Shown here: piece by piece, positions 1-64,000 of the stretch | How positions within the stretch are numbered: position 1 is the first letter of the stretch | Layout: every line of letters begins with the position of its first letter | DNA from: Euprymna scolopes | Lineage: Eukaryota | Length of the DNA: 64,000 nt | Direction: 5' to 3' (one strand) | Assembly: GCA_053919585.1 (NCBI GenBank) | Contig: CM132819.1 | Program-made: the position numbers and the translations under genes | The notes under the pieces: model-generated | Database searches by the model: none | Seen by the model: the letters and a program-made list of their open reading frames with translations, nothing else | What the model was told of the DNA's origin: nothing

Positions 1-11399: not shown

Positions 11400-12544
11400 G
11401 TTAATAAAATATGTTGAAAAACACTTTGAAATGAGTTAAAAACATATTTAATCTGAAATGGAAACAGTAGATAAATGGATAGTCCTTAATCCGCGGAGTT
11501 TCGAAGAAATACTCTCCTTCTCATCAGAGGGTAGGAATTAGCAAAATGCGAGATCGGATTTTGCATGCAGAAGTATTTGATGAAACAACAAGTAAGTCAA
11601 AGATCTTACTTGAAAACAAAATAAGTTAAGCAGAGGGAATATGGTAAAGAAAAAGGTGATTACACTTGAATGGATAGTCTGGTGGAAGATAAAAAATCCA
11701 GTGACGGTAAAATCCAAATGTAAAACTTCAAGAAAGTTAAAAGAATTTCCATTTGTACAAGTAAAATCCAAAGACATCCCGTAATTGGAAGAAGATTGTC
11801 CATAATAATCCAAAGGCAGAACTCCATGGAATAATTCACAAGCATGTGTACAAGGAAAAAATAATATTAATAAAATAAAAATAAAATGTTCTTTTCACTC
11901 TACTTCCGAGACATAACTATAAATAAAAAAGATCTAGGAAGAAAAAAGAGAGAGAAAAAAAAGAGAGAGAGAAAAAAATGATAAAGTTAAATATAAAATA
12001 AAGGGAAACAAAAGTCAAAACGACCCAGACAGGAAATGTTAAAGGCGCGAAAATATATATAGGGCAAAATTATATAGGTCAACTGAAACGTACAGGTTAT
12101 CACTTAAAAATGTCAGCAATAGTTATTACACGACANNNNNNNNNNNNNNNNNNNNNNNNNNNNNNNNNNNNNNNNNNNNNNNNNNNNNNNNNNNNNNNNN
12201 NNNNNNNNNNNNNNNNNNNNNNNNNNNNNNNNNNNNNNNNNNNNNNNNNNNNNNNNNNNNNNNNNNNNNNNNNNNNNNNNNNNNNNNNNNAAATAAGAAA
12301 AAATAAAGATAAAAAATAAAAATTATATAGGGGGAGAAGATGGCCAGTATCTGCAATTTCAGGAAAAAAAGTAAGTAAATTCATATAGTAAAATTTAAGT
12401 AAATATACATACAAGATATGAAAGTGTGGGTAGATTGATATACTAGATAGATAGGTTAGAGAAGTTCCTTGGTTATTATTAGAATTATGGTTGTTAAAAG
12501 AAGAAATGTGGTTTGATATTCTTTTCTTAATGTTGAAGTAGCGC

Positions 12545-12622
<78 letters not shown>

Positions 12623-13790
12623 GTACTTTATTAAAAGCTCGAGGTCTGGTATTAATATTAATTTGCTGATTTGTATTAGTTAAATAGTTTGAATTTTGTT
12701 CATAGTGTTCAACAAATGGTGGGACAATGCCTGTATGAGGACTATTTTGGAGGGGATAATGAGTGTTGTTAGTGTTAAGATGGCTGTTAGGAGAAATATT
12801 GTTATTCTCATTAATATTATGATTATTATTATTATAATTATTATTATCATCATTATTACTAGTTGTATGATTGTAAATGGAAGGGCTGCTCGAATGGTGT
12901 ATTGGATTAGTAACTATATCAGATGGAAGATGGGAAGAAGAATAACTTGAAGACAAAATATTAGTGTCTGTTATAGGAGGATTGTGTGGGAACTCAGTAA
13001 TAGTGCAAGAATATATAACATCTTTATTGATACAATCATTATTGAGTGGGCAAAGATGTTTGTTATTATGATTACAGTTAGTTTTGGGTTTAATTGGGAA
13101 AGAGATTTTTTGGGCTGATTTAATTTGTTTGTTATTAGATGTTAAGATTCTTTGTGCTAAATTAGGCATTGTTGAATAAGAAATCCGGATTGAATTGTTA
13201 TTGAAAATAGAACTATATCTGTGTGGGTATTTGAAAAAGTTTTGTACAATGTTGAAGAATTCCTTAGGTATATTAGTTTTGACATTTAGGCTAAATGGAG
13301 GATTAAACCAAATATTTTTCTTTCTCCTGATGCGACGAGGTTGGTTAGAGGCATTGCGATTAGTATTTTGGTTTGGATTATAAATGTAGACTGGTTCATT
13401 GTTAGTGATAGCGGCAGATCTTGTTATTTGAACTGGTTTCTTACGAGTCATATTGTGTGTGATTACAGATTTAAGGCGGCCTTAAGGAGGAGCATAATTG
13501 TTGTATTTAATCTTTTCCTTGTACCCTGAGTTCCATAAAGCATTATTGAAGAAAGTAGCATTTTGATTAAAAGTTTTTTATCAGCAGAAAGAGCAGAAAT
13601 TCTTCTAGAGACAGATAGCACTATAGATTTTATAATTGAGTTGGGGTGGTTAGAAGATTCATGGACGTATAAAAGCGTAAAATTAGGTTTATGATAGGGG
13701 CTATGAGTTTCGATAGAAAATTTGAACTTTTTTTGTTTGGTTCGATAATTATAGAAAGGCCAAATAATATATATATAAAATATATACATA
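11400..13790 (-). mobile_element. Penelope-like retroelement relic (Neptune-like): RT C-terminus, Cys linker, GIY-YIG endonuclease
   Basis: YHKPN..LYVHESSNHP..IIKSI; IWFNPPFS.NVKTNI; YSTMPNL; C-x6-CPLNNDC..VIY; YIGATS; frameshifted KRISNHISSF. Confidence 0.85.
11484..11530 (-). ncRNA. Minimal type I hammerhead in Penelope 3' region
   Basis: CCU-CUGAUGA-GAAG(GAGAGUAUUU)CUUC-GAAA-C-UCCGCGGA(palindrome)-UUA-AGG; same strand as and downstream of the PLE ORF. Confidence 0.65.
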
Positions 13791-13798
13791 TATATATA

Positions 13799-13833
<35 letters not shown>

Positions 13834-14110
13834 TTTGTACTTCTATCACAAAATTCAATCAAACCGGAAGATTTTATAAAGAGATGCGCTGCACCTCTCT
13901 GAAGTAATTTGCTAAATTATTTATTGCCTACGATAAGGCTTTAGAATAGTCTCGAACAAATATTAAATATATATTTTTAATCTACAGGGATGAATGATCC
14001 AAAATTCAAACTCAAATCAAGAACAAAAACTTGTAAAGTATGTTTCCTGAATAAATATTGATATTTCGAATAGAAAACAACCAACAACAACTATTTATAA
14101 ATATATACTA

Positions 14111-14520
14111 CTAGCGGGGGCGGACGCCCTGTTTTTCCCGGTCGTAATATACGCTTAAATATGATATTTAAATTTGCCCAGATTTTGTATATATTATCAT
14201 AGAGTCGGGATTTCCAAAGTAAAAAAAGAGTATCCGAGTGGCAAATGCCGAAACAAAACCTATAGCATTCACAGCTGATGAAAGTATCACTGTATCAACG
14301 TAACACGCATATGACTTGATTGCAAATTAAAAATAAACTAAGATGAATGTACAAAATGTATAACGATCTTTTCCATTTTTATCCATTTTTGATCACTTAA
14401 AAAATAATTTTAACTGGCTAAAGACCCATAAGAGAACAGTCCGTAAAAATCCAATTATTTAGACGCATAGAGCTGCTATGCGACTTTTCGTTTCGGAGGA
14501 GATAGCGTTTGAAAATATGG
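14111..14520 (-). mobile_element. Non-autonomous Helitron-like repeat (family D)
   Basis: GC hairpin plus CTAG 3' end at 14111; reverse-complement homology to 25270-25698. Confidence 0.6.
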
Positions 14521-15294
14521 AGGAAGACAATCAGATATATAACAGTTTATGTATTTGATATTTTATGAGTTTTAAAAATTATTTTTCCGTGCAAAAAAAT
14601 AATTTCGTTATTTTTATAGATAAACTAATGATAGCAAACATGTTTTTGGATGTTTATGTATTAAGGTAAAGGCGCTCAAGCAACAATAGGCAAGATGGTT
14701 TAGTTTAGGGTCATATCCAGGACCGGACCTCGTAGAGATGCACATAATTTTACACCCACCGTAAAATCAATATGTTCCGGATCATTCCAGAAAGGGATTA
14801 ATATGATAATTTTGGGAACCTAGTATAAAAAATCCCTAGCCGTATTTTAAAGTTTTTACCACCTCTATGTTTCTATTAAATAATATCCGACACTATATTT
14901 CCTCTCGCTTGATTTATTTCCCTTGTAGACTTTTGATTGCCATTTTTCTTTCCTAAATCGTATTGCTTCTCGCTGTTCGTCTCTCCTCATACGCAGACAC
15001 TTTTTACTGTTTGTTCAGTAATGTCCGATCATCAGTTGTTGTAGTACCCGTTTTTCACGTCATTCCAATATTTATCCCTTCGTCATTTCTGGCACATTAT
15101 TTTTATCGTCGCAATTAAACCGCAAATGACAACGCATTTGATCCGACTGTCTCATCGGAAGAGGATCTCGGACACGCCAAAAAAATAAAATAATAATAAT
15201 AATTGTGCAGAGAAATAGTACACCGATTTAAATACTCTTAAACACTCTTATAAACCATTCTCCACTCATATTCGATTATTTAAACTATTCCATT

Positions 15295-16766
15295 GTACCT
15301 ATTTACAATGCCACCCCACAGGACAGAGTTAGACATCAGGGCTGTTTTTTAACGTGGAGAAAAGGTACAAAAATAATAAAAAAAATGCCTCAGTCGTAAA
15401 GCACTGCTCCTTCACCGAGAGAGAACAAGAAATGGAAGTGCAGCATCTGAAGAACAGATACTACACTTTGATCTTGACAAAAAGGCCAGGTATTTATTTG
15501 CTCCCCCACCGAGCAAATTAGGTACAAGGCCGATTTTTAATGTGAGGAGTGAAGGGAAAATGGGGACCTACTCCCCGGGGAGTAGGGGAGCTTGATAGTG
15601 ACAATTGGTATGAAGGGTTGCCCCTACATTGACCAAGGTCTTCTATGTGGGGTTTTCCCCATATATTGTCTTTGCTTGCAGTAGCTGCCGGAACAGATGC
15701 TACACTTTGATCTTGACCAAAAGGTCAAGTATTTATTTGCTCCGCCACTGAGCAAATTAGGCACAAGGACGATTTTTAATTTAAGGAGTGAAGGGGAAAT
15801 GGGGACCAACTCCCCGGGGAGTAGGGGAGCTGGATAGTGACAATTGGTATGAAGGGTTGCCCCTACATTGACCAAGGTGGTATTTATTTGCTCCCCCACT
15901 GAGCAAATTAGGCACAAGGCCGATTTTTAATGTGAGGAGTGAAAGGAGGAATGGGGGCCAACTCCCCGGGAAGTAGGGGAGCTGGATAGTGACAATTGGT
16001 ATGAAGGGTTGTACCTACATTGACCAAGGTCTTATATGTGGTGCGCCCCCACATATGGTCTTTGCCTGCAGTATCTGCCGGAACAGATACTACACTTTGA
16101 GGTATTTATTTGCTCCCACACTGAGCAAATTAGGCACAAGGCCGATTTTTAAAGTGAGGAGTGAAGGGGAAATGGAGACCAACTCCCCGGGGAGTAGGGG
16201 AGCTGGATAGTGACAATTGGTATGAAGGGTGGCCCCTTCATTGACCAAGGTCTTATATGTGGGGTCGCCCTCACATATGGTCTTTGCTTGCAGTATCTGC
16301 CGGAACAAATGTTATTTATTTGCTCCCCCACCGAGCAAATTAGGCACAAGACCGATTTTAATGTGAGGAGTGAAGGGAGGGGGAAGGGAAAAAGGGGACC
16401 AGCTCCCGAGAGGTGGGAAATGGGAGCTGGTTAATGGTCAGGCATGTGGGGTTTCCCCCACATCTGGTCTTTGCTAGTCATAGCTAGTCATAGCTTGCAG
16501 CAACTGCCGGAACAGATGGTATTTATTTGCTCCCCCACCGAGCAAATTAGGCACAAGGCCGATTTTTAATGTGAGGAGTGAAGGGAGGGGGAAGGGAAAA
16601 AGGGGACCAGCTCCCGAGAGGTGGGAAATGGGAGCTGGTTAATGGTCAGGCATGTGGGGTTGCCCCCACATCTGGTCTCTGCTAGTCATAGCTAGTCATA
16701 GCTAGTCATAGCTTGCAGCATCTGCCGGAACAGATACTACACTTTGATCTTGGCCAAAAGGCCAAG
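15295..16766 (-). mobile_element. Array of seven head-to-tail U2-headed SINE-like units: beta 15295-15490; alpha 15490-15729, 15729-15878, 15879-16100, 16101-16310; gamma 16311-16517, 16518-16766
   Basis: The fullest head, CTTGGCCTTTTGGCCAAGATCAAAGTGTAGTATCTGTTC (16728-16766 minus), matches the U2 5' end. Alpha and gamma 3' ends are near-invariant while 5' starts vary. Confidence 0.85.
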
Positions 16767-18162
16767 TTATTTTATTGTAATAAAGGGGATAGATTTAGAT
16801 GTTTTTTTTTTCAAACTGGACGATCTGAGATTGTTTGGTCGCACGAAAACTTTTAATTGAATGAACGCCCTTATCAAATCAAAGTAAATATCCGTTATTT
16901 ATACTTTTCTTTATCCCAAACAAAGCATATTTAGTTGAAACGCTAAAGGGAGACTGAGATAAAGGCCAGATTTAAAAGACTAATCTTGTAAAGAGTTAGG
17001 ATGGAAGGTGTACATATTACATTAAAATGTTTGCATCTTGGTTGTAAAAATAGGATGCAGAAAGGAAATAGCAATGGAACTTTTTTTTTAAAGCTCTCGA
17101 AACACTACTCCATTGGTTACTAGTTTAAAACCTTGCACAAGAACACGATGGCATCTTACGGTAGTTTACGGTAAGCAGTCGGAAATTTGCTGAGAAATAT
17201 GAGCACTGCAAGGCGATAGATTCGAAACGCCTAAAACAAATATTAAACCAAGATATACTTTCTGTTAATTTAATTATATAGAAATACCTTCTTTTTTTTT
17301 TAAATATTTTTTAAATATTTACAAAAAAGTTACTACAACGAAAACATTTAAACAATAATAAAAGATAATCAAAATTGTTTTTGTGGTGGAAATAGTCAGT
17401 TTTTTTTTTAATACGAGAAATATTTCCACGCAATAAGCTTTTGTAATAACGAACATATTTTTTCATGGAAACAGCTATGATCGAAAACATTTATTTTTTC
17501 AAAATTTGTATCTGATAAGTATTTTATTTTACTATCAAGAAAACCAGTGTCAATAGCTGAGTTCTAATTGATTGTCGCATCGGCTTTTTCCGCCAACCTT
17601 TTTGACAGCTTATTGTAAACAGCTTGAAGTTGTCGATGACATTTTGGATCAGGTTCTGGACCGACCATAATAAGAAAGTGATATTTTGGTTCCAGTTATA
17701 TTAGTAGGTGTAATTTCGCTGGGAACATGCAAGAAATATATGTTGTTCAAAGATCATTTCAAGAAGGTACAAGTAGAACAATCGTGTAAAAGAGGTTTGA
17801 GCTTGGCAGACATTACGGATATATTAGATTATTCAAGTAAGAAGGCGAAACTAGTTATCGTTTTAGAAACAAAAAGACAGGTCATGTCCTTACCGTGCTC
17901 CCTGGGTTGATGGCCAGCATTTAAGTGGTTTTAAGAATGTGGAATTATCTCATAGTTTAAATTATTTTCAAATTTAGCAATTCGGTATCCAACGGTCACA
18001 TAGGTGTGCTAAGTAGAATTTGTCACAGGTAATAAATTAAACAACCTCGATACCTCACGTGCAAGGTGTTCGCCCCATTTCCTGGATATACAGAACGTAT
18101 GGATTTATTATATTTGATAAGTATTAATATTAAACATACTGTTAAAAAGGAGTAATGGAAAT

Positions 18163-18194
<32 letters not shown>

Positions 18195-18697
18195 GGGGGA
18201 GTATCGTGTGAGGAGAAGGAAAGAAAAAGAGATTGTCGTGTGAGGAGAAAGAAAGAAAAAAAGAGACTGATGTCGAGGAGGAAAGAAAAAAGAGATTGAC
18301 GTAGAGGGGAACAAACAGATTGATGTAGAAGAAAAAGAGAAAGAAAGAGCTGGATTAAAAAAGAAAGTACGCGAATCAAGAGAAAGATGGAGGTGTTTGC
18401 AAATAAGATGAACTTTAAATAAGTGTGGAATAACGCGATAACAAGGTTAGACAAAAGGCAAAGAAAAAATAGAAAGAAACCAACAGAAAAATGTAAGAGA
18501 AAGTACTAAAGTGAGGCAAAGAGAAAAATATTGCAATAAAGAAAGAAAAGTAGAGAGAAAGAGGGGGGTAGAGTTAGTTGAAAAATATCTAACACGAAGC
18601 CATTTTAAACCTTTCAACAGGCTTTACACACTTGCTTTTCTCCAATTCACACAATTTAATCTGATCTTAATGCCCGACGCACCGCCTTTCTTTTTAA

Positions 18698-19154
18698 CTA
18701 GCAGGGGTGCCCGGCGTTGCTCGGGTGTTTGGAGGTGTACGCTGTGCAAAAAAAGCAAAAAAAACAAAAAAATGGTTAATTTTTTAAAAACTTTAACCCC
18801 TATTATGACCCCTTAAAATTTATAGTTTCGGCCTCAAATCACTTTATTAAGTTAGATCCAGGTTCAAGGAACCTATATCTAAAATTTCAAGTGTCTAGAC
18901 CCAAAATTGTCGGAGGAGTTTGGTAGAGTTCTTAAAGGTTAAATCGTTGAAATTTAACCCCTTAACAGCCAAATTTCTGGCTGACACCCGTCACATTGAT
19001 TTTCCCAAATCTCAATACCCGGTATTTCAAATTTCGAGTCTATAGACTTAAAATTGACAGAGTTATTGCGTAGGGAAATGTACACAGACAGACAGACACA
19101 CAGACACACAGACAGACAGGCAGACAGACACGTTCACTTTTATAGATATATAGA
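18698..19154 (-). mobile_element. Non-autonomous Helitron (family A), full length
   Basis: On the minus strand: TC start, CCCGAGCAACGCCGGG hairpin, CTAG end, A/T insertion context. Confidence 0.8.
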
Positions 19155-20629
19155 TTGCGCATACCTACGTTTTCATATTAGAAACATGTTAACGCAACTT
19201 AACTGTACATAACATACACTGTTTTTTGAGAGGTTTGGCAGGACAACCTGCCATGACAGTACCCTGACTAAATGTTCAAAATATATTATCCGCTGCCCAA
19301 TTATATCTCATCGGTATGGCTAACCCACACTTGCTTTTACGAGGAATGGTTCACATTTCTAAGTGATATTACCTCAAGCAAAAGTACGAAGCTGTATACT
19401 ACACTAGACTAGATTAATTATTGTCCTGAGATTTGATAAGATCAAGAGACCAAAAATAAAAAAAAATATAGAACATTAAAATAGCCAATCAGGACGAGGA
19501 AAATTATGTCTCATTTGTTTATTAACTCAGTGTTTGAAAAGTAAAGCTGAATTTTAATGAAATATTCGACTGTCTATGTGTCTTACATGGAGATCAAGTG
19601 TTAGCGCCCCCCCCCCCCGCCCGGAAAAGAGGGATCTTTTGAATTTTGAAAACTGTGATTGATATAAAATGAAACCAAAAGAGAAATTGCGCAGTCTTGC
19701 TAGTAACGAAGACATCGTAGGAACACTTAAGTGCAAACACAAACAAAGAGTTACGAATTTTAGTTGATAACTGACCCATGCCACACGATCGTTAGGGCGT
19801 TAAATCCTTGGTAAGGACAAGTAAAAAATGAAGAAAATATCTGACGCTCCTTTGCTAAATACTTTGTCTTTTAAGGCGACGACATTGAATGAACTCAATA
19901 ACGGATGTTCCACGGACATGCCTCATTTGCAATATCCGACATTTCTCGAATGCCCAAGCAATTGCCGCGGCTTCGTCTTCAAAGGGTGCCTATCGGCATT
20001 GTGCATTAGTTCAACATCTGCTTGCAAAAAACAATATATGCGATTCACCACAAAAATAAAAAAAAACATGCTGGCGGTTTTTGTTTGACATGCACTGTGC
20101 TTCTGTAATATCCGAAAACACAGGCCTTCATTACTTCAGTCTGAAGGAAGGCAGATTGCTCTGTTAATATCAAAGGTTCAAACAGCGGAAGCAGGTAGGT
20201 AGTTTTGTATTATCCCATTCTCAATTTATAGCAGACAACCAAACCTCTATCGTCCCTTATAGCTTATTTGTGTTAGTTGCAAAAAATCGACGATAGATGT
20301 TAACTCCATCGACAAACAGCTTCTTCGAAAGGGACTGCCAGCCATCGAACACATTGCCACGTGACTGCTTCTTTCCTGATTCAGATGCCTTTAACTCAAA
20401 TGTCGACAGATAATTGCCATTGACTGTTCTATCAGTAATCTAATAAAGTTCATACAATCGATTAATATCAGTACTTTAATAATGTTCCTCATCTTTTGGT
20501 TGCTAATCGATTTCTCATAATTCTTTATTCTTTTGTTAGAAAATTCTACCTTTCTTTATCCTTATAAAGTAGTTATCGCAAAAAAAGCCCTCTAGTCGCT
20601 TTCGACGACGTTCGGTCACAGTTCAGCAT

Positions 20630-20845
20630 GCCATTTTTAGCTAAGAAAAAAGTAGTATTTGTTCTGATACTACACTTTACCTTTTCCGTCCTCAGTCAGT
20701 AGAGGAAAATCCTTCATGACTGAGACAATTTTAATTTTTGTTCCCATCCAGACTGCCCGTTTTTGGGGAGCTAGATCTCCCGCACATTGAAAACCGATCT
20801 GGTGTCTAACTCTGCCCTCGTGCGGGGGTAAGCAAATAAGAACAT
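20630..20845 (+). mobile_element. Degenerate solo U2-headed unit (beta-like)
   Basis: GCCATTTTTAGCTAAGAAAAAAGTAGTATTTGTTCT head; AAATCCTTCAYGACTGAGACAATTTT and CTGGTGTCTAACTC shared with 760-932. Confidence 0.65.
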
Positions 20846-21597
20846 TATAAACACCATATTCTAATCTTTGCAAGTGCACTACTTAGCTCTAATTTGTGGT
20901 GCCATTTTGGAAACTTTTTAAAAGAAAGCACTTGTCTAGATAAAACCACTATCAAATTCCCCGACTCTCTCGGTGCCTAAACCTAAATGTGAATTCTATG
21001 AACACAGATTATTTCCCAGGACTGCCCGTCTGTGAAATTGTCCCGCTAGTATTCTTCTTAGCTGACTACAATATTTTCAAGTGAAACGTAAATAAGTTCT
21101 TGTTTAACCGTCCTCTTAAATAATCAACTTATACCAAATTTCCTCTACTAACCATTACTATGCTATTATCCCAATGGCTACCGTACACACATTTAACCTT
21201 ATCCCTGTGTGACCCCTGTGTGACCCCTGTGTGACCCCCTGAGCATTGATAAAGGGTGATCCATTTGTAAAAATATGACTTTTTAAAGATTTAAAAAAAA
21301 AAACATAAAATCGATAATCCGACGATTTATAACGAATTTCTGATAAAATAACCGATTAATGATTCACCCTGACCTTTCACCTTTATTGGAGGAATATAGA
21401 TTAGGATATATTGTTAAAAATTGGAATGGTGAAGAATCGATCTATGAATGTGATTACATTCTGGATTTTGTGAAGAGGTCACTAGTGTGTCTTTATTACA
21501 TACACATATAAATTTATCATCTCAGCACAGGCGAATTTTATGTTTTCAGTTAAATTTGCTTTTTTTTTGTGTGTACAGCCTATATTATGTTCCGTCG

Positions 21598-21681
<84 letters not shown>

Positions 21682-21682
21682 C

Positions 21683-22788
21683 AAGGCAATCATGAAGAGA
21701 AGACGTATTCCTTCGGAATTCATTTTATATTAAAAAACGACCGAGAAGAAAAGGAAAATGGATAGCGACTAAAAAATAAAAGTAGGGAAATAGAAAAAAA
21801 ATCAAAACGAATCAATTGACATGTTTCGCCCTCACTCGTCAAAATTGGAATCGAGGGATTTATTTTTTAGTAATTTATTTTCCTTAATGATAAAATCTAA
21901 AAAAAGAGACGGAAGCAAGAGCAATCGTATGGGGATGAGTTTTAGAGGCTGATCACAAACTGTCCTTTTGCTTACAAAGGGAAGGATTCCTTAGTTGAAC
22001 TAATTTGTTTGGTGAATTTTTCACTTACTTTCCCCAACCACGGTAAGTGAAAAATTCACCAGACAAATTAGTTCAACTGTTGAAGGATGTTATTTTGCTT
22101 CAAATGTTCGTGTTGTGTATAATACAAAACCATTAATGGCTTCCAATAAAAAAAGATGTTCTACCCCCTCATCATATTAGTAATGTCATTCACTCATTTA
22201 AATGTGGTTGCGGTGCCGACTACGTAGGTCGAACGTCTTTAAAATTGGTAAGTCGCATACAACAACATGTACCGAGCAAAATCAGGAATGGAACATTCCT
22301 ACCTACCGACGCTGTAAACAAGACATATGGATCCGCTATAACGCAACACTTTATTAAATACCTGGATTGTGCAACGAACTTCACCATCGACTCTTTCTCA
22401 GTATTGAGTCGAGCTCACTCTGTATATTATCTAAAAGTCTTGGAGACTGTTCACGTTCGCCTCAGGAAGCCTTCCCTTTGTAAGCAAAAGGACTGCTTGT
22501 CAGGTTTGAACGTTATCAGCCTCTAAAATTCATCCACATATGATTGCTCTTGATCTCGTCTCTTTTTTTTAAGATTTTATCATTAAGGAAAACAAATTAC
22601 TACAAAATAAATCCCTCGATTCCAATTTTGATGAGTGAGGGCGAAACATGTCAATTTACTTGAGTTTTTTTTTTTCTATTTCCCTACTTTTATTTTTTAG
22701 TCGCTATCCATTTTCCTTTTCTCCTCGGTCTTTTTTTTTTAAATATAAAATGAATTCCGAAGAAATACGTCTTCCCTTCATGATTGCC

Positions 22789-22790
<2 letters not shown>
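21683..22790 (+). mobile_element. Penelope-like element 3' fragment (GIY-YIG) in fold-back configuration, flanked by (TA)n
   Basis: KDVLP..ISNVIHSFKCGCGADYVGRTSLKLVSRIQQHVP..SAITQH..LKVLET..KPSLCKQK. The left arm 21683-22028 is an inverted copy of parts of 22043-22790. Confidence 0.85.
22624..22656 (+). ncRNA. Minimal hammerhead variant in PLE terminal repeat (inverted copy at 21814-21846)
   Basis: AAUU-UUGAUGA-GUGAGGGC-GAAA-CAUGUC-AAUU; palindromic ACAUGU stem III; C3-to-U variant. Confidence 0.55.
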
Positions 22791-22830
<40 letters not shown>

Positions 22831-23129
22831 AAACCAAGAGTCCTTGTACCGGAAAATTATCCAATAACTAAAACGTTGTTTAATAAATCGTTATTTTTTT
22901 GCATTTTTTTTTTGTTTTTGCATTTCCATACACCAAACATGGATATAAATATCAGTAAAATATCCGCAGGATCATAAGCTTAATTTTGGTACCTAAGTTG
23001 CCTGGGTGGATTACCTGTAGGCTACAATAAACCGCGTCACACACACAGACATTAGGAAAATGTATAATATGAGAAGATTACATATATGCATATATACATA
23101 ACATATATATATTATATACATGTATATAT

Positions 23130-23390
23130 ATGCATAGATCATCGTATAACGATTAGATCACTGTGACTGACGTAAAGAACATTAAAAAATAAAATGCTAA
23201 AATACAATATTATTTCTCGCAGTTAATGGTAGCCGATTGGATAGGGACTTTGCTAATTGAGCCAGAGATGGCTCGTGTTGCCGGATTCGAGTCTGTTGAC
23301 TGGTGTTAATCGCAGCACCCTGCACTGAAGATTCCCAAAATGATGAAACAGTAGTGTCTGAAAGTATTTAATTATTAAAGTAAAAAATAA
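23130..23390 (+). mobile_element. Third copy of tRNA-headed hammerhead repeat
   Basis: Reverse-complement homologue of 4643-4900; hammerhead core CTGAAGA..GAAA..GTC at 23319-23364. Confidence 0.7.
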
Positions 23391-23995
23391 GTATATATTA
23401 TACATATATATATTTATTATACATATATATAATATTTATTATACATATATATAATATTTATTATACATATATATAATATGTATTATACATATATATGTAT
23501 ATATATATTTATTATACATATATATATAATATTTATTATACATATATATAATATTTATTATACATATATATGCATATATATATTTATTATACATATATAT
23601 ATACTATTTATTATACATATATATATATTTATTATACATATATATATATTTATTATACATATATATATATAATATTTATTATACATATATACATTCATTA
23701 TACATATATATATATAATATTTATTATACACATATAATATTTATTATACATATATATATAATATTTATTATACATATATATAATATTTATTATACATATA
23801 TATAATATTTATTATACATATATAATATTTATTATACATATATATATAATATTTATTATACATATATATATAATATTGATTATACATATATATATAATAT
23901 TTATTATACATATATATATAATATTTATTATACATATATATAATATTTATTATACATATATATACTATTTATTATACATATATATAATATTTATT

Positions 23996-24054
<59 letters not shown>
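23390..24054. repeat. AT-rich minisatellite (ATTTATTATAC(AT)n units) ending in (TA)n
   Basis: Directly visible tandem units of ~20-25 bp. Confidence 0.9.
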
Positions 24055-24056
<2 letters not shown>

Positions 24057-25269
24057 TTGTTAGTCACAGTATCGACTGAAGAAGATTTATATTTGAAATT
24101 TTTAGCATTGCAAGGTGAGTTTTCAGTATTTGGTGTGAAACCACAGATATCAATGGATGATCAAACTAACGTTGGAATGTTATATGTACAAAAATATTTC
24201 CCCCTCTGTTGAACATAATGTAACTGGATTGCCACACAGGAAGAATCCTCCCACATAGACCCCCAGAACTACCTGGCCGACGACGACGCAGGAAGGAAGA
24301 TAAAATTAGCTTCGAATTGTTCGTGTGATCGCCTTGCCCGCCATTGAAATAAAACGCGGGAAGGCGTGAATACTAAACATAACTGTATTTATCCCGATTT
24401 TTTTTTTTCTTCAGACTCTTATAATTCAATCGATGCCAATGGCTAAATGAAAATAGTGTTACCAATTAGTAATAATTGCTGTCTACAGAACTGGCGGGAA
24501 TGGGGTTGGTGTGTCAGGTCGCGACTATTAGTTATTATTTTTAAATTTTTTTGTTTTTTTTTGTCTCTCTTTGTTTCTTGAGATTTGCGTCGGCCTCCAA
24601 CGCCAAATATAAACGCGGAATGTGAGAAAAAGTGAAAACAAACATTCACAACAGTGATTGAAATGAATAAAATACAAATGATGGTGATATAAACCACAGA
24701 AGTAAGCATCTAAAAAAATACAGATGGAATTACTTCTTATTTGATTTTATTTGATTTTACTATTTTTTTTTAATTTTATTCCCAATAAGGTAAATTGTCA
24801 GCGAAACTTAAAGAGCTACTGCAAATTAGACGTCTAATTAATAGTGCCATTCTAAATAGAAAGTTGTGCATCGAGATATTTGTTGACATTACATTTACAT
24901 TCAGTACGGAGGCTGAAACAATTTCGGCATCTGCGGGTTTCTAGGATTAATGGGTATAATTTTGCTTTTGTCGGACGAATTTCCGTCGAAACAGTCCAAG
25001 TGTAGTAATTTCCTCGGATCACATTCGTTTGAAGTACACATGCAGAGATGAAACATTGCAGTTATGGTACATAAGATTCGGTCTTGTAGACAGGCTACTT
25101 GCTCAAAGAATTTTTGGGGTTTTATTTATTTTGCAGGAAGATATCTCCCCACAAACGCTGCATTGGATTCACAAATGGTCACAGATTCAATACAGACTAG
25201 GTCAACATCGTTACCGTCGCTGACTTAACCAATTTTATAATATCATCTAATTTATAAAATTTACTATGC

Positions 25270-25698
25270 TTTTCTGTCTGCATATTTTCAAACAATCTCT
25301 GAAACTAAAAGTCGAAGAGTGACGCTAGGGGCCTCAAATGATCGGATTTATTTTATGGGCCGTTCTTTTATGGATTTTTCGACGGATAACATTGTTTTAA
25401 GTAGTCAAAAAGGGGGTCAACTTTTTTTTTTTAAATCGTAATACATTTTGCACATTCATCTTAGTTTATTTTTAATCAGTTCATATGCTTGTAACGTTGG
25501 TACAGTGGTAACGTCACCAGCTTTAAATCATACAGTTTAGCTTTCGGTTTCGATTCTAGCTAATGGCATCCAAATATATATTTTTTTTTTTACTTTTGAA
25601 ATTCGGACTATAATATATACGGAATCTGCGCTAATTGAAATATGATTAAAGCGTAGTTTTACGTCCGGGCAAAACCGGGTGCTCGTCTACCCCGCTAG
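25270..25698 (+). mobile_element. Non-autonomous Helitron-like repeat (family D)
   Basis: CCGGGCAAAACCGGG hairpin then CTAG|T. Confidence 0.65.
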
Positions 25699-25765
25699 TA
25701 TGCAATACAAATGTTAATTCGATCTAAATGTTTTTTTTTCTTGTTGATAATTCCAAGGTCATAAC

Positions 25766-25929
25766 TAGGGCTATGGCAAGAGAATATTCTTATTGTTTTG
25801 ACTTTCGAGTATGTATCCGACGCAGTTAATCAATCGAGAATCACATAACTTTAAAAACATATAAGATATTAACTGATATATACTCGAAAGTCAAAACTAT
25901 GAAAAGAATCTGCTCTTGTAATAGCCTTA
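25766..25929. mobile_element. hAT-type MITE with perfect 8-bp TSD
   Basis: GTCATAAC at 25758-25765 and 25930-25937 flanks TIRs beginning TAGGGCTA. Confidence 0.85.
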
Positions 25930-27542
25930 GTCATAACTAATCAAGGTCTGGAAGCCATGCTTAGATAAATGTTGACTATTAGCTAGAGGCCTGAACATAA
26001 GTATACAAAATCAATGAGCAATCGTTTTCCCGTTAAAATAATGAATTAATTGAGAGTTTACTTTTTATTTATACTGAGTGTATATCTATCGTTACTATTA
26101 TATAAAAATAAAGTTGTATGTATGTGTGTGGGAGTTGGCTCCATATGGACTCGAAAACAACCGGACTGATTTTTATGAAACTTCACACAAAGATACTTTA
26201 TGTGTCTGGCGATGTTCTTAGATATGTTTTGTATCGGAATGTCTTTGATAAATATCTATAACCGACAATCAAAATAATCAGATAAAAAGAAGGAACAAGT
26301 GATTTCGACCAAACTTAACACCTTACGCAGTCTTACATCGAATCACACAAGCAGTAAGGCCCGACATAAAATTTCAACAAAATGCACTTTATGACGACCG
26401 GAAATTACATCGACAGAAAATTTAGAACAGAAATCCGAATAATGTAAATAACAGAAAATAATTATATTTTTTGCAAACTTTCTACGAGTGAAAACTCTTA
26501 CCGTTGGATTAAAATACTATGTATATTATATTTCTTTCTTTGTTATAATCCTTTTTAAATGAGACTTAATAATTTGTAATTATTTTTTGCGGACTTAATT
26601 TTCTCTTTATAGTTGTTTTTCAACGTTTCGGTCAATCCTTCTTCAAGTGGTTACCCGTGACGGAACTGGAATGCCGAGTCTTGTAATTGTATTCCCAGTA
26701 AGTACTGTCTTCCATAGTTGCCGTTGTCCCGTCACGTTTTGACCAAATAATCCTTTGGTTTGCTTGGTTGTATTCATGCCGCTATCTTCAAACAATTCTC
26801 ACTTGGAACCGGGAGACTCCGAAATAGAATTTGGTGTTCCTGACGCAGTTAATAGAGGCGTTGAGTCTCTCTGGTTCCTAGTGAGCATTATCTGAGGATA
26901 GCAGCTTTAATCTTGCCCAAAGAAGACCAGAGGATTAGTTCGACAAAACCTTGTGAAACAACTATGAAGATGACATTCCGCAAAAAAAAAAAAAAAGATG
27001 AATACAAAAATTTTGGTTTTGTACGAAAAAAAAAAAAAAAGAAAAAAAAAACTTACTTCGCAGCGTTTTGGTTTATCTGGTAAAAACAATAAAAGTAATT
27101 TTTCCACAAGAACCAAAATCCCCCGAGAAAGATATTTGTTACCGTCCACCTGAGCACACCGTGAATTAACCATCAGCCTCGCGGCGAACATTCAACCGTC
27201 CTTAGTTGATGCTGAGGACTTCCTGTGCGGAACGTTAATAATGTCCTGTTTTTTCAGTTGCGCTAACCTTCGGCACTGTTACGTAATTAACTGGTTACCT
27301 GTTCCCCACATATTGTAGGACGCAAATGATGGTGATTCTTCATACGATGGTGCTCCTTTTTACTTGCGTCCTCACGAGGAAAAAGCTAGAAGCAACGTAT
27401 GATTTAAATATCAGGAAAATCGAGGCGAAAAATAAGCCACATTAAATTTTAAAAAAATATCCAATCTAGAAAATTCCTTCAGTGACCGATGAAAGAATTG
27501 TATCAAACTTAGCATCAGAACAGATACTACAATTTCCTCATA

Positions 27543-27592
<50 letters not shown>

Positions 27593-30090
27593 AAGCACGC
27601 CAAGAATATTTCTATTCGTTATAATTCTTCATCTCAAAGATAGTGATTAATCTTATTTCGATAAGAAACTCGACCGATTTCACCATTTTAAAATAATTTT
27701 TTTTAAATGCCATGAACATAATCTCTGCTTATATATAAAGACGTTATGTGTGTTTGTTATTGGAATGCCTACTATAAATATCGAAATTCAATAATCGAAA
27801 AAATAAATAAAGATTAAACAGCCTCTTCTTGACCAAAGCTAACCCCGTTATAAAGCCTATCATTATATCTGCATTTAAGATATGTATCACTACTCAGGGA
27901 AAAGACCCGGCGTATAGAATCAAATGGTAGGTTTTCTGATAAAATATAGACGCTTTCGAAATGAACGTTTCTGTATAGAGCACAACGGAACCATGATATT
28001 TGATTTTTGCAGTTTAAACTAATTGTAACCATAATAACATTTTTTATAAAATCAACATTAAGTTCTCTACAGTGAAAAGTAGATTACAGTGTATTGTGGA
28101 CTAAGTAACTGCAGGGCGGCATGTGAAACTTCCTTCCGGTGCACCACGATGGATCCCCAACTAGAGCAGGCAATCAATCGATTTGTTTGGAAATCGATAT
28201 ACTTCAGTGATTTCATGGCCAATAAAAGTGTTGGAAGTGTGAAACATTCATTAATCCTCATTCAACCTCGGACAACGTATAACTTATATTTCTTTGCTGA
28301 GAATTTGCGCATTCTACTTCGAATATCCAGTAAAAATAAATTTTGAACATTATTTATAGACTTCATTTTAAATGTATGCTTGTACCAATAAATATGGAAC
28401 GCACAATTATATTGTCTCCCACCGGTGTGTTTCCAAACACTTGGCTTGTTACATACCCGCAATCGCTTGTAGCAGCAGCAGCAGTCGCATGACATATATA
28501 AATAACCGAGTCAGTAGGCGAAGTGACATCTAAGTGAGTAAATGCCAGAGGAAAAGGGAAAGAAGATAAATACACGGGCCAAACACTAGAAAAAGAGCGC
28601 TTGCGGCGTGAGCTAGCCGTGTTTCCTCGTGGTGATATGAGTAACTTTTAAGCATGTGTCGATATGGCATGGTTTTGTTAACTACATGACAGCCGAGACG
28701 AAAAAGGACATTTATATCGAGATACAATGTGTTAGTTTGGAATGTGCCATATATAAATGATTTATTTATACTGAAAAAGAAAAGAGTGGATTTTTATTTT
28801 ATTTTATGTTTTTCCTTTCGTGACTACGTCTTGGTCCCGATTGCTAAAAATGTAACAACACCGCTGAAGATTAACGAACACGTAACAGCCTTTATATTGA
28901 CTAGCTATGTCATTCAAGACGCCCCTTTTTATAGTTAAAATCTTATTTGAATAATAGCAATACTCTTAGTATAGTATAATGTTCACAACGTTTCAGCCGA
29001 CGTAACATCTAATCATTTTCTGATGCATCGGTTCTTACGTTCAAAAATCTATGTCGAATTTGGTTGAAATACTTACTTTTTTATTAAGCACTTGATTAAA
29101 ACCATTGGGGTAGTTGATAGCGGTTCCCGAATTCGACATTAGAAAGTTCTTAGTTTAGAAATATCAACTTTTAAAGTCGTGGGAGATTACCTCGGTCCAA
29201 ACGTTGTAAAAATAACAACCAAGATGAGAATAATAGTAAACAATAATACAAATAATTTAGATAATCTATTCTCATCTAAAAAGATTCAGAAATATAAAAA
29301 TAATTTTTTAGCGTTTCTATTCTGCATAAAAAATCTAAATAAATGACGTTCAACTATTTGCTTACAGGATAAGAGAAAGTGAACTTGGTTTTATCTCCAG
29401 TAGACTTAATTCTCGCTTATCTTATTTTTTTTCTTTAGTCCCCATATTCCCTGTTTTCTAGGTTAGTATCTATCCATAAAACATTTATCGATAACTAGCA
29501 GGCCGCCCGGCGTGGCCCGGGTGTAAAATACGCATCAATATTATATTTTAATTCATACAGAGATTGAGACATGTGCAGGCGAGTACTGTTTTTTTTAACA
29601 GTTCACTTCGCGAAAATTAAAAAAAAAAATACTAGAACTGAGACAAAAAAAATCCTATAGACAGCGAGTCAAGTACGATAACAATTAAGCCGGCTTGACA
29701 CGATCTTTAAAAGAATTTTCAAACCTACTTATTTTTAACAATGTAACGTGAGCTATTTACGAATGCGCATTCGTAGAACAGTTAGCAAACACAAAAATCC
29801 GACGACCGCCACATACCAAGTTTTCAATTTTTACCTCTAAGCAGATGAAAACAGATTAAAATGTTATCACATGTCTGAATATCCTATATATCAAATTTTA
29901 AGTTTGTAGATAAAAATCCGTTGAGTATATAGGTTGAGAAGTGTCTTCACGCACATTTTTTACTTTTATAGATATAGAGATTTGGTTTTAACATTGACGA
30001 ATTGTTTTAGTTCCTTATACCAAGTGACATTATGCATTGTCTGAAGCGATTTCCATATAAAAGTATTATTATATTATAGCATATATTAGA

Positions 30091-30660
30091 CTAGCCTGGG
30101 GGTCCGGTGTTTAGAGGTGTGTGTTGAGCAAATAATTTTTTTTAAGTGGTAGTAAGTAGGCAGGCAGGCAAGCAGACAGGCGGTTTCGAACTCGTGACGC
30201 CAAGGCGGAAAAGAAATTGAAAGAGAACCTAACGTCTAACCCCTACTCCATGAGGCGACCGGAAGTTCGGAGCGCTGAAAACGATACGATGACTTGCAAA
30301 AATGGCGATGCAAAAACCTATCCTCCTTGTAGAAAAGTCGCCAGTCAAGGGTGAAATCATTAATGTTTTTAGCCAATGTTTCGATATTTGTCGTCCGAAG
30401 GGTCGAGCTTCAAAACGTTAATTATCTCGTGAAACCCATCACCTCTGTTAAAAGTTTAAGGCGAGCATACATACATATATTTAAATAAACAGGTGATATT
30501 TATATATTAGATTAATCTATTATATAAATATCACAGGTTTATTTAAATGTATGTATGTATGCTTGCCTAAAACTTTTAACAGAGACGATGGCTTTCACGA
30601 GATCATTAACGTTTTGAATCTCGACCTGTCGGACGACAAATATCGAAAAATTGGCTAATA
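30091..30660. mobile_element. Two family-B Helitron-like copies head-to-head
   Basis: 30091-30511 on minus (CTAG end) and the inverted 5' part at 30516-30660 on plus. Confidence 0.6.
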
Positions 30661-31322
30661 CAACTAACTATTTACTTGAATCCACACTTCGACTGCAAAA
30701 CAAAACAATCTTGAATAAGATAACAATCAAAACAGTCTGTGTTAAATGATCTCTCCTTTTTCGACTGATGATCTCTGGTAAAGTGAAGAATAAAAGAACA
30801 TCTTTTAATCCCAGCCCAAAGGCCAAGAGAACGTATTCACAAGTGTCTTTTGTTCAAGTTGTCTTTTAAGAAAACTTGGCGAAACTTGTGTTTTTATTTT
30901 TTATTTCATTATTATTATTATTATTATATATTTGTTTGCAATTTTGATTTTTTCCTGTTAAAATTTCTACTGAAAGAATTTAATTATCTCCCAGACGGTT
31001 CCACTGTGTTTTTTCCCCTACAAATCAAATACTTTCTTCATGAATATCTAACGATCGGATTAACAAAACACAAACTAAATCAATAAGAACACACACATAA
31101 CAGAGACGTACACCCGTATACGCGGTGTCTCCGACATTCAATAAAATGTTTTCGTCCGATTATATTAAGATTATCATTAAAACTTCAATGATATAAAAAT
31201 ATTTGGATTGTGAGTCCATTTTTTTTCCAATTTAAAGTATTTTCTTTTAAAGCATACATTATAAAAAAAAAGTAGAATTAGGTTTTCTTTAAGCAGTTCC
31301 GTAACTCTCGTTTCTGTTATTA

Positions 31323-32115
31323 CTAGCCTGGGTACCCGGCGTTGCCCGGGTGTTTGTAGTATGTTTTGAGCAAAAAAAAAAAATAAATAAATAAATTAGT
31401 TGGCAGACAGTGTGATGCGAAGGCGGGGAAAAAGCGACGTGTGTAAGAGTGTTTGTGGAGAAAAAAAGACGAAAAATAGGAAATTTGCGAGCATAAAAAA
31501 AGTGATAGTAGGCAGCAAGACCCTGACCCGTACTGCGAAGGAGGAAATGAAACAGAAAAAAGCAAAACATTAGCTCTTGCGACCATCGCCAAAGCGGAAG
31601 TGACGTAGGTTTAAATTAAGGCTGAAAAAGCTTGATTAATTTTTCGATATTTGTCGCCGAAAGATCGAGCTTCAAAATGATACCCAGCTCGTGAAAATCG
31701 GTCGCCTCTGTCCAAATATTTTGGGAGATACATACATACATAAATACATACATACATACATGCATACGAGCAGACAGGAGAGATTTATATTATAGACTAG
31801 CCTGGGTGTCCTAAGTTAACCGGGTGTTTAGACGTGTGTGTTGAGCAAAAAAAAATAATAATAATAATGGTAATAAGGCAGACAGGCTCGAACCCGTACC
31901 GCGGAGGAGAAGAACCTGAGAAAAAAATGACGTCTTTTCTGTTGCGCTCATCACTAAACCAGATGTGACGTACGTTTAAATTAATGCTAGACAATCGAAA
32001 AGAAGCGATGACTTTAAATAAATATTGGCGAAAAAAGTGACCCCTCCCTGTAGAAAAGTGCGCAGTTGGGGTGAATGAATTAATGCTGTTATTCAATTTT
32101 TCGACATTTGTCGCC
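31323..32115 (-). mobile_element. Two tandem family-B non-autonomous Helitrons
   Basis: CTAGCCTGGG..CCGGGTGTTT termini at 31324 and 31797. Confidence 0.7.
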
Positions 32116-33469
32116 CATTTTTAATCCAAGATGGCGTAATGGTAAAATATAAAGGTAACTGAAGCTTCTCTTCCAAACTTTCGGATTCTCACCATATATT
32201 ACCGAATTTTAATTCCTTTAGGTTGATTTCATTGTTGCTATTTCTTTTGATGAGTTAAAGGCATAATAGATTCACTAATTGATATAATTATTAATGGATT
32301 GATTTTGCGCTACGAAACAGACTCTGTCAAGAACTGTAAGGATCAATTGATGTAAAGGAATAAAATATAAAATTGTCAACATCATGTATTTTGGAATATA
32401 ATTTTTTGTCATTTCTTCTATATATTGCTCTGTACTCACATTGAGCTTCTTATATAAGGATTGATATATAATGAGAAAAATGTATTTCTACAGAAATATA
32501 TNNNNNNNNNNNNNNNNNNNNNNNNNNNNNNNNNNNNNNNNNNNNNNNNNNNNNNNNNNNNNNNNNNNNNNNNNNNNNNNNNNNNNNNNNNNNNNNNNNN
32601 NNNNNNNNNNNNNNNNNNNNNNNNNNNNNNNNNNNNNNNNNNNNNNNNNNNNNNNNNNNNNNNNNNNNNNNNNNNNNNNNNNNNNNNNNNNNNNNNNNNN
32701 NNNNNNNNNNNNNNNNNNNNNNNNNNNNNNNNNNNNNNNNNNNNNNNNNNNNNNNNNNNNNNNNNNNNNNNNNNNNNNNNNNNNNNNNNNNNNNNNNNNN
32801 NNNNNNNNNNNNNNNNNNNNNNNNNNNNNNNNNNNNNNNNNNNNNNNNNNNNNNNNNNNNNNNNNNNNNNNNNNNNNNNNNNNNNNNNNNNNNNNNNNNN
32901 NNNNNNNNNNNNNNNNNNNNNNNNNTCATACATATATTTTTTGAATCGAAGCTTTTTAATATACAAAAATTCGTAGAACCGTAATATCAACGAAATCTGC
33001 AAAAATTTTAATATATTTAAAGCGCATACTTTAATCTTGCTAGTTTGGATTATTTCCATTATACGCCTTATTGATTGATGTTTTCTGAACGTTCTCATTA
33101 GCAGCGTGTTTCCTTGCGCTTTCTTCAGTCTCCTGTTTAACGAGTCCTGACCTCGGACTCATGTTTACAAAGCGCTCTCCCCGGTTTCGTGTTGATTAAG
33201 AGTCCCTTCGTTCTATCGCTTAGAAAACATTCTCTTAATTCTTACGTTTACCAAATCTTACGTTTTTTAAGCGCTCCCTTTGTTCTCATATTTTTCACGT
33301 TTACCAAGCAGTTTTTCATCCTCATATGTACCAATATTCATCTTCGGTCCCATGTTTTATAAACTTGCGGTTTCCATAGGCTTTATCAGTTTAATTACTT
33401 ATATTAGTTAACTTATTACATTTCATCCGGTACAAAAACGAATATTAACTCTTCCCTCTTTCTAAATAA

Positions 33470-34217
33470 TGTAAAACTGAACGTCTGCGTGTGTGTCTGG
33501 TCACGAATAGGCTCCTATATGGTTGATTATTATAGAAAACTGATCACACATAATGATAGAAGATGTATCGAGACACAGGAATGGGTATGTTTGATCTGGC
33601 ATATCGAGGGTTCATTAAAATTGTGGGGTCTGCGTACGCGCCTGGTCCACAAAGTATGGAAATAAAAAAATAAAAAATAAAAAAACAACGTTTACAAGTG
33701 TTTTTATATAGATGTACAGAAGAATACTTTGATAAGTATGTTTTAACTTAAATAGGGATGGTATAATAAAATTGTGGGGTCTGCGTTCGCACCTAGCCTC
33801 CATAGAATGGAAATAGGCACAAACTTTAATAAAGACTTTTCTTATCTATCTGCGTAAGTATACTTTGATAATTATGTTTCAGTTTGAAGAAATATGGTAT
33901 AATAAAATTATGGGGTGTTCGTTCGCGCCTGACCTCCATAGAATGGAAATATGTCACAAAGTTTAACAAGGTTTTTTTTAATATAGATCCACAGAATATC
34001 GTGATAAGTGTTTCAGTGTGAACAGGTATGGTATAATAAATTATGGGGTTTATCTATTTTATTTTTACTTTAATCATATTTTTCTTTGGTTTTGATGCCC
34101 CCAAATTCAACCCAAATTTACAACCCTTCCGTTTCATAACCTAGCATACTTTCATAAATCAGAGTCTATTTTCCGTAGGCTGGTTTTGAACCCAGTCCAC
34201 GAAGGGTACTTTTGCTA

Positions 34218-34218
<1 letters not shown>
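33470..34218 (+). mobile_element. Helitron-like element with ~125-150-bp internal tandem repeats (second copy 58995-59698)
   Basis: Four TAAA(A)TTRTGGGGT-led subunits; terminal hairpin plus GCTAG|T adjoining (TA)n. Confidence 0.7.
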
Positions 34219-34254
<36 letters not shown>

Positions 34255-35459
34255 TAAATAGTGGCCCATATATTTTTTATATATTTCCTGCTCTGTACTA
34301 CCCTTCCGATTCACTCTTATATCTTATACCTACAATTAATTACCGTTTACTATTTTACTCTATTCCTTCATTCCCACTTTGGTTGCTCCGCCCCCACCTT
34401 AGGGTTGCCTTTCGGGTTATAAATGGCTAAAATTTACACTTTTGTGCTTATTAAAAAAAATTGAAAAGTTGTTACTAACTGATTTCTATATAATTTTATT
34501 TGTCTATACTTCGCGATAGCTATTGAGTGTGGCCCAGGGGCTCTTTTAGTACTAATAAAAACCACTCCATTTTTGGAACTATTTTACCACAGCTGTGCTA
34601 AATTTCTGTGCATATCTGTTTAGAAATTCTGAATGGTGCTGAACTCACATTGTAATCTGTTTAGCTCTTGGGAACTTTTGGGAGTAAATAGCGGGGGGAG
34701 GATCAAATGATGGACTCAGTCATTTTTTTTTTTTTTTTTGCATGGTGCAGAACTCAAATTTACATATGTTAAGTCCTAAAACTGCACCGTTTGTTTATGT
34801 TTTCCAAAATTTTACATACCCTGGGGACAATGCGGGCGCAATTGCTGAAATTATTCATTTGTGTGCCTCGTTACCTATACGCTCACGGGGGACCATGCGT
34901 GATTCACTTGTTCAATTATATTTCACCTTTTATTTGTACCCATTCAAAGCTCGATGTGACTAAAGGGCATATATCAGAAATATTAAAATTCAACGGTAGT
35001 GTAATAAAATGGAAAAAAAAGGTAATAGAAACTTCTATCAATTTTCGGATATTGTAAACATGCTCATATGCCTTTAGTAACATTTTAATTGGTAAGTGCT
35101 TTTTTTTCTCATGCGAATAGGAAGAAATAAATTCAATATTTTACATGAAGAATTCTGCGCTGCGAAACAGGTGCTATCACGAATTGTGCATATCAACTTA
35201 TGTAAAGGAATAAACGCAAGCTTGCCAACATCTTGAAATTTGGAATATAGACTTGCCATTTNNNNNNNNNNNNNNNNNNNNNNNNNNNNNNNNNNNNNNN
35301 NNNNNNNNNNNNNNNNNNNNNNNNNNNNNNNNNNNNNNNNNNNNNNNNNNNNNNNNNNNNNNNNNNNNNNNNNNNNNNNNNNNNNNNNNNNNNNNNNNNN
35401 NNNNNNNGGCGATTAAGCTACACTGAATATTCCGCGTTTCGTCCATGCTATGATTCTTC

Positions 35460-35514
<55 letters not shown>

Positions 35515-35517
<3 letters not shown>

Positions 35518-36283
35518 AAAGGACATTTGTGTCCGAGTTCGTTCCCAATGAACTCCAAAACGGCTAGACGTAGTTTTATGAAAGTTCACAAAAAAGTACC
35601 TCATGTGACACGTAGTGTTCTTAGATCATTTTTTTTTTTATCAGGATGCCGAAATTATCGATAATCGATAATCAAAGAAAAAAAAAAGAAAAAAAGATTG
35701 ACAATGGAACATTCCGATTTTAACCAGAGTTTAAACGTTTACAGTCTAACAATTCAAGAACATTATCACCGCAAAAACAAATGCGACCGGAGTATAAAAT
35801 AAGAAGGGTTTTTTTTTTATATGAGAAGGGCGCGTAAAAAATAAATGTTCCTGCTTAGAGCACAATTGAATCCTTTTGGCATTCTGAACTTTAATTTCAA
35901 GCTATCGACACCACACAAGTAGAAAGGCTAGGCATATAAAGTAACCAGTAGGGTTTTTTATATGACAGCGGCGCGTTCGAAACGAATATTTCTGTTTAGA
36001 GTATAATTGAAGTATGATACTTGATTTTTTACATTTTAAACTTTAATTCTAGCCATTATATAAAATAATATTATAAATAAACAGAAGATTCTCTACAGTG
36101 CAATGTGTAATGGACTAAATCAGTGCTTCCTTCCGCTTCACAGCGAAGGGTTTCAAAGTAGACAGCAATCAATCGATTTGATCGAAAAATAGGTGAGTTC
36201 AGTGATTTCGATGACAAATTATAGGAGGGTGAAGCATTACTTGATCCTTTTTTAATCCCGAGCAACGTTGGGTTGCTGTGCCA

Positions 36284-36285
<2 letters not shown>
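35515..36285 (+). mobile_element. Helitron-like repeat family C (also ~3735-4250, 26095-26500, 48660-49461)
   Basis: Shared GAGTTCGTTCCC..AAAACGGCTAG start and CCGAGCAACGTTGGG-type terminal hairpin. Confidence 0.55.
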
Positions 36286-36317
<32 letters not shown>

Positions 36318-36938
36318 TGCGTGTTTTTCTCATTCTTCGTGGTATATAATATCGATTTAATTATATAACAATAAAATAGTTACGAGATCTATCTTCTATC
36401 ACTTCGTTCAAATCTTTTATTATAATATGCCAAGACTATCATAAGGAAATATAGTTTCCTCTTTACATTTTTTATAAAAAATAAATAAACGAAGAAGAAT
36501 AAAATCGATTCGAAATCAATTCAACAGGTGGACCGATTCTGCATCGATTTCAGAATTAAAAAATAAAAATAAAATTATACAACAAAATGGCGTCTCTGCT
36601 TGTGTGAGATGATTTGGCGCCGCAGGGAAAAAAAATCAAAGATGGTGGAAAGGGTTGGGGGTTACGTGCTGTGACCTCTATTTTAGCTTGTAGCCGCCAT
36701 CTTATGTTTCTCCATTTTTTTCTTCGTTCCCTAACGCGTATGTCTCAAATTAACACCTGTGGCGAGAAGTGAGGAAAGTAGTTTGTTGTCTGAAAGAAAA
36801 AAAACTTTTCCCCCCTTTAAATTATATGCAAAAAAGATTTCTTAATTATTTTTCAGTAGATTAATAAAAAAAAATTGATATTCACTTTTCAATTTTTGCT
36901 TATTTATTGATCTTTAACTTTTTTTCATTAAGCTGAAT

Positions 36939-37000
<62 letters not shown>

Positions 37001-37034
37001 AATTAGAATGAAAACCTAAAATAAATGAAAGGTA

Positions 37035-37074
37035 ATCAACATTTCGTCCCTATTTCAGGGGACATCTTCAGGAC
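37035..37074 (-). ncRNA. Degenerate minimal hammerhead
   Basis: CTGAAGA-T-GTCCC(CTGAAATA)GGGAC-GAAA-TGTTG. Confidence 0.45.
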
Positions 37075-38232
37075 TTGGTTGGAGAAAATGCTGAGGAAAC
37101 AGGCTACAGACTACGTGCGAGTTAAGGTAAGAACTTCAGGTTCCTTCCTACTCTGGAAAGAATTTATAAATGTGCGTGTAGGGAGGTTGAATTATTCTAT
37201 GTATATATATACACATTTAAACCCCGCTTATATGCATATGTAANNNNNNNNNNNNNNNNNNNNNNNNNNNNNNNNNNNNNNNNNNNNNNNNNNNNNNNNN
37301 NNNNNNNNNNNNNNNNNNNNNNNNNNNNNNNNNNNNNNNNNNNNNNNNNNNNNNNNNNNNNNNNNNNNNNNNNNNNNNNNNNNNNNNNNNNNNNNNNNNN
37401 NNNNNNNNNNNNNNNNNNNNNNNNNNNNNNNNNNNNNNNNNNNNNNNNNNNNNNNNNNNNNNNNNNNNNNNNNNNNNNNNNNNNNNNNNNNNNNNNNNNN
37501 NNNNNNNNNNNNNNNNNNNNNNNNNNNNNNNNNNNNNNNNNNNNNNNNNNNNNNNNNNNNNNNNNNNNNNNNNNNNNNNNNNNNNNNNNNNNNNNNNNNN
37601 NNNNNNNNNNNNNNNNNNNNNNNNNNNNNNNNNNNNNNNNNNNNNNNNNNNNNNNNNNNNNNNNNNNNNNNNNNNNNNNNNNNNNNNNNNNNNNNNNNNN
37701 NNNNNNNNNNNNNNNNNNNNNNNNNNNNNNNNNNNNNNNNNNNNNNNNNNNNNNNNNNNNNNNNNNNNNNNNNNNNNNNNNNNNNNNNNNNNNNNNNNNN
37801 NNNNNNNNNNNNNNNNNNNNNNNNNNNNNNNNNNNNNNNNNNNNNNNNNNNNNNNNNNNNNNNNNNNNNNNNNNNNNNNNNNNNNNNNNNNNNNNNNNNN
37901 NNNNNNNNNNNNNNNNNNNNNNNNNNNNNNNNNNNNNNNNNNNNNNNATTTATAAAGGTGGCGATCTGGAAAGAATTTATAAATGTGCATGTAGGAAGGT
38001 TGGATTATTCTATACACATTTAAATGTCACTTATATACAGATATACATGCATATTTACTGAACCGATATTAATTTTATTAGTTAATCCCTTATTTATTTT
38101 ATTAACACTTTATATATGTTTTTTTTTTGGGGGGGGGAGTATGTATTTTTTTTAATGTAATACAATATTTATAAAGGTGGCGATCTTTCGATTTTAGTTT
38201 ACTGACTGTTTTAAATCGATAATTAATAACTA

Positions 38233-39175
38233 CTAGACTTCCAGTGACCCGCTGGATCAGTATGTTATAATAGCTATGGAATCCATTTATGAGCGTGACA
38301 CTTGTGACGTAAAGAAAATAGTTTTTTTTTTTTCTTTTTTACATAACAGAAACATTTCTATGAAAGTATATATGAATGAAAAATCACGGACGGATCACTC
38401 AAACATGAAAAAAACTCATCCCTATTCGTGTAAAGTTACCTATTTCTTCGAATAATCGCTCAAAAATCGAAAATTAAACATGCTTTCCATACGAATTGAA
38501 CGCCGATGAAAGTCATTTAGTAGGAAAAACGCACATGAACATACAGATGAGAAATATAAGAATGAAAACCCCATATTGGAACCCTTCAACCAAGTTATAG
38601 AAAATTAAAATCTATAAAAAAAAAAATAATAATTAATAAAACCTGAAGCACAAAAAATAAAACCTAAATAAATACAATAAAATAAAACTAATATTGAAAC
38701 TGATTAGTAATTGTGTCAACAAATTCATCGTTCTCACGCAACTATTTTGTATCTAGAAATGTAAACAAAAAATGAAGACAGAGGGAGGAAGGAAGAAAGG
38801 AAAAGGGACGGATAGAGAGTAGTAATAGTAGTAGTAGTAGTAGTAGTAGTAGTAATCTTGGCTTTACTACAATTTTTCTTACGTTTGTCAACGGGTTAAA
38901 GTTGTTTAGTTGTAAAAAAATAGTGGCAGTACAGTTGTAATAAAGAATACTTGCAAAACACCCCCACTCTTCCCATGTTAAATAATAATTTCGTAAATAA
39001 TAACGTTAATATTTCAGTGCGCAGGTCAAAATCTGCAAAAGAAGCGATTTGTGTTTATTTGTTTACGTTGATATGAGTGAATGTTTATGCGCGCATGCGC
39101 AACCGGATGTCGTAAACCTAAAAGTTGGTTACATCCATCGTTAAAAGGTCATTTTAATTTTATAATTATATAGAT
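38233..39175 (-). mobile_element. Helitron-like element, inverted homologue of 41853-42630
   Basis: Both termini are shared in reverse complement with 41853-42630; TC start; TGATCCAGCGGGTCA hairpin and CTAG end. Confidence 0.65.
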
Positions 39176-40006
39176 TGTAGTTTAATTCAAGTAATACAAA
39201 AATATCAATGTTCAATTAAAAATGCAAGAACTTTTTTTTTTTGTTGCCTCGGGAGATTTTTCCGATTTTAATACGCTAAAAATTCAATTTAATCTGAGAA
39301 ATTCCTTAGACCTGCGCATATTTCTTGATTAATATTTAAAATTTCTACGTGTATAAAATTAATCTATGAACACGCATGTTTCCATCTATCACTTGACTTC
39401 AACATGTTTTTACTGCTAAACACAAAACTTTATCAAATTTTATACACGATTTTATCGATTTTAAATATGAACTTTATTTTTTAACGATTTGATATGATAC
39501 CTTTAAAACCCTGTGTGTGTGTGTGTGTGCGCGTGTGTGTGTGCGCGTGTGTGTGCGTGTGTGTGCGTACATTGACCATTTCGGTAACAAACACTCTCGT
39601 CGTTTATTTTACTTTAATTCTATCTGTAAAGTACATAAACTGGTGTCTGTGTAACTAGAAGTCTAAATTTCTAGTTTTCTGCACCTCTTTCAATAACTTT
39701 TCAAAATGGATTTTTGCTACCATAACAGCAACTTTCTATTGACTTCTGGAAACAACGGTTGGTCTTCACTGGAATTTGAGTTGCAATAAGTCTCTTTTAT
39801 GTTCCACTACTCCTCGGTCATTCAATAGAGATCTGGTCAGTGCTTGACCCTTTACACCTGTTTTGTGTGGCTGTTATCAGTTTGTAAGATTTCTTGCAAT
39901 TTCACTTTCTTTACGATCACGTAGTGTTTCTTCCATCATTTTCTTTTCCTTCTCTTTTATTTGTCATTGTCGTAGTTTTTTTTTTACTTATGTTGGTTAG
40001 TGGATA

Positions 40007-40049
<43 letters not shown>

Positions 40050-41086
40050 TAGTTGCTTGCTGAGGTACGGCAGAATCAGGTAATCCCCGTGTTGATGGTC
40101 TCACAAAATCATAGATAGGACCTTATCCTCTCAACATGAAAAAATAGTACTTGGGAGGATGATATAACTCCAATTCCTATGCTACATTATCAGAAAATGA
40201 GGAGGTAATTTCCGGGAGGAAAGTCGTAAAACGGACATATGCTCCACTGCGACCTCAAACGAAGTTTTAATGGAAAGATGGTTTCAAGAGGATAAGACAG
40301 TTAATGAACTAACTCCCTTCCCCAAATCACATTTAGTAATAGATTACCATTAGTAGTAGTTGTAGTAGTCGTAGTAGTATTAGTAGTCGTAGTAGTAGTA
40401 GTAGTAACGCTAATATATAAATATGTACAGCGGCATTCACTTCAGTAATTATCTGAGATTATGATGATCGTCAATCGTTTGTGAAAATGATCCTTATCAC
40501 ACAGTTGGTTTGTTAGTTCAAATATGGCTCGTCAAGTCAGATTTGTGCCCTGATGTGAGACCCGAATGTAGGTCAACTGTGGAATGATTCTGCAAATCAC
40601 ACATTTCTTCTCGCGTTCATTAATACATGAGAATTAAGCAATCTTTGGCCTATTTAAGGATTGTAGAACTGTTTCCGCTTTCCTACGGTTTTTTTTTTCA
40701 CAGTTCAACGGTAAATAACTGTTTACATGGAACATATGATCCGAGACCGAAATTAAAATGTTTGCAGTATATTGTGTGCTGACGGAGGAGGGGTGGGATT
40801 GAACTGTATGGTATCTTGTCTTGCCATTGATTTTCATTAATCAATGGAGACAGTTTATGTGAAAAGGGTTCAATTTCGTTCGTGTCTTGCATATATAGAT
40901 GTACATAACAATGGTCAGAATCATAATTTCGTATATCTGAAGTTTGCTTTGCAGTCAAATCCCTCTACACAGTGGATTGGAGACGTTTAAACGCAGGGCT
41001 AACGTTGACTATCGTATTCGTCGTCTATGTTTATTGCTCCTGACAGAGTACTGCTAATGCACGCATACATACACAGGTACACCCAT

Positions 41087-41127
<41 letters not shown>

Positions 41128-41131
<4 letters not shown>

Positions 41132-41410
41132 GCAACCTTGGTTGAAGTGAGTGTTCCTAATGATGGAACGCTGAACAAAGCTGAAAGGGAGAAACAGACC
41201 AAATATCAAGGTCTTATGAAAAACAAAAACTAGAATCTTAAAGAGATATTAATCATACCAGTAATTATAGGTGTTACAGGGCTTATGAAGAAGAGCCTGA
41301 AGTCTCACCTAAATAATATTCCTGGTGAACCAAGTGCAAAAGAGATCCAAACAAATGCATTTAAGGAAACAACGAGGATACTAAAAAGAGCTCTCGGTTG
41401 GTTTTAATAA
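41128..41410 (+). mobile_element. R4/Dong-like (RLE-type) non-LTR retrotransposon 3' end abutting (GA)n
   Basis: LVEVSVPND..EREKQTKYQGL..IIPVIIGVTG..IQTNAFKETTRILKRAL then AATAAA, matching the restriction-like endonuclease C-terminus pattern. Confidence 0.7.
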
Positions 41411-41852
41411 AACACAGGGCAATGTTGGCAGCTGGGCTGGCTGCCCCATACACAGCGTTACAATCTTCAAAGGAAGACATTTTTTTAAAAAATTACGCTG
41501 GGTATTAAGCATCATTTAATAAATATTACCCAACTTTCAGTTCTGCTGGAGTATTTTAAAGCATTTTAGAAAAGAATATAAAAACGCCACCTCATTAGAA
41601 AAATCGAATATTTTAGATTTGCATTGAATTTGATCCATAATTATTCCAATTTTGCAAGATTCTTAAATTGATATCTTTATAAGATCCCTTCAGAACTAAA
41701 ATTTTAAACAGTTCTCTAATCAATATTATTTAATTAATATTTATTAAAATTATAATATTTAGTATACTTAAATTTTGTTTTTTTTATCTCCCCTGAAAGA
41801 CATTGCAAAACTGTTCTAATCGACGTATGATCCTTACATATGTTTCTAGTAA

Positions 41853-42628
41853 TATCTATATAATTATAAAACTTAAATGACCTTGTAACGATGTATGTAA
41901 CCCACTTTACGGTTTACGACATCCGGTTGCGCATGCGTGCATGACCTGCGCACTGAAATATTAACGTTATTATTTCGAAATTATTATTTAACATGGGAAG
42001 AGTGGGGTTTTAAATAACTTAAACGTAATACAGAAATGAACGATGTAAAAAAAAAAGCAGACAGTATTAACAATTATTTATTTGGATAATTTAAACGCGA
42101 AAGAACAAAACAAAAGAACAATTCGGAAGCTGAAATATTAACGTTTTATTTCAAAATTATTATTTAACATGGAAAGAGTGGGGGTTAAAATAAACAAAAA
42201 ACAAAAGAACAATTGGGACGCTGAAATATTAACGTTGTTATTTCGAAATTATTATTTAACATGGGAAGAGTGGGGTTTAAAATAACTTAAACGTAATATA
42301 GAAATGAACGATGTAAAAAAGCAGATATATCAAAATTTGAATTAAACTATAATAAGTATTATGGTATCTGTTTACTGCACATTTACCTATAAGTATGGCC
42401 AACCACTTATAATTCAGTAACTGATTTTTTTTCTAAAATAATCAATTATACTAAATAGAACGACTCATAGAAATCTATCTATATTCTTTTTTCATTTTAA
42501 TATACTTCCATAGAAATGTTTCTGTTATGTCAAAAAATTGTTTTTTCTTTACGTCACAAGTGTCACGCTCATACATGAATTCCATAGCTAATATAGCATA
42601 CTGACCCAGCAGGTCATGGGTAGTATAG

Positions 42629-42630
<2 letters not shown>
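41853..42630 (+). mobile_element. Helitron-like element with internal triplication
   Basis: CTGAAATATTAACGTT..GAGTGGGG block repeated three times (41953, 42130, 42221). Confidence 0.65.
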
Positions 42631-42715
<85 letters not shown>

Positions 42716-43075
42716 CTTAGTGAGTTAGAAGAGCGTAAGTTCGATTCTATATGAGGAGACTTATCTGGATAATATTAAGCTCAACAAGTTTCATTGGAGT
42801 TTATATAGGAAAACAATGAGATTGGAAAATTAAGTTAGACAAACTTTATATTGGTAAATATAGAATGGTTCATTTATTAAATAAGGGTATACAAATATTT
42901 AGTTGAAGGATAGAGGGAACTCTTTATGGGAAGGCATTTCGAAGCCTAATGCTTCTCAAATGAAGAGTAGAGAAGATGCTAGGTAGCATAATGAGGATGC
43001 GAGGTCTAGCGTGGGATTCATCAGGAACGAAATAGATCAATAAAATTATAGAGTTATAGATACTGTTGGGGGAAT

Positions 43076-43119
<44 letters not shown>

Positions 43120-44935
43120 TAATAATAATAATATATATATATATATATAATGTTTGTCTCCAAATTATAAATGTTTAAACAAATACTAATTAATTTTATT
43201 TATTATAGACATCAATCACGCTGAATGTGTTCGATAGTGAATAATTATTTGTATACAAAATTGATAAAATGTCCTTATTAGGGAATGACATTAATAAATC
43301 TGACCATAGTGACGCCATATGTGCTCGCAAAGAAATATGAAATGACATCAACCCAACATATATGATATTGGGGCCCGCAGGAACTCATTTGAGCTAGGGT
43401 GTCCGCATGCTACGAATGTTAGCTCATTTATATGTCTTAAGAGAAACAAATATAAATGTATTTTCTTTCGTTTTTGCTGATTTTCATTTTTTTAATTTTC
43501 TTTTTTTCGTAAAGTGTAAGCTGACAGACTCTACACTTAGTAAGTGCACATATTTTGCTCGAACGTTTTCACATGAGAAATAAAAAAAGTATTGGTGAAT
43601 GAATTACCCATATTAGAAACGATCCTTTGAAAACAGATGCATGGTAATATGCAGTAACAACTTTATTTCGAAAACCGTTGTCCTTCGAGTTGATTTTACG
43701 GAAAAAATGTGACTGGTCATACACTGCATGGTTATCTGACAATAAGAAACACACAGTAATGACCTGTCACATCTAAACCGAGTCCAAGAATATCTTCTGG
43801 TTCGGGCCAAGATTTTCTGTTGCATTTCTTCGGTGACAATAATGCGGTTTCGAGTTACAGCCTCTTTTTTTTACAGGAACTACACCAGTTTTGAGTTACA
43901 GAATCTTTAACTGTGAAAATAAGCGATTTTCAGTTACAGTTTCTTTTTCTCGTTAAATGTAGTATTTTTTAGAGAATTTTTCCCCGATGGGTCTTTACTA
44001 GGTGTGAGTTAAAAGATCCCCCCGAGACCATGCGATTGTTTTGAGTTAGTCATTTCCCGTTGACAATATGGCTCTGCAGTTGCATAATTGTTTCCAGTGA
44101 CCATACGGCGATTTTGAGTTACATGTAAACAGTTCCCAAGTATATTATCTTCTGGTTTGGACCTCTATTTTCTGTAACATTTCTTCGGTGACAATAAGGT
44201 GAGTTGGAGTTGAAGGTTTATTTTTTTTTTTTTTACAAGAAGTTTTGAGTTACATAATGTCTTCCGCTGAAAATAGACGGTTTTGAGTTACATTTTTCTG
44301 ATGAAAATACGTTATTCTTGCGTTACAGTATGACGGATGTGACTTACAAGATTTTTACTCCATTGTCATACGGCAGGAATTTTTTTTTATTTTACATAGG
44401 CATAACAACTTATCAAAGCCCAGAAGCCACTCGAGGATAAGGGTTAAAGAGTGTACAGTAGTCAATTGGACAATATAGTAATCGTTAGTAATGGAACTCC
44501 GGTAAATGTCTTAACTCAAGTGGAACGGCCCGTCAAGGACTTGTTTACGTTGGACTTGATGACAACCATATCGTAGTCAGCTGGAAAGCAGGAAAACGGA
44601 AGACAGTTCAACAGGTGTGCAGTACTAGGAAAGAAGCTTTGTTCATGGAATCTACGTTTAGGTTTAGGCACAGATAAAGAATGGGTGTATTATTGATAGT
44701 GTTTACAGATAGACGAGTGTATCTTGTGAAAGTTTGTCGATGGTGGACCATATATTGAAGCTCATTTACGTTTCTTTCAATCAAATGACGACATCTAATT
44801 GCAAGACAACTATGACACACTATTCTCTGTCTGTCTATATATCTATTCATCTCTCCTTCTGTCTTTTTCCATCTATCTATCTATATATCTATCTATGTAT
44901 GTTTTTATGCGTTTTGATTGATACTATTTGCTTCT

Positions 44936-47490
44936 GCGATTTCATATTATAGGATATACAATACGACGATTTCATATTATAGGATATACAATACGACGAT
45001 TTCATATTATAGGATATACAATACGACGATTTCATATTATAGGATATACAATACAACGATTTCATATAATAGGATATACAATACGACGATTTCATATTAT
45101 AGGATATACAATAGGACGATTTCATATTATAGGATATACAATACAACGATTTCATATTATAGGATATACAATACAACGATTTCATATAATAGGATATACA
45201 ATACGACGATTTCATATTATAGGATATACAATACAACGATTTCATATTATAGGATATACAATCCAACGATTTCATATAATAGGATATACAATACGACGAT
45301 TTCATATTATAGGATATACAATACGACGATTTCATATTATAGGATATACAATACGACGATTTCATATAATAAGATATACAATACGACGATTTCATATAAT
45401 AGGATATACAATACGACGATTTCATATAATAAGATATACAATACAACGATTTCATATAATAAGATATACAATACAACGATTTCATATAATAAGATATACA
45501 ATACAACGATTTCATATAATAGGATATACAATACAACGATTTCATATAATAAGATATACAATACAACGATTTCATATAATAGGATATACAATACGACGAT
45601 TTCATATTATAGGATATACAATACGACGATTTCATATTATAGGATATACAATACAACGATTTCATATATAGGATATACAATACGACGATTTCATATTATA
45701 GGATATACACTAGGACGATTTCATATATAGGATATACAATACGACGATTTCATATTATATGATATACAATACGACGATTTCATATTATAGGATATACAAT
45801 ACAACGATTTCATATAATAGGATATACAATACGACGATTTCATATAATAAGATATACAATACGTCGATTTCATATTATAGGATATACAATACGACGATTT
45901 CATATTATAGGATATAGAATACAACGATTTCATATAATAGGATATACAATACGACGATTTCATATAATAAGATATACAATACGACGATTTCATATTATAG
46001 GATATACAATAGGACGATTTCATATATAGGATATACAATACGTCGATTTCATATTATAGGATATACAATACGACGATTTCATATTATAGGATATACAATA
46101 CAACGATTTCATATATAGGATATACAATACGACGATTTCATATATAGGATATACAATACGTCGATTTCATATTATAGGATATACAATACGACGATTATAT
46201 ATCATAGGATATACAATACAACGATTTCATATTATAGGATATACAATACAACGATTTCATATTATAGGATATACAATACGACGATTTCATATTATAGGAT
46301 ATACAATACGACGATTTCATATTATAGGATATAAAATAGGACGATTTCATATTATAGGATATACAATACAACGATTTCATATTATAGGATATACAATACG
46401 ACGATTTCATATTATAGGATATACAATACGACGATTTCATATTATAGGATATACAATACGACGATTTCATATTATAGGATATACAATACAACGATTTCAT
46501 ATTATAGGATATACAATACAACGATTTCATATAATAGGATATACAATACGACGATTTCATATTATAGGATATACAATACAACGATTTCATATTATAGGAT
46601 ATACAATACGACGATTTCATATAATAAGATATACAATACGACGATTTCATATAATAAGATATACAATACGACGATTTCATATAATAAGATATACAATACG
46701 ACGATTTCATATAATAAGATATACAATACAACGATTTCATATAATAAAATATACAATACAACGATCTCATATAATAAGATATACAATACAACGATTTCAT
46801 ATAATAAGATATACAATACAACGATTTCATATAATAAGATATACAATACAACGATTTCATATACTAGGATATACAATACGACGATTTCATATTATAGGAT
46901 ATACAATACGACGATTTCATATTATAGGATATACAATACAGCGATTTCATATTATAGCATATACAATACGACGATTTCATATTATAGGATATACAATACG
47001 ACGATTTCATATTATAGGATATACAATACAACGATTTCATATAATAAGATATACAATACGACGATTTCATATAATAAGATATACAATACGACGATTTCAT
47101 ATTATAGGATATACAATACGACGATTTCATATTATAGGATATACAATACAACGATTTCATATTATAGCATATACAATACGACGATTTCATATTATAGGAT
47201 ATACAATACGTCGATTTCATATTATAGGATATACAATACGTCGATTTCATATTATAGGATATACAATACGTCGATTTCATATTATAGGATATACAATACG
47301 ACGATTTCATATAATAGGATATACAATACGACGATTTCATATTATAGGATATACAATACGACGATTTCATATTATAGGATATACAATACGACGATTTCAT
47401 ATTATAGGATATACAATACGACGATTTCATATTATAGGATATACAATACGATGATTTCATATAATAAGATATTTCATATTATAGGATATA
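44936..47490. repeat. 30-bp minisatellite, ~85 copies (GATTTCATATTATAGGATATACAATACGAC)
   Basis: Directly visible; it explains the decapeptide-repeat ORFs on both strands. Confidence 0.97.
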
Positions 47491-47629
47491 CATCGTCGTA
47501 TTGTATATCCTATCATATATGCGAATTTATACTTTTATGTGACGTCCTCTCTCATTTTTGTAAAGCGTTGTGTTATTTTGCGTTTCAAACATTTCTTTGT
47601 CAATACATTTATAAGTTTAATGTTGTTAT

Positions 47630-47890
47630 ATAAATTCTGAATTAACTTTTCAAACAACACCCTATCTTCCTTGTACGTTTAGTTCAGGTCATATTTTTCT
47701 GTTAGTCGTTTCTGACTGTGCTAGCGTATGCGGAGACGTTTAGATGACTAGACATTTTAAATCTCTTTTAGTCATCTAAACGTCTTTTCATACAATAGCA
47801 CAGTCAGAAACGCCTAACAGAAAAATATGACCTTAACTAAAGCCTATGGAAAGATATAGAATATCGTTGAAAGGTTGATTCGGAATTTAT
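47630..47890. mobile_element. ~260-bp palindromic MITE / fold-back element
   Basis: Imperfect inverted arms of ~120 bp around a ~20-bp centre (GACGTTTAGATGACTA / TAGTCATCTAAACGTC). Confidence 0.75.
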
Positions 47891-49462
47891 AGAACTAAAT
47901 TTACTCTAGACTAATAGGCTGGTGTGACTGAAATTTTGTAGGAAACTTTGCAGCGAACTAAGTATTATCGTATCCGTTTTATTTATAGTCAGGGATCAAT
48001 AAATATTAGGAGGGCCCATGGAATTTCCAAAGTATGAGAAATATATTAAATCAACAACTGTTTTGATGAAGCATATATTTTTCTGAATAGTACAAAAAAT
48101 AGTTTTGGACAGAAAAACTAATAACAGACAGTAATATAAGTTTAACATTTCTATGAAAATAGTCTTCATTGTATCTTAAATAATAGAATTGATCCATAGG
48201 AGATAAATTAATAAGTACTAATAAATACTCAGAAAGTAATATTGTGCTACATAGTTCAATACAAATAAAATCATATTGTAAGAGAGTCCTTAATTTACTC
48301 TTTCAGTTAAGGAACTATAGGCAAATAATGTTTTTGCCAGGTTTCTTTCAAATTTTCCCTATTTGTATGCGACGTCTCACTTATATATTACTATAGTAAA
48401 AAGTCGCGACACGTAGAAATCACTGTGAGTTCCTTTCTCACACCATTCCAACAATGCTTATATATTACTAAACCGACATTTTTAAACTGGACTAAATCAA
48501 AGGGAGGTCACTCATATTTTGGCCCAGGTTGCCAGATTAGGTTTTGAAATCGCAGCTTTGTTGATTTGTTCTTTATTGTGTACTTTTGCTTTCAGAATTA
48601 TGTCTGGTCTTTTTCAAATCGTAACTTAGAAACTTAAAAATAAAGTAAAACACACAATCTCTACTTTTTATATAAAAAGGAACTTTCTTTGCTGTGTGTG
48701 TGAGTTCGTTCCCTATGGACTCAAAAATCGCTAGGCTAATTTTGATGAAATTGTATACGAAAATGCTTTATGTGTCGTGACGTAGTTTTACCTACGTTTT
48801 GTATCAGAACGTTTAAAGTATCGATAATCGATAGTCGAAATAATCCGCCGAAAACAGGAATAGGCGATTTTGACCAAATTCACATCATACATAGCCAACC
48901 ATCACAAGTTCCTTTGAGTTTTCTTATCGCACAATTCAAAAGCCCGACATATAAATCGTTAGGTTCTTTAATATGACAAGAGCGCGTTCGAAATACATTC
49001 TTCTGTTCAAAGCAATATTGCGCTATGATATTTGACTTTTATATATTAAACTTTATTCAAGCTATTATCACTGCACAAGTCCAAGCTTATAAAAATCAAG
49101 GATAGGTTCTTTGATATGACAGTGGCGCGTTCGAAATGTTTTTACTGTTTAGAGCATAATTGAAGTATGATACTTGAATCTTAGATTTTAAACTTTAATT
49201 TAAGCCATTTTATAGAATTTGTAAAAATAAAATCACCATTAATTTCCTTACAGTTCAATGCAAACTACAATGTATTGTGGACTAAGTCAGTGCGATAGAT
49301 ACGTGAGCTTCGTCCCGCGAGGAGTCTCCAACTAGCGCAGGCAATTAATCGAGTTGATTGAAAAATGCGCGATTTCACCAATTTCGTTGACAACAAAAAT
49401 ATGGGAGTGCAATATAAGTGGACCATTTTTCAGTGGCAGGCAACGTCGAGACACCCTGCTAA

Positions 49463-49901
49463 TCTATATATCTATAAAAGTGAATGTGTCTGTGCGTGTG
49501 TGTCTGTGTACATGTCCCTACGCAATAATTCTGTCAATTTTAATCTACAGACTCAAAAATTGATATACAGGGTACTGAAATTTGGGAAAATCTTTGTAAT
49601 CCGTTTTCGGACAGAACTTTGGCTGTTAAGGGGTCAAAGTGCAACGATTTGACCTTTGAGAACTCTACCAAACTCCTCCGCCAATTTTGGGTTTAGACAC
49701 TTATAATTTTAGATATAGATTTCTTGGACATTGATCTAACTTAATAACTTGATCTGAGCCCCAAACAATAAATGTTAAGGGGTCATAATAGGGGTCAAAT
49801 TTTAAAAAAATTGACCGCTGTTGTTTTATTGTCTTTGTTTTGTTTTGTTTTTTTCAACATACACCTCCAAACATCCGGGCAACGCCGGGTTGAAATGCTA
49901 G
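49463..49901 (+). mobile_element. Non-autonomous Helitron (family A), full length
   Basis: A|TC start, CCGGGCAACGCCGGG hairpin, CTAG|T end. Confidence 0.85.
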
Positions 49902-50063
49902 TATTATAAAGATTAGTATTAAATTAAAAAATGAGAACAGGAGTATACATATTCCACCATGAATTTTGTATAGAGTACTCATTTTAAGCTATCAAGCTAT
50001 AACTTTTGGCAGATGTAAACCGGTTAAAATGTCCAGTTTATTGACTATGTTGTTACAAAATGG

Positions 50064-50109
<46 letters not shown>

Positions 50110-50739
50110 GAGTAAACGTGGAGTGTAGACACGTTTACCAGAACCGAGGGTCAGCTGACCAGATTACGTATGAGTGAAGTGGTCAGGTTGGCTAGATCTG
50201 TGATATTTGATTTGGACACAGAAGACAACGGACGGCTTCCCGTTGTTTCCTCCTCTCCACGGGGTGGGGGGGGTACGAACGCTGACGTGTGTAGAAGAAG
50301 AACCCACACAGGCCGATTTAACTTCCACCTTCTGCAGGACCTGGAGAAAGTGAAATAAAAACTATAAAACTAATTCCTTGTCTTGGAGTGATTGAATCTT
50401 CATCCAAGAACAGGTATCAAGTCTCCCTCCAGGATGAGAAATTTCCAGATGGTCCAACATCGAAGAAGCAGAGGTAGGTTCTGAAAATACATGTCACTCA
50501 CACACGATTCCCTTTATGATAATCAAACACACAACCCTTTATATTGGAGACAATCATACGCACACGGAATCCTTTTATGTTATACACCAAACGTCGATTT
50601 GGTGCCCCTCTATGATAACCCTAGTGAGAACTTCAATAATAACTCTATGTAACAATGTGCTTATTAATAAAGTTGCAACTTTGCAAACATAATTAACGAA
50701 TATCATCTGAAACGTTGACTGTGCGATGAGATATTTATA

Positions 50740-51430
50740 CAGGATCGAACGATAAAACGGTCGCCATAACGAAACACACTGAAGCTTTATTTTAAAACTT
50801 ATTGAAGAAAAAAAATCAATTCAGCTAACTTGATTATGTAGTAGAGCTAACATCTTTTCAATCTAGCCGTCTTCAACACCAATCACTTCATCGATACGGG
50901 TTCGGAATTGGGAACATGTTTTTCCCACAAGCACAGGCGTGAGCTCCGCGGATACTCGACAGATGGCAGCGATCATGCTGGCTTTCGTGTTGTGGGACGC
51001 CATGTTGGTGATGCTCCTTACGTATAACAAAACGAAATAGTCCAGCAATTTAAAGTCGGAGGGTCGGAGGGGGCCAGTGAGAGAAGAGTACAATGTCGTA
51101 GCACTCCTTCTGAAGCCAAGCCTGAGTGTCTTTGAACTTGTGAACCGCCGTCGGGTCTTGCTGCCACACCCAGAGTCTACTATCGGCCAGCTAATTGAAT
51201 CAAGGGATCATTCCATACATCAGCAGATCCAAGTACACAATATGGTTGACTTTCAAGCCGACTTCGAAGGTTAGGTTGCATGATGTAGGCCTTACGTGAA
51301 ACTATACCAGAGACAATAACCGTGGTCGCCCGATACGTTGAGTTGTGCTCTAAAGCGTTGAACCGTCCGGATTTGCATTTTGAGGGAGCTGGCAATGGTT
51401 CTGTCCTTATAACTTGCAGCAGTAAAAACC
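50740..51430 (-). mobile_element. Tc1/mariner (maT/DD37D-like) transposase relic
   Basis: GLKVN..VYLDLL..WVWQQD..VHK..TQAWL..HWP..LLDYFV..HNTKASMIAAI..FRTRIDEVI with stops and frameshifts; TA-CAGG terminus at 50740. Confidence 0.8.
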
Positions 51431-52218
51431 ATGGGCTGCACAGTGGCGCATCTCTAATCTTGCTCGTTGAACATTGTCTTCATTTTCAGACATAATAGAA
51501 GGTGTATATCGCTCTTGGGATTTGTACACAACTGGTAAACTATTGGATGGTTTGAAAAACAATCAATGTTCATCAAACGGAAATGGAACCATGTCCTTTC
51601 TAGAGCGACAATTTTATCGTTCTCCACTGTATTAAAAAGAGTCTCACAATCTTCATCTGAAAGTTTGATGATAGTTTTTAGATGCATGGAAACATTCAAG
51701 ACACTTATTAACATACTAACGTTTATAACTATCCTAATTATTGTTAATGTATTTGGTTTTATTTTCATGTGCTAGCGTGTATAGATTTGGCACTTAAGAT
51801 CCTTCCATGAAATAGTGTCTGACAGGCTTTTCGAAAACAATAAACATCAATTAGGATAACTGAATTACAGGATTAAACTAAATTAGCGACAAACGGTACA
51901 CCGTATTTTAACGCGGTTGAAAGATGTTCGGTAACGAAGGAGGGGGCGACGCAAGTTTTAAATTTCAATTATCGATTTTTCAAAAAACAACGCTAAGCTG
52001 TTACAAAAGTTCTAAATTGGAGTTGAGCTTTACAATGTATGTTTGTTCAACTTTAATAGTTTATCTTCACGGCGTGTCTTTGTATTACAGTATTTTCTGA
52101 AAATATTACATGCTGTATTCTCTTTTCGCAGTTTCGGAGTTAAACCTATAAAAGAACATAAATATTGACTTAAAAGTAAGAGTCGTTGCCCCTGTTTATT
52201 TTTCTTGTTGATGATTAG

Positions 52219-52389
52219 TAGGGATATGACAACAGTATATTCTTTTCATTGCTTTTACTCTCGAGTATATATCCGACACAGTAAATCAACTAAAAATCAC
52301 ATCACTCTATACAAAAGCATATAAGATATCAACGGATACACACTCGAGAGTCAAAACAATGAAAAGAATTTGCTTGTGTCCAAGCACTA
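52219..52389. mobile_element. hAT-type MITE copy
   Basis: TIRs; near-perfect 8-bp TSD ATGATTAG/ATGATGAG. Confidence 0.75.
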
Positions 52390-52747
52390 ATGATGAGCTA
52401 AACTCTTTATATAGATTATCTGTGTCGGACTTGGTAATTCCAGAAATAAAACCGAGTAAAGTATGTTAGTTATAAAGGATTCAACAGTACTATGTTTCGG
52501 TGTTAAACATGTTTAATATAAGTGCCCTCACATTCAGTGCTTTTGAGTAAACAATACTGTTTATATTTATAGTTAACCACTTAACAAAAAATATATAAAA
52601 AAAAACAACTAGATGACAAACGTTAGTGAAACTTTATGATGGATAATGGAACAATAAATGCTAAAGCAATGAATGAAATGATTACCTCAAATGAAAACTC
52701 AACAAGTATCTATTTACATTGGACATTGCAGTGAACCATGATCTAAA

Positions 52748-53146
52748 TCTATATATAAAAGTGAACATGTCTGTCTGTCTGTGTCTGTGTACATTTCCCT
52801 ACGCAATAACTCTGTTAATTTTAAGTCTACAGACTCGAAATTTTATATACAGAGTACTGAGATTTGGGAAAATCTTTGTAATCCGTTTTCGGCCAGAAAT
52901 GTGGCTGTTAAGGCCTCAAATTTCAACGAATAGACTTTTGAGAACTCTATCAAACTCCTCAATCAAGTTTGGGTCTAAACACTTGGAATTTTAGATATAG
53001 GTTCCTTGGACATGGATATAAAATAACTTGATTTGAGCCCAAAATAATAAATGTTAAGTGGTCATAAATTGGGTCAAATTTAAAAAAAATTGACCGCCTT
53101 TTTTTTTTTTTTTGCTCCACATACACCTCCAGGCTGAAATGCTGGT
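52748..53146 (+). mobile_element. Family-A Helitron copy lacking the subterminal hairpin
   Basis: Homologous to 49463-49901. Confidence 0.7.
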
Positions 53147-53449
53147 ATTGCATATTTCCAAATCAGATTCTAGAATTGATCATCGCTATTCTCATACTGA
53201 ACAATGTAAGGAAAGATTTAATACTGTCATTTCTTTGTTACTTGTATCGTCTCCAGAATTACAAGCCTTGAATTATGGTAAAAATGTCATATTTACCCTT
53301 TAATGAATCCATGATAGTTCAATAGTTGTGTCAAGTTCCAAGACCTGTCACCTCAGAAGAATATCTAAAACTAGAGTTAATGCTTTGAGCTTCTGAGAGG
53401 CATTTACCACGATACTTTGTCGCGTGAAGTGAAATTACACGCACACACA

Positions 53450-53506
<57 letters not shown>

Positions 53507-53819
53507 TATGTCGTTGACATAAAAATATGTTCAAGAGAAAATAATTATGTATTGATTTCAGTAAATGTAAGTAAATTATTTAATGACATAAAAATAAAAA
53601 TATAACGAACGGGTTTACTTCGTACATCTCATTTCGTCTTTCACATAACATGGTTCCGGTTGAAGTAGGCAGCCATCATGTAGAAAGACTTCGATTATGC
53701 TAGGATATTTACTAATTTTAAATGAATTTTCATTCAAATTTTTGTTTCGCAATCTCTTCTCGGCGGCGATCACACTATTTAACCAATAATCTTCTTTTTT
53801 TTAATTACATTTTCACCCC

Positions 53820-54275
53820 AAACAAGGCACATTGCCACTTTGTTGTATGGGGCTACTATCAGGGATATAGGCATCAAGTGTACTGTGTAGGGAGCTGGGC
53901 AGCAAGATGTCGGTTCACGTGGCACTTGAACTTCTGCATGTTAGTACAGTTGGGGAAGCAGGCACCCGGAAGAGTATTCCAAAGTCTAGCTGTCCTGGGG
54001 AAGAAACTACTGGAGTACAAGGCTTTCTTACATCTAGGGGTCTCTACTGTGAAGGGGTGGGATTTAGCTGCTTGTCGGGTTTTCGGAGGTATTTACGTCG
54101 AGGGGGCACAAGTGCTTGCAGTTCGTCAGAGCATTCACCGTTAAAGTACTTGTAGAACAAGCAGAGAGATGCAACATTTCGTCGATGTGACAGAGGCTGA
54201 AGTTTAGAGGACAGTTTGGGACCTATCAGATTGGCGACTCTCTTTTGAACCTTGTCTAGGAGCGAGAGACGAGTG
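53820..54275 (-). mobile_element. CR1/L2/Jockey-group LINE 3' fragment
   Basis: LLDKVQKRVANLIG..LQPLSHRRNVASLCLFYKYFNGECSDEL in minus frame. Confidence 0.8.
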
Positions 54276-54294
54276 CCATCTCACTCTCTCTCTC

Positions 54295-54357
<63 letters not shown>

Positions 54358-55012
54358 TATATATATATTTAGTGGTTAAATTTAAATTCTGAACAAAACA
54401 ATATATAGATCTACCAAAACACACTCAACGCACCAACGAATATGGCTGCCCAGTATACCTTTCGGAAAATTAATAAGAAGCAACCACGCTTTTTTTTTGT
54501 TGTATGTGACTACTGCCTTCTCCCCTAAACCAATATTCTGCCGAACTGGATTTATAACCCCGAATGGCACGGTACTCCTTCCGATAATAACTGCCCAGGT
54601 TGTACCAAATCCCCTTTTCCTATAATTATTTCCAGATAATTTTCATTCATCACCCAAAAAAACATTTTCAAGATTTATGCTGAAAAGCAAAATAAGTGTC
54701 TATTCACAGCTGCACATTTGCTAATCCCATTTCATTTCCTCTGATGATATGAGCCATTATTGAAAATCCATGGATTAAGGAAATTAACATAACCCCTTCT
54801 ATATATTCCTTTAGTCAAACAATCAATTCTTAATTCGAATATATGTGTCTATATATTGTTTTTTCAAAATTTCAATTTAACCACTAAATTCATATATTGC
54901 TATATTCTTAAATATTGAGCTTCTCCTTTACGGCTAGGATCACTCTGAAAGTATTACTTCAAGTAATATCTATCAGGATTTTCACCTGAATTCTAATCAG
55001 TGTCTTATCCCG

Positions 55013-55088
<76 letters not shown>

Positions 55089-55432
55089 ATTCCAAATGTT
55101 GTAATGGAAATATATTAAAAGGTATATGCAGCTTCTCTTCGAATTTTCGGATTTTAATCAATCACAGTTCATTTCCATTTTGACCGATTCATTGTTTCTA
55201 TTTCTTCTGATGAGTTCAGGGCATGATAGATTCATTGATTGATATAATAATTTAGTAACTGATTTCGCACTACGAAACAGATACTGTAAAGAATTGTAAA
55301 AGTCAACTGAATTAAAGGGATAAATCACAAATTTTGGAATACAGTTTTTTATCATTTATTCTTTATATTGCTCTGTAATTACATTGATCTTCTTAAATAC
55401 AGATTGGTATATATTATAAGAAAATATATTTT

Positions 55433-55459
<27 letters not shown>

Positions 55460-55466
<7 letters not shown>

Positions 55467-55876
55467 TGAAAGTGTCTGTCTGTCTGTGTATCTGTGTATC
55501 TGTGTGTGTACATTTCCGTAGGCAATATCTCTGTTAATTTGCAGTCTACAGACTCGAAATTTTATATACAGAGTACCACGATTTGGGAAAATATATGTGA
55601 TCGGGTTTTGGCCAGAAATTTAGCGATTAAGGGGTCAAATTCCAACGATTTGACATTTGAGAACTTCACCAAACTCCCTTGAGAATTTTGGGTCTAATCA
55701 CTTGAATTTTTAGATATAAGTCTCTTGGGCATAGATCTAACTTAATAACTCGATTTGAGTCCAAATTAGTAAATTTTAAGGGGTCATAATAGGGGTCAAA
55801 ATTTAAAAAAATGGTCGCTTTTCTTTTGCTCAACATACACCTCCAAATATCCGGGCAACGCCGGGAACCCATGCTA

Positions 55877-55877
<1 letters not shown>
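55460..55877 (+). mobile_element. Family-A Helitron in (TA)n
   Basis: CCGGGCAACGCCGGG hairpin, CTAG|T end. Confidence 0.8.
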
Positions 55878-55923
<46 letters not shown>

Positions 55924-58900
55924 TGACCTCGTTTGTCTGCGTGCGGAATGGTGTGCAACAAACTATTGTCAAATTTGGTCTTCAGACTTAAAATCCGATA
56001 TAAATTCAATGTGGTTTACAGCCGGAGAAAATGGCTGCTAAAGCGCTATTATTTTTTTAAACGAATGTAACAAGCGTACGTCTACCAAAATTGTATCTTC
56101 TACGCATGCGCATTTATAAATTGATACGTTAAAGTCAGGTAATATGATCAACTCCTACATGGACGTCGTCTTCACTCAAAAGCTATCGAATAACGCTAGA
56201 GAGATAAATCATTTTGGTTTCGATTCTAGCTGATGGCACCTCAGTCATAATTTTTTCCTCTAAACATTTGAAATAACTAATATGTATATATATTTTACTA
56301 GTTATTATAGATACAGAATCTGCGTGAATTAAACTATATATAAGCCTATTTATTATACATAATAAACGTATTACTTTATAACTCGAAATTATTAGGAAAA
56401 TAATTATTAATATTTTTCATAGATTTCAAGGCCTGGATCAGAAAAACACATGGGCTTTTAATTATTCCGATAAAACACAGAATCATGGTACTAAGATTAA
56501 ATCAAGTTGGATAAAACACTACATGAAAAAAAACACACACACAAAAGACACAAATATTTAAAATGTAAAAATGATTAGTCTAAAAGTTATTCGTGTTATA
56601 GTCTGGATAAAGTAAGACGTACATTTTCTATCCGAACATCCCCAATACGTATTTGTAAATAAACATTCACGGAGAAGATAAAAAGGTGAAAACTTAACAT
56701 GAATATGCAGATTCATACAACATTTGCGGAGTATTGCGGAGTACCAATAAAAGTGCAATGTTTTCTTACGGTTGTGGAAGCCACTCTATATGTAAATTCA
56801 CAAAATCGAAAGTGTAGTTTTCGTGGCAGTCAATACATACATTAGGCAGATACGTGTTAGAATTATGCCGACGGCAGAAAATGTTTGTCTCGTTGTACCC
56901 GCTTACACTCACTTCCTAGTTAATAATCGGAACTTTAGGTGTTTCTTTTCATTCTTATTATCACAGTTTCGAATAATCTGTAAATCAAGTTTCACTTTCG
57001 ACGCAAAGCACTTGCCCTCTTCAGTGGCACGAAAAAGTCCTGATACAGTGAAGCAAATCTCTAGATATTGTAACCACATATATACTTATATTAAAAGAGT
57101 TTATGCAAACGTATCAGGCCCTCTTATTTAGAACTTATTTTAATCGCTGTTTTTAGCACGGCGTTTTCAGGAAAAATGGCTTGAAACTCGGAGATAGCTA
57201 CTTTAGTAAATACGCGATGCTGAATCTTCTATGGAATTATTTTTTTTCGACATTACATGGTCACATAGATTTTTTTTCGACATTATATTCTCATATACAT
57301 TTATTTCTTAGCTGAGGGGTTTACAAAGGAAAACAGTCAATATTGATGTAGATGATCATTTTGCATTAATAAAACAGATCTGTAAAAATGTTCCGAAGTT
57401 TTGAAATGCTAAAAATTTTTTCCGTAAGGAAAATTGATGAGAAATTANNNNNNNNNNNNNNNNNNNNNNNNNNNNNNNNNNNNNNNNNNNNNNNNNNNNN
57501 NNNNNNNNNNNNNNNNNNNNNNNNNNNNNNNNNNNNNNNNNNNNNNNNNNNNNNNNNNNNNNNNNNNNNNNNNNNNNNNNNNNNCATCATTGGGCATATA
57601 AATCGTCTATCCGCTTTGTGACTTCCGGTTTGCAAATAGTCATTTCCTTACCTATTACATGCCCGCCTGTCTTATATCCGATATAAAATGCTGCTGCTAT
57701 TCAAAGCATACACAGGGTCAACAATATATATTATTTTAACATATTTTAACGCATTTTTCTTACAAATAAATATAATGTAAGCCCGTTTAGTTAAAAAACT
57801 AACTTATTATATATACATATATATGTATATATATACATATATATACATATATATACATACATATACACACATATATACATATATATAACTACTTCATTTA
57901 CTCACATAAAATTAATATACGAAAGTATAGATATATGCGTAAACTTTAAGTATTTACTTCAAAAGTGCTCAATACGTAGGTAGAGCTACTTAGTAATATA
58001 TATAGCCATATATNNNNNNNNNNNNNNNNNNNNNNNNNNNNNNNNNNNNNNNNNNNNNNNNNNNNNNNNNNNNNNNNNNNNNNNNNNNNNNNNNNNNNNN
58101 NNNNNNNNNNNNNNNNNNNNNNNNNNNNNNNNNNNNNNNNNNNNNNNNNNNGAAGGGTTTTAACAAGATTGGTATCGTTTAGAAGCTCGACGCTTCAGAT
58201 GATAAATTATGAAAAATTGGATAAACGCATAAATTTCTCTACGCTCAACTAGGCACTTTTCTACAAGAAGGTATCGCTTTTTTCGCTGATATTTTCAAAA
58301 CTCATCCCCCCTTTTCAATTGACTAAGCTTAATTTAAAACTTGGGCTCTTCCAGTTTTTCGATGGACGCAACAGTAAAGAGGTCACGTTTTTTTTTTACG
58401 TTCTTTTCCTCCTTCGCGGTACGGGTTCGAGCGTGCCTGGCTACCCCCCTTTTTTTGATCAACACACACCTCCAAACACCCAAGTTAGTCTATAATATAA
58501 ATGTCACCTGTGTGTAAATTTATGTATAAATGTGTTTTTGTAGGTCTCACAAAACGTTCGATAGTTGCGACGGATTTTTAAGGGATTGGTATTATTTTGA
58601 AGACTGACATTTCGGACGACAAATATCGAAGAATCGGTCAAAAACAGTAATTCCTTCACCCTCGATTCAACAGTTTTCTGCATGGAGAGTCGGTTTTTTC
58701 GCTGATATTTTTTTTCCAATAATTTAACCCTCGCGCTCACGACGTCGCATAAAAGGCCTTATTTCGACCGCCTCTGACGTCACAACCACGGTAGGCACAT
58801 CAGAAAGACGGTCTTTTTTTTCGCCTTTTTCCTTTCGTTACGGGNNNNNNNNNNNNNNNNNNNNNNNNNNNNNNNNNNNNNNNNNNNNNNNNNNNNNNNN

Positions 58901-58994
58901 NNNNNNNNNNNNNNNNNNNNNNNNNNNNNNNNNNNNNNNNNNNNNNNNNNNNNNNNNNNNNNNNNNNNNNNNNNNNNNNNNNNNNNNNNNNNNN

Positions 58995-59696
58995 NTATAT
59001 GGTTGACTATTTTTAAAAAATGATTGCATCTATAGATAGAAGATGTATCGAGACACAGAAATGGGTATGCTTGATCTGAAGAACGATGGTTCATTAAAAT
59101 TGTGGGGTCTACGTTCACGCCTGGTCCACAAAGTATGGAAATAAAAAATTAAAAATTAAAAAAAAAACGATTATAAGTGTTTTTGATATAGATGTACATA
59201 ATCATACTTTGATAAGTATGTTTTAACTTAAATAGGGATGGTATAATAAAATTGTGGGGTCTGTGTTCGCGTCTGGCCTCCAGAGAATGGAAATAGGCAC
59301 ACACTTTAATAAAGACTTGTTATAGTTATCTGCGTAAGTATATTTGATAATTATGTTTCAGTTTGAAGAAATATAGTATAATAAAATTATGGGGTGTTCG
59401 TTCGCACATGGCCTCCATAGAATGGAAATATGTCACAAAGTTTAACAATGTTTTTTAATATAGATCCACAGAATATTGTGATAAGTGTTTCAGTGTGAAC
59501 AAGTATGGTATAATAAATTATGGGGTTTATCTATTTTATTTTTACTTTCATCATATTTTGCTTTGGTTTTGATACCCCAAAATCGAAGCTATCTCTTTAC
59601 AATCCTTCCTTTTCATAACCTATCATACTTTCATAAATCACAGTCCATTTTCTGTACGCTGTTTTTGAACCCAGTCAACGACGAGTACTTTTGCTA

Positions 59697-59698
<2 letters not shown>
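58995..59698 (+). mobile_element. Second copy of internally repetitive Helitron-like element
   Basis: Colinear with 33520-34218. Confidence 0.7.
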
Positions 59699-59742
<44 letters not shown>

Positions 59743-62144
59743 CGCTCCCAGTTTTACTATTTTTGTTTTGTTTTTTATTTTATTTTGCTTAACCAACACC
59801 CTTACACACACTTCCAATTTCTTTACCGCCTTTGCGTGACGGGTTCGACCCTTCATGCCTACTGCACCTTTTTTTATTCTTGCTCAGCACACTCCCAAAC
59901 ACCCGGACAACGCCGAGCACACATATAAATAAAATGAACTCATTTTTTCCCGTCTGATTTTGACATTAATAGGATTAAAAATCAAGATATTTCATGCAAA
60001 TATAATATGCACAAACGGCAGAACAATATCTGAGGTGTGTTATAGGCTTATTATTTCTCAAATTCCTCGATAATCTTAGATTTCTATACTTTTTCTGCTG
60101 AGAAGTCACGCCCAAAATCGGTTAAGATCAATGGAAGTGGTAAAATATTTTCTCTCTAATAAATTCCTCCTCCCCCTGCCACCACTTAACACCGTTTGGG
60201 GATCGTTCACAAGGAACAGTTGAGAAGAGAATACCGGTTTGGCTTCGTAGTTCTTTCATGTGAAGTTATTTAAAATCACTAAACTAAGCTGCAGTGCTCT
60301 GTGGCGTAGTGGTTAGCGTGCTGGACAATTCACATTATATTTTCACGTTCGCGCCGAACTACCGTAGTCGTTTTTTTTTTGTTTTTTTTTTCCTAAACAA
60401 CTGGAATGGACTTTTCTTGGTGGCCGAACTGTTAACGTTGCAGATGTTTTTTTGTTTTTTTTTCACACTTTATTTTCCTACTTTTACTCGTGACTCCGGG
60501 TTTGATCCTTCCTACTTACCTACCATAACATTTTTAACCCTCCCCCCGTCCCGGAAACAAACACTCGGGCAACGCCGGGTACCCCCGCTAGTCTTTAATA
60601 TAAAGGCCATAAATATGTTTAAATGTATGCGTGTATGTTTGTATGTGTGCCTAAAACTTTCGACAGAGGCGACAGATTTTCATGAGATCGGTATCGTTTT
60701 GAAGCCCGACCATTTTGACTACAAATAAAGAAACATTGGCTAAAAATATTAAATCCTTCACTCTTAACAAGGCATTTTTCTACAATGAGGAGTAGCAAAA
60801 ATCGTTCCTTCATGACAATCTACTTTGCATGTGCAAAAAAGTTCTTTCTTGAATTTGTTAAAAAAAACTGACCTCACGCGATCATAGACCAGTCGTTATA
60901 GGTCAGCGTCGTTATTTGTAGATTGCATGTTCGAGCTGAGATATCAGATATATTTTTTCCGATTTTTAAAGTTTTAATATTGAAGGAAAACTTATTCTTT
61001 TTTTTTAAATTGTTCAATCACTTTCGCTGTTTTTTGTTTTTATTTTTCCAATATTTTAAAACAGAAGTTTGAACATTGAACCAGGGTTATTTATCCCATT
61101 TCTTTTTCGTTCGCTTATTTTTTATTTTGCATCACGTTCGCTGTTTTTTTTGTTCGCGTATTCTTTATTTTTTATTTTGTTTGATTTATCCCTCCCCCAC
61201 CTTCCCACACCCTGGCAACGCCCAGCATCTCCGCTAGTATAATTATAAAACTCATGTTTGAGCATTTAAACCGTCTATTCGGTTTGTGATTTCCGGTTTT
61301 AAAAAGTTCGTCAACCTATCTATTCATGGCCGCCATGTCTTAAATCCGCTATCAAAAGCTACGGCCGCTATTCATATAATACACCAGTTCAACAATATTT
61401 TGGTTTTAACTTATTTAACATGTTTTCCTTACAAATAAATGTAATTTAACACGGTTGAAAAAACTGATTTAAATATAAATATACAACTATTATCATATTG
61501 CTAACAGTATTTACTGTTTTTTAGTAGCGCCCCTGTGGATTCTGACGATTTATGTTTTTAGGCCTTAAATATTTTTTTTTCAAGGAGAGAGGGAAGTAGA
61601 AACTTGGTTTTAGTAGTGCGTTTAGTAGAGCCTCGTCTCCTTAAGTTTAATTAAGGTTTGCAGTAGTGCTCTTGAGGCTTCCTGGGTTTTATTTTTCTCT
61701 CAATTTTTTTTCTAAAGATAATAAATGAACATATTTTTATCTTACCCCTTAAGGACCACGGGGTAGACTAAACAAATATAATGATGGAGTGTAACAGATC
61801 GAACTTTTCTTTAAGAGAAAGTTGCAAAAGAAAAAAAAAAAAGAAATAAAGAATAATAACGGGGGAGGGGCCAGCCACAAATCGGGGCTGAAAATGGAGG
61901 ATCGATTTATTAGAACGCTTAATATTTGAATTAGGATTTTTTTTTCCATTTTTTATAATCTGGTAGCTTATTATCTAATAATCTGCAGAAATATTTGGCA
62001 TACAAAAAGAAAAATTGTTAGTTGGGTGCCGATTGTTCAGACGCACCTACATATTAGTAATTTTTCTAGAAGTTTTTTTAATTGTATTTTCCTCTCAATG
62101 TGACTTAAATGTAGAAGCTAATATCTGGGTCATAATTTGCAGAC

Positions 62145-62720
62145 ATACTATGTAAGTGGTTAAGTAGCAAGATGTCTGTTTGCATGTTTTGCATTACACT
62201 TAAAATTCTGCATGTCAGTACAGTCAGGTAAGCAAGAACGTGGAAGGAAATTCAGAAGTCTAGCAGTTCGACGGAAGACACTATTATAGTAGAAGGCTTT
62301 CTGGCCACTGGCGATCTGTATAGGAGTGGGATGATGTCGTGTTTCGCTGGTGTATTTACGTCAAAGGGGTACAGGGGTTTGTAGTTTATCAGAGCACTTA
62401 TCATTAAAATACTTGTAAAACAGACAGAGAGATGCAACATTTCGTAGATGAGACAGAGGTTGAAGCCTAGCTAACAGACCTACTAGGTTGGCGACACCTT
62501 TTGAACCGTGCCCATGTGTGAGAAGGTAGATGCATCAGTCCAAATGTGACAACAATATTGCATACATAATCGATTGGTGGCCTTGTAGAGGTAAAGGAAA
62601 CTCTTCGGCGTAAGTAATTTTCTAGTATGGTAGATAGAGCGCACCTGCTTTGCAGCAGCCTTGGCAATACTCTCGATGTATCTGTTCCAATTCATATTCC
62701 CGGTGAATGTAAAGCCAAGA
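62145..62720 (-). mobile_element. CR1/L2/Jockey-group LINE 3' fragment
   Basis: NWNRYIESIAKAAAK..LYLYKAT..MQYCCHIW, the RT C-terminal region. Confidence 0.8.
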
Positions 62721-63264
62721 TATATTATGAGGATTTATCAAATCAAGAACACGTTTATATTTTAAGTTTATATTTGTATTTTAATATCGATAAGAAAAAC
62801 TAATGCTAAACTATGAGTGGAAGTGTACCCGTCTTAGGACAGGTATTTTTTTGTTTATCGTATCCGCGATGAAACCGCTCGAAATAAAAGCGATGCTGGT
62901 TTTTAACAGCAATGCAAAACTGTTTCCTTAGGATTTTGTATTAGCCGTAACAGGACAAGTAATCCTCTGTTTTTTCTTCAAACCTCGCTCGGATTCGTCA
63001 CCCTGATGATTCTTATAAGGACGAAATGTACCGCTGGATAATTGTATTAGAAAAAGGTGTACGATCTCGTATATTGACTATAGTTCATCGGAGAAAACAG
63101 GAAAAGCTAACAGCGAGAAAAGGGAAATAAGGAGCCATTTTTTAAAATTAAATCTGTAAAATCTTCCTGCAAACGAATCTAAATGTCAATGGAAAGGAAA
63201 CTGAGACATACTGTTTTTATTAAATTTGTTTACTGTTTTGTTATAACCCAATGTAATCTATTAG

Positions 63265-64000
63265 ATAAATATCACCTGTCTGTTAGAATGTATGCATGTA
63301 TGTATGTATGTATGCCTAAAACTTTCGACGAAGGCGACGTATCTTCACAAGACCGGATTCGTTTTGATGCTCGACCATTTGGATGACAATTATCGAAAAA
63401 TTGTCTAAAAATTCCTTCACCCACAACTGGCCACTTTTCGACAAGGAGGGGGTTGCTTTTTTGCTGATATTTTCGAAAGTATCACATCCTTTCGATCGAC
63501 TAGCCTTAATTTTAATCTTCGCCACTTCTGGTTTTGGCGATGGACGCAACGGCAAAGACGTCTTTTTTTTCACATCCTTTCCCGCTTTTACAGTACGGGT
63601 TCGAGCCTTCTTGCCTACTACCACTTGTTTTTTTTCTTTTTGCTCAGCACACGCCTTCAAACACCCGGGCAACGCCGAACACACAGGATAATCTATATAT
63701 ATATAAAAGCGAAAATGTATGTGTGTATGTTTGTGTGTCTGCTGAAAATTTTCGACATCCTGAACAAAAATTCACAAATTTGGTCTCATATAAAGCCTCA
63801 TCCTTCGCCCGACAAATATCGAAAAATTGGCCAAAAACGTTAATTTTTTCACCCTGAAATCGGCACTTTTCTACAAGGAGGGCCAGCAAAAACCGTCCTC
63901 TCATGACGAGATCGGTTCTACGCATGTTCGATGACGTCATAACCTGATTTAGTTTAAATATTTGAAGAACTGACATAATTTCATGTACGTCGTATTAGGT
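63265..64000 (+). mobile_element. Tandem Helitron-like copies (family B, then a new TC start at ~63692)
   Basis: CCCGGGCAACGCCG hairpin at 63664-63677 followed by ATCTATATATATATAAAAG. Confidence 0.6.

What the first reader, a model, noticed from the sequence alone, without database searches (positions are those of the whole stretch)
15295..16766. Head-to-tail arrays of U2-snRNA-headed SINE-like elements
Seen: on the minus strand six of seven units begin with part of CTTGGCCTTTTGGCCAAGATCAAAGTGTAGTATCTGTTC and then switch to non-U2 bodies of three types (alpha, beta, gamma); one unit is truncated into its body. Alpha and gamma units share a near-invariant 3' end (hairpin + AATAAATAC) with no poly(A). 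A second array lies at 760-1362 and a solo copy at ~20630. Known: the head matches U2 snRNA stem-loop I plus the branch-point recognition sequence, and snRNA-headed SINEs (SINEU) are described from crocodilians. Inference: this is a U2-derived SINE family in an invertebrate that builds mixed arrays. Fixed 3' ends with variable 5' starts indicate retrotransposition rather than simple satellite expansion.
Basis: partly seen in the sequence, partly recalled or inferred. Interest (0 to 1): 0.9.

Follow-up and report, generated by a model that had tools for sequence, protein, structure and literature searches.

The report
U2-headed retroposons that target themselves
These rows are short non-coding jumping elements whose front end is copied from U2 spliceosomal RNA; because their helper LINE lands in that same U2 sequence, new copies insert into the heads of old ones and pile up head to tail, in at least 64,000 units across this roughly 5.9-Gb, probably cephalopod, genome.

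Summary
The minus strand carries a 7-unit array (15295-16766) and a 3-unit array (761-1363), and a diverged solo copy lies at 20651-20839 (+). Heads match the host's own U2 (nt ~8-46), including its lineage-specific extra A.

The 5' starts are not random truncations. They fall at U2 nt 38, nt 27 or the head start. Genome-wide, 64,589 exact alpha/gamma/epsilon tails exist, and 69% are followed exactly by ATCTGTTC (84 of the first 100 sampled). That is the published Keno/Utopia landing site, to within one base.

The host's 764-bp U2 gene array holds two APE+RT LINEs. LINE B has many intact copies. It carries its own U2-like head and the same 3' layout as the SINEs (conserved box, hairpin, AAATAC). 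It lands at nt 38 of SINE heads in 11 of 40 junctions, once with a 17-bp target duplication inside an array.

Best reading (0.75): a Keno-like U2-targeting LINE plus non-autonomous elements that carry the landing site in their own head. I rate this a new variant of a known kind (SINEU/Keno); I found no description of it in the papers I could search. Transcription is unresolved. Earlier notes of this scan reported the same family elsewhere in this genome.

The parts
16519..16766 (-). Unit 1, alpha body. The head runs from about U2 nt 8; the 4-5 bases upstream (to ~16771, ATAAC) may be a diverged copy of U2 nt 1-5. It has three copies of the 10-bp CTATGACTAG repeat and the box-hairpin-AAATAAATAC tail.
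16312..16518 (-). Unit 2, alpha body. It starts at U2 nt 38 (C+ATCTGTTCC) directly after the tail of unit 1.
16102..16311 (-). Unit 3, gamma body. It starts at U2 nt 38 (C+ATTTGTTCC).
15880..16101 (-). Unit 4, gamma body. It starts at U2 nt 27 (C+TCAAAGTGTAG).
15729..15879 (-). Unit 5, gamma body, 5'-truncated inside the body (starts ACCTTGGTCAATG). It has no head.
15490..15728 (-). Unit 6, gamma body with a near-complete head. The head carries the compensated stem variant TTGACC....GGTCAA. It is 97% identical to the LINE B head and 91% to the host U2.
15295..15489 (-). Unit 7, beta body with a near-complete head (U2 similarity to about nt 52) and its own tail ...GTAAATAGGTAC. It is the 3'-terminal unit and the most diverged (9.9% from the beta consensus).
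1143..1363 (-). Second array, unit a: gamma, starts at U2 nt 27, preceded by non-repeat flank.
934..1142 (-). Second array, unit b: gamma, starts at U2 nt 38.
761..933 (-). Second array, unit c: beta, starts at U2 nt 27; the 3'-terminal unit.
20651..20839 (+). Solo, older beta-like copy (78-79% identical to the beta consensus). It starts at about U2 nt 34-35 (GTAGTATTTGTTCT) and its tail ends ...GCAAATAA.
2029..2387 (-). Diverged fragment of a related LINE (65-67% nucleotide identity to the ORF2 regions of LINE A and LINE B), about 670 bp from the second array.

Best explanation
The units are non-autonomous retroposons of about 150-250 bp. Each has three parts: a head descended from U2 snRNA (stem-loop I plus the branch-point-binding stretch, to nt 45-47), an unrelated body (alpha, beta, gamma; elsewhere epsilon), and a LINE-type 3' module (a 17-nt box, a hairpin, and a short AAATAC end, with no poly(A)).

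They are copied by target-primed reverse transcription, using the proteins of a Keno-like LINE with an APE endonuclease, a reverse transcriptase and zf-RVT. The LINE's endonuclease and priming step choose sites inside U2 sequence that begin with ATC: nt 1 (ATCGCTTC), nt 25-27 (ATCAAAG), and above all nt 38 (ATCTGTTC).

Both the LINE and the short elements carry a U2 head, so every inserted copy brings a fresh landing site. Later copies land in it, usually at nt 38. This leaves the downstream unit starting at nt 38 directly behind the newcomer's tail.

Beta (and a longer 'delta' element) end nearly all arrays and abut ordinary DNA with duplications of 8-16 bp. They act as the seeds. Alpha, gamma and epsilon almost never abut unique DNA.

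Shown: the U2 origin of the head, the site distribution, LINE insertions in genuine U2 genes and in SINE heads, and one 17-bp target duplication inside an array.

Inferred: that the same LINE proteins move the short elements; that 5' joining is by homology within the head; and that the heads originally arose by co-transcription from U2 promoters.
For: 1. Head and host U2. The heads align to U2 positions 1-46. They are 92-100% identical to the host U2 over nt 8-48 and share its extra A.

2. Site specificity of the short elements.
- Of 83 unit-after-unit junctions in 30 loci plus the window, 52 are at nt 38, 9 at nt 27, 4 at the head start and 18 in the body or elsewhere.
- Genome-wide, 44,773 of 64,589 exact tails (69%) are followed by N+ATCTGTTC.
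- In the first 100 tails on contig C1, 84 abut nt 38, 4 nt 27 and 3 the head start. Six show a recurrent gamma-hairpin truncation, and only about 3 abut other DNA.

3. The site is the known one. Utopia insertions leave U2 starting at nt 39, and the authors state that Keno shares that 3' flank (PMC4640811).

4. LINEs in genuine U2 genes. The host U2 genes form a 764-bp tandem array. Its gaps hold two LINE families of 7.1-7.6 kb, in register with the array.
- ORF2 has Exo_endo_phos, RVT_1 and zf-RVT. Its best solved relative is human L1 ORF2p, at 9e-64.
- LINE A sits at nt 25, with U2 nt 25-47 repeated on both sides.
- LINE B sits exactly at nt 1 and carries its own head, with a GGTCAAG variant also found in SINE heads.

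5. A shared 3' module. The 17-nt box is 17/17 identical between the SINEs and LINE A. All of them have a hairpin immediately after the box; LINE B's folds at -43.5 kcal/mol, z -5. Both end in AAATAC or AAATAA.

6. LINE B lands in SINE heads.
- Three of the first 6 dispersed 3' ends abut nt 38 of a SINE unit.
- In a second sample of 40, 12 abut nt 38: 11 are SINE units (7 beta, 3 alpha, 1 epsilon) and 1 is non-SINE DNA. Most other junctions start N-ATC.
- The copy on contig C6 is flanked by a 17-bp direct repeat that starts at nt 38 of an epsilon unit already sitting behind an alpha tail.
- Conversely, epsilon tails sit at nt 38 of LINE B's own head.
- LINE B forms 7.0-kb tandem arrays of its own.

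7. LINE B is young and probably active. Dozens of ORF2 copies are 97-100% identical, most with an open 1149-1151-aa frame.

8. Events are independent. Gamma and beta halves of 12 gamma-beta pairs show no shared genealogy (Mantel r 0.003, p 0.47). Units in the window's array differ from their subfamily consensus by 1.9% to 9.9%.
Against: - No alpha/gamma/epsilon tail was found at nt 38 of a genuine U2 gene (0 hits at up to 2 mismatches). In genuine U2 genes the two LINE events I saw sit at nt 1 and nt 25, not nt 38.
- Duplications of 11-16 bp flank whole arrays. That also fits a single-event origin, by template switching or by retroposition of a whole array.
- Some architectures recur: gamma-beta dimers of about 400 bp, and gamma / truncated gamma / delta. 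Some arrays contain identical truncated units. Whole-array copying and unequal crossing-over therefore contribute too.
- Three of the LINE B-alpha junctions share one alpha variant and may not be independent.
- No age gradient runs along arrays (Spearman 0.10, p 0.41).
- The tail is not identical to either LINE's. It has the LINE A box and an A-like ending, but the LINE B landing site. The exact partner is not pinned down.
- Poly(A) RNA-seq showed no LINE B expression and no defined start for SINE RNA.
- Membership of the LINE in the Tx1/Keno clade could not be tested by phylogeny.
Confidence: 0.75

Rival explanations
1. Serial template switching. Each array is made in one target-primed event. 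Reverse transcription starts on a beta (or delta) RNA at an ordinary genomic nick, and the enzyme then jumps from one short RNA to the 3' end of the next. Unit starts would then mark the jump points.
For: Target-site duplications flank whole arrays. Junctions to full-length heads carry 1-4 variable extra bases, as template-switch junctions do. Kojima invoked template switching for the 5' additions in SINEU (PMC4494074). No age gradient runs along arrays.
Against: The jump would have to occur at U2 nt 38 in about 84% of cases, and that is the nick site published for U2-specific LINEs. A LINE copy inside an array has its own 17-bp duplication starting at nt 38, which shows a separate insertion there. 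The LINEs insert in register into genuine U2 genes. Units of the window's array differ five-fold in divergence. Gamma and beta partners have unrelated genealogies.
Confidence: 0.1
2. Whole-array retroposition plus satellite-like amplification. A few composite masters (for example a gamma-beta dimer) are read through, retroposed as units using the terminal beta or delta tail, and further multiplied by unequal crossing-over. The nt 38 junctions would then be inherited, not made anew.
For: Gamma-beta dimers of 395-414 bp with flanking duplications recur in at least 8 loci. Gamma / truncated gamma / delta recurs in 4-5 loci. Runs of identical truncated units occur (L018, and C1:12298496 onward). 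LINE B copies inside the U2 array are 99-100% identical, and the LINE also forms 7.0-kb tandem arrays. Three LINE B-alpha junctions share one alpha variant.
Against: Array compositions are very diverse: more than 20 architectures in 30 loci. Junction details differ among gamma-beta pairs: nt 38 with C or A, and nt 27 with C, T or no extra base. Gamma and beta distances are uncorrelated. The window's array has five different unit starts. This process cannot create the first nt 38 junctions, or the match of that site with the LINE's.
Confidence: 0.12
3. Independent chimeric retrocopies of U2 snRNA. Under this reading each head was added separately by template switching onto host U2 snRNA, so there is no head-bearing element lineage.
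For: snRNA-LINE/SINE chimeras of this kind are known in mammals (cited in PMC4494074).
Against: The heads carry derived differences from the host U2 that are shared among copies and with the LINE B head: TTGGCC for TCGGCC, and GGCCAAG or GGTCAAG for GGCTAAG, including a compensated stem variant. The head-body boundary is fixed within each subfamily.
Confidence: 0.03

Closest known systems
SINEU (crocodilian SINEs with U1/U2 snRNA-derived heads; Kojima 2015, PMC4494074)
   Same: Both are short non-coding retroposons with a U2-derived 5' head and no internal pol III promoter. Both have a likely partner LINE with a shared target preference and an snRNA-derived head (Tx1-11_Crp has a U2 head). Both are often found in tandem. 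How either is transcribed is an open question.
   Different: All SINEU have poly(A) tails; these elements end in a box-hairpin-AAATAC module. SINEU and Tx1-Mar prefer a Mariner transposon, not U2 sequence; here the target is the element's own U2 head. The host here is a mollusc-type genome, not a reptile. I had no SINEU sequence, so sequence homology was not testable.
Keno (U2 snRNA gene-specific LINEs of the Tx1 clade; Kojima & Fujiwara 2004, as described in PMC4494074 and PMC4640811)
   Same: Both are APE-type LINEs found inside U2 snRNA genes. The dominant landing site in U2-derived heads (downstream sequence starts at ATCTGTTC or TCTGTTC, nt 38/39) matches the 3' flank reported for Keno and Utopia.
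   Different: Keno is reported from vertebrates, lancelet and hydra. In genuine U2 genes of this genome the two events I saw are at nt 1 and nt 25. These LINEs carry a U2 head of their own and have a very large non-autonomous following. Clade membership by RT phylogeny was not tested.
Utopia (U2-targeting LINEs of the NeSL clade with a restriction-like endonuclease; PMC4640811)
   Same: Same target gene and the same site (nt 39). Both are occasionally inserted in tandem. Relatives (YURE) insert into U2-derived satellites.
   Different: Utopia encodes a restriction-like endonuclease and a single ORF. The LINEs here have an N-terminal APE domain and two ORFs, so they are not Utopia.
Non-autonomous derivatives of site-specific LINEs (for example R2 'SIDE' elements in Drosophila; recalled from memory, not checked here)
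   Same: Both are short elements that keep the ends needed for co-transcription and for 3' recognition by a site-specific LINE, and that use the same target.
   Different: Those elements stay confined to the rDNA target. Here the element carries a copy of the target with it, so the target niche expands with the element.

Membership tests
SINEU (Kojima 2015) | 5' head derived from U1 or U2 snRNA | tested here: met
   Infernal RF00004 aligns the heads at E 1.8e-5 to 3.8e-4. They are 92-100% identical to the host U2 over nt 8-48 and share its extra A.
SINEU (Kojima 2015) | [quoted passage not shown] | tested here: not met
   Units end in ...GAGCAAATAAATAC or ...GTAAATAGGTAC and are followed directly by the next unit or by flank.
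SINEU (Kojima 2015) | Mobilised by a Tx1-type LINE that shares the target preference and, in some families, the snRNA head | tested here: inconclusive
   LINE B shares the landing site, the head variant and the tail layout. The Tx1 clade placement of the LINE, and actual mobilisation, were not tested.
SINEU (Kojima 2015) | Sequence homology to the crocodilian SINEU-1/2/3 consensus sequences | not testable with these tools
Keno / Tx1-clade U2-specific LINE (for the partner LINE) | APE-type endonuclease plus reverse transcriptase | tested here: met
   Pfam Exo_endo_phos (2e-15), RVT_1 (6.5e-31) and zf-RVT. The best PDB relative is human L1 ORF2p at 9e-64.
Keno / Tx1-clade U2-specific LINE (for the partner LINE) | Insertion inside U2 snRNA genes | tested here: met
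   LINE A and LINE B interrupt the 764-bp U2 tandem array, in register with it.
Keno / Tx1-clade U2-specific LINE (for the partner LINE) | 3' junction at U2 nt 38/39 | tested here: inconclusive
   Met in U2-derived heads: 12 of 40 LINE B junctions and about 84% of SINE tails. Not met in genuine U2 genes, where the junctions seen are at nt 1 (LINE B) and nt 25 (LINE A).
Keno / Tx1-clade U2-specific LINE (for the partner LINE) | RT phylogeny groups it with Keno inside the Tx1 clade | not testable with these tools
   No reference Keno or Tx1 sequences were available. The homologue and Atlas searches returned unnamed proteins.
Canonical SINE (pol III retroposon) | Head from tRNA, 7SL or 5S RNA with an internal pol III promoter | tested here: not met
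   Only U2 matched in the Rfam scan at E up to 10; no tRNA, 7SL or 5S match. By established knowledge, U2 genes use an external pol II promoter. The beta body contains a run of 8-9 T.
Canonical SINE (pol III retroposon) | 3' tail shared with a partner LINE | tested here: met
   The 17-nt box is identical to LINE A's. The box-hairpin-AAATAC layout is shared with LINE B.
Utopia (NeSL clade) | Restriction-like (PD..D/ExK) endonuclease at the C-terminus, single ORF | tested here: not met
   ORF2 has an N-terminal APE domain, and a separate ORF1 has a zinc knuckle.
Satellite DNA | Homogeneous monomers multiplied by unequal exchange, with one register | tested here: not met
   The window's array mixes 3 body types and 5 different unit starts. 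Some other arrays do contain duplicated identical units.

The most novel reading that the evidence does not exclude
A strictly site-specific LINE has escaped its dependence on a small gene cluster by making its target portable. Its own RNA, and that of its non-autonomous followers, begins with the U2 segment that the endonuclease recognises. Each insertion therefore plants a new safe landing pad, and the target niche grows with the family: at least 64,000 pads against about 1,200 U2 genes.

The copies sitting exactly at U2 nt 1, directly behind a U2 promoter, would be the masters. They would be transcribed by the snRNA-type pol II promoter from the natural start site. That would also answer how snRNA-headed SINEs are transcribed.
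Probability: 0.35. Interest if true: 0.8.

Novelty: new variant of a known kind. Interest (0 to 1): 0.62.

Why it matters
Four reasons.

1. It extends snRNA-headed retroposons from crocodilians to a mollusc-type genome, and it extends U2-targeting APE LINEs beyond the animals listed for Keno.

2. It shows a simple way for a site-specific retrotransposon to multiply without harming its host gene: it carries the target along. Kojima noted that specificity for a low-copy target such as U2 looks like a poor survival strategy (PMC4640811). Here the family has created tens of thousands of extra targets.

3. It gives a concrete, testable candidate for how snRNA-headed SINEs are transcribed: LINE copies placed exactly at the U2 start site.

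4. It has a practical side. A recent cuttlefish genome paper reports that decapodiform cephalopod genomes contain almost no SINEs (PMC13218726). If this genome is of that group, which I infer only from its size and 46 large contigs, at least 13 Mb of SINE-like sequence is going unclassified by standard pipelines.

Tried and rejected
- **Rfam on the window.** At gathering thresholds there was no hit; the heads are too short to reach the U2 cut-off.
- **RF00004 search of the whole genome.** It failed three times. I replaced it with a pattern search.
- **A Utopia-type (restriction-like endonuclease) partner.** Rejected: ORF2 has an APE domain.
- **SINE masters inside genuine U2 genes.** No alpha/gamma/epsilon tail sits at nt 38 of a true U2 gene.
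There is no divergence gradient along arrays (Spearman 0.10, p 0.41), although this window's array happens to run from 1.9% to 9.9%. The C6 LINE shows that internal junctions can be re-targeted.
- **RT stops at 2'-O-methylated U2 positions as the cause of the discrete starts.** The starts (nt 27, 38) do not fit the positions I recalled from memory for vertebrate U2 (expected starts 26, 31, 41). I dropped this without a formal test.
- **Expression.** I laid poly(A) RNA-seq raw reads of three runs on the LINE B 5' junction.
  - Depth over the LINE 5' UTR and ORF1 was zero.
  - About 1,100-1,300 reads per run covered the head and ran on into beta (most), alpha or epsilon bodies.
  - Upstream sequences were heterogeneous in both orientations, and there was no defined start.
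  - These look like read-through co-transcripts. Poly(A) libraries are the wrong tool for snRNA-type transcripts, so this neither supports nor refutes promoter capture.
- **Homologous LINEs (about 60% identity) in other assemblies.** One is also in a 6.8-kb tandem, but no DNA was served. Two with DNA show no U2 piece.
- **Clade naming.** The homologue search and the Atlas returned only unnamed reverse transcriptases.
- **Whole-dimer copying.** The Mantel test gave r 0.003, so it is not the main source.
- **Limits reached.** Beta tails and the nt 27 class were therefore not counted genome-wide.
Full report
**1. The observation**

On the minus strand, 15295-16766 splits cleanly into seven head-to-tail units:

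| Unit | Body | Coordinates | Starts at |
|---|---|---|---|
| u1 | alpha | 16519-16766 | U2 nt ~8 |
| u2 | alpha | 16312-16518 | U2 nt 38 |
| u3 | gamma | 16102-16311 | U2 nt 38 |
| u4 | gamma | 15880-16101 | U2 nt 27 |
| u5 | gamma | 15729-15879 | inside the body |
| u6 | gamma | 15490-15728 | U2 nt ~9 |
| u7 | beta | 15295-15489 | U2 nt ~9 |

U2 positions here follow human/Rfam numbering. The host U2 has one extra A at AUCAAAGUG, so its own numbers are one higher from there on.

Alpha and gamma units end in the box GGCCTTGTGCCTAATTT, an 8-bp hairpin and AAATAAATAC. Beta ends in GTAAATAGGTAC. None has a poly(A) tail.

The second array (761-1363: gamma from nt 27, gamma from nt 38, beta from nt 27) and the diverged solo beta-like copy (20651-20839, + strand) are also real.

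**2. The head is U2, and it is the host's U2**

The window has no Rfam hit at gathering score. At relaxed thresholds the three long heads match RF00004 at E = 1.8e-5 to 3.8e-4, over model positions 1-46.

The host's U2 genes were found by pattern search: 1,185 matches, mostly a 764-bp tandem array on contig C9. They score 161 bits to RF00004. The host U2 carries AUCAAAGUG, with an extra A relative to the Rfam consensus, and so do the element heads.

BLASTN of host U2 against the window gives 92-100% identity over nt 8-48. The heads also carry derived differences that are shared among copies: TTGGCC for TCGGCC, and GGCCAAG or GGTCAAG for GGCTAAG. One of these is a compensated stem-loop I variant, TTGACC....GGTCAA. 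The head is therefore inherited within the element lineage and not re-copied from U2 each time.

**3. Abundance**

- The gamma unit has at least 2,997 first-look candidates at 92-95% identity, spread over many contigs.
- The exact 16-nt tail GGGAGCAAATAAATAC occurs 64,589 times, against 0 for the reversed control. At about 205 bp per unit this is at least 13 Mb for alpha, gamma and epsilon alone.
- Most hits lie in clusters with spacing of about 150-220 bp.

The genome is 5.9 Gb in 925 contigs. Earlier notes of this scan call it a cephalopod; I did not verify the species.

**4. Unit starts are discrete landing-site scars**

- In 30 fetched loci plus the window, 83 units sit directly behind another unit's tail. 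Of these, 52 start at nt 38 (N+ATCTGTTC), 9 at nt 27, 4 at the head start, and 18 in the body or elsewhere.
- Without any selection by my query, 44,773 of the 64,589 exact tails (69%) are followed by N+ATCTGTTC with no mismatch.
- Of the first 100 tails on contig C1, 84 abut nt 38, 4 nt 27 and 3 a head start. Six show a recurrent truncation at the loop of a gamma-body hairpin (AACCCCACAT), which is plausibly a reverse-transcriptase stall. About 3 abut other DNA.

Alpha, gamma and epsilon units thus almost never end an array. In the fetched loci, arrays end in a beta unit (about 17 cases) or in a longer U2-headed 'delta' element (about 9 cases).

The window's array has only 2 of 6 junctions at nt 38, so it is less typical than most.

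**5. The partner LINE**

Gaps of about 7.9 kb in the U2 gene array hold LINEs in the same orientation as U2.

ORF2 (1145-1149 aa) has Exo_endo_phos, RVT_1 and zf-RVT; ORF1 has a zinc knuckle. The best solved relative is human L1 ORF2p at 9e-64, far ahead of R2. The partner is therefore an APE-type LINE of the L1/Tx1 kind, not Utopia.

There are two families, about 77% identical over ORF2.

- **LINE A** follows U2 nt 1-47. Its 3' end (...AAATAAATAA) abuts U2 from nt 25, so U2 nt 25-47 is repeated on both sides of it.
- **LINE B** starts with a U2-like head of its own, with GGTCAAG where the surrounding genes have GGCTAAG. It sits directly behind a U2 promoter. Its 3' end (...GACTAAATAC plus one base) abuts an intact U2 gene at nt 1.

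LINE B has dozens of ORF2 copies at 97-100% identity on many contigs, most with an open 1149-1151-aa frame. It has 101 exact tails, including tandem arrays with a 7.0-kb period.

LINE A is rare, with 3 exact tails under the filter used; 2 of those are followed by GATCAAAG.

**6. What the short elements share with the LINEs**

Similarity is limited to the U2 head and the 3' module.

- The 17-nt box is identical between the SINEs and LINE A; LINE B has a one-indel variant.
- In all of them the box is followed at once by a hairpin and a short single-stranded end. The SINE stem is 8 bp. LINE B's folds at -43.5 kcal/mol (z -5.0) and LINE A's at z -2.7.
- A LINE B variant (L048) changes both arms of the stem in a compensating way.
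- Units 6 and 7 of the window have heads 97% identical to the LINE B head, against 91-92% to the host U2.

**7. LINE B uses the same landing sites, in SINE heads**

- Of the first six dispersed LINE B 3' ends, three abut a SINE unit at nt 38.
- Of 40 further 3' junctions, 12 are at nt 38: 7 beta, 3 alpha, 1 epsilon and one non-SINE ATCTCTTC. Four are at the start of U2-like heads. About 8 are at the LINE's own 5' UTR (tandem LINEs). About 6 start TCTTAC or TCTTAT. Most of the rest begin N-ATC(T/G).
- The three main sites all begin with ATC: nt 1 ATCGCTTC, nt 26 ATCAAAG, nt 38 ATCTGTTC.
- The C6 copy gives direct proof of separate insertion. Its 5'-truncated end is preceded by a 17-bp sequence beginning ATCTGTTCC (U2 nt 38 onward), and its tail is followed by the same 17 bp, which then continue into an epsilon body. 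Upstream of the first copy is an alpha tail. The LINE therefore landed at nt 38 of a unit already inside an array and duplicated 17 bp.
- Conversely, epsilon tails sit at nt 38 of LINE B's own head on C33 and C4.

**8. Comparison with published work**

- Utopia insertions leave U2 starting at nt 39, and the authors state that Keno, an APE-type LINE, has the identical 3' flank (PMC4640811). The dominant site here is the same to within one base.
- Keno belongs to the Tx1 clade and is reported from vertebrates, lancelet and hydra (PMC4494074; PMC4640811).
- SINEU in crocodilians has U1/U2 heads, poly(A) tails, a preference for a Mariner element shared with Tx1-Mar LINEs (which cluster with Keno), frequent tandem insertions, and an unsolved transcription mechanism. 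One Tx1 family has a U2 head.
- I found no paper describing U2-headed retroposons or Keno in molluscs.
- A 2026 cuttlefish genome paper states that decapodiform genomes have almost no SINEs.

**9. Mechanism and its rivals**

The best account is self-targeting. The LINE machinery nicks U2 sequence 5' of an ATC, mostly at nt 37/38. It primes on the box-hairpin-AAATAC 3' end of LINE or SINE RNA. Full-length cDNAs are joined through the homologous head, which gives seamless junctions. Truncated cDNAs leave a visible duplication.

Beta and delta seed arrays in ordinary DNA. Duplications of 8-16 bp flank whole arrays, for example 16 bp in L004, 13 bp in L006, and 13 bp around a four-unit array in L014.

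Those whole-array duplications also fit two rivals: one-step template switching, and retroposition of whole arrays.

- Against template switching: the switch point would have to coincide with the known nick site. The C6 LINE has its own duplication inside an array. The LINE insertions into U2 genes are in register with the gene array. Divergence in the window's array ranges five-fold.
- Against whole-array copying as the main source: array architectures are very diverse, junction details vary among gamma-beta pairs, and there is no shared genealogy between gamma and beta halves (Mantel r 0.003, p 0.47, n = 12).

Both rival processes, and unequal crossing-over, clearly contribute in places. Recurrent gamma-beta dimers and runs of identical truncated units show this.

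Polarised growth, with the newest unit always at the head, is not supported (Spearman 0.10, p 0.41).

**10. What remains open**

- *Which LINE moves alpha, gamma and epsilon.* The box and the A-rich ending resemble LINE A. The landing site, copy number and youth point to LINE B.
- *Why no short element sits at nt 38 of a genuine U2 gene*. The LINE events in genuine genes are at nt 1 and nt 25. There may be only one or two such events, later spread by array homogenisation.
- *How the elements are transcribed.* LINE B at nt 1 behind a U2 promoter suggests promoter capture. However, poly(A) RNA-seq gave zero depth on the LINE 5' region. It showed only heterogeneous read-through transcripts containing beta, alpha and epsilon units, with no defined start. 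That library type cannot settle the matter.

**11. Verdict**

I file the system as a new variant of a known kind. It works like SINEU plus Keno. It fails the poly(A) feature of SINEU, and its clade membership is untested.

Earlier notes of this scan (s1-275095, s1-247296, s1-259175, s1-268941, s1-279848) reported the same family on other pieces of this genome. I tested their main claims independently here.

Noticed in passing
G000 contig C9, about 168.86-168.97 Mb (loci L034-L043): The host U2 snRNA genes form a 764-bp tandem array, with 1,185 pattern matches genome-wide. The array is interrupted repeatedly by nearly identical LINE B copies and at least one LINE A copy. The LINE copies look to have been spread by array homogenisation rather than by many separate insertions.
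   Followed up: partly
G000 C19:152706164-152792022, C41:27764698-27792733, C10:60635276-60656193: LINE B itself forms head-to-tail tandem arrays with a period of about 7.0 kb (14, 5 and 4 units). In these arrays the next unit starts at the LINE's 5' UTR (CAGCTTGG...), without a U2 head. A homologue about 62% identical in another public assembly is also in a 6.8-kb tandem.
   Followed up: partly
L010, L011, L018, L023, L026-L029 (about 1740-2150 in each oriented locus): A longer U2-headed element ('delta', more than 400 bp) has a head closer to full-length U2 (CGCTTTTCTTGGCC... to GTTCTTAC) and a body containing TCATTC-type short repeats. It ends many arrays, as beta does. Its 3' end and nature were not determined.
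   Followed up: no
L025 (oriented 1039-2345): A divergent relative has an enlarged first stem-loop in its head (ATCGCAAATAGGCCACCTTCGTGGCC...GATCAAAGTG) but the same tail. This suggests several head lineages.
   Followed up: no
46 element heads in the window and loci: Stem-loop I of the head is a perfect 7-bp palindrome in most copies (CTTGGCC TTTT GGCCAAG), unlike in U2. One stem position occurs as G-C (18 copies), A-T (8) and G-T (8). This hints that the hairpin is kept by selection in the element RNA.
   Followed up: partly
gamma units genome-wide, e.g. L018, L026, C1:12298496-12298838: There is a recurrent 5' truncation of gamma at AACCCCACAT. This lies in the loop of the body hairpin ATGTGGGG-GCAA-CCCCACAT and is plausibly a reverse-transcriptase stall point. 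Such units also occur as runs with a 154-166-bp period.
   Followed up: no
LINE B 3' junctions L072, L074, L079, L080, L084, L087: Six LINE B tails abut another repeat that begins TCTTAC or TCTTAT (like U2 nt 45-50) and continues ...GATGGGATGTGTCTCC..GGCTGCAGGGAGACAGGGTAGTA. This may be yet another U2-headed family, or a fourth landing site.
   Followed up: no
RNA runs X23, X24, X38 laid on L042:7002-8301: About 400 of roughly 1,200 head-containing reads per run share one upstream sequence (agreement 0.81-0.88). A single beta-containing locus therefore seems to be highly expressed in poly(A) RNA. It was not located.
   Followed up: no
L015, L004: In some arrays 13-34 bp of extra sequence lies between the 5' target-site duplication and the head. 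This resembles the 5' extensions (transcription from upstream flank) described for SINEU-2.
   Followed up: no
window 44937-47472: A 30-bp satellite with 84.7 copies at 95% matches (unit CGATTTCATATTATAGGATATACAATACGA).
   Followed up: no
window 33720-34049 and 42107-42285: Short tandem duplications with 136-bp and 92-bp units (about 2 copies each, 78-93% matches).
   Followed up: no
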